NCBI GenBank assembly: GCA_963575745.1
Contig: CAUYUJ010000248.1
Span: forward strand, 496,001 to 560,000
Reading direction: 5' to 3'
Source: Prorocentrum cordatum
Lineage: Eukaryota
DNA length: 64,000 nucleotides
The translations under genes and the position numbers were made by a program. Each line of letters starts with the position of its first letter. The first letter of the stretch is position 1. Below the pieces are notes generated by a model. That model had not been told where the DNA came from and ran no database searches. It was given only the letters and a program-made list of their open reading frames with translations. Shown one piece after another: positions 1-64,000 of the stretch.

Positions 1-21
1 GCGCCTACTGGAGGTTGCACC

Positions 22-690
22 TTGAGGAGTACGATTGCGTCAGAATTCATATCAGCGCCGACCGTAGGTGACGCCTGGAGGATCACGCTTTCGAGTGGGT
101 CACCCTCCGCGTTGTCTGGGGCTACCACCTTGAGGAGTGCGACCGCGACTGTATCAGCTTCCGCGCCTAGTGGGAGTTCAACCTCGGGTTCTGCGACCGC
201 GACTGGAACAGCTTCCGCGCCGACTGGGGGCACCGCTCAGAACAGTACGACCGCGCCTGGATCAGCCTCCGCGCCGTCAAGGAGTACCACCATGCGAAGT
301 GCGACCATGCTTGGATCTGCTTCCGCACCGACTGAGGGGGCCACTCTGGTAAGTACGACCGTGCTGGGTTCAGCTTCAACGCCGACTGGGGGTACCATCC
401 TGAAAAATACGACCGCGCTTGAACCCGCTTCCGCGCCGTCCAGGAGCACCATTCGGCAAAGTACGACCGCGCTTGGATCAGCTTCAGCGGCCCCGTCGGG
501 TATTACTTCGTGGTGTACTGGTCCATCCGCGGCTTCTTCTACTGCTGTAAGTACGCTGCGTCCTTCCACGCCTGGTCGAGCTTCCACATCGCCTGGGGGT
601 ACCACTTTTGTAGAATACGATTGCGACTGGATCTCCTACCACCCTGAGGAATTCGGCCGCATCCGGGTCTACTTCCGCGCCGACTGGGGA
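22..690 (+). repeat. Degenerate 54-bp (18-codon) tandem repeat, coding-like
   Basis: Motif (G/A)CGACC recurs at 139, 193, 247, 301, 355, 409, 463 (exact 54-bp period). One frame is S/T/A/P-rich; another reads YDRAWISFRADWGYH-like units with internal stops. Confidence 0.85.
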
Positions 691-1107
691 GGGCAGCGGC
701 GACAACGACATCAAGCCCCATAGCTCGAAGTTGCCGAACGAGTCCGAGGGCCACTGCGACGCGCGCCCTTGCCGCCGGATTCTGGCCCGTGGTTTTTGAA
801 GTTGGGATTCGCGCGCTTCGTCCTCACAATCTGGCACCTCCAGTGGACTCCGACGACGACGACCTCGAGCCTGGCGGCGTTGCGACATCTTCATCTCGGT
901 ACTTGCGTTCACCGACCAGCGGCCCCGTTCCGCCCAATGATCGCTTTAACTCCAATGTCGGCCACGTCTTCCGCGGCCGCTTCAATGGGGACAACGACCA
1001 TATCATCTACGGCCTCGCGCCGAATGCCTTTATTATCTGAGCGCGGGAAGGCCTGCCCCCGTCCGGCGTAGCGGGGGGAGGGCGGACCGCGCATGAGGTC
1101 ATTGCCG

Positions 1108-1199
1108 CTCCTCCTCCTCCTCCTCCTCCTCCTCCTCCTCCTCCTCCTCCTCCTCCTCCCCCTCCCCCTCCTCCTGCTCCTCCCCCTTCTCCTCCTCCT
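1108..1199. repeat. (CCT)n microsatellite
   Basis: Direct reading. Confidence 0.95.
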
Positions 1200-1265
1200 A
1201 GCAGCAGTGTGGAACGGAGCGCGGCAGAGTGCCACAGAGCGCGCAACGCTATGTTTTCCCGCCTG

Positions 1266-1287
1266 GCCGCAACTATTGCGGCTCAAG
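1266..1287 (+). other. Degenerate dinoflagellate spliced-leader relic
   Basis: GCCGCAACTATTGCGGCTCAAG, 17/22 to the DinoSL, ~140 nt upstream of the ATG at 1429. Confidence 0.5.
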
Positions 1288-1428
1288 CGGTCTTTCTTGT
1301 GGCGGCGAATGGGGGATTTCGGCTGGAGACCCCCACCCGAAAGCTCCAGCCGCCGAGAGCTCCTGGGCCAGCGATTTGCGGGTCTCGCCGCGCGCGCTGG
1401 CGATCTCGACCACTGCCAACGCTTGCCT

Positions 1429-2788
1429 CATGATTGAACATCAGCCAGAGGCCGAAGATCCTGATAATTTGCGGGAAATGGAGATGTTCATCGACACAGC
1501 AAAGAAGATATACGAATTTGCTGAGAAAAAGGGAAAACACTAACCGGGAACGCATTCGGATTCGCGGAAGAAGTTTGCAGCCACTATTGCACAGCAGATC
1601 CGCAGCCACTATTGTACAGCAGATCCGAAGCGCGGCACCAGAATTCGTTCCTACCCTTGTGATCGCCGCCAAGAGCAAGCGGTCACAGCCTCGCACTGAA
1701 GGCGAATCTGTTGCGAGCGGAAGCAGACTGCCTACTCCCCCTGCGCCACCGCCCGGCCCAGCCGCGGCGGCGAGCTTACCTGAGCCCCCGCCTGGCCCAG
1801 CCAGAGCGGAGGCCAAACCGACGCAGGGAGATCAGATGATGGTTGATTCGAATGCTGCTGCTGCGCCACACGCTGCGCCTCATGAGGTTGCCGAACCGCC
1901 CCCCACCAGAGATGTTCCGAGCTCTTCCGATGAGGAGGCTGCTCCCGCTGCAAAGGCACCGCCGCCAGCCGTCGCTTCGAGTGTATATAACGCGGCGGAG
2001 CCTTCCTCTGTGGACCGAACCCCGGGCGCCCCAGACACACCGGGCTCCCTTGAGGCCAGCCCAGATCTTACCCATCTCAATGACTTCCCGCATCAAGAGG
2101 ATCCTGAACTCATTCCCATTGAGGAGGAACATTATCGATCTGGCCCAGCCTCTGCCAACTTCTTCTGCAGAGCAAGGTTGCCACCTTCCCCCGATAAGCG
2201 GCAGCATAAACCGACGGACGCTTCGCCCCAAGAGGGCGATCAGGAAATTAATGTCGGGCACGCTGACCACTCTAGGGGCAAAGAGCTTTATCTTTCGCTG
2301 GAAGAACGCACTCGCGTTATTAATCGTACGCCCACCGATCTGAAGCGGAGGGTTCGAGAGGCCCACGCTACGGGCCCTGTGCCCCCTCGGGTAGAGGCCA
2401 TTCGCAATAAGAGGCTTAGTACGCTCAAACACGTTGCGGAGCTCGTTGAAGATCCCATATTTGCACTATTGGGCGAACTTCCGTAGACATGGGCACTTTT
2501 GAACAGGTGCGAGATTTTCTCCGTGCTGAGTTTGACTCTGATGATGTTCCCAGCGGATTTGATCCTCAGTCTTTTAAGGCCTTGACCCCATTGGTTGCGG
2601 GGGTCACTGATCGCGAGAATCCGGCGGCCCTAGGCTGCACGGATTTTTGGCGACCCCAAAGTTGTCGAATAGACGGGTTCACTAAGCGCATTGGTTATCC
2701 GCAAGGGCTTCGCCCCCTGCCGCCGGCCCCCTCTCTCGGAGAATGGGCCATGGAAGAGCTAAGTCATGAGGCCTTGGCGCTGTCGTGA
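1429..2788 (+). pseudogene. Frameshifted intronless hypothetical coding region (Pro/Ala-rich middle)
   Basis: Protein-like segments in ORFs 1229-1543, 1434-2486 and 2489-2788 join by single-base shifts (A/G run ~1530; CCGTAGACATG at ~2485). No recognisable domain. Confidence 0.45.
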
Positions 2789-2980
2789 AGCAGCAACGAA
2801 ACTTCATGCGAAGCCGATTCGCAATCAGCAAAACCAACTGATCACAAGAGGGGTCACCACACCTGGCGACTGGTAAGACGTGTATGGTTTACGGGCTTGG
2901 TTACCACACCATGCGATTAAAGGGCCGAGAGAGTTCTCGCAGTTTGGGTTGCCACGCCTTGCGATGGACGCGCGCGAAGG

Positions 2981-3420
2981 GTGGCACCGAATTTCAGAAA
3001 TGTAGCAAATCCCTTGTGTTTTTGGACCCTGACCCCGCGGATCTGCGTAAGGGGCGGCGCCGAATTTTCGAAATGTAGCAAATCACTTGTGTTTTTGGAC
3101 GCTGGCCCCGCGGATCTGCGTGAGGGGTGGCACCGAATTTCAGAAATGTTGCAAATCCCTTGTGTTTGTTGGACCCTGACCCCGCGGATCTGCGCGACGG
3201 GTGGCACCGAATTTCAGAAATGTGGCAAATCCTGTGTTTTTGGACCCTGACCCCGCGGATCTGCGCGAGGGGTGGCACCGAATTTCAGAAATGTTGCAAA
3301 TCTCTTGTATTTTTTGACCCTGGCCCCGCGGATCTGCGTGAGGGGTGGATTGAATTTCAGAAATGTGGCAAATCCCCTGTGTTTTTGGACCCTGACCCCG
3401 CGGATCTGCGTGAGGGGTGT
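2981..3420. repeat. Tandem repeat, ~73-bp unit x6
   Basis: Units GTGGCACCGAATTTCAGAAATGT..CAAATC..TGTGTTTTTGGACCCTGACCCCGCGGATCTGCG start at ~2981, 3055, 3127, 3201, 3272, 3345. Confidence 0.95.
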
Positions 3421-3745
3421 CCATGTCGAGCCCCCCAGCAATTCAGACAACGCGCCCAGGAGACGCTAAAAGTTTTGTTTGCCCCCCCCCCTCGCGCGCG
3501 CGGTCAATCAACTACTTACAGCAACCAGCAAGAAGTCAAATAGTTACAGTAACCAGCAAGAAGCAGAACTGTAACACTGGAAACTAGAAACTACAACTGG
3601 CACAGGAAACTGCGAATCACGGGCCTCGCAGCCTGGTGGCCCCACAAGGGGGCCGGCGGATTTCGCGACGTATCTCGCGAGACATTGTCCTGATTGTGCG
3701 AGGTCTTCGGGAGGTCGGGTCTACTTCGGAGACCTGGTTGAGAAG

Positions 3746-6700
3746 ATGGACGACAATGGATTTAAATACCAAACATATGCACTTGCTGCACACGGCCTAG
3801 CCGCGTTGCAGCCGGGGACTGTGGAAGTCCTTGGTGTGCTCCCTGATGACGGCGCCAGCATCAAGGAGACGGTCGTTTACAAATTGTGGCGTGAATTCAA
3901 AGCCTGGCCCATTCAAGGGGAGGAGAGGACTAACTGCCCCATTCCTGTTTTCTATCGAGCGTGCCAGGGACATTCCACTTTTGTTGCTTCAATTGAGAGA
4001 ATGTACGTGCCTTATGACCCTGACCTAGCCAGGTGTCATGGGCCCCTCCTTCATACCACTGACATGGAGACGTTGGTGGAATCCATGGTCGGAGAAGTCC
4101 AGTTCCCAAAAAGCGACTCGGGCTTTGCCTCGAGGCGGATTACGACTTGTTGAGGCTCCTTCCGACCAAGAAGGATCCGAGCATGCCAAGCCCAGACCAT
4201 TTTCCCTCCCGGCTAAGCCAGCGAAGGCATGGAGAACCTGCTCCTGTGAAGACGCACCATGCCATGGGCAGTGACCCACAGCCAAGAGAGCCTCCATCGA
4301 TTGGCGCATGGCCCGCAGTGGACACAGTCCTTCTGTGGGACCAGCTTCCGACTCACCGAGAATCCTGGCCGTTAACTCTTGTTTTCAATGGCCGTGTGCT
4401 CACCCGCTTCTCGTGCCGGGTTTGCCAGGGCGGGACTCTCGCGTCCCGCGAGGTGCCGAGGTTCACTGACATCGACAAAGCCGTCACCCTTGCCAAAGTC
4501 AGCGACTGGTGGGATCGCGACGAAAAGCGAATGTCTTGATCAATTGTCTTCAATCAGGAGTGGACCTCATACGAGGCAAATGTTGATAACACCTCGATGC
4601 TCGGTTGGATCCACACTGACGAGACTTTGACGTTGCTCCCAGAATATAGGCATCCGTTGCCTAAAAGGGCAGACGAATTTATTCAGTCTGTCCCCTGGGA
4701 GGACGATGGTCGGTTCCTCTGTGCTGGATTGCACTGGGTGCGAACTGGCTTTGGCCGTTGCCCCTCTTGTGGTAATCCAGTAAAGTATAAGTACATGGTT
4801 GCCCATATTTTTTTGCTTCAGTCTTACAGACAAAAGATCATTGAAAACTCGCTTTGGAACAATGGCAGTTTGTTGCATGTTGTCAACCTTTCGACGCTTC
4901 CTTGGAAGCGTGATCGTTATGTTGGCGAGCGAATAAAAGACAACGGAGAGCTTCGGCGGATGTAATGATCAACATAAACAACCATCTGAAGCTGGAGCGC
5001 AAATTGGCAACAAATGATCTGCATCTTATCTCTTGGCTGCTTCGGGTCAAACCTTTGGAAACAGCCCCCCGGGTAGTGTTCCTGCCTGCGTTCCTGAGCG
5101 CGTCGCGGCCCAGCCGCCGGCGCGCCACGGCCCCTTCTCTCAGTATCTTGAATCTCTGAAGAGACGATTCATAAAATGGCTTGCACATTTGGCTGCGAGA
5201 GAAGGGATTCAGGCCCCACCGCTCTCCGAGCGGTGGCCCTTACTCTGGGCGACAGAAATTGACCAGCATGCGCGCCCCTTGTCTTGTCTCGCTCTGGCTG
5301 CCTTTGAATGGCCAGAGGCACTTGACTCGCACGTCGAACCCATTGAAGGTTGGATTGAATGGGAACGCAGCATGCAAGCGACGAACACTTTTGTGCCAAC
5401 TCTTCGGACATTGCGCGACGCAAGAACGGGGGCAGCACCCTGGCTGCCCGTTGCCCAGGGCACCGCTATGGACGCCACAGGGCCCAGCCCTCGTGGACGT
5501 CCACCGGTTGCCTGGGCAGATAATTTTGTAGCACGCCCTCGTCGTGCTTCCAGTCCGTCAGCAGGCGTAACAAAAACCGTGACGGCAGGTGATGAGAAAA
5601 ACGTAGAGATGACCTTTGATTTCACCGCAGTCTGCGGGTCCCAGACCCAGCAGATGCTTGACGGGAGGATCGATCTCGATCAGCCCAATGGACTAGTGTA
5701 CACTCATCGCGATGACAGATCATTGAGCATCACGTTGACCGAGAACGGAGCCATTGATGTGGCGGCTCAATATGTCACGGAGTACACCAGCTATCGCCCG
5801 GACACAAACGAGCCTGAAAGGTTACAACTGACGGGTGAAGTAACACACGATGTTCCGGAAGACGTGCGGCAGACCATTGAATGGGATTGGCAGGTTCCTG
5901 TTCAAGAATTGGAGTTGGGTCTCCGCATCATTCGCGTGATTGTGATTGTTCGTGAGTTCATTAGTTGTTTCACTGCCGAGGGATATTATATTGCATACCC
6001 TTCGGCGGGCTTTCTTGCTCGCGGCACAGGCGTAGGGCACGATGATGACAAGCGTCTAACGGACGCATACGCGCTTGATTGCCGTGTTCGCGCGGCGATC
6101 GAGACAAGACCTCATTGAGGAATGGGCCCATGGCTTGGGCAGACAGGGTTGTACCGATATCCGTCGTCAGGGCATGAAGCTGCAAGGGGCTATCTACTGG
6201 TTATATCCATACGTGGAAGCAACTGAGTTCCAAGACAAAGATGAAGGCCCCTTTCGCAGTGCCTGTGGCAAGTTTGGCACTTTTGTTGCTTATGCCGCAA
6301 GGGATATTATCAGACATGCTAGAAAGCAACGAGTGACGAGTGTTCGTGAAAGGGGAGGCGCTGATGGGCCCTCCGACGGCCAAGCCGATACGGAAGGGAT
6401 CCCTTTGGCGAAAGCGAGGCCCAGCCCAGCTGTTCGCCCCGATCCGCCTCCTCCGCCTCGTAGACCCGACGTCCAAGACGATCGGGCTAACGATGGCGTC
6501 ACTGAATCTCCATACTCTGCCGGCGGTCAAACCGGCGCGGCAGGAGATGAGTACTCGTGGGATTCTTCCGACAGGGGCACATGGGATTGGTCTAGGCCCT
6601 CACGCGCGCGCGCGGCGGCGCCATGGCTGCCAGGCGCGCGGCCGGTGACTACAACCCCGCGATCCACTACCCGCACTACACGGATGATGAACTGGATGGA

Positions 6701-6991
6701 TTCTGGGTTCACCGTGACGTGATACACTGGATGAATCCCAGAGACAACCGGGATCGCGCATGGCACTTTGTGTTTCTGAATGACTACAACTACTACTTCC
6801 CGAGAAGGGAAGGAAAGGGATACTCCAAGAACAAGAACAAGAACAAGGACAAATACAACAGGCCAGCTCCCTACGTTGGCCGTGGTAAGGGACATAGATC
6901 AGCCTTGCCCTATTGGGCTGCTGACCAGACGGGAGGTTCGTCGTCTTCACATCCGAGACCTCCGTCTCCGCCGTCGGGGCGGTTCCTATAG
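3746..6991 (+). pseudogene. Chain of abutting/overlapping + strand ORFs; probably one frameshifted gene or element ORF of unknown function
   Basis: ORFs 3746-4153, 4147-4539, 4597-4965, 5033-6118, 6075-6722 and 6623-6991 tile the region on one strand with complex sequence. CxxC pairs (CRVC, CPSC); no microsatellites. Confidence 0.5.
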
Positions 6992-7460
6992 CACAAGAAG
7001 TGAGAACAGGCAAAGCCCGGGCGACAAAGTCGCAACGGGCGAGGCCGAGCGATAAAGTCGTTTCGGCAGAGAGAATGTATTTAACTATTGGTGGGATTCG
7101 TCGGGTTTCTCCGGCCCTAAGCCCCCTGGCAGCCACCGTTGAGCGGTAAAATACTTTTGGGGTTCGCTCCGGTGGCTGTAAATATGCGCAGGCCAGGCGG
7201 GCCGTGGCTGGTTGGACTCTAAAACCCGCCGCGGGGGGGGTAAATATGCTCCTCTCCGCCTCATTCTGCACTTGCCTCTTCTGCCGCCTGCCTTGCCACA
7301 CCTTGACACTGCGGTGCCACCCCGCAGCTATCTTGTACTCAAGCGAGAAAAGGAGCGCGCCAGCCCTCGGCCGCCGCGCGTCATCGGTCGTCGGCCGGCC
7401 GGACCTCCTCCCTTCCTATACTTGAGTGCAGTTGCTTAACGGTTACTTGTAGTTTCATCG

Positions 7461-8153
7461 ATGTCTCGCCCCGTCTCCTCTACTTCTGAGCAGAGTCAAC
7501 ATGAGACCTTAATCCCTTTGACATATTACCCCGATTCTGAGAGGAAAGACTTCAAGGCCAAGGTGCAAGAGCTTGCCAAGAAGAAGGACATCGGGCTCGG
7601 CGCCGAGAGCGCCAAGAGCCTCAACCACGGCTCCCACGCCGAGCGCGTCGGCAAGTCCCTCCCAGACATTCCCGCCGATCTCCTCCACCTGCACGACCTC
7701 GTGCTGCCGATCAGGAAGTTCGAGCCCGTCGAGCAGTGGGACGAGGGGCCCTCCGGCAATGCCGAGCAGCTCCTCGAGTTGATTCCGACCAAGGCCAAGC
7801 TGTGCGTCAAGTGGCGCCTCGAGTACGGCGCGGTCTCGATCAGTGACGGGACCGCCAAGGCCACCACGCGAGCGATTGTCAAGTGGCGCTGGACCGTCAA
7901 GAGGACAGCCGGCATGAATTACGAGCTCCAGGAGCGGAGATACCAGGACAAGCGCGCCAAGTTGGACTACTCGAAAACCGCCAAGCAGCAGGAGTTCGAG
8001 ACATCGCTTCTCGACTTGCAAGGCGCTCGCCAAGATCCACGCCGATTACGACCAGGCTGTCACGAACAAGCGCGAGGACGAGAGGAGGAGAGGAGCCAGG
8101 CCGACGCGAAAGCCGAGCCAGAGGCCGCCTCGTTCATGTTCGTGGACGCCTGA
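7461..8153 (+). CDS. Hypothetical Lys-rich protein (or exon), strong GC3 bias
   Basis: 230-aa ORF; from ~7540 codons end almost exclusively in G/C. The C-terminus may be frameshifted. Confidence 0.55.
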   Translation: MSRPVSSTSEQSQHETLIPLTYYPDSERKDFKAKVQELAKKKDIGLGAESAKSLNHGSHAERVGKSLPDIPADLLHLHDLVLPIRKFEPVEQWDEGPSGNAEQLLELIPTKAKLCVKWRLEYGAVSISDGTAKATTRAIVKWRWTVKRTAGMNYELQERRYQDKRAKLDYSKTAKQQEFETSLLDLQGARQDPRRLRPGCHEQARGREEERSQADAKAEPEAASFMFVDA

Positions 8154-8324
8154 GAGCCTGGCGCACGAGCGCCCCGAGCCAAGCGCTTCCGTGTTTTTCG
8201 CTACGAGGGCGCCCTTTCGAGGTGCACGCTCGAGCCCCACCTGCTTTTCAAGCTCCAAGAGAGAGTTCGAGCACGCGCGAGTGGCGTTCCAAGCTGCGGG
8301 CGCTACTCCCCCCCTCTCACCGAG

Positions 8325-9660
8325 TGATCCTCGATCAAGCATCCAGGAATCAAGCAGGCTCGATCCTCCATCCTCGGATCGAGGATCCGAGGTCTTGAGT
8401 CCGAGCATCTTCGAGCACCTTCCTTGGATCTTAGATCCGAGGGTCGCCAAGCTTGGACTCGAAGATTTCGGGTCCGCGATCCGAGGATTGAGGATCGAGC
8501 CTCCGAGAACCTCGATAGCAACCGTCGACGTCGTCAGGCCCAGGCCGCCATCAAGGAGGCTAGATCTTGGGATTGGGGATGCGAGATGTTGGCTCCGAGA
8601 ATATTCGAGCGCCATGGATCCTAGATCCGAGGATCGCCAAGCTTGGACTCGAAGATCCCAGGCTCGCCATCCGAAGCTCGAGGACCGAGCATCGGCGATA
8701 GTAGATCGCCCTCGTCGCCGCCCCCGGGCCCACACTGCCACCAAGCAGGCTCGATCTTCCATCCTCGGATCGAGGATCCGAGATCATGGTCTCGAGCATC
8801 TGCGAGCACCGCGGACCCTAGATCCGAGGGTCGCCAAGCTTGGACTCGAAGATCCCGGGTTAGACACCCGAGGCTCGAGGACCGAGCATCGGCGATAGTT
8901 GGTCGCCCTCGTCGCCGTCCCCGGGCCCACACTGCCACCAAGCAGGCTCGATCCTCCATCCTCGGATCGAGGATCCGAGATCATGGTCTCGAGCATCTGC
9001 GAGCACCGCGGACCCTAGATCCGAAGGTCGCCACGCGTGGACTCGAAGATCTCGGGTTCGACATCCGAGGCTCGTGGACCGAGCCTCGGCGATAGTTGGT
9101 AGATCGCCAGGCCGCCATCAAGGGGGCTCGATCCTTCATCCTCGGATCGGGGATCCGGGATCTCGGCGCCATGTGTCTCTGAGCGCCTTGGATCCTAGAT
9201 GCGGGGATCGCAACGCTTGGGCTCGAAGATCTCGGGTTCGACATCCGAGGCTCGAGGGCCGAGCCTCGGCGATAGTTGGTAGATCGCCCCCTCGCCGCCC
9301 TCGGGCGCTCAGGCCGCCATCAAGGGGGCTCGATCCTCCATCCTCGGATCGGGGATCCGAGATCTTGGTTCCAAGCATCTGAGCGCCTTGGATCCTAGAT
9401 CCGAGGATCGCAACGCTTGGACTCGAAGATCTCGGGTTCGACATCCGAGGCTCGAGGATCGAGCCTCGGCGATTGTCGATTTCCCTCGTCGCCGGGCCCA
9501 GACCGCCATCGAGCAGGCTCGATCCTTCATCCTCGGACCGAGGATTCGAGCCTTTTGTCTTGAGCATCTGCGAGCACCTCGGATCCTAGATCCGAGGATC
9601 GCCAAGCTTGGACTCCAGGATCCTGGGTTCTCGATCCGAGGATCAAGGGCTGAGCCTCCA
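8325..9660. repeat. Complex tandem repeat (~190-200 bp x7) built of GATC/TCGA/AAGCTT short palindromes
   Basis: GGCTCGATCCT(C/T)CATCCTCGGATCG.GGATCCG recurs near 8355, 8748, 8945, 9125, 9328, 9516. Confidence 0.9.
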
Positions 9661-9694
9661 CGCTTTTCGGTCACGCGCGCGCGCAAACGCGCGC

Positions 9695-9698
9695 GCAC

Positions 9699-9765
<67 letters not shown>

Positions 9766-9776
9766 CACACACACAC
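9695..9776. repeat. (CA)n microsatellite
   Basis: Direct reading. Confidence 0.95.
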
Positions 9777-12030
9777 TTTTTCGGTCTGCGGGGCGAGGGC
9801 GAACCTCTTCCGATAAAAGTTAAGCGGGCTACGCACAGCTCTAACTGGGGAGACAGGGCACAGGCGGGCGGGGCCTCAGGCGGCCGGAGAGGGCGGGGCC
9901 CAGGGCGCAGGCGGTGTCGAGGAGCTTGCACAGGAAAAGGAAGGCCTTGGACAGGAGCCGGAGGCGAAGATCCGGAGGCTGAGCGATGTGGTGTTGCCGT
10001 CAACGGCACTCCGTAAACACCAGCCTCAAGCGCTGCATAGAAGGACGTTGCACGCGACCAGGTCGACGTCCAGGGGGGGGAAGTCCACCGTGAAGGCGAT
10101 GGGCAACGTTGTGCCACCAGATGGTGTGGGGGAGGCCCAGGAGAAGAGGAGCACCACGAAGGTGATGCGCATCGTTGTGCCACGGGGTGGTCGGAAGCGG
10201 CCCGGGGTGGTAGTCCAATCCACGACCGGGAAGTAGCCAGCAAGAGGCGCGGCCAGAGACGAGGGCCGTCCACGTCCGACAGGATGTCGGTGGAGTGCAG
10301 GGAGGATACCTGACCTGCACAGTCAGCGCGCGAAGACGGGCGGGAGCCACACACGATGCGCTGACGCCCGCGTGGCCGGGGGCCGGGCCAGAGCCGCACA
10401 GCGCCGAGGCGAGCGGGGCCGCCGAGGCGGCAAGGCGCAGCGCCCAGCACCGGGCCGAAGCCGCGCAGCGCCGGGCGCCGCCGCCATGGGAGGGGGGGAA
10501 GCGAGCGGGGGGGGGCGAAGGGAACAGGGGGGAGAGAGGCCGGCATCCCACGCCAGCCGAAGTCGCGACAGCCCGCACCGTGGGCGCTCACGTGGGGGAC
10601 AGGGCCCCTAATGGGCACAGGTAGAACACAAGGTCCCATAGCAGGTAAAGACAGGGCGTGCCACGCCAGTCGTAGACGCTTCAGTCCGCATCGCAGGTGT
10701 TCACAGGGGGAACGACCCCCGATGGGCACAGGCGGGACACAAGGTCCCAGATCCTTCAGAGACGGGAGAGGGGGAAGGGCGGAGACGGAAAAGACGGGGA
10801 CCAGGTGGAGCGGCAAGCAGTCGTAGCCCGTGGAACGCGGGCGCCACAAGGGCAACGGGGTGCAGGTGGGGGGGCAGGGAAGGACACGCGGCCCAGGGCA
10901 ACGGGGTGCAGGTGGGGGGGAAAAGGGAGGACACACGGTCCCAAGTCAGGTGAAAAAGGGGGGATGGGGGCCAGGGGCACAGGTGGTGGGAGTGCGGAGA
11001 CGATTGCGTCGCGCTGCCATAGGGCGAGGGGGTCAGGTCGTCGGCTGGTCAGCGCCGCAGGCGCTTTTCAGTCCAGGCGTCGTGGTACCCAGGGTGCGCG
11101 CCTGGTCCTCTTCGCGCCCGCCACCCTTGGCGACCCCCCTTTTCCTCTGTACGTCCTGGCACAGCCTCTGCTCCCTATCCAAGTCCACGTAGACGCCAGC
11201 GCTGCGGGGCCACGCCGCCACGCGATGGTTGTTGGTGCTCATGTCATTCAGGAATTTGCCAATGATCCAATACACCGCCAGCGGCTCGGGTCGAAAGGGA
11301 CCTGGTCTTTGGATTTGCCTTTGCCCTGCTCCTTGCACATGTGCCTGCACCACGAATGCCAGGCTGCGTTGAAGTGGCACCCCCCTTTCCACCTGCAGCC
11401 TCTTCAGGTGTGTGACTGCTGTCTCGCGTGGGCGGCGCTGCCAGCCAACGCGGAAGATTGCCCGCGTCCGGCTGGTGTCGGGGCGGCGGCGATCGCCCCT
11501 GTGGTAAGAGCTGCGCGATTCTGGCTGGCGCCAGGGGGGGCTCTCTGCGCCCCTGCCACCGCCGTGGCCTCGGTCCCCGTTGCGCCCCCTGGGCGCAGGG
11601 GGCGCAAGGGAGGCACGGGCGCAAGGGGGCCTCAGGGGAGGCAAGGGAGGGAGGCAAGGGTGCCAGCGAGACGCAAGGAGGCAAGGGTGCAAGGGGACCT
11701 CTTCGTCGGAGTCGTGAGGAACCATCGCTGCTGGTCTAAAGGGTTCTGCTTCGCTTGGAAAGGTCTGCTGGCCGCCAGGGTTGCTCGGTGGGGCTTCGGG
11801 ACTCAGACATCGGAGGGCGCGAATGTCAGGGTTGCCAGCGAGTTGGCGCGGATGCTTTTTAGTCATGTTAGAATTGTGAGGATGCTGCTGCTGACACCGG
11901 GGGGCTGTCACCACGTCGTTGTCGTAGTTCTCGTCCTCCGACATTTCCACCGCCGATTCCTGACTGCCAGAACCGTGCGGAACGTCTCCGTTCCCTTCGC
12001 TGTGAGTCCGGATGGTCCGCTGTGAGTCCG

Positions 12031-12445
12031 GATGGTCGCCCGTCGTCGCCACGGGGCGTCGAGGTGGTCCGTGCTCAGGGCGGCCGTCGGGGAAGGGGCT
12101 GGGGCTCGAGACACTGCGATTTGCATGTGGCCTCGCGGGCCCCATTTCACCTTGGGAATTCGAATATATCGAAACCGCGTTCCATTCTGGTCTAACAGGC
12201 CCCATTTCAGCCGTGGCAGGATCCTCCGGACGGTCGTCTGTCGTCGTCACGGGGCGCCGAGGTGGCGCGTGCTCAGGGCGGTCGTCGAGGAAGGGGCCGG
12301 GGCTCGAGACACCGCGATTTGCATCTGGCCTAACGAGCCCCATTTCACCTTCGAGATTCGATAATATCGAAATCACGCCCCCTTTTGGCCTAACGGGCCC
12401 CATTTCAACAGTGGCAGGATCCTCCGGACGGTCGTCAGTCGCCCT
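12031..12445 (-). repeat. 198-bp (66-codon) direct repeat x2 plus a partial third copy
   Basis: GATGGTCGCCCGTCGTCGCCACGGGGCG at 12031 vs GACGGTCGTCTGTCGTCGTCACGGGGCG at 12229; DDRPEDPAT.EMGPVRP occurs twice in ORF 11033-13051. Confidence 0.85.
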
Positions 12446-12532
12446 GGTCACCACGGCTGGGCCCGCTTCGAAAGTCTGAGTTCCTGGCCCCGTGAAGGGA
12501 GAGGTAAAAGAAGGAGGAGGGGCGCCCTCCAA

Positions 12533-12859
12533 ATCCTGGAAGAGCATGCCGATGACCGCTATGATGACCAGACGAAAGTTGGCGATCTTAGCCGCCAGCT
12601 TCGACCGCCTCGGCGCGGCGACGCTGGCCGTCAGCACCTTCCAGTCGAAGTCGCCCGCCGAGGCTTCGGCGCCAGCAGACTGGTCCTGGAACAGCTCGCA
12701 GAGCGCACAGTAGGCCACGATTTGCCCCAAGCCTGCCGCGGGGACTTCGGAGATGGTGCTGAGGTCGCTCAGGATGTCCTTGAAGGCGAGGCCCTTGGAC
12801 CGCGACAGGAACCCCGGCAGCTTGCCATTAATTTCCGGGGCGAAGGGGCCCATAGTCGC
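12533..12859 (-). pseudogene. Fragment of dinoflagellate chlorophyll a/c light-harvesting complex (LHC) gene
   Basis: ATMG..APEINGKLPGFLS.SKGLAFKDI...SEVPAAGLGQIVAYCALCELFQDQSAG..SAGDFDWKVLT...KLAAKIANFRL.IIAVIGMLFQD. The helix-3 ExxNGR motif is decayed and the N-terminus is missing. Confidence 0.9.
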
Positions 12860-13970
12860 ACCGCGCGGATGCGGATGCGGGGGGAATGCGACCCACAAGG
12901 GCTGCCCCCGGTAGCCTTGGCACGGCTCCGAATGCCCTGGGAGGGGGGCCGGAAAGCCAGATCGGGAGGCGTTCTCCCCCGCCCCCCGCCGCCCCCACCG
13001 CCCCGCCCAGCGGAGGGAAGGGGGGGGGGGAGGAGGGCACCTCACTATCAAAATTTCCTAACCCCCCCGCCCTTCGCACAGCCGACGGTGTCTTGTGAAT
13101 CACACGACCTCTCGACATTCGAAACACCTGCCCGCGCGCGCTACCCTTCCCCCGCGTACACACATGCAACTACGTGCGCAAAATGCCCATCAATCACGCA
13201 CACACCACGCCAATCCGCACGCGCTAACATTTTTTCGGGGGTGGCTTCCCATCGCAAGGAGACAACTCGAGACATAGGACGGGTCGGGATGCGCACCGCA
13301 AACACATATCGTTGAATGGTTTCCAACGGCAGGGGAAAACAAATCATCTCCGACCCTCCCCGTGCCGGCGGTGGGAGGGGACAAGTCCCCTCGTTGGCAC
13401 TGTTCCCTCATGGTTCGAGACCCCCGCTAATGCGAGCAAATCAAGACTGCTCACCAGCACAGATGGCGGCCCAGAGGCGAGGGATGGCCACACGCCGCCA
13501 GACCCCGGATCGGGACAGAGACCCCCGTTCTTATATCCAAGTGCATTCCATCGCACACCCCCGCGCAGCTGCACGCCACAACTGAGGTGGGCTACCGCCG
13601 CAGGACCGGCAGAAGCCGCACACCGAGCCGGCAGGAAACGCCGCCGGCGCGCGGCGGCCAGGCGCGGGCCGGCGCTCACGCCAAGGCGGCGCCAGAGGGA
13701 TGACGCCCCCAGAAGGGGTCGCCATAACCGCCCGCCGGTCCGCCCAAGGCACGCGCTACCCCCCCGCCCCCCCGAAGGAGCACAGCCGACACAACAGGAT
13801 CCTACGACCACCCTGGGAGGCATCGCGACCCCTCCCACCACAGCCGTAGTAGGCACGGGGGGCACAGGCCTGGGACGAGGGGGCTGCTCGCACCCAGATT
13901 CCTGCGCGGGGTTGGCCGCGCTAGCCCGCTAATCATCAAGGGTGGCCCAGACGAAAAATGCCGCCCCCTG

Positions 13971-15196
13971 GCGGACCAGCTCTGTCCGGCGCCGGCGGGC
14001 GAAATTGCCCATGCTGCCATCCGCTGCGAGACCAGCGGGATCCCAGAGATCCACGGGGCCCAGCGCGCACAGCATGCTCTTGACCGCCCCCTGCACGTCG
14101 TCCTGAACGAACGTGCCAATGATCGCAATCAGGGCCGAGGGAATGATGGCGATCTCAGCCTCCAACTTCGACCGCTTGGCTGCGGCGTCGCTGGACGTCA
14201 GCACCTTCCAAACGAAGTCGCCCGCCGTGGCATCGGCGCCAGCAGACTGCATGGTCCTGGAACAGCTCGCAGAACGCAAAATAAGCCACGATTTGCTCCC
14301 AGCCCGTCGCGGGAATCTTGGAGAGGGCGCCGAGGCCGTTCAGGACGTCCTCGACCGCGAGGCCCTTGGACGGCGACGGGAACCCTGGCAGCTTGCCAGT
14401 GATCTCAGGGGTGATGTAGCCCATAGTCGCCAGCATGCTTACAAGGCCGTGCATCGGTTCCATCTGGCGTCGGCGGGCGAAATCCTCCGCGCCGCCATCC
14501 GCTGCGAAACCAGCGGGACCCCAGGAGCCCGCGGAGTCTTGCGCGCCCAACTCGCCCTCGACCGCCCCCCCCCGCCGTCCTCGACGCCCCCCGCCGCCAC
14601 CTTCACGCCCTCGCCCCCTCCGTCCTCCATGCCCACGCCCTCGTCCTGGACGAACGCGCCGACGATCGCGGCCGCGGCGCTGCTGCCGACAGCCCCGGCG
14701 GCGAGGCCGGCGGCGCGGGCCAGGGCCGCCACGGCCGCCCAGAGGCCCGCGGCGGCCGCGGCCTCGCCGGCGGCGGCGGCGACGACGCAGGCGGCCGCGG
14801 CGGCGGCCCGAGGGGCGGCGGCGGCCGCGGCGGGGGCGCCCCGGCAGCGGCGGCCGCCACCGCGGCGGCGCCGGCCGCGCCACCAGCAGCAGCAGCAGCA
14901 GCAGCGCCGCCCGCGCCAGGCGCGCCGGCGGCCGCCGCGGCAGCCCGCGGCGCCAGCCCCGGGGGCGGCGCCGCGCGGCGACAGGCGGCCGCGCGCCGCT
15001 GGCGGCGGCGGCGGGCCGCAGGCGACTCCGCAAGCCAACGGGCGGCGCAGGCGACGCGGGCAGGGGCGCCCGGCGGCGTGGCCTGGCGGGCGGGGGGGAG
15101 AAGGGAGGGCCGACCTCCGCCCCCACCCCCGCGGGCGGGGAGGCCGGAGGCCAGGGGCAGGCCCCCGGCCGCGGCCGCGCAAGCTGGCTCGGCCAT
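13971..15196 (-). pseudogene. Processed pseudogene of an LHC polyprotein (one recognisable unit, end of the preceding unit, start of the next)
   Basis: ELGAQ...GPAGFAADG...FARRRQME..HGLVSMLATMGYITPEITGKLPG...CELFQD / frameshift / QSAG..AGDF.WKVLTSSD...AIIGTFVQD...WDPAGLAADGS..NFARRRRTEL. Intronless; ATG at 15196 directly follows SL repeats. Confidence 0.85.
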
Positions 15197-15226
15197 TTTG
15201 AGCCAGAGGGGCTCGAGCCAGAGGGG
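15197..15226 (-). other. Two tandem 15-nt relict SLs
   Basis: CCCCTCTGGCTCGAG and CCCCTCTGGCTCAAA vs the SL 3' 15-mer CCATTTTGGCTCAAG, lying between the full SL and the ATG. Confidence 0.8.
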
Positions 15227-15248
15227 CTTGAGCCAAAATGGCTACGGA
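15227..15248 (-). other. Perfect dinoflagellate spliced leader
   Basis: Reverse complement reads TCCGTAGCCATTTTGGCTCAAG (22/22). Confidence 0.97.
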
Positions 15249-15363
15249 CGCACACGCACACGCACGCACACGCACACGCACACACACATACACACATACA
15301 CACACACACACACACTCGCACACTCGCACACTCGCACACACTCACAAACACATGCACACACAC

Positions 15364-15426
<63 letters not shown>

Positions 15427-15437
15427 CACACTAACAC

Positions 15438-15481
<44 letters not shown>

Positions 15482-15515
15482 CACACTAACACACTAACAC
15501 ACACACACACACAAT

Positions 15516-15553
<38 letters not shown>

Positions 15554-15614
15554 CGCACACACACACACACACACACACGCACGCACTCCCCCACACACAC
15601 ACACACACACACGA

Positions 15615-15647
<33 letters not shown>

Positions 15648-15890
15648 CACACACACTCACACACACTCTCACACACACACAACAGCACAAACACAAACAA
15701 CAGCAGCCACGACAGCAACAGCAACCAGCAAAACAGCAGCAACCGCAGGGCACAACAGCAACAAGTCAAACAACAAGAGAGCAGACAACAGCTGCGCAAA
15801 CAACAAACAGCAACAAGGCAAGCAACAATGACAAAAACAACCAGACAAACAAGAACAGCAACAAGACAAACAATAGGAGCAACAAACAAC
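15249..15890. repeat. (CA)n then (CAA/CAG)-rich microsatellite
   Basis: Direct reading. Confidence 0.95.
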
Positions 15891-15911
15891 GGTGGCCAAT
15901 GTAGGCTCAAG
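15889..15911 (+). other. Degenerate SL relic
   Basis: ACGGTGGCCAATGTAGGCTCAAG, followed by an ATG (~15943) and a GC3-rich Lys-rich coding fragment. Confidence 0.5.
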
Positions 15912-16671
15912 CATTCCAAGCCAGCTGAGGACGCAGCGTTCCATGGTCGAGTCGGACAGCGACGATCGTCCGAGCGGTCGAGCTTGAGGGCAAGAAGGTC
16001 AAGCTCGAGGTCAAGCCGGACGACGTGAAGGTCAAGCTGGAGGACAAGAAGGGCTCCTGCAAGCTCGGGGACAAGAAGAGCAAGCTGGAGGTCAAGCTCG
16101 GCCCTGAGGAGAAGCGCAGGCGCTTCTGCAAGCCCGCAACGACGAGGCAGCGCGATGCCTCGCACTCGGCGCCGAGCCCCGCTTCGCTTCCAGCCTCGGC
16201 TCCGAGTCCTGACTCAGCCCTGAGGCGCCTCGCGAGCCGCTGGGGGCTCTGAGCGAGGTGCTTTCGGGCAGAGTGAGGACGAGGTGATGGGGGCCCTCAG
16301 CGAGGCGGCCCCCAGCCTCGAGGGCGCCAGCGAGGGGGGGGAATGCCAGAACACCAAAACCAACGACACAAAGAACAAAAGCACACGCAAGCAGCACAAC
16401 ACGCGCAAGCAACAGCAGCGGCCACACAGACGACAGCAACAGCAACCAGCACAACAACAGCACCACCAACAACAGCAGAAGCAGCAGCAAGCACAACAGC
16501 AACACCAGCAGCCGACGCAGCAGCAAGCCACAGCAGCAACACAACAAGCAAGAACAACAAGCGACCACTAGGGAGCTCCAACGACAAGCTAACAACAGAA
16601 CGCTGACAAGAAGAAGGAAACAACAAGCAGCAGACAATGACGCGCCAACGACAGCCAGAAGCCCACAACCT

Positions 16672-16693
16672 TCCGTAGCCACGTTGGCTCGAG
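16672..16693 (+). other. Degenerate SL relic
   Basis: TCCGTAGCCACGTTGGCTCGAG, 19/22. Confidence 0.85.
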
Positions 16694-18539
16694 GTTTTCT
16701 GTTTCGAGCTATTGCAGCTTTGCAGCGAGAATCCGGCGCCCACGCCGACGAAGCAGACGAGCGCGTCGAGCCTCTGGGGCCCGCGGACCTCGCCGCCCGA
16801 GGCCCCGAGCTCGCACGAGAAGCTGAGAACCTCGCCCTACGAGACGGCCGAATCCGCCGCGAGCTTCTACAAGCAACTCGAGGCCACGAGGCTCGAGGCT
16901 GAGACGTCCGAGCAGGATTCCTCGCCCTCGTCTTACTTCTCTTATATATTATTATGTGTTACGTTCCTTTTCCCTTTCGGATCGAAGTTGCTGTCGCTTC
17001 GCGCCGGCTAGCAGCGGCTTCGAGAACGCTTTGCCCCCCTTCTTTCTTCTTCCCCTGCCCCTTATACCCCCCCTTCCGCCCCCCCCCCCTGGGCCCGCGC
17101 TCGTTCATCCCCGGGGTTGCTCATCTCCCGCGGGGCCCCACCGTGGACCCCAACATGCGAGATTGAAAACGATTGTCCGGAAAATATGTTACATGTATAT
17201 GAATACTAGTAGATTAATTAATTTAAAAAAGTGCACTCATCATATTCAACAATATATATATATATACATATATATATATAAGCCCCGGAACAAAAATAAT
17301 AATATTATTATAGATATACACACATATATATATGTATATAGAATCCTGGGGCCAGCCTCTTCTCCCTTCCGTCCCCCACCATAATTATTCCTCTCTTCCT
17401 GCTCGTACTCCGACGAGTAGTATTACAACCAACCCGCGCGGTAAAGATGAGCAATCTCGTTGCCCTTGCATTCTTGCCACTTCTGCCAACCCCTGGGCCT
17501 TCCAAGGACCTTGCATCTTTACCGCGCATCCCTAGTACACGAGTCGACTGCAATACTACAAGCCCACAAGCCCCACACACACACACACCACCCACCCACC
17601 CACCCACCCACCCACCCACCCACCCACCCAGCCGCCCACCCACCCATCCACCCACCCACCCACCCACCCACCCACGCAGGAGCGCGTCGCGGCCGCGGCC
17701 GCGCGCCGAGAGCTTGCGAGCGCCGAGGGCAAGGCCCTCGCCCCGGACGACCTCGGCCGAGGCGCGGAGCGAGGTTTTGGCAAGGGCGGCAGGCCACAGG
17801 GCTCGAGCGCGGAGTACAAGGGAACGCACATGCCCCGAGCCGCGCCCACGCTGCGACGAGACCCTTCGGCGCCGCCCAAGCTCCAGACCCCCCTCGACTG
17901 GAGCAAGCGCGCGGGCGAGCACAACGCGAAGAAGTTCGCCTCCTTGCCTACTCGAGCGAGGGTCGAGCTGCAGAACAAGTGGCACTGGGGCCACGAGACG
18001 GTCACCCGATGGCACGGCCTTCGAGCTGCCCTCGAGAGGAGGGTTGCCACGGCGAGGCTCGGCAAGCACGGCCTCCGAGGCTGCGGGTGCGCCCGAGTGA
18101 ATCGGCACAGGCGCAAGAGGAGCCGAGGCGCCAGGCCGCCCCGCGAGATCCCAGGTGAGGTCACAGCCAAGCGCCCGCTCGAGAGCACCATGCACAGCCT
18201 GGAGTGCTGGTTCAAGCGGGAGCGCGAGCACGGTCACGAGGTCAGGAAGAATACCATTCTGACGCGGTTACGCTACGAGCTGGCCTTCGAGCAGGACAAG
18301 CAGCTCCACCTGCAGAAGATCGGCCACAATAGCTACAACGACGAGGCCCGCAGGAGGGTGACCAAGCACCTGAGTACCTCCCAGACCAACCAGACGACCA
18401 AGAAGGACATGCAGCAGGTGGACGAGCTCGTCCTCTCGAGGCCGAACGCGAGCGGGCGCAAGGGCCAGCGCTTCTCCGACCAGAGGAAGCAGAGCCTCAG
18501 CAAGGACGAGGCAAAGCTGACCTGGGCCACTGCCGACAG

Positions 18540-19982
<1,443 letters not shown>

Positions 19983-22591
19983 GTTCGCGAAACTGGTGGC
20001 GGGGGGCGGCTCCGAGGACCTCAGCCTCTTCGTCGGGGGCCCCGTGACCTTCGCCGAGCACAGGGCCAGCGCGCGCGCGGTCGTCGTCGACGCCACCAAG
20101 CTCTGGCTCAAGCTGCTGGGCGTGGAGAAGGCGCACGTCCACGACAGCAGGGTCTACGCCGCGAGCGCCAAGAAACGCATCGAGAGCCCCCGCAAGAAGT
20201 ACCGCGGGACGCACATCGAGCAGGACAAGGCAGCCTTCGAGGCTGAGAAGGCCAAGCATTTGGCAGAGCACCCCGACCACAAGGCGCAAGTGGAGCAGGC
20301 CTACTCGAGCGCAGGGGACAAGTACAGGATCGCCCTCATCAGCATCTCCGCGGTCGAGAATTGGTTCGACCCGAGCAGGGAGCCGAAGGCCGCCGAGAAG
20401 CGCGCCCCTTGCCCCCTGCGCCAGGCACTGCCGAGTCAGCGACGCGAACCTCGAGAAGGGCACCTGGCGGCGCGACGTCACCTACGAGCGGAGCGATGGC
20501 GAGGCGGAGCGCTTCCGCGCAGGCAAGCCCCAAGGAGCATTGGGCTGGCGCAACGCCCTGCTCGAGTTCTCCGGGGCGGACCGCGCGAGGGTCTTCGAGG
20601 CCATCGGCGCGCGGGGGCAGCCGAGAGCCTGGACGGACGAGCTGGTAGCAAGCTGGACCATCGACTTCATCAGGCAGGAGCACGGCCAGAGCCTCGTGTT
20701 CGCAGACTGCCTCTCGAGCCAGTGGACCGAGGCAGCGGCGCTCCGAGCGCGGCTCAAGAATGTCACCCACGCGCCCATGGCCCCCGACGCCTCGAGCTTC
20801 TTGCCAGAGCCCGACACCCGCGAGCACGGCCAGCTCACGGCCAAGATCCGAGTGGTCAAGGCCGAGATGCACTGGGCCATGGAGCAAGACTGGATCCAGA
20901 AGGCCATGGGCGATCCTCAGAAGCAGCACAAGTCCCCGACACAATGGGGGCCCTACGAGTGTCTCTACTGCGTCTCCGAGGCCCGCACCCGCTTCCGCGA
21001 GCAGAACATGGACGCGGCGCCGCTCCAAGGGCTGCCACCAGCCGAAATGCTCGCAGTCCGGCCGACAGAGCAAGGCGAGCTCAAGGTCGTCACGGGCATG
21101 GAGCCGTGGAGCTACTCCATCGAGCCCGGCCGCGGCATCGAGAACAGCCCGGCGAAAGAACGCCTCGAGGGCATCCAGAGCTGGCCCGAGGGCGCGCCGC
21201 CCGTGCCCGAGTGGAGCGCCCTCGACGGCAACTGCTTGCACAACGACGACTTGCCGAGGGACTACAAGCAGGACGAGAACACCTGCCTCCTGGAGCTCAA
21301 AGAGCTGGACCTCGAGCTCACCGGCGAGCAGAAGGACATGCTCAGAACGCCCGAGGACAGGATCAAGGAGATCCAGTTCCCGCGCGCCCTCCAGATCCGG
21401 GCCAAGGTCGCGCGATCAAGTGCTCGCAAGAACAGGTGGGCGCCCGATGTCGCGGGCCAGCTCCCGGGCAAGCACGCTCGCAATTGACAGCGCGAAAAGG
21501 CCAAGACTGACGGCGAGACCTCGCTCGAGCACCTCAGCAGTGGCGCGGCCAGGGCGAGGCTCGCAGGCAGGCCGCCGAAGGCGCGCGCGAGCTCCTCCAA
21601 GAAGTTCGAGCAGAAGAAGCAGGCGGAAAGGACGCCGAGAAGCAGGACAAGGCCAAGAAGAAAGGAGGCCTCGAGGCTTGCGAGGGGCCCCCCTGGCACG
21701 GCAAGGTGGCGCGCGTCACCGAGAAGTGCGTCCACAAGCGCAGGCGCGGCAGAGTGCAGGGCGCCCGGCAAGTCCCGGGCACTTAGGACGAGCACCGCCT
21801 GCGCGCCCTCGAGCCGCAGACCGCGGCGATCTACCAGATCGAGAGAAGCAGGGCTGGGAGGGCCACAGACACTCGTTAGCTTCCGCCTGCTTCTGCCTCG
21901 AGATGCGGAAGCAAGCGGAAGTTAGCGGAGACAAAAAGAAGCGACGGCGGAAGCAGGCGGAAGCAACACGAGGCGGAAGCAGGCGGCCGCTAGCGAGCGC
22001 CTGCGAATCCCGAGCGCCACAGGCCACGATCGAGCAGGACTACAAGTTCCCCAGGCCGCACAAGCTCGACTGGCGCCAGACCAGACAGACTCGCCGCGCC
22101 GAGCTCGCCAAGGAGCACGCGATCATGAACTGCGAGCAGATCGTCAAGGGCGACGCCCTCGAGCTGGCCACAGTGCGCGCGCTGCTGGGCGAGATCGAGG
22201 AGCGCGCGGGCGCCCCCGAGACCGTTCCGGCGGTCGAGCCCACGGCGGCCGTCGCCTTGGCTCGAGAGGGCCAGGGCGAGGACGCGCCCGCCGCCCAGCC
22301 GCTCGAGGAGCAGAAGCGCTGGGCCGAGAGGGTCGACAAGGCCCAGCACGCGCCGGTCTGCGCGCACTCCGAGGCGCCCGCGCACTACACGCACCTCAAG
22401 GTCGGCGGTTGCTATAATGGCCCCTCCCCCAAGGTGCCCCCAGCGTTTCGCTCCGGTTTGAAGTGGGTCCTGGAGGCGCCCTGGGCAGGGGGCACCTGTG
22501 GCAATCCCCGCCAAGGTCTCGAGGATCGGCGGGGGGCGTCGCGGCGGAGTGCCGCGACGCCCTCAAGCAGCCGCCCGAGAACGCTAAGCAG

Positions 22592-22741
22592 GCCCGGAGG
22601 GGCCACATGCGACTTCGCACCTGCACCCCACGATGTCTGAGGGGGGGGGTAGGGTTCGCTGCGTTCGGGAGCTGCCGAACGAAGTGAGCCCCGCCTTCCT
22701 CCTCAGAACTCCCGGGTAGGGCCCGCGCGTGGCCCCCCAAG
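22592..22741 (+). other. GC-AG hairpin intron, homologous to the palindromic element at 34440
   Basis: Splicing gives ENAKQ|TAARI..CPAPSNKQCQADGGSCG in frame. Internal inverted repeat TCTGAGGGGG...CCTCCTCAGA; shares GGCCACATGCGA and GTGGCCCCC ends with the 34440 copy. Confidence 0.65.
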
Positions 22742-24237
22742 ACCGCCGCGAGGATTCCCCGCAAGCTCGGCGCCATTGGCCCTGGCGAAAGATGCCCGGC
22801 ACCGAGCAACAAACAGTGCCAAGCTGACGGTGGGAGCTGCGGTCTGTGGACGAGTCGCTGGATCGAGCGCGCCTCGCGCGAGATCCGAGGCGAGGGCCGC
22901 CACGCGCCAGCGAGCCCCAACACTATGGTCGCTCGAGGCAGCGAGTCAAGGAGGCCAGCGACGACGACTTGGCGACGGCCAAGGTCAGGGCCAAGGCCAA
23001 GCACAAGTCCAACCCTGCAAGGGCCCCGCGGCGGCCGAGCCGAAGCACGCCACCTTCGAGGAGGCAAGCGCCGCCGCCCAGCTTTGCAGCAAGTGCCCCC
23101 CATGCAAGGACGGCCCCAAGGGATGCCGCGCTTGCGTGGGAGAGCGGTTTGAAGTCCAGCGCAAGAGAGGTTTCTTGACCAGATCGGCCAGGACCTCTCT
23201 TGCGCTGGCAAAATGTAGGCACGAGCTGCGAGGTCTATCGAATCAGCCTTGTGCCGAGCGCCTGCTTAGCCACGATCCTCGAGATCTCTCGAGTCAGCCT
23301 CGTGCCGAGCGCCCAGGATCATCGTCGTCATCGCCTTAGTTAACCTTCCCCGGGAAAATATTGCAGTGTCCCCGCCAGAACCCCGAACTTTATTATCCTC
23401 GAAAAATGATTGTCGCTTGCGCCGGGTTAACCGGGAGCCCCCGGCCAGGAATTGGGAGTTTGGAGCCAGGGTTTCGGAATGCAGGATTTGGAACATGCGA
23501 TCGGGAATTGGGAATGCGGGGGAAAGGCAAAACGGAGTATAGTAATATGTATATATATATACATACATACATACATATACCTATACATACATACATACAT
23601 GCATGCATACATACATACGTACACACATGTTGTTTCATGTAGACGTACATGTGTTGGTATACATGATGAGCGCATGCAGATATGTGTATATATGTACAGC
23701 GAAACTGCATTTCATGTCTATATATATACACATACGTACCTACAGGGAAAAGGATACGGGCACACAAATATACCAATCAGACAGAAAGAGGGGGTGGGTA
23801 GAGAGAGAAAGAGTGAAATCTGAATACGTCCTCAAATCTGCCAATACGTACACACCAAAATAATGCGGATGGACACTTATGCACTTGGTATGTATGTATG
23901 TACGTGTGTATGTACGCATGTCGATTTGTATGTATGCATGTTTGTATGTATGTAAGTATAGTTATGTCGCTGTAGACAGGGAAGGAGGTTTGGATGGAGA
24001 GAAGAAGAAGAAAGGTATATATTGTCAAATGTCCACGCATGTACATGAAGAGTTTGTGTGTACGTGAAAAGAGGTACAACCATACATACACATATATATG
24101 TAAGTTATGCGGATATGAAAATGTAGATAAAACTATACATGTGTACTCTGTTCACGGAAACGCACGTGGGGATACCTCAAACACAAAAGGTAAGGTTCCA
24201 CATACGTATATACATAGATGTATATATAATACATACA

Positions 24238-24271
<34 letters not shown>

Positions 24272-24559
24272 CAGCACGAAGAGAAAGAGAGAGAGAGGGG
24301 GGAGGGGAGTTAAAGAGAGAAAGAGAAACAAACAGAGAGAGAGAGTAAGAGGGTGAGAGAGGGGGCGCGGCCCATGCATGTACAAGTATATTGAGGATGT
24401 GGATTATGTTCACGTGTTCAGGGCTATACATGTATATGTATGGAGCAGGAGACAGAGAGAAAAACGAGTATGGAGAACCAGCTAACACATAATCGAGAGG
24501 GAAGGAGAGGAGACAGAGAGAAAGAGAGGAGAGAAAGAGAAAGAGAAACCCCAGAACAA

Positions 24560-24842
24560 CCGGGAACTGGGAACCAGAAGCGGGGAAATGGGAACCGGAA
24601 ACCGGGAACCGGAAACCGGGAATCGGGAACAAGGAACCGGGAATTGGGAAACGGGAGCGGGGAACCAGGAACCAGGAACCGGGAACGGGGAGCCGGGAGC
24701 CGGGAGACGGGAACCGGGAACTGCCAGAAGTTGGGAGCCACGAGCCGGGAATTTGGAGCCGGGAACCAGGAACTTGGAATTGGGAAGTTGGAGTTGGGAA
24801 CGCAGGACTTGGGACATGTGTTCGGGAACTGGGGAACCGGGG
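24560..24842. repeat. GGGAACC/GGGAATT 7-mer minisatellite
   Basis: Direct reading. Confidence 0.9.
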
Positions 24843-25574
24843 GGGAGGGGGGAAAGGAGGAAAATATAGCAATATCCACACATATGTTAAGGGAGAAAGA
24901 ATAACATACCTATACATATACTATGCATTTACATAATAAAACGTATAGGTCAACGATTACACAATATAGACCCAATATATTGTTTTACATGTTTTGACAC
25001 ACATGGCACATGCACATATATGGTATGTAATATATATATATCTATAATTATAATTATATATTTACATAATATACATATATATGCATATACATCTACATAT
25101 ATACATATATCTGCATATTTAATGTAATATGTAATGTCAGGTTTCCTCTGTACTATATTAGAAACTGTAAAAACCACTTTGCATATATATATATAATATA
25201 ATATATAATATATATATATTAAATACAGTATGTCCATAGATTTGAATATGTAAGCATACATACATCCATTCATAATAACATACATACTACACACGTACAT
25301 ACTAACATACATTACAAACATACATACTACATACATACATAACACCACATACATACATGCAATACATACAACACATAGTGGACATACATACAATTCACGG
25401 ATGCACATATATACAGGAATACGCATACATACTTTAATTTACCACACAGCATCCATATATATATATAATATATATATATATATTATTTTAGAAATGCTCC
25501 GAGATATAAAATCATATCTATATAATATATATAATATAATGGTATATATATAGTCTGAGTATTTCAATAGTTCT

Positions 25575-26060
25575 GGGCCCCCAGATTACGGAGGTCCCCC
25601 TGTGAGTCAAGGGCCCGCTCCCCAGACTGCAAGGGCCCCCTCCCCAACGTACAAATAACCACCCACCGGACTACAAGGACCCCCCTGGACTAAAAGGGCC
25701 CCACCCCCCCTGGACTACAGGAACCCATCCCCGCACTACAGGGACGCCCCCCCGGACTACAGTCACCCCCGCCCAGCACAGCAGGTGCTACGGATTGCCA
25801 GTGACTGGCCTTTGTCTCGGAGAAGGGCTCCTCGCACGCGCGCGCGCTGCCAGCGGAATTGCCGTGCTGTTTGCCGACTCGATTGCGCGCGCGCTCGTGC
25901 AAAGCGCATTGTGTGCGTTGTGCGTGGGCTACACGAGCTCCGCCACGAACTTCAAGGGCCCCCCCTGGACTACAAGGGCACCCCCCCAGACTACAAGGGC
26001 CCCCCGGAACCCCGCCCCGGACTAGACGGCCCCCCCAGGACTACAGGGGCCCCACTCGGA
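25575..26060. repeat. ~20-bp GGACTACAAGGGCCCCCC minisatellite in two blocks
   Basis: Units at 25669-25765 and 25950-26055. Confidence 0.8.
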
Positions 26061-26870
26061 TTATTGGCCACCCCAAAACTATTGAGGTATTCAGAGTCTA
26101 CATACAGTTAGCATTTATGCATACATATATGTATGTATATAGTTATAGAGAGAGAAGGAGAGAAATACACGATTCCATATACACATATACATATATGCAC
26201 AGAGAAAGAGGCAGAGAGAGAGAGTGATATCTGAACTGCCCTTAGAGGTATCAAGACGTACTCACTATATACGTACACACATAGGTGAAGACGCATGAAC
26301 TTAATGTACACATGTATGTATGTATGTATGTATGTATGTATGTATGCATGCATGTATGGATGGATGTATGTATGTATGTATGTTTCTTTGTCGTTGTAGA
26401 GGAGGAGGTAGGTACAGAGAAAAAGGGAAGAGTGGCACAGATAATCAGATCGTTACGCATGTCAGAGAACTGTGCATCCAGTATTACTACATAAACATAA
26501 GCACTTGTGTATCGACCTATGCTTATTCAAATACATATATACAATATTGTAGACATATACACCAAGAGAGGAAGAGAGGAAGGCACCAGGTAGACTTAAG
26601 TGCTCAATGGGCATCCATACATTTGTGTACACAGAAAAACGGGCGTGACCGATAGACATATATTCATATTTACACATGTACCCGAGGCGATTATGTACAT
26701 ACATATATATGGTAGCCCCCCCCCACATGATCATACATATTTCTTTTTTTGCTACTCCTCTTCCTCGCGCGCCCTGGGGGGGGAGGGCCTGGGGCTTCCT
26801 GGGGCTTCCTGAGGCCTCCTGGCCTTCCCGAGTCTTCCGAAACGCTTCCTGGGGCTTCCCGAAGCCTCCT

Positions 26871-27590
26871 GGGGCTGCCGAAACATTGCCCTGGTGAAAA
26901 ACGCTGTGTTTCCCTGATATTCCTGACCTTCCCAGGGATTACCCCTGAGAAAACGCTGTGTTTCCCTGATATTCCTGATATTCCTGACATTTCCAGAGAC
27001 TACCCAGGCGCCGAGGCCACCTGGGGCTGCCGAAACATTGCCCTGGTGAAAAACGCTGTGTTTTCCTGATGTTCCTGACCTTCCCAGGGATTACCCCTGA
27101 GAAAACGCTGTGTTTCCCTGATATTCCTGCTATTCCTGACATTTCCAGAGACTACCCAGGCGCCGAGGCCTCCTGGGGCTGCCGAAACATTGCCGTGGTG
27201 AAAAACGCTGTGTTTTCCTGATATTCCTGACCGTCCCAGGGATTACCCCTGAGAAAACGCTGTGTTTTCCTGATATCCCTGATATTCCTGACATTTTCAG
27301 AGACTACCGTGAGCCTGCAGGGTAGTCTCTAGAAATGTCAGGCATATCAGGAATACCAGGAAACACACAGCGTTTTCTCAGGGGTAATCCCTGGGAAGGT
27401 CAGGAATATCAGGAAAACACAACGTTTTCCACCAGGGCAATGTTTCGGCAGCCCCAGGAGGCCTCGGCGCCTGGGTAGTCTCTGGAAATGTCAGGAATAT
27501 CAGGAATATCAGGAAAACGCAGCGTTTTCTCAGGGGTAATCCCTGGGAAGGTCAGGAATATCAGGAAAACACAGCGTTTTTCACCAGGGC
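26871..27590. repeat. 152-bp tandem repeat folded into a large inverted repeat centred at ~27315
   Basis: Three + units at 26871, 27023, 27175, then ~1.8 inverted units from 27321. Confidence 0.9.
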
Positions 27591-27714
27591 CATCTCTGGG
27601 AAGATCTTGGAAATCTGGAAAATCTGGTAAACGGTATTTTTTCAAGAGCAGGAGGATGATAATCAAATTGTGTAGATTCAAAAGGGCAGCGTTGGCCGTC
27701 GGCTGCCCCCCGTC

Positions 27715-29510
27715 AGTTGTGAACGCAGCTCCCCAATCAGTTCTGCGAGCAGCCTCCTGCTACGAAACACTACTCGCAAAACTAGCTGTGAACGCCGCTC
27801 CACACCTAGTTTTGCGAGTGATGTCTTCCTCCTCACCCTCGTCATGCTCCTCACCCTCCTCTTCTTCCTCCTCCTACTCCTCCTGCTCCTCCCCATCCTT
27901 CCTCCTCCTTCTTTTCTTCACTCAACCCCACCTCTCCGCTTCATGGCGTCACTCACAAATCTAGTTGCGAACGCAGCTCCGCAACCAGTTTTGCGAGCAG
28001 CCTCCTGATAAGAGACATTACTCGCAAATCTAAATGTGAACGCCGCTCCACACCTAGTTTTGTGAGTAAGGTGTTGCTCCTCACCTTCGTCATGCTCCTC
28101 ACCCTCCTCTTCTTCCTCCTCCTACTCCTCCTGCTCCTCCCCCCTTCCTCCTCCTTCGTTTCTTCACTCTACCCCCACCTCCGCTTCGTGGCGTCACTCG
28201 CAAATCTAGTTATGAACGCAGCTCCACAACCAGTTTTGCGAGCAGCCTCCTGCTGCGAAACATTACTCGCAAAACTAGCTGTGAACGCAGCTCCACACCT
28301 AGTTTTGTGAGTAAGGTGTTGTTCCTCACCTTCGTCATGCTCCTCACCCTCCCCTTCTTCCTCCTCCTACTCCTCCTGCTCCTCCCCCCTCCTCCTTCTT
28401 TTCTTCACTTTACCCCCACCTCCCCGTTTCGTGGCGTCACTCGCAAATCTAGTTGTGAACGCAGCTCCCCAATCAGTTCTGCGCGCAGCCTCCTGCTACG
28501 AAACATTACTCGCAAAACTAGCTGTGAACGCCGCTCCACACCTAGTTTTGTGAGTAAGGTGTTGCTCCTCACCTTCGTCATGCTCTTCACCCTCCTCTTC
28601 TTCCTCCTCCGACTCCTGCTGCTCCTCCCCCCTCCTCCTTCTTTTCTTCACTTTACCCCCACCTCTCCGCTTCGTGGCGTCACTCACAAATCTAGTTGTG
28701 AACGCAGCTCCCCAATCAGTTCTGCGAGCAGCCTCCTGCTACGAAACACTACTCGCAAAACTAGCTGTGAACGCCGCTCCACACCTAGTTTTGTGAGTGA
28801 TGTCTTCCTCCTCACCTTCGTCATGCTCCTCACGTTCCTCTTTTTCCTCCTCCTACTCCTCCTGCTCCTCCCCATCCTTCCTCCTCCTTCTTTTCTTCAC
28901 TCAACCCCACCTCTCCGCTTCATGGTGTCACTCACAAATCTAGTTGCGAACGCAGCTCCGCAACCAGTTTTGCGAGCCGCCTCTTGATAAGAGACATTAC
29001 TCGCAAAACTAAATGTGAACGCCGCTCCACACCTAGTTTTGTGAGTAAGGTGTTGCTCCTCACCTTCGTCATGCTCCTCACCCTCCTCTTCTTCCTCCTC
29101 CTACTCCTCCTGCTCCTCCCCCCTTCCTCCTCCTTCGTTTCTTCACTCTACCCCCACCTCTCCGCTTCGTGGCGTCACTCGCAAATCTAGTTATGAACGC
29201 AGCTCCACAACCAGTTTTGTGAGCAGCCTCCTGCTACGAAACATTACTCGCAAAACTAGCTGTGAACGCCGCTCCACACCTAGTTTTGTGAGTAAGGTGT
29301 TGCTCCTCACCTTCGTCGTGCTCCTCGCCCTCCTCTTATTCCTCCTCCTACTCCTCCTGCTGCTACGGCTCCTGATCACTCAGCCCCTCCTCTCCACTTC
29401 GAGGCGTTACCCTCCAATCTAATTGCGAATGCAACTCCACAACAAACCTTGCGAGCAACCTTCCGCTACGAATCATTATTCGCAAAACTTGTTGTGAACG
29501 CCGCTCCACA
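27715..29510. repeat. ~245-bp satellite x7.5 with ~980-bp higher-order repeat
   Basis: Monomers start near 27715, 27963, 28208, 28451, 28693, 28942, 29189, 29422. Diagnostic variants pair monomers 1/5, 2/6, 3/7. Confidence 0.9.
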
Positions 29511-29599
29511 GCTAGGAAGAGGCGGTGGAAAATGGGGGAGGATGTTGCTCAACTATGGCTGGTGCCACTGGAGCTCGGCATTCACCAGATGACGCGGAG

Positions 29600-30430
29600 G
29601 AGGAGGAGGAGAACAAGGGGCTCAATTTTGAGGAGTAGGGCAAATATGGTTTGGAGGAGAAGGTGGAGGAGGAGGTGGTGGAGGGGGAGGAGGAGGAGAC
29701 GATGAGCAGGAGGACAACCATTGGGAGGAGGAGGAGAAGGAGGAGGAGGAAGAGGTGAATGAGGATTCAGAGAAGGAGGAGAAGGAATAATAGTAGGAGG
29801 ATTCTGATGAGGAGGACAAACATGAGGGAGAGCTTGAGGAGAATTTAAAGAAGGAGGAGGGGAAGAGAAGCAGGAGGAGGACACTGAGTTTAAATTTGCG
29901 GAATCGGAATAGGAGGAGGACAACATGCCGAAGAGGAGATGGAGGGGGATTCAGAGAAGGAAGATGAAGAGGACAAGGAGGAGGAGGAGGAGGAGGAAGA
30001 GGAGGACAAGGAGTTTGAAAGTGAGAGGGGGTAGGAGGAGGAGAATGATGAGGACAAACATGAGGAAGAAGTGGGTGAGGATTCATAGAATGAGGCGGAC
30101 GAGGGGAAGGAGAAGGAAGAGGAGGAGGAAGAGAAGAGTTGAGGCCAATGCATTTGATTTTGAAGCGGAGGGGGAAGAAGACAAACATAAGGAGGAAGAG
30201 GATGTGGAGGAGGATTGGGAGACGGCAGAGGAGGAAAATGAGGAGGAGGACGAGGAGGACAAGGCGTTTGGTATCGAGGAGGAGGAGGAAGATGAGGACG
30301 AGGAGGAGAGGACAATTATGAGGAGAAGGTGGAGAAAGCTTCAAAGAAGAAAGATGAGAAAGAGAAAGAGAGGGAGGGGGAGCTTGAGGTTGAGAAGGAG
30401 TAGGATGCTGAGGAGGAGGAGGAGGGGCAT
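29600..30430. repeat. Degenerate GGA/GA-rich low-complexity tract
   Basis: Direct reading. Confidence 0.9.
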
Positions 30431-30795
30431 CATAAACATGAGATGGTGAGATTGGGTTGCAATGCGCCGCGAAAGACTGAAGTCGCTTCGCGCTGAAGTG
30501 TTTGGATTGCAATCGACGGAATTGCGGTTTGCAACGTAGCAAACCATCATGAAGAAAATCAGGAGGAAGGAACGGGTTATGATGACTGGAGGGATGATGG
30601 GAGAATGTGTATGATCATGTGGGGGTATACATATATATATGTATATATAGGATGGTTTAAACATATATGAGGTTAATGCATGGTTAATGTATGAATACAG
30701 TTATGCATTAGCTCAGCGTTGTTTTTAATGCTAGATCCTTGCGTCTTCAATACATGATCCGCACGCGGAGCATGTATAAAACAACGGCACTGCAC

Positions 30796-31262
30796 GGAGG
30801 ACGAAGCTCGTTAAGCCGTCCACGCCCAGTTGCCATTCTGAACAGAAGTTCGGATCTACCGCCCCCATGCCCCGAGGGACAAAACCCTCGCGCAGGCAGG
30901 GGAAGGAAGGATTTGCTTAGCATAAGGAGGACGAAGCTCGTGAAAGCGTCCACGTCCAGGTGCCATCCTGAACAGAAGGTCGGATCTACCGCTTCCATGC
31001 CCCGAGGGACAAAACCCTCGCGCAGGCAGGGGACGGAGGGATTTTTTAGCATAAGGAGGACAACGCTCGTTAAACCGTCTACGCCCAGCTGCCATTCTGA
31101 ACAGTAGTTCGGATCTACCGCCCCCATCCCCCGAGGGACAATATCCTTCGCGCAGGCAGGGGAAGGAGGGATGTTTATCATAAGGAAGACGAAACTCGTT
31201 AAACCGTCTAAGCCCAGCCGTCATTCTGAACAGAAAGTTCGGATCTACCACCCCCCATCCCC
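30796..31262. repeat. ~129-bp tandem repeat x3.6
   Basis: GGAGGACGAAGCTCGTT...GCCATTCTGAACAG..GTTCGGATCTACC recurs at ~30796, 30926, 31055, 31184. Confidence 0.9.
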
Positions 31263-33076
31263 CTGTTCTTCGCGCTTCCCTCTGGGATCGTACAAGTTAC
31301 TTAGATTTCCGCCCCATCGCTCATGTCAAAGATGACCTCGTTCCATCCCAGCGAGTGCCCTTACAACTTCTCCTCGCCCCTGATGAATAATACTATGCGC
31401 GCGAATTCGTTTATCAAAAGCCATCGCTTTTCAATACCCTTGCAAACAATAGGACAGAGTCCACCCGCGCGTGGCGTCGCGCGCGTACGTCGAAATCCTT
31501 TGAGTACCGCCAATTATCTAAGGGTTTGAGTACCCAGCTGCCCGAAAACATGTGAAGATAAGCGCGGCTGTGCAACATGATTCCTCAGAACCAGTTTGCG
31601 TGCGCGCCCCTGCGAATCCTGACGACAACTCTCAGTTTTTCAAGCAGTTTCACTACATGCGACCAGCTGTGCCTATCACGCGCGCATGTCGACATCGATC
31701 GGATTCCCTTGCGGGCTTGCTTGGGGGGGGCACGATCTCTTTGAACAATTGCCATGCAGGCCACTCGCGTCCGTCGGACGCGCGGGCATGGCGACATCTT
31801 TCTAAAACCTTCATTACCGACATGTGTACACAATCATCGTCGCCGGCGTGATCAGCATCGGCGCGTTCATTGGCCGCGCCGTCACCAGCATCGACACTAT
31901 CTCACCTTGCCTGCCGTTGTCGACGTCGCCATGATGCCGCGCCCGCCCGAGTCACCGACTCCTATTGAAGTGCCCGCGCGTCAGCGCGGCCTGCGAGACG
32001 CGCTAGAAATCCCCAGCGGTCAGCGCCACCGCGGCCGCGTCGGTCACGCCAGACTAGCTGGCCGCTGTGCCGCGAGCCTGCGTGCGCTAGCGCGGCCGCT
32101 GCAATGCGCAAGCCAGCGCCAAGCAGTCATCGCAATCGCCGCCGCAAGGGTTTTGCAAGCGAAATTGCGGCTGTATGGGTGGGATGTTTTCGCGAGCAGC
32201 GGGGTGAACAACCCACTACGCGCAACAGTTCGAGGCACCACGTCGATTGCTCCGCAAAGCTTGCACCACATGGATTGCACAGCGCAGATCGCGCTACATC
32301 GATTGCACCACGTAGATTGCACCATATAGATTGCACAACATGGGTTGCACCATATTGCACCACATATATTGCCCCACATAGCCTGCACACTTTACCACTG
32401 CCAGGAGCACGTCGTGCGGGGCCCACGCTGTTGAACTTGCTCACGCCTGCGTTATTTCCCAACCATCCTGTGGTGTTGTTTCCCCGTTTCCTTCGTTACT
32501 CCTCCCGCTCCCTCCTTCCTCCCTCACCTATTTCTCCTCCCTCCTTTCTCTCGTCGTTCCTCGTTCCTCCTCCCTCCTCCCTCCTCTCTCTCCTCCCTCT
32601 CCCGCACCCCGCGTTCCTTCGCTCCTCATCCCCCTCCTCCCTCCTCCCATCCCTGCTTCTGTCCTGCATAGGCCCTCATCTCATCACCATCGTGCGCGCC
32701 CGCGCCGTCCAAGACGGGCCCGGGATCCGCTTGTGGGGAGGAGCAGGGTCACGACCAGGGCGACGGCGGCGGCCAAGTGCCACGGAGACGGCGCCGTTGT
32801 CGGCGGCGACTGCGGTGTGGCGATGGCGAAGACCACGGCGGCGCGAGCTCTGCCGCGGCGCCGCCGTTTTCCGCGGCGAGCCCGCGGCGCCCCGCCGCTG
32901 CCGCAGGAGCCCGCGCCCGCCGCGCCGCCCGGGGCGCCGCTCGCCGCGCGGCCGGAGCCCGCGCCCGCCCCCGCGCTGGCCTGAGCCGCAGCGGTTCGGC
33001 GGGGCGCCCCGCCGTGGGTCGCAGGCGACTCGTCTCCCCCAATCCAATCTCGGAAACTGGAACAGACACACTACCA

Positions 33077-33890
33077 TTATGTCCGGCCTGTCCCCCTACA
33101 GGGGGATTGTCGACGAAAAAAAAAAAGTATCCCAGTGCGAACCTACCCAGGAGTTGGAGGAACCAAGAAAGCAACATCTCACATCGATATGAAGCTAAAC
33201 TAAGCTAAGATGAAGCTAAGCTAAGATGAAATAATCTAAGCTAAGATGAGATAAGCAACGCGAATCTAATGGAACGTCACTGGGGGAACCGCGGGGCGGA
33301 TGCCGGGGGAACCGCCCGGGGCGAGCCCCACTGCCCGGCCCTTTAAGCTTAGCTATGCTATGCTAAACTGCGCTATGCGATGCTATGCTATGCTATGCTG
33401 CGCTATGCTATGCTTGGTTATGTTATTATATGCTATGCTAATGCAGCGCTGCGCTATGCTAAGTTAAACTAAACTAAGCTAAGCTAAGCTAACCTTCTAA
33501 GCAGAGCCTAGGTAGGGAATTACACCCATGCTATGCTATGCGATGTTGCGCTATACTATGCTACGCTATGCTGTGCTATGATGTGATATGCTATGCTAAA
33601 GCTCAGCGAAGCTAACATGAAGGTACGCTAAGCTAAGATAAAACTGAGGTAAGATGAAGCTAAGCTAAGGTAAGCTGAAACATGCTAAGCTAAGATGAGA
33701 TAAGCAACGCGAAGCTAAGGGAACGTCACTGGGGGAACCGCGGGGCGGATGCCGGGGGAACCGCCCGGGGCGCATTCCACTGCCCGGCCCTTTAAGCCTC
33801 AGAGTAAGAACCTTTCTAGGCAGAGCCTAGGTAGGGAACTACCCCCAAAATAGCCGAAAATCCCCCTGTAGGGGGACACGCCCGACATAA
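33077..33890. mobile_element. MITE family A, long copy with internal GCTAA/GCTAT pentamer arrays
   Basis: TIRs TTATGTCCGGCCTGTCCCCCTACAGGGGGATT / AATCCCCCTGTAGGGGGACACGCCCGACATAA; 8-bp TSD CACTACCA/CATTACCA. Confidence 0.8.
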
Positions 33891-34439
33891 CATTACCAGT
33901 GGCGTGCTGTTTTTCAATCCTATCGGAGGTGGATAGACCTCCTACCCTGACACGTCGATTGAGGGATTGGCCGTTGTCGGTTCGCGAGAGGGCGTCGCGG
34001 CCGTCATTTTTGCTTGCCCAGGTCCGTCGGTTTCGGTCCCAGGCCGTTTTCACTAGAGGGAGGTTTACTAAAGGGAGGTTTGTCCACCGCCGATCCTTGG
34101 GTTTCTTGAGGGTCCAGGACGACGCTGGAGTGGTGTGGTGTATACTTGTTTCATCCGATGTCCCGCGGAAACAACGAAACATGATACACCAGGGTCCCTT
34201 ATACACCAGGATCCGCTCTCCAGTGCAAATTCGAATGCAGGGCCGGAAGAAGCGTCGGTGTGTAGAGTTCGATTCCCTACAATCCACGAGTTCCGTCCCC
34301 AAAAGAGTGCCCGCGCCTCGAGGAAATGGAGAGGGCGTCTTTTGTTCCTAGTTTCCGGCCGTTGGGGGCCTCCGCCGGGCCTCGGGGCCGCCCAAAAGAC
34401 GGGCCAGGGTGAGAAGCTGGTCCCAGGGAATGCGTCGAG

Positions 34440-34560
34440 GCCACATGCGAATCTTACCCCTACCCCCCACGATTTCTGAGGGGGAGGGTGGGGTCCACTT
34501 CGTTCGAGAGCTCCCGAGCGAAGTGAACCCCACCCTCCCCCTCAGAAATCGTGGGGGGTA
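34440..34560. mobile_element. Palindromic (hairpin) element, main part; right end displaced to 46361-46388
   Basis: 34461-34560 is a 100-bp palindrome with 3 mismatches. The outer left arm GGCCACATGCGAATCTTACCCC pairs with GTGGTAGGGTTCGCATGTGGCC at 46361. 17-bp direct repeat CCAGGGAATGCGTCGAG at 34423 and 46389. Confidence 0.85.
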
Positions 34561-35049
34561 CTGAGATGGTCAGGGTGGTTACTATCTAGATGATTGGGTT
34601 CTATGGGTTTACTGAATGCTTAGAGGGGTTTGTAATGAGGTTAGGAAACCCAGATAGGTATTTACATTTAGCGCGGTTAGGCAAAGAGGAAAGGGAGGAT
34701 AGCTAAGTAGGTTAGGGCGGTAAGGTTAACTTGAGCTATCCAGGTTAGATGTTGATCTATGTGGTTCTGATCTGATTTACATCGGGATTATCTTCGCGCT
34801 GAGGGGTGGCGGTGATTCACCGTGAGGCGTGTAGCATACAGAAGAAAATTGGCAAGCTTGCAATTCGAAATGAAAGAGCATCGGCGGAACACTTGCACAG
34901 TGCGTTTTTTTTCAACCTTACTCTCACGGCCGTCGGCTGCAAACCAGACCCTGCTTGCGGAAAACTCAACGCTGCTTGCACCCCCTTCCCCTCCGTTTTT
35001 TGTGTTGCCTGCTGCGTAGCCCCTCCCCTCAAAAACCCACGAGCCAAGT

Positions 35050-37083
35050 TCACCTCAACATCTGCTTGACGGTTGGTGGAAGTATGATCTGCGAAACCTC
35101 TCCGACGCCAGCCCTCCTATAAACGCATGGTTCTATGATGTTGTCAGACAACATGAGGGCTGGGCTATCGGCAACTATACACTTGGCAACATTACCTGAA
35201 GTTTCAAGGTGGGTCCACTGTGATACACCCGTCATGCAAACCCCATGCACTGCACAGTGGAAAATCACCTGCCCGAAAGAAAGAATGCCGCCACGCCAAA
35301 AAGCTACAACATCATGCACTTTAACTCTCTTGTGCTTGATGTACATCTTACTTGACGTCAACACTTCGGTATGGAGATCCCTACCAAGAGTGACCAACAC
35401 TGCCTCCTGTAGGTTCTTGGGGGCGGGCCTTGGATTGCACAGGCCGACACCGCCTATGGGAGTGTGGAGGTCCCACAGGTGTTGCAGCGTTACTTCCTCC
35501 ATGAGGCCGCGGCTGTATCCTGTGAGATTCTGCCGCGGCGTCGCAAACCTCTTGAGCACCCTGTGCTTCATCTCCATGAGGAAGCACGATGGCAAAATGC
35601 CATGCTTTTCCAACTGGAGGCCAAGATGCAGCAGAAAATGAAACTTTGGAAGCCATAGCTCGCCACTGTAACAAACGAGATGCAACTTTAGATGCTTGGC
35701 AACAGTATCTTGGAGCTCTCGTGGGGCGACTTTCCCAGAATTCACAATTGTAAGTAAATCCAGCGCATCTGCCAAAGCAATCCCACATATGCACTCCTGC
35801 TGGCAATGGCCTGACGGCCATACGACATCCAGCAGGTATTTACGCAGCACTGGGGCACAACTCAACATTGACGATGCATCGCCCGATGGTGAATGATCTG
35901 CGTGGGAAGCACACACATCGCTTCCCTTTGCATAACAACCAGGCCAGGACCACAATTGTAAGTATTCGTCAAACTCTTTGCCACCGAGTCCAAACGGGGT
36001 CAACCTTGAAAGCAGCTCCGTGACCTCCTTGGGGAAAGCTCCACCAATGAAATACGAATGCATCCAATCCCATGCCCATGTTTTCGATAAGTCGATCCCC
36101 ACATCAGGGCTCTGCAACAGCCCTGTCGGTATGAAGTTGTACCCAAACAACGTTTCAAGTTTACCCAACTTTGTTTTCTCATTGGCATCGTGCAAGTCCT
36201 TCAGTCGCTTCTGAATGTCCATCAACCCGTCATGAGAATGAAACTCGAATTTCCTCACATCCACCTCAGTCGATGGCACGGGATAGTTATTGGGGCACGG
36301 TAGCAACGACGATTTGAAATTGACAACGTTTCTGCATATGCCACAGATTTTGTGGCCTGTTGCGCCCATTGCCCCAGTGCAATACTTGTGCGCTCTTTCG
36401 TCTTGGACCAAAATGAAAATCTCTCTATACACAACCCGAGGAGCACTCTCCCCAGGTAGCTGGAGAAGGGCGCCTTTGCGGATGTCGCTCGTGCCTTTCG
36501 TGAAACATTCAACTGCATATTTGAACAACTCGCTCATGCCGCCACGAAGGCATTTCACTGTGTCCGAAGTTGGTGCCGTGAGCGTATTCCACGCTAATTC
36601 GTCGGAAAGGACTGGGTATTGCAGATCGGCCCAGCTCCAATAGACAGCCTGCATTGAGCGTGTGTTGTGGTCACTGAGAGCATTTCCAGGGACCACTTCG
36701 TCTGAGTACATGATAACCCTCATGCGGTTGGACGAGCGGTCCAACGATGACTTCACTAACTCAGCAAATCTCGAACATTCCTTGGACGCGACCTCTAGCC
36801 AGCCAAGTGGGTGCTGGAACGTGATGTCGACGTTCACTGGTTTCCCCCTTTTGTTTGCGCCGTCGAAATGCCTGGTCTGGAGAAGAGGGCCGTGGGTAGT
36901 CTTTTGAAATGCAATCTTTTGCCGATGTCTCCTCTGGGTCGCAGTCGAAAAATGTTCGGGGAGAGGCTGATCTCGCAACTGTTTCAAAAGAGCGCACAGC
37001 GCCGAGGATGTGACATGGCTGGTCCTTCCCAGATCGACCAGTCGGCGCCTTTTCGCCTCTGGGGCGGAGGCCGTGGCAGACAT
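35050..37083 (-). CDS. CMC/EnSpm-type DDE transposase, intact and intronless (~677 aa)
   Basis: Motifs in family order: IMYSDEVVPGN..AVYWSW; LVQDERAH; CGIC; DWMHSYFIGG; PKFHFLLH; CFLMEMKHRVLK. N-terminal KRRR is NLS-like. Confidence 0.85.
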   Translation of the reverse strand: MSATASAPEAKRRRLVDLGRTSHVTSSALCALLKQLRDQPLPEHFSTATQRRHRQKIAFQKTTHGPLLQTRHFDGANKRGKPVNVDITFQHPLGWLEVASKECSRFAELVKSSLDRSSNRMRVIMYSDEVVPGNALSDHNTRSMQAVYWSWADLQYPVLSDELAWNTLTAPTSDTVKCLRGGMSELFKYAVECFTKGTSDIRKGALLQLPGESAPRVVYREIFILVQDERAHKYCTGAMGATGHKICGICRNVVNFKSSLLPCPNNYPVPSTEVDVRKFEFHSHDGLMDIQKRLKDLHDANEKTKLGKLETLFGYNFIPTGLLQSPDVGIDLSKTWAWDWMHSYFIGGAFPKEVTELLSRLTPFGLGGKEFDEYLQLWSWPGCYAKGSDVCASHADHSPSGDASSMLSCAPVLRKYLLDVVWPSGHCQQECICGIALADALDLLTIVNSGKVAPRELQDTVAKHLKLHLVCYSGELWLPKFHFLLHLGLQLEKHGILPSCFLMEMKHRVLKRFATPRQNLTGYSRGLMEEVTLQHLWDLHTPIGGVGLCNPRPAPKNLQEAVLVTLGRDLHTEVLTSSKMYIKHKRVKVHDVVAFWRGGILSFGQVIFHCAVHGVCMTGVSQWTHLETSGNVAKCIVADSPALMLSDNIIEPCVYRRAGVGEVSQIILPPTVKQMLR

Positions 37084-37096
37084 GCTCCGCAAACAG

Positions 37097-37118
37097 CTCG
37101 AGCCTAAATGGCAACTGT
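37097..37118 (-). other. Relict SL just upstream of the transposase ATG
   Basis: ACAGTTGCCATTTAGGCTCGAG, 18/22, ending 13 nt before the ATG at 37083. Confidence 0.7.
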
Positions 37119-37888
37119 TGCGATGATGATTGCAGGGCCGCAGTTGCGACCTCGATGGCGATGATGGCGGTGCGTTGCAAGTAATGTTATGACGACGATG
37201 ACGCTAACAAGTGTTAATGATACGTACTTGCAGTAATGACGGTGACAATGTACATATCGGTGGATCGCAATCTAAGGACGGTAGCGTGGATTCTTAGGGG
37301 GGGTGGGTGCGATGTTTGCGCTGCTCTTGGATTGGGAAAGTGTCGAAAAAGGCCTGCCCTCCGAAAGCCGCATTCGCCGCGGTGCCGCCCAACCTCGGGG
37401 CGCGGGGGGCCGCGGGTAACGGTGCCACGGACGCTTGCCAGTTATCCAAATCTTTTTTTCAAGCTAAAGCTCGAAACCTACTGATGTCATCTGAGGCGCG
37501 AAACAAATCGCTCAAGAGACTGCACGCTCGCGAGAAGGACTGTCGACTGCACTCCCCGATGCTGTCAGACAGTGCCAAGGCGCGGGGGAGTGGGGGAGAG
37601 TGAGCACGACCGCCACCGCGACCGCGACCACGACGTCGACGACGACGACGATAATGACGACGACGACGACGACCCCTAAGCCCAGAGGAGAGCAGCAGCA
37701 GTAGCAGCAGGAAGAAGATGCAGACAGGGCTCTGGAACCCACATTTGATGCGGAGACGCGGCGAGGGGAGGGGGAGGGGAGAGGGGGAGAAATAGAGACA
37801 GAGCGAGAGAGGGGGGCGCCGCTACGAGCTGCAAGTGTCCATGCGTCTTGCACGCATGATTGCACCCTATACTCCGTGCCGTGCTACT

Positions 37889-39893
37889 CTATTTCGCGCC
37901 GTGCTTTGCGTAACCTGCTCTTGCGGCCTTGTAGGCTGCTGCTGCTGCTTGCTTCTGCCCCTCAGCGCAGAGCCCCGCATCAACGGCGAGCTTCCTCCCC
38001 CCAGCGGCTGCCCTCGTAGTGAATGCCCTTCCGTCCTGCCCTTGCACTCGGACGGCTTCAGGAGCGGTTTGAAGTCGAGCTTGTCCACACCTCCCTCCCC
38101 CTGCATTTGGCGTAGGAAGCGCATGACAGGGCCAGGGGGGGTGAGGGAGAGGAGTTTCGTAAGAGCGCACCCCTTCCCCCCTGGGAGACGGAGGACAGGG
38201 ATACCGAGGCAGGGGACGAGCAAGGCGAGGCATCAACAACCTTCGAAAACAACCGAGCTAAACTTCAAGAGGCGAGACAGAGAGAGCGAAGCAAATGTAC
38301 TGCAAACCCACTCTTAAGTGCTCGTTTCTCACGTGCTCATCCTCCGATGTCCTCATTGTGGCTTCCTGTTGTTTCGTGTTCGTCTCATGTTTCCTCCGAG
38401 CCTCGTTCTCCTCCTCTTCCCCCGCCCCTCCCTGCCTCACCCGCCTCTCCATCACTCCCTCCCTCCATCACTCCCTCCATCACTCCCTTCCACTATCCTC
38501 GCTATCGTCCATGGCCCCACTGCCCCAAACCTTTGACGATCTTGATCGCGCTGCCCTTCGGCGCGGCGTCGGCGGCCTTGGCCTTGGCCTTGGCCTTCGC
38601 GGTCCCCTTGCTGCCCATGCCCTTCGCCTTGCCCTTCGCCTTGGCCTTAGCCTTGCTCTTCGCCCTCGCGCCCGCCTCGGCCGAGGCTTCGAGCATCTTC
38701 CGCTCGAACTCTTCTATGGTGTCGCCAGCGCCAGCGCCTCTGTCAGCCGCCAGGGGCTGCTGGGCCGCGCCAGGCAAGTCCGCGCCAGGCGAGCCCACAA
38801 GAGGCGAGTCCCAGCCAGGGCCACTGAGAGGGCTGCTCGCCGTAGAAACAGCAGCGGCACCCATCGGACTACCAGAACCGTCTGCGACAGCGGAGGGCCC
38901 ATGTGGCCCGACGGCGGCGCCACCCCTGGGAGGGTTGTAGATCATCCCTGGGATGACGTCCTGGCTCTGCTGCTGCTGCCGCTGCTGCATCTCGTACGCC
39001 ATCTGCATCATCTGCATCATCTGCGGGTTCATCGGGAAGCCAAAGTTGGGGAACTGGTGCTGGGGGGACTGGGTGGCCAACTGCATCTGCTGCTGCGGCG
39101 GCGGCGCTTGCGGCTTAGCCTCGGCCTTTAGGGCGCGGGCACTGCCCCTCACCCAGACGGTGTTGTAGACTTGCTCCAGCCCAGGCAACGTCGGCGTAAC
39201 TGGTTGATCGTCCCCATACGCATGCTTGAACTCCTGCGGGCTGAACTGGTCGGGCGACTCGGGATACCTTTTGCGGTGGGTGAACGGGCACCTGCCGCGC
39301 TGAGCGTCCAAGGCTTTGACGGCCGTTTGGAACTTCCTGGCCAAGGTCTGCTTGTAGGTCGCGCTCAGCACGTCGTTGTCCAGGTCGGGGCTGGCAACGA
39401 TCAGGATTGCCGCAGCCCTCTTCAGCAGTTTGTTCCCTGGGCATGTGATGCCCATGGAGTGCATCCTCATGGACATGACCCTGACCTTGGGGTCGATGCC
39501 GTGCTCGGGCGATCCGATGAAATCGAAGTCCGACTGAGTGAAGAAGTTCTGCAAGAAGTCGTGGGCCTGCTGAGGCCTGCACCCCGCGCCCTCGCCGTTG
39601 TGGAGCCCTGCGGCGTTGCGCATGGCGTTCTCGTTGAGTGCGTTGGCCAGCTGTATCTTCTGCTCTGGAGAGAACGCCGAAACAGCAACTTGTCGGGATA
39701 CCTGCGTGGCCACATCGTGGTCTACCCCCTCCGAGTTGAAGAACTCCGTCGCCAACATGTTCGCCTGGCTGGTCTTGAGCGCCTCGATGGGTAGACCGCT
39801 CGCCGCCTGAGCGGTCACGTACTGGATGCGCTGCTGCAGGATGGCGCACAAGCGCTGGGCATGGAACGACATTGCTGTCGCCATAGCTGGCAC
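37889..39893 (-). CDS. Transposon accessory protein (~520 aa) with Q/M-rich and KA-rich tracts; probable intron ~38.1-38.5 kb and a frameshift in the last exon
   Basis: ORF 38502-39893 with strong GC3 bias; AAAG|GT donor near 38531; downstream VDKLDFKPLLKPSECKGRTEG / AFTTRAAAGGRKLAVDAG...AYKAARAGYAKHGAK*. Confidence 0.7.
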
Positions 39894-40429
39894 GAGGTGG
39901 CAACGTAACCTAGTGTCGGAAGCCTCTCAAAAAGTAAAATCTGATGCGGCTAAAACGAGCTATGAGGTGGCAATGGCAGCGGGATGGTCGACAAGTGTTG
40001 CCTCGGAGCGCCCCCACTGCGCGATAGTGAACGCCCGTGCCTTGACCTGGGGGGCGTGCTCCCCTCACCCCCCGCACCAAGTGCCAGCCTGAGGCGAAGC
40101 GGGAGGGCGCGCGAGAGGCTGGAGGACGTAGAGAGAATGAGTGCAAACCGAAGCAGGAGGGGCTAGTGGGCAGGGGGAGGTCACACCTTACAACGATGAG
40201 CGGCAACGCCACCTGAACGCAAAGTGATCGCGGCATGGGATGATCAAAACACTCCGACCTGAGTCGCAACGATTTCTCTCTGCTCGCCTGAGCGCGCTGT
40301 GAGCTGTTCAGGCCTGTCGCCTGAACTCCCCAGGGGACTCTCGAGCGCTCGCTCCAACGTCTCCTGAGCAGTTGGAGCCGCACAAGATGAAAACATAATG
40401 GGTTCCAACTGCGTTTGAATAACATCCGC

Positions 40430-40522
40430 TCGAGATGCTCACAGCGCGTTCAGGCCACAGGCCTGAACTGCTCACAGCGCGTTCGAGCACATGCCTGAAC
40501 TGCTCACAGCGCGTTCAGGCCA
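40430..40522. repeat. ~31-bp tandem repeat x3
   Basis: TGCTCACAGCGCGTTC at ~40436, 40469, 40501. Confidence 0.8.
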
Positions 40523-40870
40523 AAGGCGCCTCCGAGCATGCCTGACCCACTGGCGTCCCAAGTACAGGCGCTTTCAACCTTGAGGCGCCCTCGCCACTAT
40601 GTTTTTTGCTCTGCTGAGACTGCGATGCAACTGCCAACGTGAATCCCCCAATGCACAACGTGCGCGTCGGTGCGGAGCCACCGATGCAATGCGCTGCCAA
40701 CCTAAAGCGAGCGCGCCAGAGCAATATTCACAAATTAACGCGTGCGCCGCAGCCTGTCGCCGCGCCCCTTGTCACGCACATGCCCAGAAAGCGCCCCTCC
40801 CAATGGGCAGCCACACGGACCGCTTGCAAGCCGAGCGATCACCGCTAGTGCACAGCCGAGGAGCCTCGGC

Positions 40871-41572
40871 CTAATCCGAGATCGGCTGATTGCGAAACTT
40901 AGTGTAAACGTCCTCTAGCACCTCAGCCAAAGTATTGACATGAGCCTGCACGGCCTCCACATCATAAGGGTCTGGAAACGGAACGGGAAAGGACTTCTGG
41001 ACCCACTTGCCCTTCTTTGTGTCCCAGTAGCTGGTAGTGACAGAGTGCCGAGATGCCAACCATGAGACGTGTTCCTGAGAGATGGTCGACAGCCACTTCT
41101 TCTCTGGCTGGTGGGCTGGCTCTTTCTGAAGAAGGGCGATGCTTTCGGCACTGAATTCAATCCACAGCATGCCTCGGTCCGCAGCGGTCGAGAGGACGTT
41201 CACCGAATGACTCCCGCCATCGACTGTCTGGACTTCCAACGTCACGTAGGCTGGAATCTCGTCCTTGAGATCCTTCTTGGCGCGCTTCACTGCTGGTGCG
41301 TCGCCGTCCTGGTCCAACAACTGCTGGGGAGCTGGCTCAACTACCTGCTTCATCAGATCATGTCATTTTGTGTTCCGAGCTTCAATTAGGTAATCGACCA
41401 TCTTGAATGAGCGGCCAAGGAGTTTGGCAAGCTTCGCATCGCGCCGATCGATCGGGACGAACGATTGGTCCGATGTAGGCTCATGGACAGGCTTGGTCGC
41501 CCAAGAATTGGACGGTGACGGTACCGTGCCCGACTTGCATACCAACGTCCAGCCATGACAGAGCGAAACCAT
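40871..41572 (-). pseudogene. Transposon accessory ORF (233 codons) interrupted by one in-frame TGA
   Basis: ORFs 41363-41572 and 40871-41353 share a frame: ..ARNTK*HDLMKQVV.. Confidence 0.7.
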
Positions 41573-42621
41573 TATTACGATGTGTCGGGGCTTAGTGCAA
41601 CAGCTAACAGGCTCAAGTACAGCGAACCCTTGCCAGCTAAAACAGCTTCGGCATCGGACGACCCCATCTGCCCTAATTGTGATGTGTCTCTATCGATTCT
41701 TTTGCCCCTCCTCCCCTCCCCTCCCCCACAATGCTCGAGTGAGGGCCTCGACGCAAGCAAGCAAGCAACTGCGGTACCTGGCCCCCCTGGCGCCCATCGG
41801 AGGGGGAGCGGGATGTGGAAGACGAGAGGGGAGGGACTCGGTGGGAAGATGAAGGTACCATGATAAGGAAGATGAGGGGATGAGGACGAGCATGCTATAG
41901 GGAAGACGAGGTAGCGATGCTCGACTACGTTCGCTCGTGGGCCACGTTGGGACATGCAAGCCAGAGGGCATAGCCGAAGCTCGTGCGTTGCTCAGCCCAT
42001 CCACCCAGAAACTCGGTCGATACCAGATGTTGTCGCTCGATTTGCTCGTTCGCTTCCACTTGTCATTCCTCCTCCTCCCCTATCGCCCTCCACCCCCTCA
42101 TCCCTCACCCCCTCCTCCCTCTAATTTCCTTTCATCCTCCCCCCTCCCTTCCCCTCTGCCCTCTCATAGCCCCAGACTAATCGAAGGGGGGGGGGGGGGG
42201 GTTGCTTCGCCTCTACCCTCGCCCCTGCCCGCCTTATATTTCAGCCACACAGAGGCCAATGATAATCCACTCGCACTCTTAGGTATCTGGCCAGCCGCAA
42301 TCGCCCAAGCGAAACTGTAAGTGCCAGGCGCGCGACATGCTGCGTAAACACGCGCGCCGAACCATGCAACTCACGCTACGTTTGCACACCACGAGTGCCG
42401 TCCACGACGGTCTCCCTGCTCTACAGCCATCGCGAGGCAAGAAATCTCATTCCTCCCCATCTTTGAAAACTATACCTCCCCTATCCCATCCATCAACTCA
42501 CAGCGGGCTGGAGCACTGGAGCAAATACCTAGCTACGGGGCCCCGCGACGCCCATCACCGATGCCGCACCCCTATGAGTGCTGCAAGGGCTGAAGCACGA
42601 CCGACCAGCGCATGGCCACCC

Positions 42622-45600
42622 TCAACGCGACTTACGAGACTTCGAGGGCCCAGAAGCGTCTGGCGCGGCCCTCTTCTTGGGGCTCGGGCTAGCCTTGGAA
42701 TTTTTCTTGGGCGATTTGATCGTTGCAATCCTCGGGTCGGCTGTTTTCTGGAACAGCTCCTGGCCCTTCGAAAGCTTCTTAGTGTTAGAGATGACAGGCA
42801 GCCTAAGAGTGCAATTGAGATAACAATCCTCACGCTGACAACGCACATCTATGTACTTGGGGGCCATGTTAGCCAGCGACGCGTCCTGCGTCCCAGGGAC
42901 GCAGTGGTACGGCACAATGAATGTATCGGCACTGGCATCCGATCCCTCTTGCGGGAGATCGCACTTAGGCACTAGGTACAGAAAGTGGGGGTTGCTATAC
43001 CACGTGGGGGCGCCAGGGACAAGAATAGCGTTCGTAGGCACGGAGGTGGAAAACCCTACGGTACTGCACAAAGGCACGAGCACGAGCTCTCCTGGTTTGT
43101 ACGCCTTGTCGGCGATCACCGACTTCCCCGTCTTGGCGACGACGATGGTGACGCACACGTCGCCCATGTGCTTCGCGAAGAGGTCGGCGATAGCAATGCG
43201 CACCTGGGGGCGGCGCGGGGGTCGCGGGACGTCGGGGGAGGCCGAGGACAATGGTCAGAAACAACGTTAACAGCGTGCGGAGACCATCGACTAAATGGGG
43301 TGCGAAGGAGATATGGGGATACCCACAGCAAAACCATAACAAAATGGCCGACCTAGACCCCCTCATCCCCGCATTCTCCCCCCCCCCCCCCCCAGCCCTC
43401 CCATTTAAGCTGGGGATGTTCGACGTTTTCGTTATCAGAGGGCTCCCTTCACCAACGGATGACACACGTTGAAACGCTAGCGAAAACTAACATCAGTATA
43501 ACTTATGTTTTACCCTGCACGCCCCTCTCCCCCTCCATATTTCCTCATCTTCCAACCTCCTACTCCTCAGCATCATCTTTCCGCCTCCTCCTCCCCATCC
43601 GCCCTCCCCCCCCTCCGTAGCTATCTTGGCCCAAGCCGCGGCGGCGCAAGAGAGAGAGAGCGCGCCTGCGACTTCAGCATCTCGGAGCCGAGGTCCTTGT
43701 GCCTCATGGGGTTCTGCTGGGCGTTCGCGGGGTCCACCTTAATCTCGAACTTCTCGGACTCCACGTGCACCTATCGGCAGGGGCGGGCGCAGGGGCGACC
43801 ACGGACCAAATCTTTTGACACAGCTGGTTCAAAAGATTTGGTCGTCGTCGTCGTCGTCGTCATCGTCGTCGTCGACGTCGTCGTCGTCGTCGCCCCGCAA
43901 TCCACCAAATCGGCCGTTGCCCCAGCAGGTGCACCACTGCGCCATAGGATGCGCCATCAGCTCCGCCATAGGATGCGCCTGACACCCCCCAGTCCACCTA
44001 ATCGCTAGCCGACTCATCGGTGTTTCGAATGGGGTGGAGGGAGATGCGAGAAGCACGGCACCTTATACTCATCCATGAGCTTGCTCGTGGTGATCGTGAT
44101 GGGCTTGGCCTTCCCCTTCCCCTTGCCCTTGCACTTGCCCTTCGGGGCATCGGTGTCCTTGGAAAGCTTGACCTCGCAGCCCTTGATCTCGACGATCTTG
44201 TAGATGCCGTCGTCGCCCGACTGCGCCTTCACCAAGACGCCGACGTCGAAGCCGAGGTCGGTAATCACCTTGCCGTCGACGACCATCTGCCCACCAGCAG
44301 ACTGGACGTACTCGACGAAGCCGCCCGAAGGGGCAGCAGCGTTGGTAGTGTCCTTTTCCGTGGTCCAGGGGGGCGTCACATTGGCAGCAAGTGGGCACGC
44401 GATGCACAGCTCCTCAATGAACTTGGCCTTGATCTCGTCCAGGGTTCCGTATACCTTCCGCCCCTTTGCCTTTTTGGCCATAACCATCATCACGCAACGA
44501 ACTTGAAAATCGCCTGCAAGTTTGGCGGCTGCCACGGCCGCTAAACCAGTGATCGTCTTCATGAACGCGTCCACCTCCCCAAAGACGACGTCGCACGCCA
44601 TGACCTGCACGTGCTTCTTGCCCGTGTGCTGCAGCTCGGCGAGGTCGCTGCCAGTAATCATGTTAGACACTCCGTCTTTGCAAAACGTATCTGGTGCAAC
44701 GAGGCACGCCTTCAAGCATGCTACGATCCACCGTGGGGCGCAGGCCAGCTGGGCGCCCGCCAGCGCCGTGAAGGTCTTCGTCGAGACGTCCTTCCTCTCG
44801 TCGCCGATGCACTTGGAGTAGTTGACGATCTCAGTCAGGAAAGGGCCGTCCCCCCCCCGCTCCACTTCTCGACGAAGCTGCACATACTCCTCACGTGCCC
44901 GCGAAGGGCGGGCTTCGACTTCTCAAGTCGGGCAGTGATGCCATCCCAGTCCGCGTCCTTCTTCATCGCCAGGTTTGTCGAAGCCCACTGGGGTCGGTGG
45001 CAAGTGAAACGCAAAAACAAATATCTTTTTTGGGTGCACCCAAAAAAAGATATTTGTTTTTGCATTTCGGATGCCACCAAGGACCTTGTGGATACGCTGC
45101 AACGTTTGCATCTTGGACTCGTGGCGGTACGAAGCGTGCGTCTCGTTGAACGCCTCCTGCAACAGAGATGCTAAGCCCTCAAACTTCTCCTTCACTTCCC
45201 ACTTGATCACGAGGAAGCGCATCCCCTGGGTCATCGGGATGCTGTAGGACGACGCCTTGCCCAGAACCAAATCTTTAGAAATCGTGCCGTCGGACATGCA
45301 GATCTCAGGATTGATGCCCTTGGCACCGTACATCGCACACCTCACGGTCGCAACGGTGTGGGACGCGGCGACGGTCAAGTATTTTAAGTCCGAGTCGGTG
45401 AACGGCACTAGGTAGCCACCACTGCGCTCCCACAAATCCTTATTGAATGTCCATGCCTCCATGCCCTTATCACCAGGGGCCCTCTCGAAACACGTCGCCT
45501 GCCTGCACTCTTCTGGGTCGAAACCTGCGTTGAGCAACTTGTCCAGTAATTCGTGCACGTCTGCCACTTCTAATCCCAAGCCCCAGCGGTTGCTATTGTC

Positions 45601-45768
45601 CGTCCCACAGAACTGCGCGGGCAACTGCTGAAAATACGCCAACCCATGTTCAAGCAGCAGGTTGCAAATCTTCCGTACCTCAGCTTTGATTTGGTTTTGC
45701 ATTCCATTTTCTCCAGCAGTGCCAGAAAATCTGTCGATGATCGGCTTGATGGTTGGCTCTACTTTATC
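42622..45768 (-). CDS. Multi-exon gene: ParB/Srx-like N-terminal domain and degenerate SET-like C-terminal domain
   Basis: Exons 45768-45085, 44987-44062 (frameshift in a G9 run ~44855), 43770-43666 and 43203-42622 splice in frame (GT-AG, GT-AG, GC-AG). Motifs SNRWGLG..VHELL..GF..YLTVAASHT; GKSVIADKAYKPGELVL..ANM..PVISNTKKLSKGQEL. A further 5' exon is likely (TAG|GAT at 45769). Confidence 0.7.
43614..43635 (+). other. Degenerate SL, antisense within intron 43204-43665
   Basis: TCCGTAGCTATCTTGGCCCAAG, 19/22, preceded by a C/CCT-rich tract. Confidence 0.8.
44988..45084 (-). other. 97-bp palindromic GT-AG intron
   Basis: GGTGGCA...GCAAAAACAAATATCTTTTTTGGGTGCACCCAAAAAAAGATATTTGTTTTTGC...TGCCACC; splicing gives RIHK|WASTN in frame. 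Confidence 0.85.
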
Positions 45769-46577
45769 CTATGCTTCGTGCACAGCGATAGTAACCATGA
45801 GGCGATCGTTTACGGGTACCCCGAACATGAACGATCTGCGAAGAGCCCAAAACAGCTATATACAGGATTGACCACGATGGTAATTACCATCCTCGCACAC
45901 AAAAACTACACCTCGGCGAACAATATCTTACACAAATGTGGTCTCCAATAACGCAATTATCCCCGCACAACAAAAAATTCTGCACGCACCTGCGGAAAAA
46001 ATCAACTGATCTATGTTTTTGTTCATATCTATCCTGGTTGCTATCCTGGTTGCTATCCTGTTTGCTGAACTACTTAGTAACCCCCCCAACCTCCTTATCA
46101 TCCACATACATATATATAGTAAGCCCAAGCGTAAGTACGCTAAGCGTTTACAAACCTACAAAGATCCACAATGGTAAACACCGTCTGTAGTTAGTGTGGA
46201 TGAACAAACCTCCGTAAACGAATCCGCTGGTTAGGAAACGCATGCGGCACATGTATGTTGTATGTGGAACTTATATGTACGTTATATCAATGATGTATGT
46301 TGTATGTATGCAACTTATATGGGCGCGGTGCGGATGGTAAGCAGGGCGACGATCTCAGTAGTGGTAGGGTTCGCATGTGGCCCCCTATCCAGGGAATGCG
46401 TCGAGACCTCCGGGGGGCGGCGTCATGAGCAATTCAGGACGTCGTGGGTTCTGGGATCCCCGAGCACCGCCCGAGAAGTTTGGCCGTTCGGAACAGGTGG
46501 GCAGCTCCAGGGTTCGCCCGACGCACCCCTATCGAGGCTGGGCGCGCCACCATTGTATAGCACAGGGTTGGATCCCG

Positions 46578-46786
46578 TCCTCCTCCTCCTCCTCCTCCTT
46601 CTCCTCCTCCTCCTCCTCCTCTCCTCTCCCTCCTCCTCCTCCCCTCCTACGCTGGGCTCCTCCTCCTCCTCCTCCTCCTCCTCCTCCTCCTCCTCCTCCT
46701 CCTCCTCCCCCTCCCCCTCCTCCTCCCCCTCCTCCTCCTCCTCCCCCTCCTCCCTCTCCCCTCCCTCTCCCCCTCCTCCCCCCCCT
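46578..46786. repeat. (CCT)n microsatellite
   Basis: Direct reading. Confidence 0.95.
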
Positions 46787-47666
46787 CGAAGTCGGAGATT
46801 GGGGTCGCGGGTGGGGGGGCGGGCGGGGTGAAGGGAACTGGGGAAGGAAGAGAGTCACCAGTGCCGCTGCCCGTCCCCCGTTGTGGGACTTCTTGCCGGA
46901 GTGACCTTCCCCGAGGGCCTGGCGACCTTATTTGTTCTCGAGCCGGGCGTCTCCGCCCCCATCGTCGGGCCCCGGGAGCGGTCCGGCTCGAAGGATGATG
47001 CAGAAGCATGGGGTCATAGGGCTCCGGCCGTGACTTTTCACGATGTTTCAATATTTCAAGGAGACGTCGGATCTCCAGGCTTGGTGCGGGCCCAATGGCT
47101 CCCCCCCCGGTCGCGGCACGCGATGCGACAGCAGCGACCTGCGCGCCTGGCGGTGTCATCCAAAGGCCCCCTACTTTGGGCAGCGCACAGCAGACCGCTC
47201 TTGCCTGGAGAGTCACTCCTGCGTGCAGCTTGGCATCCCTCGGGCGTGTGTATTTCTTCTCGGCGGGGACCATCGACATGCATCCTGGAGCATCGAGCAT
47301 CGATGACGGGCTTGTTTTCCACCGCCACCATCACCATAAGTCGGAGGGTGGAAGGAGGTGGAGGATGACGAGAAGTACGAAGAGGTGGAGAAGGAGCAGG
47401 AGGAGGAGGAGGACCAGGAGGAGGACCCCCTCCCCCCTACTTAGTACCCACTTATGGTGGTGTCGGTGGAAAACAAGCCCACCAATCGAGCACCATTACG
47501 CGCGAAGTCGAAGACAATGCACGGGGGCGGGACGTCCGAGCAGGCAGACGAGAGGGGCCCTCGTCACCACGGCTGGATACACCTCGGGCTCTTCCCCGGT
47601 TGGAGAGCACCCCCAAGGGAAAGGGACGGCCTCAGTGCACTAGGGCAGTGCAGGGGGGTACGCGCG

Positions 47667-48145
47667 CCTCCTCCTCCCCCCCTCCTCTTTCTCCTCCTCC
47701 TCTTCCTCCTCCTCGCCCTCTCCCGCCTGCTCCTCCTCCTCCTCCTCCTCCTTCTCCTCCTCCTCCTCCTTCTCCTCCTGCTCCGTCTCCTTCTCCTCCT
47801 CCTCCTCCTCCTCCTCCTCCTTCTCCTCCTCCTCCTCCTCTCCTCCTCCTCCCCTCCTCCTCCTCCTCCTCCTCCTCCCCATCCTCTTCCTCCTCGTCTT
47901 TCTCCTTCTCCTGCTCCTTCTCCTCTTCCTCCTCCTCCTCCTTCCTCTCCTCCTCCTGCTCCACCTCCTCCTACTTCTCATCCTCCTCCTCCTCGCCCCC
48001 CCCCCCTCCCTCCTCCTCCTCCTCCTCCTCCTCCTCCTCCTCCTCCTCCTCCTCCTCCTCCTTCTCCTCCTCCTCCTCCGCCTCCTCCTCCTCCTCCTCC
48101 TCCTCCTCCTCCTCCTCCTCCTCCTCCTCCTCCTCCTCTCCCCCC
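47667..48145. repeat. (CCT)n microsatellite
   Basis: Direct reading. Confidence 0.95.
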
Positions 48146-48348
48146 TTATGTCGCGATTGTGTCTCAAGCGGGCGCAGCTGTATAGCCTCATTTGGCCGTC
48201 TTCTCACATCTCTCGCCGTATGGCCCTGCCCCATGAATAGGTCGATCAGTTGCGCGATGAGCTCCTTCGGGAGATTGCCAGCGCAGCGGACCAGCACTTC
48301 GAAGGTATCCCCGCCAGCGCCCGTTGACATGGCTACTTACCCAGCGAC

Positions 48349-49355
48349 ATGCGCAGCAAGATCATCAAGATCAACTTCTGCTACAACCTCGTCATGCGCA
48401 TCACCTCCAGCAGCGTGACTGACTACGTCAACGAGGTGACTTCGAAACTCAAGTATGGCGACTTCGAGTCCGAAGGCGCTCCCATCGACACGGCCGCACT
48501 TCCGCAGCACGCGTCTTCTGCCTGCAATTCGGGAGTGGAGCCGCCCGCGTTGCACACCTGCGACACGAGCAGCACTGGAGAGGGTGAGGACGAGAGCTTG
48601 GACACAAGCGCCAGCGAGGACGGCGTGGACGAGAACTTGGCCAACGACCTTCATAGCGGTATGGAGGACAAGCTTATTTCGCTAGCGCGCGAGGAGTTCG
48701 ACATTGGAGACGGGGTTAAAGTCAGCACTCAGACATTCGATTCGTTTCCGCTCTCGCATCCTGGGTGAACCAGCCCAGCTTTTTCCCGAGGCGCTCGATC
48801 ACATGGTGGGTGCGGTGACCGAGAGCTTCTACAGGCTCCAAACAGCTTGCGATGCACTTTGTCAGGCCGGCGTTGCTTGGTCCGGTTGCGCGGCCGAGCT
48901 TGCCGGCTCTGCGGCCCACTCTATTCCTGAAGAGTTTTTTGCGCGAGGATGTTAACATGGGAGAGTCGGCCCCGACCTTTCTAGATCACTTGGAAGAGAG
49001 GCAGGCGTTCACGAAGTCGTTTCTGCACGGGTTCCGGGCATTGGCTGTCATAGCTGACCTCAACTTCCCTGCCGACGCAGACCACGACTACCTCGAGCTC
49101 GCCTTCGACGGCGGTGCCCTTCTGTATTCTGAGAGGCTGGATGGCGACCCTGAGTCGTGGCCAGCCCTTCCTCCTCCTCCGCCCCTCCCCTCGCTTTGCA
49201 TAGTGTTAGATCAGTTTCCGCATGAATGTGCCCTTGTATACTTTGCTCCTCAGGTATGGTTGAATGTGCAGCGCCGTCGCCCTTATTATCTTCGATGTGC
49301 TTGTGCAGCGTCATCCGCTTGCTCTGCATCGTCTGTAATGCGAATGCCATTGTGA
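48349..49355 (+). pseudogene. Possible frameshifted hypothetical gene
   Basis: Overlapping protein-like ORFs 48349-48768, 48704-48955 and 48852-49355; no domain recognised. Confidence 0.3.
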
Positions 49356-50189
49356 TGATTGGGACAGGAGCCTTGGGGACTCTGCTGGTCACGGTACCGT
49401 AGTTGGGTCGGGCCGGCCAATCTCATTGCTGTTTCTCAAGGGCGAGTGAGTTCCTCGTCCCCCCCCCGCAGGAGGGACAGGACGGGCAGCAGCTGGGGGC
49501 CCCAGCTGGCGCGCGCCCCTCTTCCAGCCCCCAAGGAGTGGCCGTTGCCTGAGAGCCGACGCCTTTACACAAGTGCAGCATCGCGCAGACTTCTGCCTCC
49601 TCCACCTCCTCCGCCTCCGTCTCCTCCTCCGCCTCCTCCTCTTCCTCCGCCTCGTCCGCCTCCGCCTCCTCCTCCTTTTCCGCCTCTTTCTCCTTCTCCG
49701 TGCCAGGGGAGGCTGCGCGGGAAGGTCCACATCCCGCCTCCCATGGCCTTTTTGGGGCTGGCCGCCCTGCTGCCGAGGTGGGGGGGAGGGAGCGCGCCGA
49801 CCCTGCCAGGCCCGGGCCCCTGATGCCGTCCTGTCCCCTTAGCCCCCCCCCGGGAACCCTTCAGAATTGTGTATGTGTGGGGGGCAGCGATCGTGCCTCT
49901 CCAGCTAGCAGCCATTTCTGGGCGCACGGCCGCCCCTCACACTCGACCCCCAAACTCGCACTGCATACTCGCAATTCGCACTCGCACCCCGCACTCGCCC
50001 CCGCACTCGCCCCCCGCACTGTGCGCCCACACTCGCACTTCATACTCGCACCCCGCACTCGCACCCACACTCACCCCTAACGCTTTACGCCCACACGACA
50101 CGAACGCGAGACGCGGGTCAACTCGGCGCACTAAGTCGGGGACGCCCACCCCACGCACACTTCGCATTCGAGGGATCAGCTCGGACACC

Positions 50190-50780
50190 CAACTCGCGAA
50201 ATCCATTCGGCACCTCCAATCGCGAAACCAAGGCGGCAAGTCAACTTGGCACACCAATTTGCGAACTCAACTCGGCAGGCCACCCCGCGAAATCAACACG
50301 ACAAATCATTGTTGAATATCAATTCTGTAAATGAATTCGGCAAAGCAACTCGGGAAATCAATTCGGCAAACCAATTCGGGAAATCAACCCGGGAACTCAA
50401 CTCTGGAACTGAACTCAGGGAGCCAACTCACACTTCGCAGTTGTAATGGTAAGTCAAAGCCCAAGAAGTCAACGCCAATTAAATTCGCCATCCCAGCGTT
50501 CCGTGCAAGCCATCTCTGTAAATCAATTTGGCAAATAATTTCTGTGAACCACCTACTCTGCAAAGCAACTTTGTAAATCATCTCTGTAAACCAAGTCGGC
50601 AAATCAATGTTGTAAATCAACTCGGCAATTCAACTCTGTAAACCAACTCGGCAAATCAACTCGGCAAAGCAACTCGGGAAATCAAGCCGGCACATCAACT
50701 CTGCCAAATCAGTTCGGTAAACCAATTATGTAAATCACTTCGGGAGATCAACTCGTCTAATCAACTCGGTAGACCAATTC
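50190..50780. repeat. Degenerate ~13-bp AACTCGGCAAATC minisatellite
   Basis: Clearest at 50615-50700. Confidence 0.75.
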
Positions 50781-50814
50781 GGGGTTTGGTGCGGGGTGTG
50801 AGTGTGGGGTGCGA

Positions 50815-51135
<321 letters not shown>

Positions 51136-52552
51136 GAGTGAGAGTGGGGGGTGCGGCTGTGGGCGTAGAGTGTGGGGTGGGGGTGTGGGGTTTGAGTGTG
51201 GGCGTGCTGTGCGGGGTGCGAGAGTGTGCGTAGACTGTGGGCGTAGAGTGTGGGCGCGAGGGCGAGAGGCGAGTATGGAGTGCGAGTGTCGGCGTTGAGT
51301 GTGGGCGCGAGTGTGTTCGGCGAGTGTGCGCGTCGAGTGTGGTGCGTTTCTGGTCTCGAGCTAGTGCTGGCCCCCCAGGCATACACAGCTTAGGAACCCC
51401 TCGCAATCCGTAGAGGAACCCTTCGGAACCCACCGAGATCTTCAGGAATCTTTTGGGATTCCCGGGGATCCTTGGGAATCCAATGGGCCCTTTTAAGGCA
51501 TCCAAGGGGTCCTCAGGACTCCGAGCGGCGGAAAAGACGTGGTTGTCTGCGCCGGCATTGGCGCGCACGCTGCCCGCTTAAGTTTGCGCGCAGGCGCCCT
51601 CGTCTACGATGGCGTGCCGCGCTGGCGGCCCGCGTGGGCCACCGCGTCGGGTCGCTGTGCCACATCGCCTGGCATCGCTCGGACGTGTGCATTTTTTTCT
51701 CGGCGAGGACCATCGAGGAGCATCCTTTACCATTTTCCGAAAAAAAAACACGCACGAAACCGAGCAAAAACATAGGGAATGGACGTCCGAGCGATGGCGA
51801 GCATGTGGCTTGCCACCATGTCATGGCTCATCGTTGGGCGGCAGGCGCAGGGCGTTTGGGGGGGGGCACGGCAGGAACCATGCGCTGTGCGCCAGGGCCG
51901 CCTCCAGGATCTAGGAGGCCTCGGCCCCCAAGGGGGGTCTGAGCTCAAGAGTGTATGGACGTACCAATCGGTCGTTGAAAGTAGGTATTTTTGGATTTCA
52001 GTTCCCAGCCTACTTTATCCACCTTCCTACTGCAAGAGTCGAGTGGTTTTCCCTCTTCCCTTCTCTTCAGGAGGCGGGCGGAAGCCCAATCTTTTTCCAA
52101 CGCCTTCCTACTTCACAGTTCTACCTACCTCTTGCGACCGGTGGGTAATGCATCCGCATTGGTTTCGAGAGTACGCTCTGCGGCAGCGTTCGTATCACGA
52201 GGCTGGTCTCGCTGACTGGGGGGGGATGGTTCGTGTACGTAGTTGGGCGCGCACGTCCTTCGCGCGCTCCCCACGAGCAGCTGCGGTGGGCGGATCGCGC
52301 TGCATCGCCGATGCATTGGCGACGCGGCTCGACGGCGAGATCTTCTCCGCGCCGGCGCCGCCGACGCGTCGGCGATGCACCGGTGATCCGGTGGCGCTGC
52401 CGCGCGAGTCCGCCGACGCGCTCGGGCGGGCGGGTGGGGGGGGTGGGGGGCGGGGCCTCTGGTGGGGGGCGGGGGGCCGGAGGGTCCACGGAGCCCCTTG
52501 CTCCCCCAAAGGGTGTTCAGCACGAGGGAAGTGGGCACGGACAACATGGGCA

Positions 52553-52727
52553 CCTCCTCCTCTTCCGCCTTCTCCTCCTCCTCCTCCTCCTCCTCCTCCT
52601 CCTCCTCCTCCTCCTCCTCCTCCCTCCTCTCCCTCCTCCTCCTCCTCCTCCTCCTCCTCCTCCTCCTCCTCCTCCTCCTCCTCCTCCTCCTCCTCCTCCT
52701 CCTCCTCCTCCTCCCCCTCCTCCTCCT
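52553..52727. repeat. (CCT)n microsatellite
   Basis: Direct reading; a similar tract lies at 53567-53758. Confidence 0.95.
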
Positions 52728-53905
52728 GTTCATGCTGGGCAGGGCGCGCTGTCCGCGCCGCCGCGGCCTGTGCCCATCTGACAAGGGCGGCGCCTGCCCA
52801 GCAGCGGCCGCTGTCGGTTTGGGCCCGTTTCTTCCGTACCCATTTCGGGCGTCCGAATGTGTGTTTGGGATCATTTTCTGCCTGGACGGCGAAACACGCA
52901 CGGTTTTTGACACCCAAATGATTGCATCTAGGGCTCTTAGCCGCCCTGATACGCCCGTCTTGAAACGCAACACGTACCGTGCTTAAAACGTCCGTGTGAA
53001 TGCATTCCGTGTCGGCTCAGCGTTCTGGCCCACATTTTTGCGGACGCATCGTGTCGGACCTACGTCTTCGATCTACGCATTGAGCTCCGTATCAGTAGTC
53101 TACGTGTTGCGTGTTGCGTGTCGGGGCAGTTAAGGTCAGGAAACACGCAAGACGGATGGCTTCTCGTTACTTTTGGCCCCTGGGGCCCCTTGCCTTGCCT
53201 CGGGACTGGCAAAGAAGGACTCGGGCTGAGACGCGGGTCTCAGGGACTGCGTACAGACCTTGGGTGTCGAGGTGATGCAGCAATCGTGACGTCGGGTGTC
53301 TGGGCCTGGATGCTCCTCTGCCAATTCCGCCACCTCCTGAGATCCTGGCGTTGCAGTTTTTTCACCGCGCGTTTTCGCCTGGTCTCGGGCCCGGGGACCA
53401 TCACATATAGATCCGCAGAAATATGGGATCTAGGGGTCTGGTCGTGATCTTTCGCGACGTCCCGCTCCGCTTTCCCCTGGACCTCCCACTTCCCCCGCAC
53501 CCTCCCCTCTCCCTTCGCACCCCCATCCCGCTCCGTCCACAAATAGCATGTTCGATTGGACTGGGGCCTCCGCCTCCTCCTCCTCCTCCTCCTCCTCCTC
53601 CTCCTCCTACTCCTCCCCCTTCTCCTCCTCCTCCTCTTCCTCCTCTTCGTCCTCCTCCTCCTCCTCCTTTTCCTGCTCCTCCTCCTCGTGCTCCTCCTCC
53701 TCCTCCTCCTCCTCCTCCTCCTCCTCCTCCTACTCCTCCTACTCCTCCTCCTCCTCCCACCGCACTGCCCTGGATAGCACGCGAGCGTCCTGTTTTTTTT
53801 TCTTCCCCTGGGGGGCGCCGCGGCGCTCGCCGCGTGCCCGTCGGCGGAGGGAAAAGCGACGGCGCCTGCGGTCACCTGCCCCGGGCCACCCTTTGCATCC
53901 TTGCC

Positions 53906-54068
53906 TTAAGTGGGGCCTGCCCCATATGCAGGAGGAATGTTCAAAAATGGTCAAACAATAGTCTGGGGACGACGTTTTTCGGCCATGTTTGTCTACTTTG
54001 GGGCATGTTTTGACTCTTTGCTATTTCTCGCTCGAGATCCCCCTTGTGGGAGGACATGCCCGACCCGA
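53906..54068 (+). mobile_element. MITE family A copy
   Basis: TIR-like ends TTAAGTGGGGCCTGCCCC / GGACATGCCCGACCCGA; perfect 8-bp TSD TCCTTGCC. Confidence 0.85.
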
Positions 54069-56004
54069 TCCTTGCCCCCTTCGGCCCATCCTCGGCGGCT
54101 TTCGCTGGCCAGCACCGCTCAAGGCACGTTCACATGGGCCTCCGAGGCCCTGGCACCCCCCCCGCGCCTCCGCACTGAGACGGGCCGACGGTACGCCACG
54201 GCTCCGAGGGGGGCGTCGTGCCCTTGGGCGGTGTGCCGGCGGGGCCTTTTTGCCACCTCCGGTCCCTCCACGCTGCCAGTGCCAGGCCCCCCACCAGAGC
54301 TTCCACGTCGGGGTCCCCCCGCTGCCCCCCCGCCCACACCCTGCAGCCACAAGAGCACACGGCAGGAGTGCGCTGCACCGCCCTGGCAGTTCCTTCTCCT
54401 CCTGCCCATCGCCCTCCAGATCGCCATCCCCTCCCTTCCTGTTCTCCCGTCGCCATGCCCATCCCCACCCTCTCTCTGCCCCCGCCCCTCTCTGCACAGT
54501 GGAAGCCCACGCCGATACATCGTCTTTCATCTTGATTGGTTTGCTCTGGGTTTCTCGGGCTCAGAAAGGCCCTAATGAAAACTCCAGTGCTGCCAGACCT
54601 GAATACGTCAGAATCCTTGGGCTTGAGAGATTCGCTCTCTCTGAAGGCTCGGGGAGGAGTACTGCAGGTTCGCACCGAGTTGACGCGGCAGCGTCCCCCA
54701 GTGCGGGCGGCGCTCAAAGTTACTCGCCGCCGGTGGCGCATAATCGGCCGATATCGGAAGATTCGCGCTGTTGGGGAAGCCACAGCCGTCGAGGGCTGAC
54801 AGATCCACGTGCACGCGGTGCCAGAAACCAGTGCCGACGTCGTCGTGTCGTGAACCTGCCGTAGTCAGATGAGCAAGAAGCCGTGATAATGAGGCGTAAA
54901 AGGATCTCCAAGGTTTCCTGTTGTTCCACGCGGACTGGACACGAACGCACCCTGAGCTAACCGCATCATAACATCATTCTCGCCCTACGCAGTGGTATAT
55001 GTGTTTTGTGGGCCGAGTCGCGCGTGGACGAGTCGGCCCCGCGCGGACGCGCTGGACGTGGCGCATCTCTCGCTCTCCGCGCTGCTGCGGCGAACTCGGT
55101 TGGCGGCTCTTGACCGGTGGACCGGTGGACAGTAGGCAGGCCTGCCCATCGAGACAGCGCGGAGAAAAGTTTGTCCCTGGGATGGGGTTCGTCCCCCAGG
55201 GTCCACGTCGTGACAGACATCACGGTGCTTGGGCTCTCGGAAGAATGTGTGTGTATGTGGAGGGGGGGGCGGGGATATTTAGCCGAAGTATCTCGCAATT
55301 GGTTGGGCCTCCTGGGAGGGCGTCGGTCGCCACCAGCTGGGCTTCGCTTCGAAATACATGGCGGCGTGCGGCCCTGGACAGGTGGAAGGGTCGACTTTCA
55401 GGAGGAGGAGGAGGAGGAGGAGGTGAAGGAGGAGGAGAGGAAGAGGAAGAGGAGGAGGAGGAGGAGGAGGAGGAGGAGGGGATAGAGGACGAGGAAGAGG
55501 ACGAGGAAGAGTTTGAGGGGGAGGACGACGAGGACAGGGAAGAGGGGGGAGAGGGTGAGCAAGAGGACGTTGAGGAGGAGGAGGAGGAGAAGGAATTGGG
55601 GAGGAGGAGGGGATGAAGAGTAGGAAGAGGAGGACGGGAGGAAGAAGAAGAGTAAGAGGAGAAACATGAAGAGGAGGGATGGGAGCTTGCTTGCTTGCTT
55701 GCACGCGGCTGCTGGACAAGATCACGCGATACTCCAATGCTCGCAAGAAACATCTAACGCGTATGGAGGAGGAAGCGAAGGAGGAGGAAGCGAAGGAGGA
55801 AGCGAGGGGGTCCTGTCCTCCAGGCGCCGCGGAACAATCACGGCGGACCGCCCTCTGGCTGCGACCTCGTCCTCCGCGGTGCGCTTCCTCTTGGCCCCCC
55901 CGGGCACCGTCCGGAGTGCCGGATCGCGGCGCGGGGGCCGGCCCCCAGGCATGCGGTTCGGGAGTTCGGGGGCGCAGCGTCGGGGTCGACGGGCTTCGCG
56001 AGTC

Positions 56005-56193
56005 AGTATCGTTGATCCGATCCCCATGCCCATCCCCATCCCCTTCGAGACCCCCGCCAGATTACCCCGCCCAGTTTGGGATACGCCCCTCGAAACCCTG
56101 GAGGGAACGGCCCATATCCCCATCTTAGAGGGTACATCGGCCAGTGGGGCCCAGGCCACGCCGCTCGGGATGGGGATCGGATAAACGATACTC
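56005..56193. mobile_element. MITE-like element with ~25-bp TIRs
   Basis: AGTATCGTTGATCCGATCCCCAT ... ATGGGGATCGGATAAACGATACT. Confidence 0.6.
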
Positions 56194-56577
56194 AACGAGA
56201 TGTCCGTGGGCACCTGCTCCTTGCTTTGCCTGCGCCCTTCTGTCGCCATCGCTGCTGTCGTCACTGCTGGCGTTGTCCTCCCTGCCATGCCTCTTTACCC
56301 CTCCCCCTCCCTGCACCTCCTCCTTCTCCTCCCCCTCCTTCTTCTCCCCCTCCTTCTCCTCCCTCCCCCTCATCCTGTTCCTTCTTCTCCTCGTCCTTCT
56401 TCTTCTTCTTCTTCTTCTTCTTTTTTATTCTTTTTCTTCTTCCTCCCTGTCTTCGTCTCCTCGCGTGCTCGCCACCGTGATCCCGATCTGCTCTTCCTCC
56501 CGGCTTCGCTTGCCCCGCCTCGTCCTCCTGTCTCTTCCTCCACCGCCCTTCAAGCACTCCTCTCGCTGGAGATTTTC

Positions 56578-56763
56578 AACCCAGACACATGATCGCGTCG
56601 GAAAAAATACGATCGGTTTTTGGCAATCTTCGGCCTCGGGGAGGCCCTCGCAGGGCCTCGGGACCGTCAAGAAACGATCCGGGAGGAAACGCCGGTCCCG
56701 GGGCACGGGTCAGGATTCCTAGGGGCCCCGTGCTGACAAAGTCAGGACGTCGCATGTCTGGGG
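56578..56763 (+). mobile_element. MITE family B copy (TIR AACCCAGACATG)
   Basis: Homologous to 60002-60192 and 60318-60507; right TIR interrupted by a family A copy. Confidence 0.75.
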
Positions 56764-56922
56764 TTAAGTGGGGCGCTCACTCAACAGGAGGAAGATTCAA
56801 AAATGGAAAAAACACTACGGGGACGAAGGTTCTACCATTTTCGAACATTTTGTTTCTTCTTGTGTTTGACTATTTTTAATTTTTCGTCCAAAATCCCCCT
56901 GTAGGGGAAAGGCCCGACCTAA
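56764..56922 (+). mobile_element. MITE family A copy
   Basis: TTAAGTGGGGC...GGCCCGACCTAA; TSD GTCTGGGG/GTCTGGGA. Confidence 0.8.
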
Positions 56923-57101
56923 GTCTGGGAAGTCAGGGCGCCCCCCCCCCCACCAGAGACTTCACGGGGCTCGGAAAAGTCACGCTCTCGCACAAGGGCG
57001 ACGCCTGCGCTAGCTTCTTTACCTCGGGGCAGGGGCGCCGGGGGGGTCCCTCCTGAAGCACGCTTCGATGATATTAGCAGTGTGAGGTATCGGGTAGCTT
57101 T

Positions 57102-57239
57102 TCAAGTCGGACGTGTCCCTCTACAGGAGGAACAATCAGAAACAGCAGCATGGATGGACTGGGGACGATTTTTGAACTATATTTTGCATATGTTCCTTTT
57201 CTTTCCAAAGCCGCCTGTAGGAGGGCATGCCCGACGCAA
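57102..57239 (+). mobile_element. MITE family A copy (decayed)
   Basis: AAGTCGGACGTGTCCCTCTACAGGAGGA...CCTGTAGGAGGGCATGCCCGAC; TSD not evident. Confidence 0.7.
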
Positions 57240-57278
57240 CATCAGCACTGTACTGTAACAGGTAGCTTGGGCCGAGCC

Positions 57279-57437
57279 TTAGGTCGGGCATGTCCCTCTA
57301 CAGGAGGAATATTCAAAAATAGTAAACAGATAGTCTGGGGACGATTTTTTGAGTATGTTTGAGCATGTTGGGTATGTTTTGACTATGTTTGATTTTTTAG
57401 TCCAAAGTCCCCCTGCAGGGGGACAGGCCCGTCCTAA
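57279..57437 (+). mobile_element. MITE family A copy
   Basis: TTAGGTCGGGCATGTCCCTCTACAGG...CCTGCAGGGGGACAGGCCCGTCCTAA; TSD GCCGAGCC/GCCTAGCC. Confidence 0.85.
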
Positions 57438-57600
57438 GCCTAGCCCCGTCTGCCTCCTCTCTCCTACTTTTCGGGGTCCCGGGTTGTGAGGACGTCGCAG
57501 GCGGAACTGAACAGAACACCTCGCGCGCGGCAGCTCGGAGCCCAGAGTTGCGAGGAGGCCTCGGGCGAAGTAATAGGGAAACAACCAGCGACATACGCAT

Positions 57601-57745
57601 TAAAACTCTGAGGTCCGTGCAGATTTCTCGGATCGGCGTTGGACCCCCCTCCTTGGCGCGCGGAGCGCGCCAGGGGCGGCGCCAGAGGCGCCGCCAGGGG
57701 TCTCCAGCGCCGATCCGAGAAATCCGCGCGGACCTCCGAGTTTTA
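57601..57745. mobile_element. Hairpin/MITE-like element with ~45-bp TIRs
   Basis: TAAAACTCTGAGGTCCGTGCAGATTTCTCGGATCGGCG ... CGCCGATCCGAGAAATCCGCGCGGACCTCCGAGTTTTA. Confidence 0.8.
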
Positions 57746-57789
57746 TGTTCATGTCATTGTTCTTTCCCCTAGGTTAGCCTGACCGTATC

Positions 57790-59060
57790 TCTCTCGCGAC
57801 ATCTTGGAGCCTGGAGTTGCGAAGATGGATCTGGCAAATCCGGCCAGAGTACCTCGAGCGCATCGTCTCTGAGCCTAGAGTTGCGGGAGAAATTGGCCAA
57901 ACGACCTCGGACGCGGCATTTTTGGAGTCCAGAGTTGCGAAGCTCTCTCAGGCAAAATTGGCCAGACCACCTCAAGTCAGGAGCATCTCGGAGCCCAAAT
58001 TTGCAAGGATGTCTGAGGTGAGTTGGGTCGGACAATCTCGCGCGTCGCAATTTCGAGCCCAGAGTTGCGAGAATGTCTTGGGCGATTTAAGCCAGATCAC
58101 CTCAGGCCGCAACAGTTATGATTCCAGAATTGTGCAGATGTTTCAGGCGAAGCGGGCCAGACCACCTCGCGCGCGGCATCTTTGAGCCTGGTGTTGCGAG
58201 GATACCTCAAGCGAAACGGGCTGGACCACCTCAGGTCAGAGTATCTCTGAGCCCACGCGCGGCATCGTGGAGCCCAGAGTTGCGAAGGTGTCGCAGGCAA
58301 AACTAGCCAGACCACTTCGCACGGGGCATCTCGGAGAGTTGCGAGGATGTCTCAGGGGAGTTTGGGTAGCCCACCTTGCGCCTGGCACGTCGGATCTCAG
58401 AGTTGCGCGATGCCCTGGGCGAATGGGGGCAGACCACATCAGGACAGGGCATATCTGAGCCCAGAGTTGCGAGGATGTCCCTGGCGAATCGGGCTGGACC
58501 AACAAGGACAGAGCATCTCCGATCCCAGAGCTGCGATGATGCTTCTGGCGAAAATGGACTAGACCACCTCGCGAAAGGTATCTCTGAGCCGAGAGTTGCG
58601 AGGATGCCTCAGACGAGATGGGCCGGAACACATCAAGCCAGGACATCTCTGAGCTTGGAGTTGCAGGGATCCTCAGGCGAGCTAGGCCGCACCTCTTCGC
58701 GCGCGGCATCTGGAGCCCCGAGTTGCGAAGATATCTCAGGCGAAATTGGCCAGACCACTTCGCGCGCGGCATCTCGCAGAGTTGGGAGGATGTCTCAGGC
58801 GATAATGTCTGAAGTGAAATTGGCCAGATCATCTCGCGCGCGGAATGTCTGAGCCCAGAGTTGCGAGGCTGCCTACGGCGAAACGGGCTGGACCTCCTCA
58901 GGTTGGGGGTATCTCTGAGCCCCGAGTTGCGCAGACATCTCGGGCGAAACGGACTGGACCACCTCGCGCGTGACATCTTGGATACCAGGGTTACGGGGAT
59001 GTCTCAGGCGAAGTATGCCAGGCCACCGTGCCCCCAGCAATTTGGAGCACAGAGTTAAGA
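57790..59060. repeat. Degenerate ~60-bp tandem repeat, about 20 copies
   Basis: Core GAGCCCAGAGTTGCGAGGATGTCTCAGGCGAAA..GG.CAGACCACCTCGCGCG.GGCATCT. Confidence 0.9.
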
Positions 59061-59651
59061 GGATCTCAGAACGCATTGCCATGCAGCGCAATGAGATGTG
59101 CTGCAACATACAAGCAATCCCATGCGCTGTAGTGCAATGCCACGCAATGCAATGCAATGTTATGGCACACCATGCAAGTGCAATGCGTATGCAAGGTGCA
59201 AGTGCAGATGGGTATGAAACAGAGGCTTCCACTGTGGGGGATGCGGGGTAAAGAGATGGAGAGAGGGAGCACGATGAGGAGTAGGAGAAGGACAACACCA
59301 GTAGCAGGAGACGGGGCTGGCAACAGGATCAAGCACAGCGGAAGCGCACTCAACAGAACAGAAGCTCACTTAGCACGAACATGACTTTTGAGGAACCCCT
59401 CAGGCATCTTCAGGAATCCTTCAGGAACTTCAAGAATCCATGTGAGAAATCTATAGGAATCCTTCATGAGTCCTCATGAGGCCTTCATCTTCAGGCATCC
59501 TCAGGACTTCTCCAGGAAGCCTTCCGGACCCCTCGGGAAGCTGTGATAGGCATCCCCCAGGAATTTTGCAGGAGCACTTCCGGAAATCGGAGAGGAATTC
59601 ACGGGGATCCATCACGAAGCCGAGGAGGTGCTTTCTGGGAAGCGCCTATGA

Positions 59652-59811
59652 CTAAGTCGGGCCCGTCCCTCTACAGGAGGAGTGCTCAGAGATGATCCAA
59701 AAATAGTCTGGGGACCATGTTTTGCATGTTTTTTGACAATGTTGGAGCATTTTTGGGGCACTTGTTATTCTTGACGAAAATCCCCCTCGCAGGGGGACAC
59801 GCCCGACTGAA
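59652..59811 (+). mobile_element. MITE family A copy
   Basis: CTAAGTCGGGCCCGTCCCTCTACAGG...GGGGGACACGCCCGACTGAA; perfect TSD GCCTATGA. Confidence 0.85.
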
Positions 59812-60001
59812 GCCTATGAAGGGCCCAGATGGACCGCCCCTGAGGCGCCCTACGGGGCGCATGCGGAGCGCTCCCGAGGCGCCATGTGCGGCGCCTGTAG
59901 GAGTTGCCCACTGGGGCGCCTCCGAGGCGCCTGCGCAGCGCCTGTGCAGCGCCTGCTGGCAGCGCGCTGTGGGAGCGCGTGTGAAGCGCCCAGGGAGCGC
60001 T

Positions 60002-60507
60002 TCCCAAACATGCTCGCGTCGTCACAGAAATCAGCACGGGAGGTTTTTGGCCCTTCTCGGCCTCGGGGGGCCCTCGCTGGGTCTCGGGGCCGTCCAAAAA
60101 TCGGCTCGGAGTGAGGAGCCGGTCCTGTGGAGAGGGTCGGGATTTCCAGGGACCCCGTCCTGAAAAAATCAGGACGTCGCATGTCTGGGTTATGAAGTGC
60201 CTAGCAAGCGGTTGAAAGCTCGAGCGAGCACGGTCATGCTCTGGACCGTTCCGGTCTCCTTCTGGCGGTGGGGATCTGGCCGTCCAGTCGGGATCTAGAC
60301 GGCTTGGCTGGGATCTGAACCCAGACATGCGACGTCCTGATTTTTTCGGGACGGGGTCCCTGGAAGTCCGGGCCCGTTCCCCAGGACCGATTTTTCATCC
60401 GAGTCGGTTTGTGGACGGTCCCGAGGCCCGGCGAGAGCCCCCCGAGGCCGAAGATGGCCAAAAACCTCCCGTCCTGACTTCGTGTACGGCGCGAGCATGT
60501 CTGGGTA
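60002..60507. mobile_element. Two MITE family B copies in inverted orientation (60002-60192, 60318-60507)
   Basis: ..AAAAAATCAGGACGTCGCATGTCTGGGTT vs AACCCAGACATGCGACGTCCTGATTTTTT.. Confidence 0.8.
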
Positions 60508-61074
60508 CATGTTTGCTCGGCCGGAGAGAGCGGCCGTCGGAGCTTGGGCCGTCGCCGTGTGCAGCTGGCCTGCGTTCGCCGGCGAGGCTGTGCGCGAAGG
60601 GCTCAGCCCTCGGCTCGGAGGCCCCGAGGTCGGCAGCAGCGCCTCCGCAAGCGTGGCCTTTCCCTCGAAGCAGAAGAAGCGCCGTAAGCATAAACGTTTG
60701 GCTTGTGGAGGGCGATCCATGGAGAGGAAGCATGTTCCCAAATCCTCCCCAGATGTCTAGAGAGTGTTTAAAGCATGCTTTTGACATGTTGTACTTTTAG
60801 AACATGGTGTAAGAGTGTTCTAAGAGTGTTTAACATGTAGTTTAGCATGCTCTAAGAGTGTTTGAGAAAGGCACATGTTTTTAACAGTTTTAGAACATGG
60901 TTCACGCATTGTTGTATCACATTCTTCATTCAATTATGGGATTGTTAGGGTGTCTATTGTCATGGCATCCACAATGAATGCCAGCGTGGCCTTCACGCAA
61001 AGAAGAAAAAACGCCATAAGCATAAACTTTTGGCGTTCCGCACGGATTTCTTGGATCCGCGCTGGGTCTCCCAG

Positions 61075-61282
61075 GGCTCGATTCGATTTCTCCGATTCGA
61101 TTCGATTCGACCTCGATGGATTCCGATGCCGACTCGATTCGACTTGGGATTCCGACTTGGGTTCCGACATCACATTGGAGGCATACTAGCCTGCCAATGT
61201 TTCCCGACTCGATGCTTTCCGACTCGGCTGCCGATTTCCGCCGGCCCGATTCGTTTCGATCGCCGGTCCGACTCGTCGATTC
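61075..61282. repeat. (TCGAT/CCGAT) pentamer repeat
   Basis: Direct reading. Confidence 0.8.
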
Positions 61283-61502
61283 TATGCTGGGCTCCTGGCC
61301 CGAGGGCAAGGGCCCCCCCGGTGGGTGTGTTCCAAAAGTGAGCTACCCGCCAGACATGCAAAAGGCCCAAACACCGTCCGGAGATCTGCGGGACATTCTA
61401 AGCCCTTCCCGCAGACTCGGCGGGAAACTCAAGTGCAAGTCCATTCCGTTGAGTCGATCTCCCCTACTCGATTCTTTTGGCGCGATCCTGCCTGGGGACC
61501 TG

Positions 61503-62090
61503 CTCCTCCTCCGCCTCCTCCGCCTCCTCCTCCTCCTCCTCCCTCCCCCTCCTCCTCCTCCTCCTCCTCCTCCTCCTCCTCCTCCTCCTCCTCCGCCTCC
61601 TCCTCCTCCTCCTCCTCCTCCTCCTCCCTCCTCCTCCTCCTCCTCCTCCTCCTCCTCCTCGTCCTCCTCCTCCTCCGCCTCCTCCTCCTCCTCCTCCTCC
61701 TCCTCCTCCTCCTCCTCCACCTCCTCCTCCTCCTCCGCTTCCGCCTCCCCCTTCTCCTGCTTTCCCAACTTCTTCTCCTCCTCCTCCTCCTCCTCCTCCT
61801 CCTCCTCCTCCTCCTCCTCCCTCCCCTCCTCCTCCTCTTCCGCCTCCTCCTCCTTCCTCCCCTCCTCCTTCGCCTCCCTCCTCCTCCTCCGCCCTCCTCT
61901 CCTCCTCCTCCTCTTCCTCCTCTCCTCCTCCTCCTCCTCCTGCTCCTCCTCCTGCTCCTCCTCCTCCTCTCTCCTTCCTTCTTTTCCCCGCCTCCTCCTC
62001 CGCCTCCTCCTCATCCGCCTCCTCCCCCTCCTCGTCCTCCTTATCCTCCTCCCCAGCCTCCTCCTTCTCCGGCTCCTCCTCCTCCTCCCC
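61503..62090. repeat. (CCT)n microsatellite
   Basis: Direct reading. Confidence 0.95.
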
Positions 62091-62565
62091 TCGCCGGGCG
62101 AGGGGCGGCCCCGCGGGCGCCCAGGGCGGCCGGCGCCCGCCCGCCGACGCGCGCTCAGCAAATGCAGCGCCGCGTTGGCGGCTTGCGGCGCTCGCCGCGG
62201 CCCTGCGCCTCGCGCCGCGCGGCGCCTCGGCGCCCCGCCGCGGCCGCGTCTGGCGGCCGCGGGCGGCGCGCCGCCGCCCGTCGCCGCGGAGGAGCCGAGG
62301 GCTCGTGATCGGGGGCGGCCAGAGGGGGGGGGAGGAGGAGAAGGAGGAGGAGGAGGAGGAGGAGGAGGAGGAGGAGGAGGAGGAGAGGAGGAGGAGGAGG
62401 AGGAGGGAGGAGGAGGAGGAGGAGGAGGAATGCTATGGGAATGCGATGTTTCGGGACAAGTGTCCTACCTCAGACCTGGAAGAGAACGAGGGGGGCCCTC
62501 GCCCGGGTCTCGCCTCCCGACTCCAGGTAGTGCAGCCACTTGCTGAACGGCACCGAGACCGAGGC

Positions 62566-63390
62566 TTACTCCTGCTGCACGGCCTTGCCCTCCATGAAGT
62601 ACTGAAACTCCTTGCCGAGTCCCCCGTCGACGATCTTCTTTATGGCCTCGTCACGGGCCTTCTCCACCGCCTCCAGCTGGGTCTGGAGGTGCTGGACCGC
62701 CACCGTCCTTTTCATCACGAAGTCGAAGAGGTCGCATTTATCCTCGGCAGCCTTGGTGGCGCCCTTCTCATCGCCCTCCGTGTGGTACTTGCTCTCCTTC
62801 TTCACCATGTCCTTGTCCTTCTTCTGGTCGCCGTCCTCGAGCTTGGTCTCCAGCTCGCGGCTGTCCTCGTCGGAGCCTTGGCTGCTGCAGGCGGATGCTC
62901 GGGGGGCAGCACCTGCACGGCGCCTGCCTCTCTGCCGCCGCTTGGCCTCCTTGCCGTCCTTCGGCAGGGCCTCCACTCCTTCACCCAAGAGCGCGTGCTC
63001 GGCCACGTTCCTGATGGCCCTGGTTTCGCCCGTGATGCGCAGCGACCCCTCGTCGTGCGCCGCGCGGACCTTCGCCGCGAGGACGGGCTTGATCATCCCG
63101 ATCTTGGCCTCCACCTCCTCCATGACCTCCTCCTCGTCGGCCTCCTCCTCCTCCTCCTCCTCCTCCTCCCCCTCCTCCTCCTCCTTCTCCTCCTCCTCCT
63201 CCTCCTCATCCTTCTCCTCCTCCCCCTCCTCTGAGAAGGCTCCAAGGCCTTCTTCTCGTCGGCCTCCTGGGCGGATGCCGCGCGCCCCAGTGCGCCACAG
63301 TGCGCCCCGCCGCGGACGCTGCCACCCGGCGGGAGCCGCCCGCGCGGACTCACCGCGCCGAGCAGCGCCTCCCGCCACCGCATCGGCCAT
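62566..63390 (-). CDS. Hypothetical acidic/coiled-coil protein downstream of an SL relic (possible retrocopy)
   Basis: MADAVAGG.. poly-E ..VEAKIGMIKPVLAAKVRAAHDEGSLRITGETRAIRNVAEHALLG; GC3-biased and intronless. Confidence 0.5.
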   Translation of the reverse strand: MADAVAGGAARRGESARAAPAGWQRPRRGALWRTGARGIRPGGRREEGLGAFSEEGEEEKDEEEEEEEKEEEEGEEEEEEEEEADEEEVMEEVEAKIGMIKPVLAAKVRAAHDEGSLRITGETRAIRNVAEHALLGEGVEALPKDGKEAKRRQRGRRRAGAAPRASACSSQGSDEDSRELETKLEDGDQKKDKDMVKKESKYHTEGDEKGATKAAEDKCDLFDFVMKRTVAVQHLQTQLEAVEKARDEAIKKIVDGGLGKEFQYFMEGKAVQQE

Positions 63391-63432
63391 GGGAGGAGCG
63401 GTACCGTGGCCAGTGCAACCGGGGGCGGCGGG

Positions 63433-63454
63433 CTCTGAGCCAAATGGCTGCCGA
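63433..63454 (-). other. Degenerate SL relic
   Basis: TCGGCAGCCATTTGGCTCAGAG, ~45 nt upstream of an ATG and preceded by (CCT)n. Confidence 0.65.
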
Positions 63455-63952
63455 GGGAGGAGGAGGAGGAGGAGGAGGAGGAGGAGGAGGAGGAGGAGGC
63501 GGAGGAGGCAGAAGAGGAGGAGGAGGAGGGAGGGGGGAGCAGGAGGAGGAGGAGGAGGAGGAGGAGGAGGAGGAGGAGGAGGAGGAGGAGGAGGAGGAGA
63601 GGAGGAGGAGGAGGAGGGAGGAAGAGGAGGAGGAGGAGGAAGGGGAGGGGGAGGAGGAGGAGGAGGAGGAGGAGGAGGAGGAGGAGGAGGAGAGGAGGAG
63701 GAGGAGGAGGAGGAGGAGGAGGAGGAGGAGGGAGGAGGAGGAGGGGAGGAGGAGGAGGAGGAGGAGGAGGGAGGAGGGGATAGAGGACGAGGAAGAAGAC
63801 GAGGAAGAGTTTGAGGAGGAGGAGGATGAGGAGGAGGAGGAGGGAGGAGGGAGGGGGGAGGAGGAGGGGGAGGAGGAGGAGGAGGAGGAGGAGGAGGAGG
63901 AGGAGGAGGAGGGAGGGGGGAGGAGGAGGGCTCCTCCTCTTCCTCCTCCTCC
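63455..63952. repeat. (GGA)n tract switching to (CCT)n at ~63931
   Basis: Direct reading. Confidence 0.95.
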
Positions 63953-63974
63953 TCCGTAGCCATTTTGGCTCAAG
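63953..63974 (+). other. Perfect dinoflagellate spliced leader followed directly by ATG
   Basis: TCCGTAGCCATTTTGGCTCAAG (22/22), then ATGCCT. Confidence 0.97.
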
Positions 63975-64000
63975 ATGCCTGGTTCCCTTGGGGCCAAAAC

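Follow-up and report, generated by a model that had tools for sequence, protein, structure and literature searches.

The stretch of Prorocentrum cordatum DNA between positions 42622 and 45768 of the window (the 64,000 nucleotides analysed here, positions 496,001 to 560,000 of contig CAUYUJ010000248.1) raises the question of whether it holds a genuine gene, what kind of protein that gene would make, and whether, as the initial annotation had it, the gene is cargo of a transposon. A sequence search confirmed the source of the locus: its first exon is 100% identical to the deposited P. cordatum protein CAK0789509.1.

Exon structure of the locus

Translation and comparison with relatives gave the following features:

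45085-45768, minus strand: exon 1 as visible (translation; family profile alignment over 45765-45085, hmm 12-233)
44988-45084, minus strand: intron 1 as placed in the initial annotation (97 nt, GT-AG)
44868-45077, minus strand: alternative intron 1 of deposited CAK0789509.1 and CAK0794634.1 (210 nt, GT-AG)
44062-44987, minus strand: exon 2, comprising the conserved linker that bears the WSGG motif, a helical part and a small segment rich in beta structure
44850-44858, minus strand: G9 homopolymer with a one-base (-1) frame break, seen in two exon 2 frames
43771-44061, minus strand: intron 2 (291 nt, GT-AG; junction peptide in CAK0789509.1 and CAK0794634.1)
43666-43770, minus strand: exon 3 (35 residues; lineage-specific)
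43204-43665, minus strand: intron 3 (462 nt, GC-AG)
42622-43203, minus strand: exon 4 (TGA stop at 42622-42624)
42715-43197, minus strand: predicted SET-fold domain (residues 3-163 of the exon 4 product)
42622-42714, minus strand: basic Lys/Pro/Ser-rich tail with two SPKK motifs (translation), then the TGA stop

The first in-frame ATG of exon 1 lies at 45702 and, numbered from it, exon 1 encodes the ParB/Srx-fold domain as residues 1-206. The open frame of this exon begins at an AG/G acceptor (45770-45769), and since homology reaches 21 codons 5' of the ATG, up to that acceptor, a short 5' exon carrying the true start codon is probably absent from the gene model. Read from ATG 45702, the protein has 743 residues, one of them X; read from the start of the open frame, it has 765. 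About 300 residues separate its two folded domains. It had been described as four exons that splice in frame into roughly 760 residues; the exons and motifs were correctly placed on the minus strand, but the G9 run shifts the frame within exon 2.

The translation of exon 2 (P0004) matched 127 of 160 stored proteins, the query itself included, and the only matches of the exon 3 product among the 160, besides itself, were CAK0789509.1 and CAK0794634.1. Two of the proposed junctions, 44062/43770 and 43666/43203, were reproduced in the paralogue model CAK0794634.1, whereas 45085/44987 occurs in neither deposited model; CAK0789509.1 reads through intron 3. Splicing 45078 to 44867 instead regenerated the CAK0789509.1 model (432 of 432 residues equal), and this 210-nt intron cuts out 45 conserved residues and thereby avoids the G9 break. 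The skipped segment matched 47 of the 160 stored proteins (query counted), in the place where it was expected and with E values as low as 8e-11.

Scored against a family profile built on 31 full-length relatives, the four-exon, 743-residue reading reached 607.8 bits (E 4.2e-186) in a single alignment (hmm 31-745), whereas a deposited-like model with exon 4 added reached 452.0 bits in two pieces. The deposited model drops the first 80 residues as well as the 45 conserved ones, the latter being worth about 73 bits (524.6 vs. 452.0 from the same start). Family evidence on intron 1 thus favours junction 45085/44987 over the 210-nt intron, and the exon structure first proposed proved right and better than the deposited annotation, so that two deposited gene models are corrected. 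The automatic names carried by family models ("FACT complex subunit", "RelA/SpoT domain" and "START domain") had no Pfam support in the product of this gene or in 80 relatives.

Intron 1 is almost entirely one hairpin (self-palindrome 44996-45078, 88%; arms of about 39 bp; 83 of 97 nt), with a predicted RNA fold of -52.3 kcal/mol (z -12.65) that none of 200 shuffles equalled. Introner elements are defined by inverted repeats at both intron ends in the available text of PMC10666404, and intron 1 carries such repeats at both of its ends. A 100-nt palindrome elsewhere in the window (34461-34560) was considered as kin of this hairpin and rejected, as the two proved unrelated on comparison. Separately, a spliced-leader-like 21-mer lies on the opposite strand within intron 3 (43615-43635; 3 mismatches, 0 expected from 100 shuffles).

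A one-base frame break and the state of this copy

The G9 run at about 44855 had been flagged as suspect, and we indeed found a one-base frame shift there, inside exon 2. The break sits within the conserved [WFY][SAG]GG-x-D/N motif of the family (WSGG-x-DG), which is present in 96 of 150 representatives, and when an X was placed at the break the profile alignment ran straight through it. Whether a full-length protein is made from this copy depends on the origin of the run, as an error of assembly or a recent mutation, and on whether the break is bypassed.

If the break is real, the locus would be a pseudogene, its 95%-identical paralogue CAK0794634.1 probably would be one too, and the deposited 446-residue model would be a prediction artefact built round the break. 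We take this possibility seriously but lean against it. A homopolymer miscall is less likely in a hybrid Illumina and PacBio assembly than in a long-read-only one, which argues for a real lesion, as does its position in a motif that so many relatives conserve. The P. cordatum assembly was made from both kinds of reads with MaSuRCA, according to the available text of PMC10666404. Both deposited models, moreover, share the same work-around peptide, suggesting that the paralogue has the same break; yet over 625 aligned positions this copy and the paralogue show 28 differences, two in-frame indels among them, and stops have arisen in neither. At a position of the SET-like domain where W is kept by 37 of 38 relatives, this copy has H (CAK0794634.1 has L there), but across the most conserved positions the copy departs from consensus at only 2 of 24 and 2 of 15, no more than is typical of its relatives (medians 0.083 and 0.074). 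Furthermore, the single base aside, all 743 codons are open, and transcript-derived fragments 95-99% identical to the gene exist (P0008, 136/143; P0009, 78/81; P0010, 94/95). Judged by its codons and conserved positions, the copy is not decayed apart from the G9 break.

A large and divergent family

An exhaustive sequence search recovered 469 representatives at E ≤ 0.001, of which 151 reached ≤ 1e-10 and 17 reached ≤ 1e-30; word-index searches gave few relatives, so that the exhaustive search was needed to see the full family. Family proteins are about 720-820 residues long. Among 20 representative clusters and the cluster of this gene itself, the named gene models (n = 15) were all from P. 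cordatum, the others being contigs of 2-6.7 kb. Identity among the P. cordatum models falls to about 30% within this one genome, and two members share a contig and have consecutive accession numbers.

Pfam matched none of the five exon products at E ≤ 1, and among 80 relatives at E ≤ 0.1 no Pfam family was matched by more than two, ParBc not being among those matched. Pfam SET gave no match to the exon 4 product, nor to six full-length relatives at E ≤ 0.5. When the PDB was searched with the family by sequence and by profile, only chance-level rows came back, with no sequence-level link to ParB, Srx or SET. These proteins form a hidden family of hundreds of divergent members, invisible to Pfam and mis-modelled in the deposited annotation, which gives the ParB fold a new architecture.

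The N-terminal domain

An AlphaFold2 model of the N-terminal domain was of high confidence (pLDDT 95.0, pTM 0.90). When it was compared with 48,161 PDB representatives (VIA wide), the top eight matches all had the ParB/Srx fold: pNOB8 ParB-N (Z 6.8, rmsd 3.7, 118 residues aligned), PadC (6.7), SerK (5.8), Arabidopsis Srx (5.7), KorB (5.5), human Srx (5.1), SbnI (5.0) and Atu1540 (4.7), the next match falling to Z 3.6. A second structure search listed 15 entries (17 chains) at Z ≥ 5, all of them ParB, Noc, KorB, PadC, Srx or SbnI, followed by Z 2.3; the best was Myxococcus xanthus ParB with CTPgammaS (Z 7.1, rmsd 3.1, 96 residues aligned). Scores of Z 5-7 lie in what the tool calls its "middling" range, and the fold call is made because the top matches belong exclusively to one superfamily, not because the scores are high. 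Against a viral structure library the top rows were DndB-like, ParB and GmrSD N-domains, and Foldseek found no PDB match to the domain at E ≤ 0.001 (best E 0.7). These models show that the N-terminal 200 or so residues have a predicted ParB-CTPase/sulfiredoxin fold, in agreement with the resemblance initially proposed from the primary sequence.

The family signature of this domain consists of HPxNR, DVH, E, FN, and S-H-T at the start of the helix that follows the third strand. Conservation is strong at R39 (72/73), S114 (67/80), H115 (79/80) and T116 (69/80), and further conserved polar residues are H35, N38, H50, E73, N87 and N186. This helix does not open with the arginine P-motif (GxxRxxA, "GERR") of ParB but with S114-H115-T116, the position being matched by secondary-structure order rather than by superposition. 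Similarly, the catalytic Cys of Srx (GGCHR) has no conserved Cys counterpart at the equivalent helix start, the consensus being S-H-T. A homodimer prediction for the domain, run with no alignment and with the fold of the partner uncertain, scored 0.00, a value that speaks neither for nor against a dimer.

The C-terminal domain and the middle region

The AlphaFold2 model of the C-terminal domain (pLDDT 86.3) gave eight Foldseek matches at E ≤ 0.001, all to SETD8 (best E 4.4e-4), and 54 chains at Z ≥ 5 in VIA wide (best 9.6); by title, 48 of the 50 rows listed were SET or PR. As modelled, about 160 C-terminal residues show a SET/PR fold, followed by a basic SPKK-type tail whose last 40 residues have pLDDT 53-62; relatives carry similar basic tails. 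The C-terminus had been described as SET-like but without the canonical NHSC, and both halves of this description held: the cofactor/pseudoknot motif NH[SCAT]C was found in 0 of 39 relatives, which have an invariant Asn (38/38) followed by Met or Cys. The catalytic Tyr motif EL..DY was matched by pattern in 2 of 39 relatives, out of register, and the columns after G-x-E-L hold V, F, L or I. Strong conservation lies elsewhere, at N112 (38/38), W100 (37/38) and N140 (37/38), and also at D107 and E149.

For the middle region, a stored ESM Atlas model of the relative P0013 was poor (pLDDT 0.35), with structural neighbours under threshold. Small-barrel rows from this model offer a faint lead to a Tudor/SH3-like barrel at residues 465-543.

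Genomic neighbourhood

The initial annotation had the gene carried by a transposon and speculated about a targeting or anti-silencing role for its product. In its fullest form, this would make the gene an accessory of a large DNA transposon that also comprises downstream same-strand ORFs, including one of 717 codons (35050-37203), and the protein would help the element to find its target or to escape silencing. We consider this improbable. All four ORFs do lie on the same strand, but dinoflagellate genomes are normally laid out in one-strand gene blocks. In favour of the transposon, this single genome carries many strongly diverged copies of the family, as described above, and the 717-codon ORF likewise has divergent relatives on short contigs (4 matches, 24-53% identity). 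That ORF lacks a PDB sequence match, however, and Pfam scans at E ≤ 0.5 gave no domain in the neighbouring ORFs, and in particular no transposase, integrase or reverse transcriptase. Self-BLAST and a repeat finder, applied to the window, revealed low-complexity arrays and small palindromes only, with neither terminal inverted repeats nor long direct repeats bracketing the gene block. The gene also has three spliceosomal introns, which argues against transposon cargo, although ParB-fold genes are often found on prokaryotic mobile elements according to the main text of a survey of the fold (PMC12704722). Neither the repeats nor the neighbouring ORFs thus lend support to the proposed transposon.

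Proposed function

Because the P-motif arginines of ParB, the Cys of Srx, and the NHxC and catalytic Tyr of SET are all absent, no known activity can be transferred to this protein. With modest confidence, we favour a genuine spliced nuclear gene of a large divergent family that combines a ParB/Srx-fold and a SET-fold domain, and whose product would act in the nucleus as a nucleotide-regulated DNA or chromatin adaptor; this is the most likely function that we can infer. The protein would be nuclear, with its basic tail contacting DNA or chromatin. The ParB-like domain may serve as a nucleotide-binding switch or regulatory module rather than as a canonical ParB CTPase, given that its arginine P-motif is replaced, as in the non-clamp members Srx, SerK and SbnI. 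The SET-like domain, in turn, could be a non-catalytic or highly atypical module that binds peptides or lysines, in the manner of inactive PR domains. ParB-fold proteins have been described as NTP-binding modules fused to other domains (PMC12704722, main text) and as regulators of DNA-modifying enzymes (PMC13229309, available text).

The alternative of two active enzymes in one chain, an Srx/SerK/SbnI-type phosphotransferase and a divergent methyltransferase that uses SAM to modify a basic chromatin protein, would account for the strongly conserved polar residues in both domains (typical of pockets rather than plain scaffolds) and for SerK, Srx and SbnI being among the best structural matches, but it is very unlikely in view of the Ser at the position of the Srx catalytic Cys, the missing NHxC (0/39) and out-of-register EL..DY (2/39), and the lack of any SET or ParB sequence-profile match.

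Returning to the nuclear adaptor, a much bolder version of it, which we offer as a long shot, sees a eukaryotic, nuclear descendant of the ParB nucleotide-switch fold, expanded in dinoflagellates and fused to a catalytically silent SET-like reader and an SPKK tail, as a nucleotide-gated clamp or adaptor on DNA or chromatin in nucleosome-poor, 5hmU-rich chromosomes; the G9 run, here and in the paralogue, might then be a slippage-prone switch for the full-length protein and not a lesion.

Outside sulfiredoxin, the ParB-CTPase fold is, to our knowledge, hardly known in eukaryotic nuclear proteins. The term "SET domain" appears nowhere in the main text of the survey of the ParB fold (PMC12704722), and we found no description of a ParB-fold plus SET-fold architecture in the literature on ParB together with dinoflagellates, SET fusions, sulfiredoxin, transposons or eukaryotes, as represented mostly by abstracts. 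For dinoflagellate biology, the gene is a specific candidate, open to experiment, for a factor of chromatin or of mobile elements that is particular to this lineage.

Comparison with known systems

A possible functional analogy, and a lead only, is provided by phage ParB-like activators of thymidine dioxygenases, in which, according to the available text of PMC13229309, the ParB fold is re-used as a regulator of an activity directed at DNA or chromatin and not for segregation; the host of the present gene is rich in 5-hydroxymethyluracil. In contrast to the phage system, neither a gene nor a domain for a dioxygenase turned up at this locus.

The chromosomal ParBs (Myxococcus xanthus, Bacillus subtilis and Caulobacter crescentus), Noc, KorB, PadC and pNOB8 ParB-N share the same alpha/beta fold with the N-terminal domain over about 96-118 residues (Z 5.5-7.1), and the order of elements also appears to be shared, judging by predicted secondary structure: strand, Pro/Asn/Arg loop, helix, strand, strand, helix. 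Unlike canonical ParB, the present family has no Pfam ParBc match, carries S-H-T in place of the GxxR(R) P-motif, has an extra helix at residues 77-93, and belongs to a eukaryote, with a spliced gene and a SET-like domain in the same chain. The non-clamp members sulfiredoxin, SerK and SbnI match the fold at Z 5.0-5.8 and, like the present family, are without the ParB arginine pair where the nucleotide-phosphate helix begins. Compared with Srx, the family would have Ser at the place of the catalytic Cys, as suggested by motif position, and its domain is twice the size of Srx and lies within a 750-residue multidomain protein.

At the other end of the protein, SETD8, ATXR5, MLL1, NSD2 and PRDM2/3/4/5/9/11/12 share the SET fold with the C-terminal domain over about 100-127 residues (Z up to 9.6; Foldseek E down to 4.4e-4). 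The family resembles SET and PR domains in having a hydrophobic G-x-L-x-L-V-P-L strand pair and a late G-x-E-L in the usual places, and differs from them in its own signature of (F/Y)W, D, N-(M/C) and P-x-L-x-N-(T/S)-(K/R).

Exon structure and the deposited models

The initial annotation had read a four-exon gene, and its exons and splice sites were concordant with the minus-strand open frames, translations and splice dinucleotides; the motifs that it cited were found in the exon translations.

45085-45768, minus: exon 1, first in-frame ATG at 45702
44988-45084, minus: intron 1, 97 nt, GT-AG
44062-44987, minus: exon 2, from open frames, translations and splice dinucleotides
between exons 2 and 3, minus: intron 2, 291 nt, GT-AG
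43666-43770, minus: exon 3, from open frame, translation and splice dinucleotides
between exons 3 and 4, minus: intron 3, 462 nt, GC-AG
42622-43203, minus: exon 4, TGA at its end

Part of the deposited model of this locus from the dinoflagellate Prorocentrum cordatum (CAK0789509.1, P0006; 446 aa) is 100% identical to the exon 1 product, and the deposited model of a paralogue (CAK0794634.1, P0007; 622 aa), which differs from this locus at 28/625 aligned positions, contains both the second and the third junction. The first junction (45085/44987) was the better one by family evidence, but both deposited models use a different intron, 45077-44868, instead; splicing there gives 432/432 residues identical to the deposited model. 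Both also begin only at residue 81, leaving out the first 80 residues, and lack a conserved segment of 45 residues; in one of them intron 3 is read through. In full-length relatives (720-820 residues), the blocks either side of the deposited junction lie ~40 residues farther apart than in P0007. Local searches against 160 stored proteins (query included in each count) revealed that the omitted 45-residue segment matches 47 of them at the expected position (best E 8e-11), and that complete exon 1, with the 80 residues absent from the deposited models, matches 123. When alternative models were scored with a profile built from 31 full-length relatives, the four-exon arrangement, with one X at the frame break described below, gave a single alignment piece (607.8 bits; hmm 31-745), as it did when begun at residue 81 (524.6 bits), while a deposited-like arrangement plus exon 4 gave 452.0 bits in two pieces, with 44 profile positions missing. 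Because of the relatives' spacing, the 45-residue matches and the higher profile score, we consider the four-exon structure the better one.

Homology extends 21 codons upstream of the ATG, up to an AG/G acceptor at 45770-45769, and ~11 profile positions, the start among them, are still absent from the gene reading; we infer from the sequence a short additional 5' exon upstream of 45769. Nearly all of intron 1 is one hairpin (arms ~39 bp; -52.3 kcal/mol; z -12.65), compatible with an introner element; the text of the P. cordatum genome paper (PMC10666404) reports such introns, with inverted repeats at both ends, as enriched in this species. Inside intron 3, antisense to the gene, we noticed a spliced-leader-like 21-mer (43615-43635, plus; 3 mismatches; 0 expected from 100 shuffles).

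A frame break at the G9 run

The initial annotation had also doubted a G9 run (44850-44858), which sits within a motif, [WFY][SAG]GG followed by D/N/K, present in 96/150 representatives. Two reading frames were seen in exon 2, from which a run one base longer would restore a family-like reading, and one X placed at the run kept the profile alignment uninterrupted; the assembly therefore carries a -1 break there. At this point an identical work-around peptide occurs in the two deposited models, so the break is probably shared by the paralogue. A real break, rather than an assembly error, is favored by the hybrid Illumina and PacBio assembly described in the text of PMC10666404. Simple decay is opposed by the fact that every other codon is open, by departures from consensus at 2/24 and 2/15 highly conserved positions, in line with the family median, and by transcript-derived fragments 95-99% identical to this copy. 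Six transcript-derived fragments (P0008-P0011, P0182, P0183), labelled Pyramimonas sp. CCMP1952 in EukProt, share up to 99-100% identity with members of the family from P. cordatum, which suggests, from these sequence identities, that this green alga-labelled transcriptome is cross-contaminated.

Genomic neighborhood

Three same-strand open reading frames with no family assignment come after the gene:

40871-41362, minus: 163 codons, between the gene and the 717-codon frame; no Pfam domain
38502-39926, minus: 474 codons, likewise between them; no Pfam domain
35050-37203, minus: 717 codons; no match in Pfam or by PDB sequence search; short contigs carry four relatives at 24-53% identity

The last may be what had been taken for a transposase. 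Because none of the three carries a Pfam domain, and repeat searches within the window found no repeats bracketing the gene block, carriage by a transposon, as initially proposed, is unproven. Other features of the window were:

34461-34560: 100-nt palindrome (94%), related copy (84%) 12 kb off at 22626-22711; may be a small foldback element; compared with the intron 1 hairpin and unrelated to it
27715-29515: tandem array, 7 copies of ~245-nt units, up to 97% alike
26859-27622: inverted repeats of 150-300 nt (94-96% identity) adjoining that array
15227-15247 (minus), 63954-63974 (plus), 16673-16693 (plus): the core of the dinoflagellate spliced leader, matched perfectly at two of these sites and with 3 mismatches at one; possible leader genes, or leader relics kept by retroposed genes
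11033-13057, minus: weak match to chlorophyll a/b-binding protein (E 8.7e-5, slightly above the Pfam cut-off), compatible with a photosynthetic host

Two predicted folds

Neither Pfam (exon products, 80 relatives, neighboring frames) nor PDB sequence and profile searches recognized a domain. An exhaustive search with P0007 returned 469 representatives at E<=0.001, of which 151 remained at <=1e-10 and 17 at <=1e-30. The names that UniRef assigns automatically to members of the family ("FACT complex subunit", "RelA/SpoT domain", "START domain") are mutually inconsistent, and Pfam scans of the gene's own product and 80 relatives found none of these domains.

The N-terminal 206 residues were predicted with pLDDT 95.0 (80-sequence alignment). 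Foldseek against PDB gave weak rows only (best E 0.7), with sulfiredoxin and ParB at their head. In an exhaustive structural search of 48,161 PDB representatives the top eight were ParB/Srx-fold proteins (Z 6.8 to 4.7; next entry 3.6), and a second search was headed by M. xanthus ParB with CTPgammaS (Z 7.1) and B. subtilis ParB (Z 7.0), followed by PadC, Caulobacter ParB, Noc, KorB, Srx and SbnI, none of them below 5.0 (next entry 2.3). A viral model search ranked DndB-like, ParB and GmrSD N-domains first. The predicted structure thus points to the ParB/Srx fold, as first suggested. Conserved residues are HPxNR (R 72/73), DVH, E73, FN, S-H-T (H 79/80), N186, Q199 and H205.

For the C-terminal 193 residues (pLDDT 86.3), structural matches were to SET and PR domains (Foldseek: SETD8 at 4.4e-4; exhaustive search: Z up to 9.6, 54 chains at Z of at least 5, with 48 of the 50 rows listed being SET or PR proteins by title). 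NHxC occurs in 0/39 relatives, in keeping with the proposed SET-like domain without NHSC, and EL..DY in 2/39, out of register; instead, one W and two N residues are invariant in the family. The tail that follows is basic, with two SPKK motifs.

Proposed function and comparison with known systems

The predicted models show an architecture of two folds, ParB/Srx-like and SET-like, with a basic tail behind them. A nuclear role for the protein, acting on DNA or chromatin, is probable, in which the ParB-like domain would bind nucleotide as a switch or regulator and the SET-like domain would bind peptide instead of methylating. Both folds are already known; the family, its signature and the ParB and SET fusion were absent from the abstracts searched and from the main text of a ParB-fold survey (PMC12704722). 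The N-terminal domain differs from ParB in lacking the arginine motif and from Srx in lacking the cysteine, and the texts of PMC12704722 and PMC13229309 describe ParB folds re-used in such switch or regulator roles.
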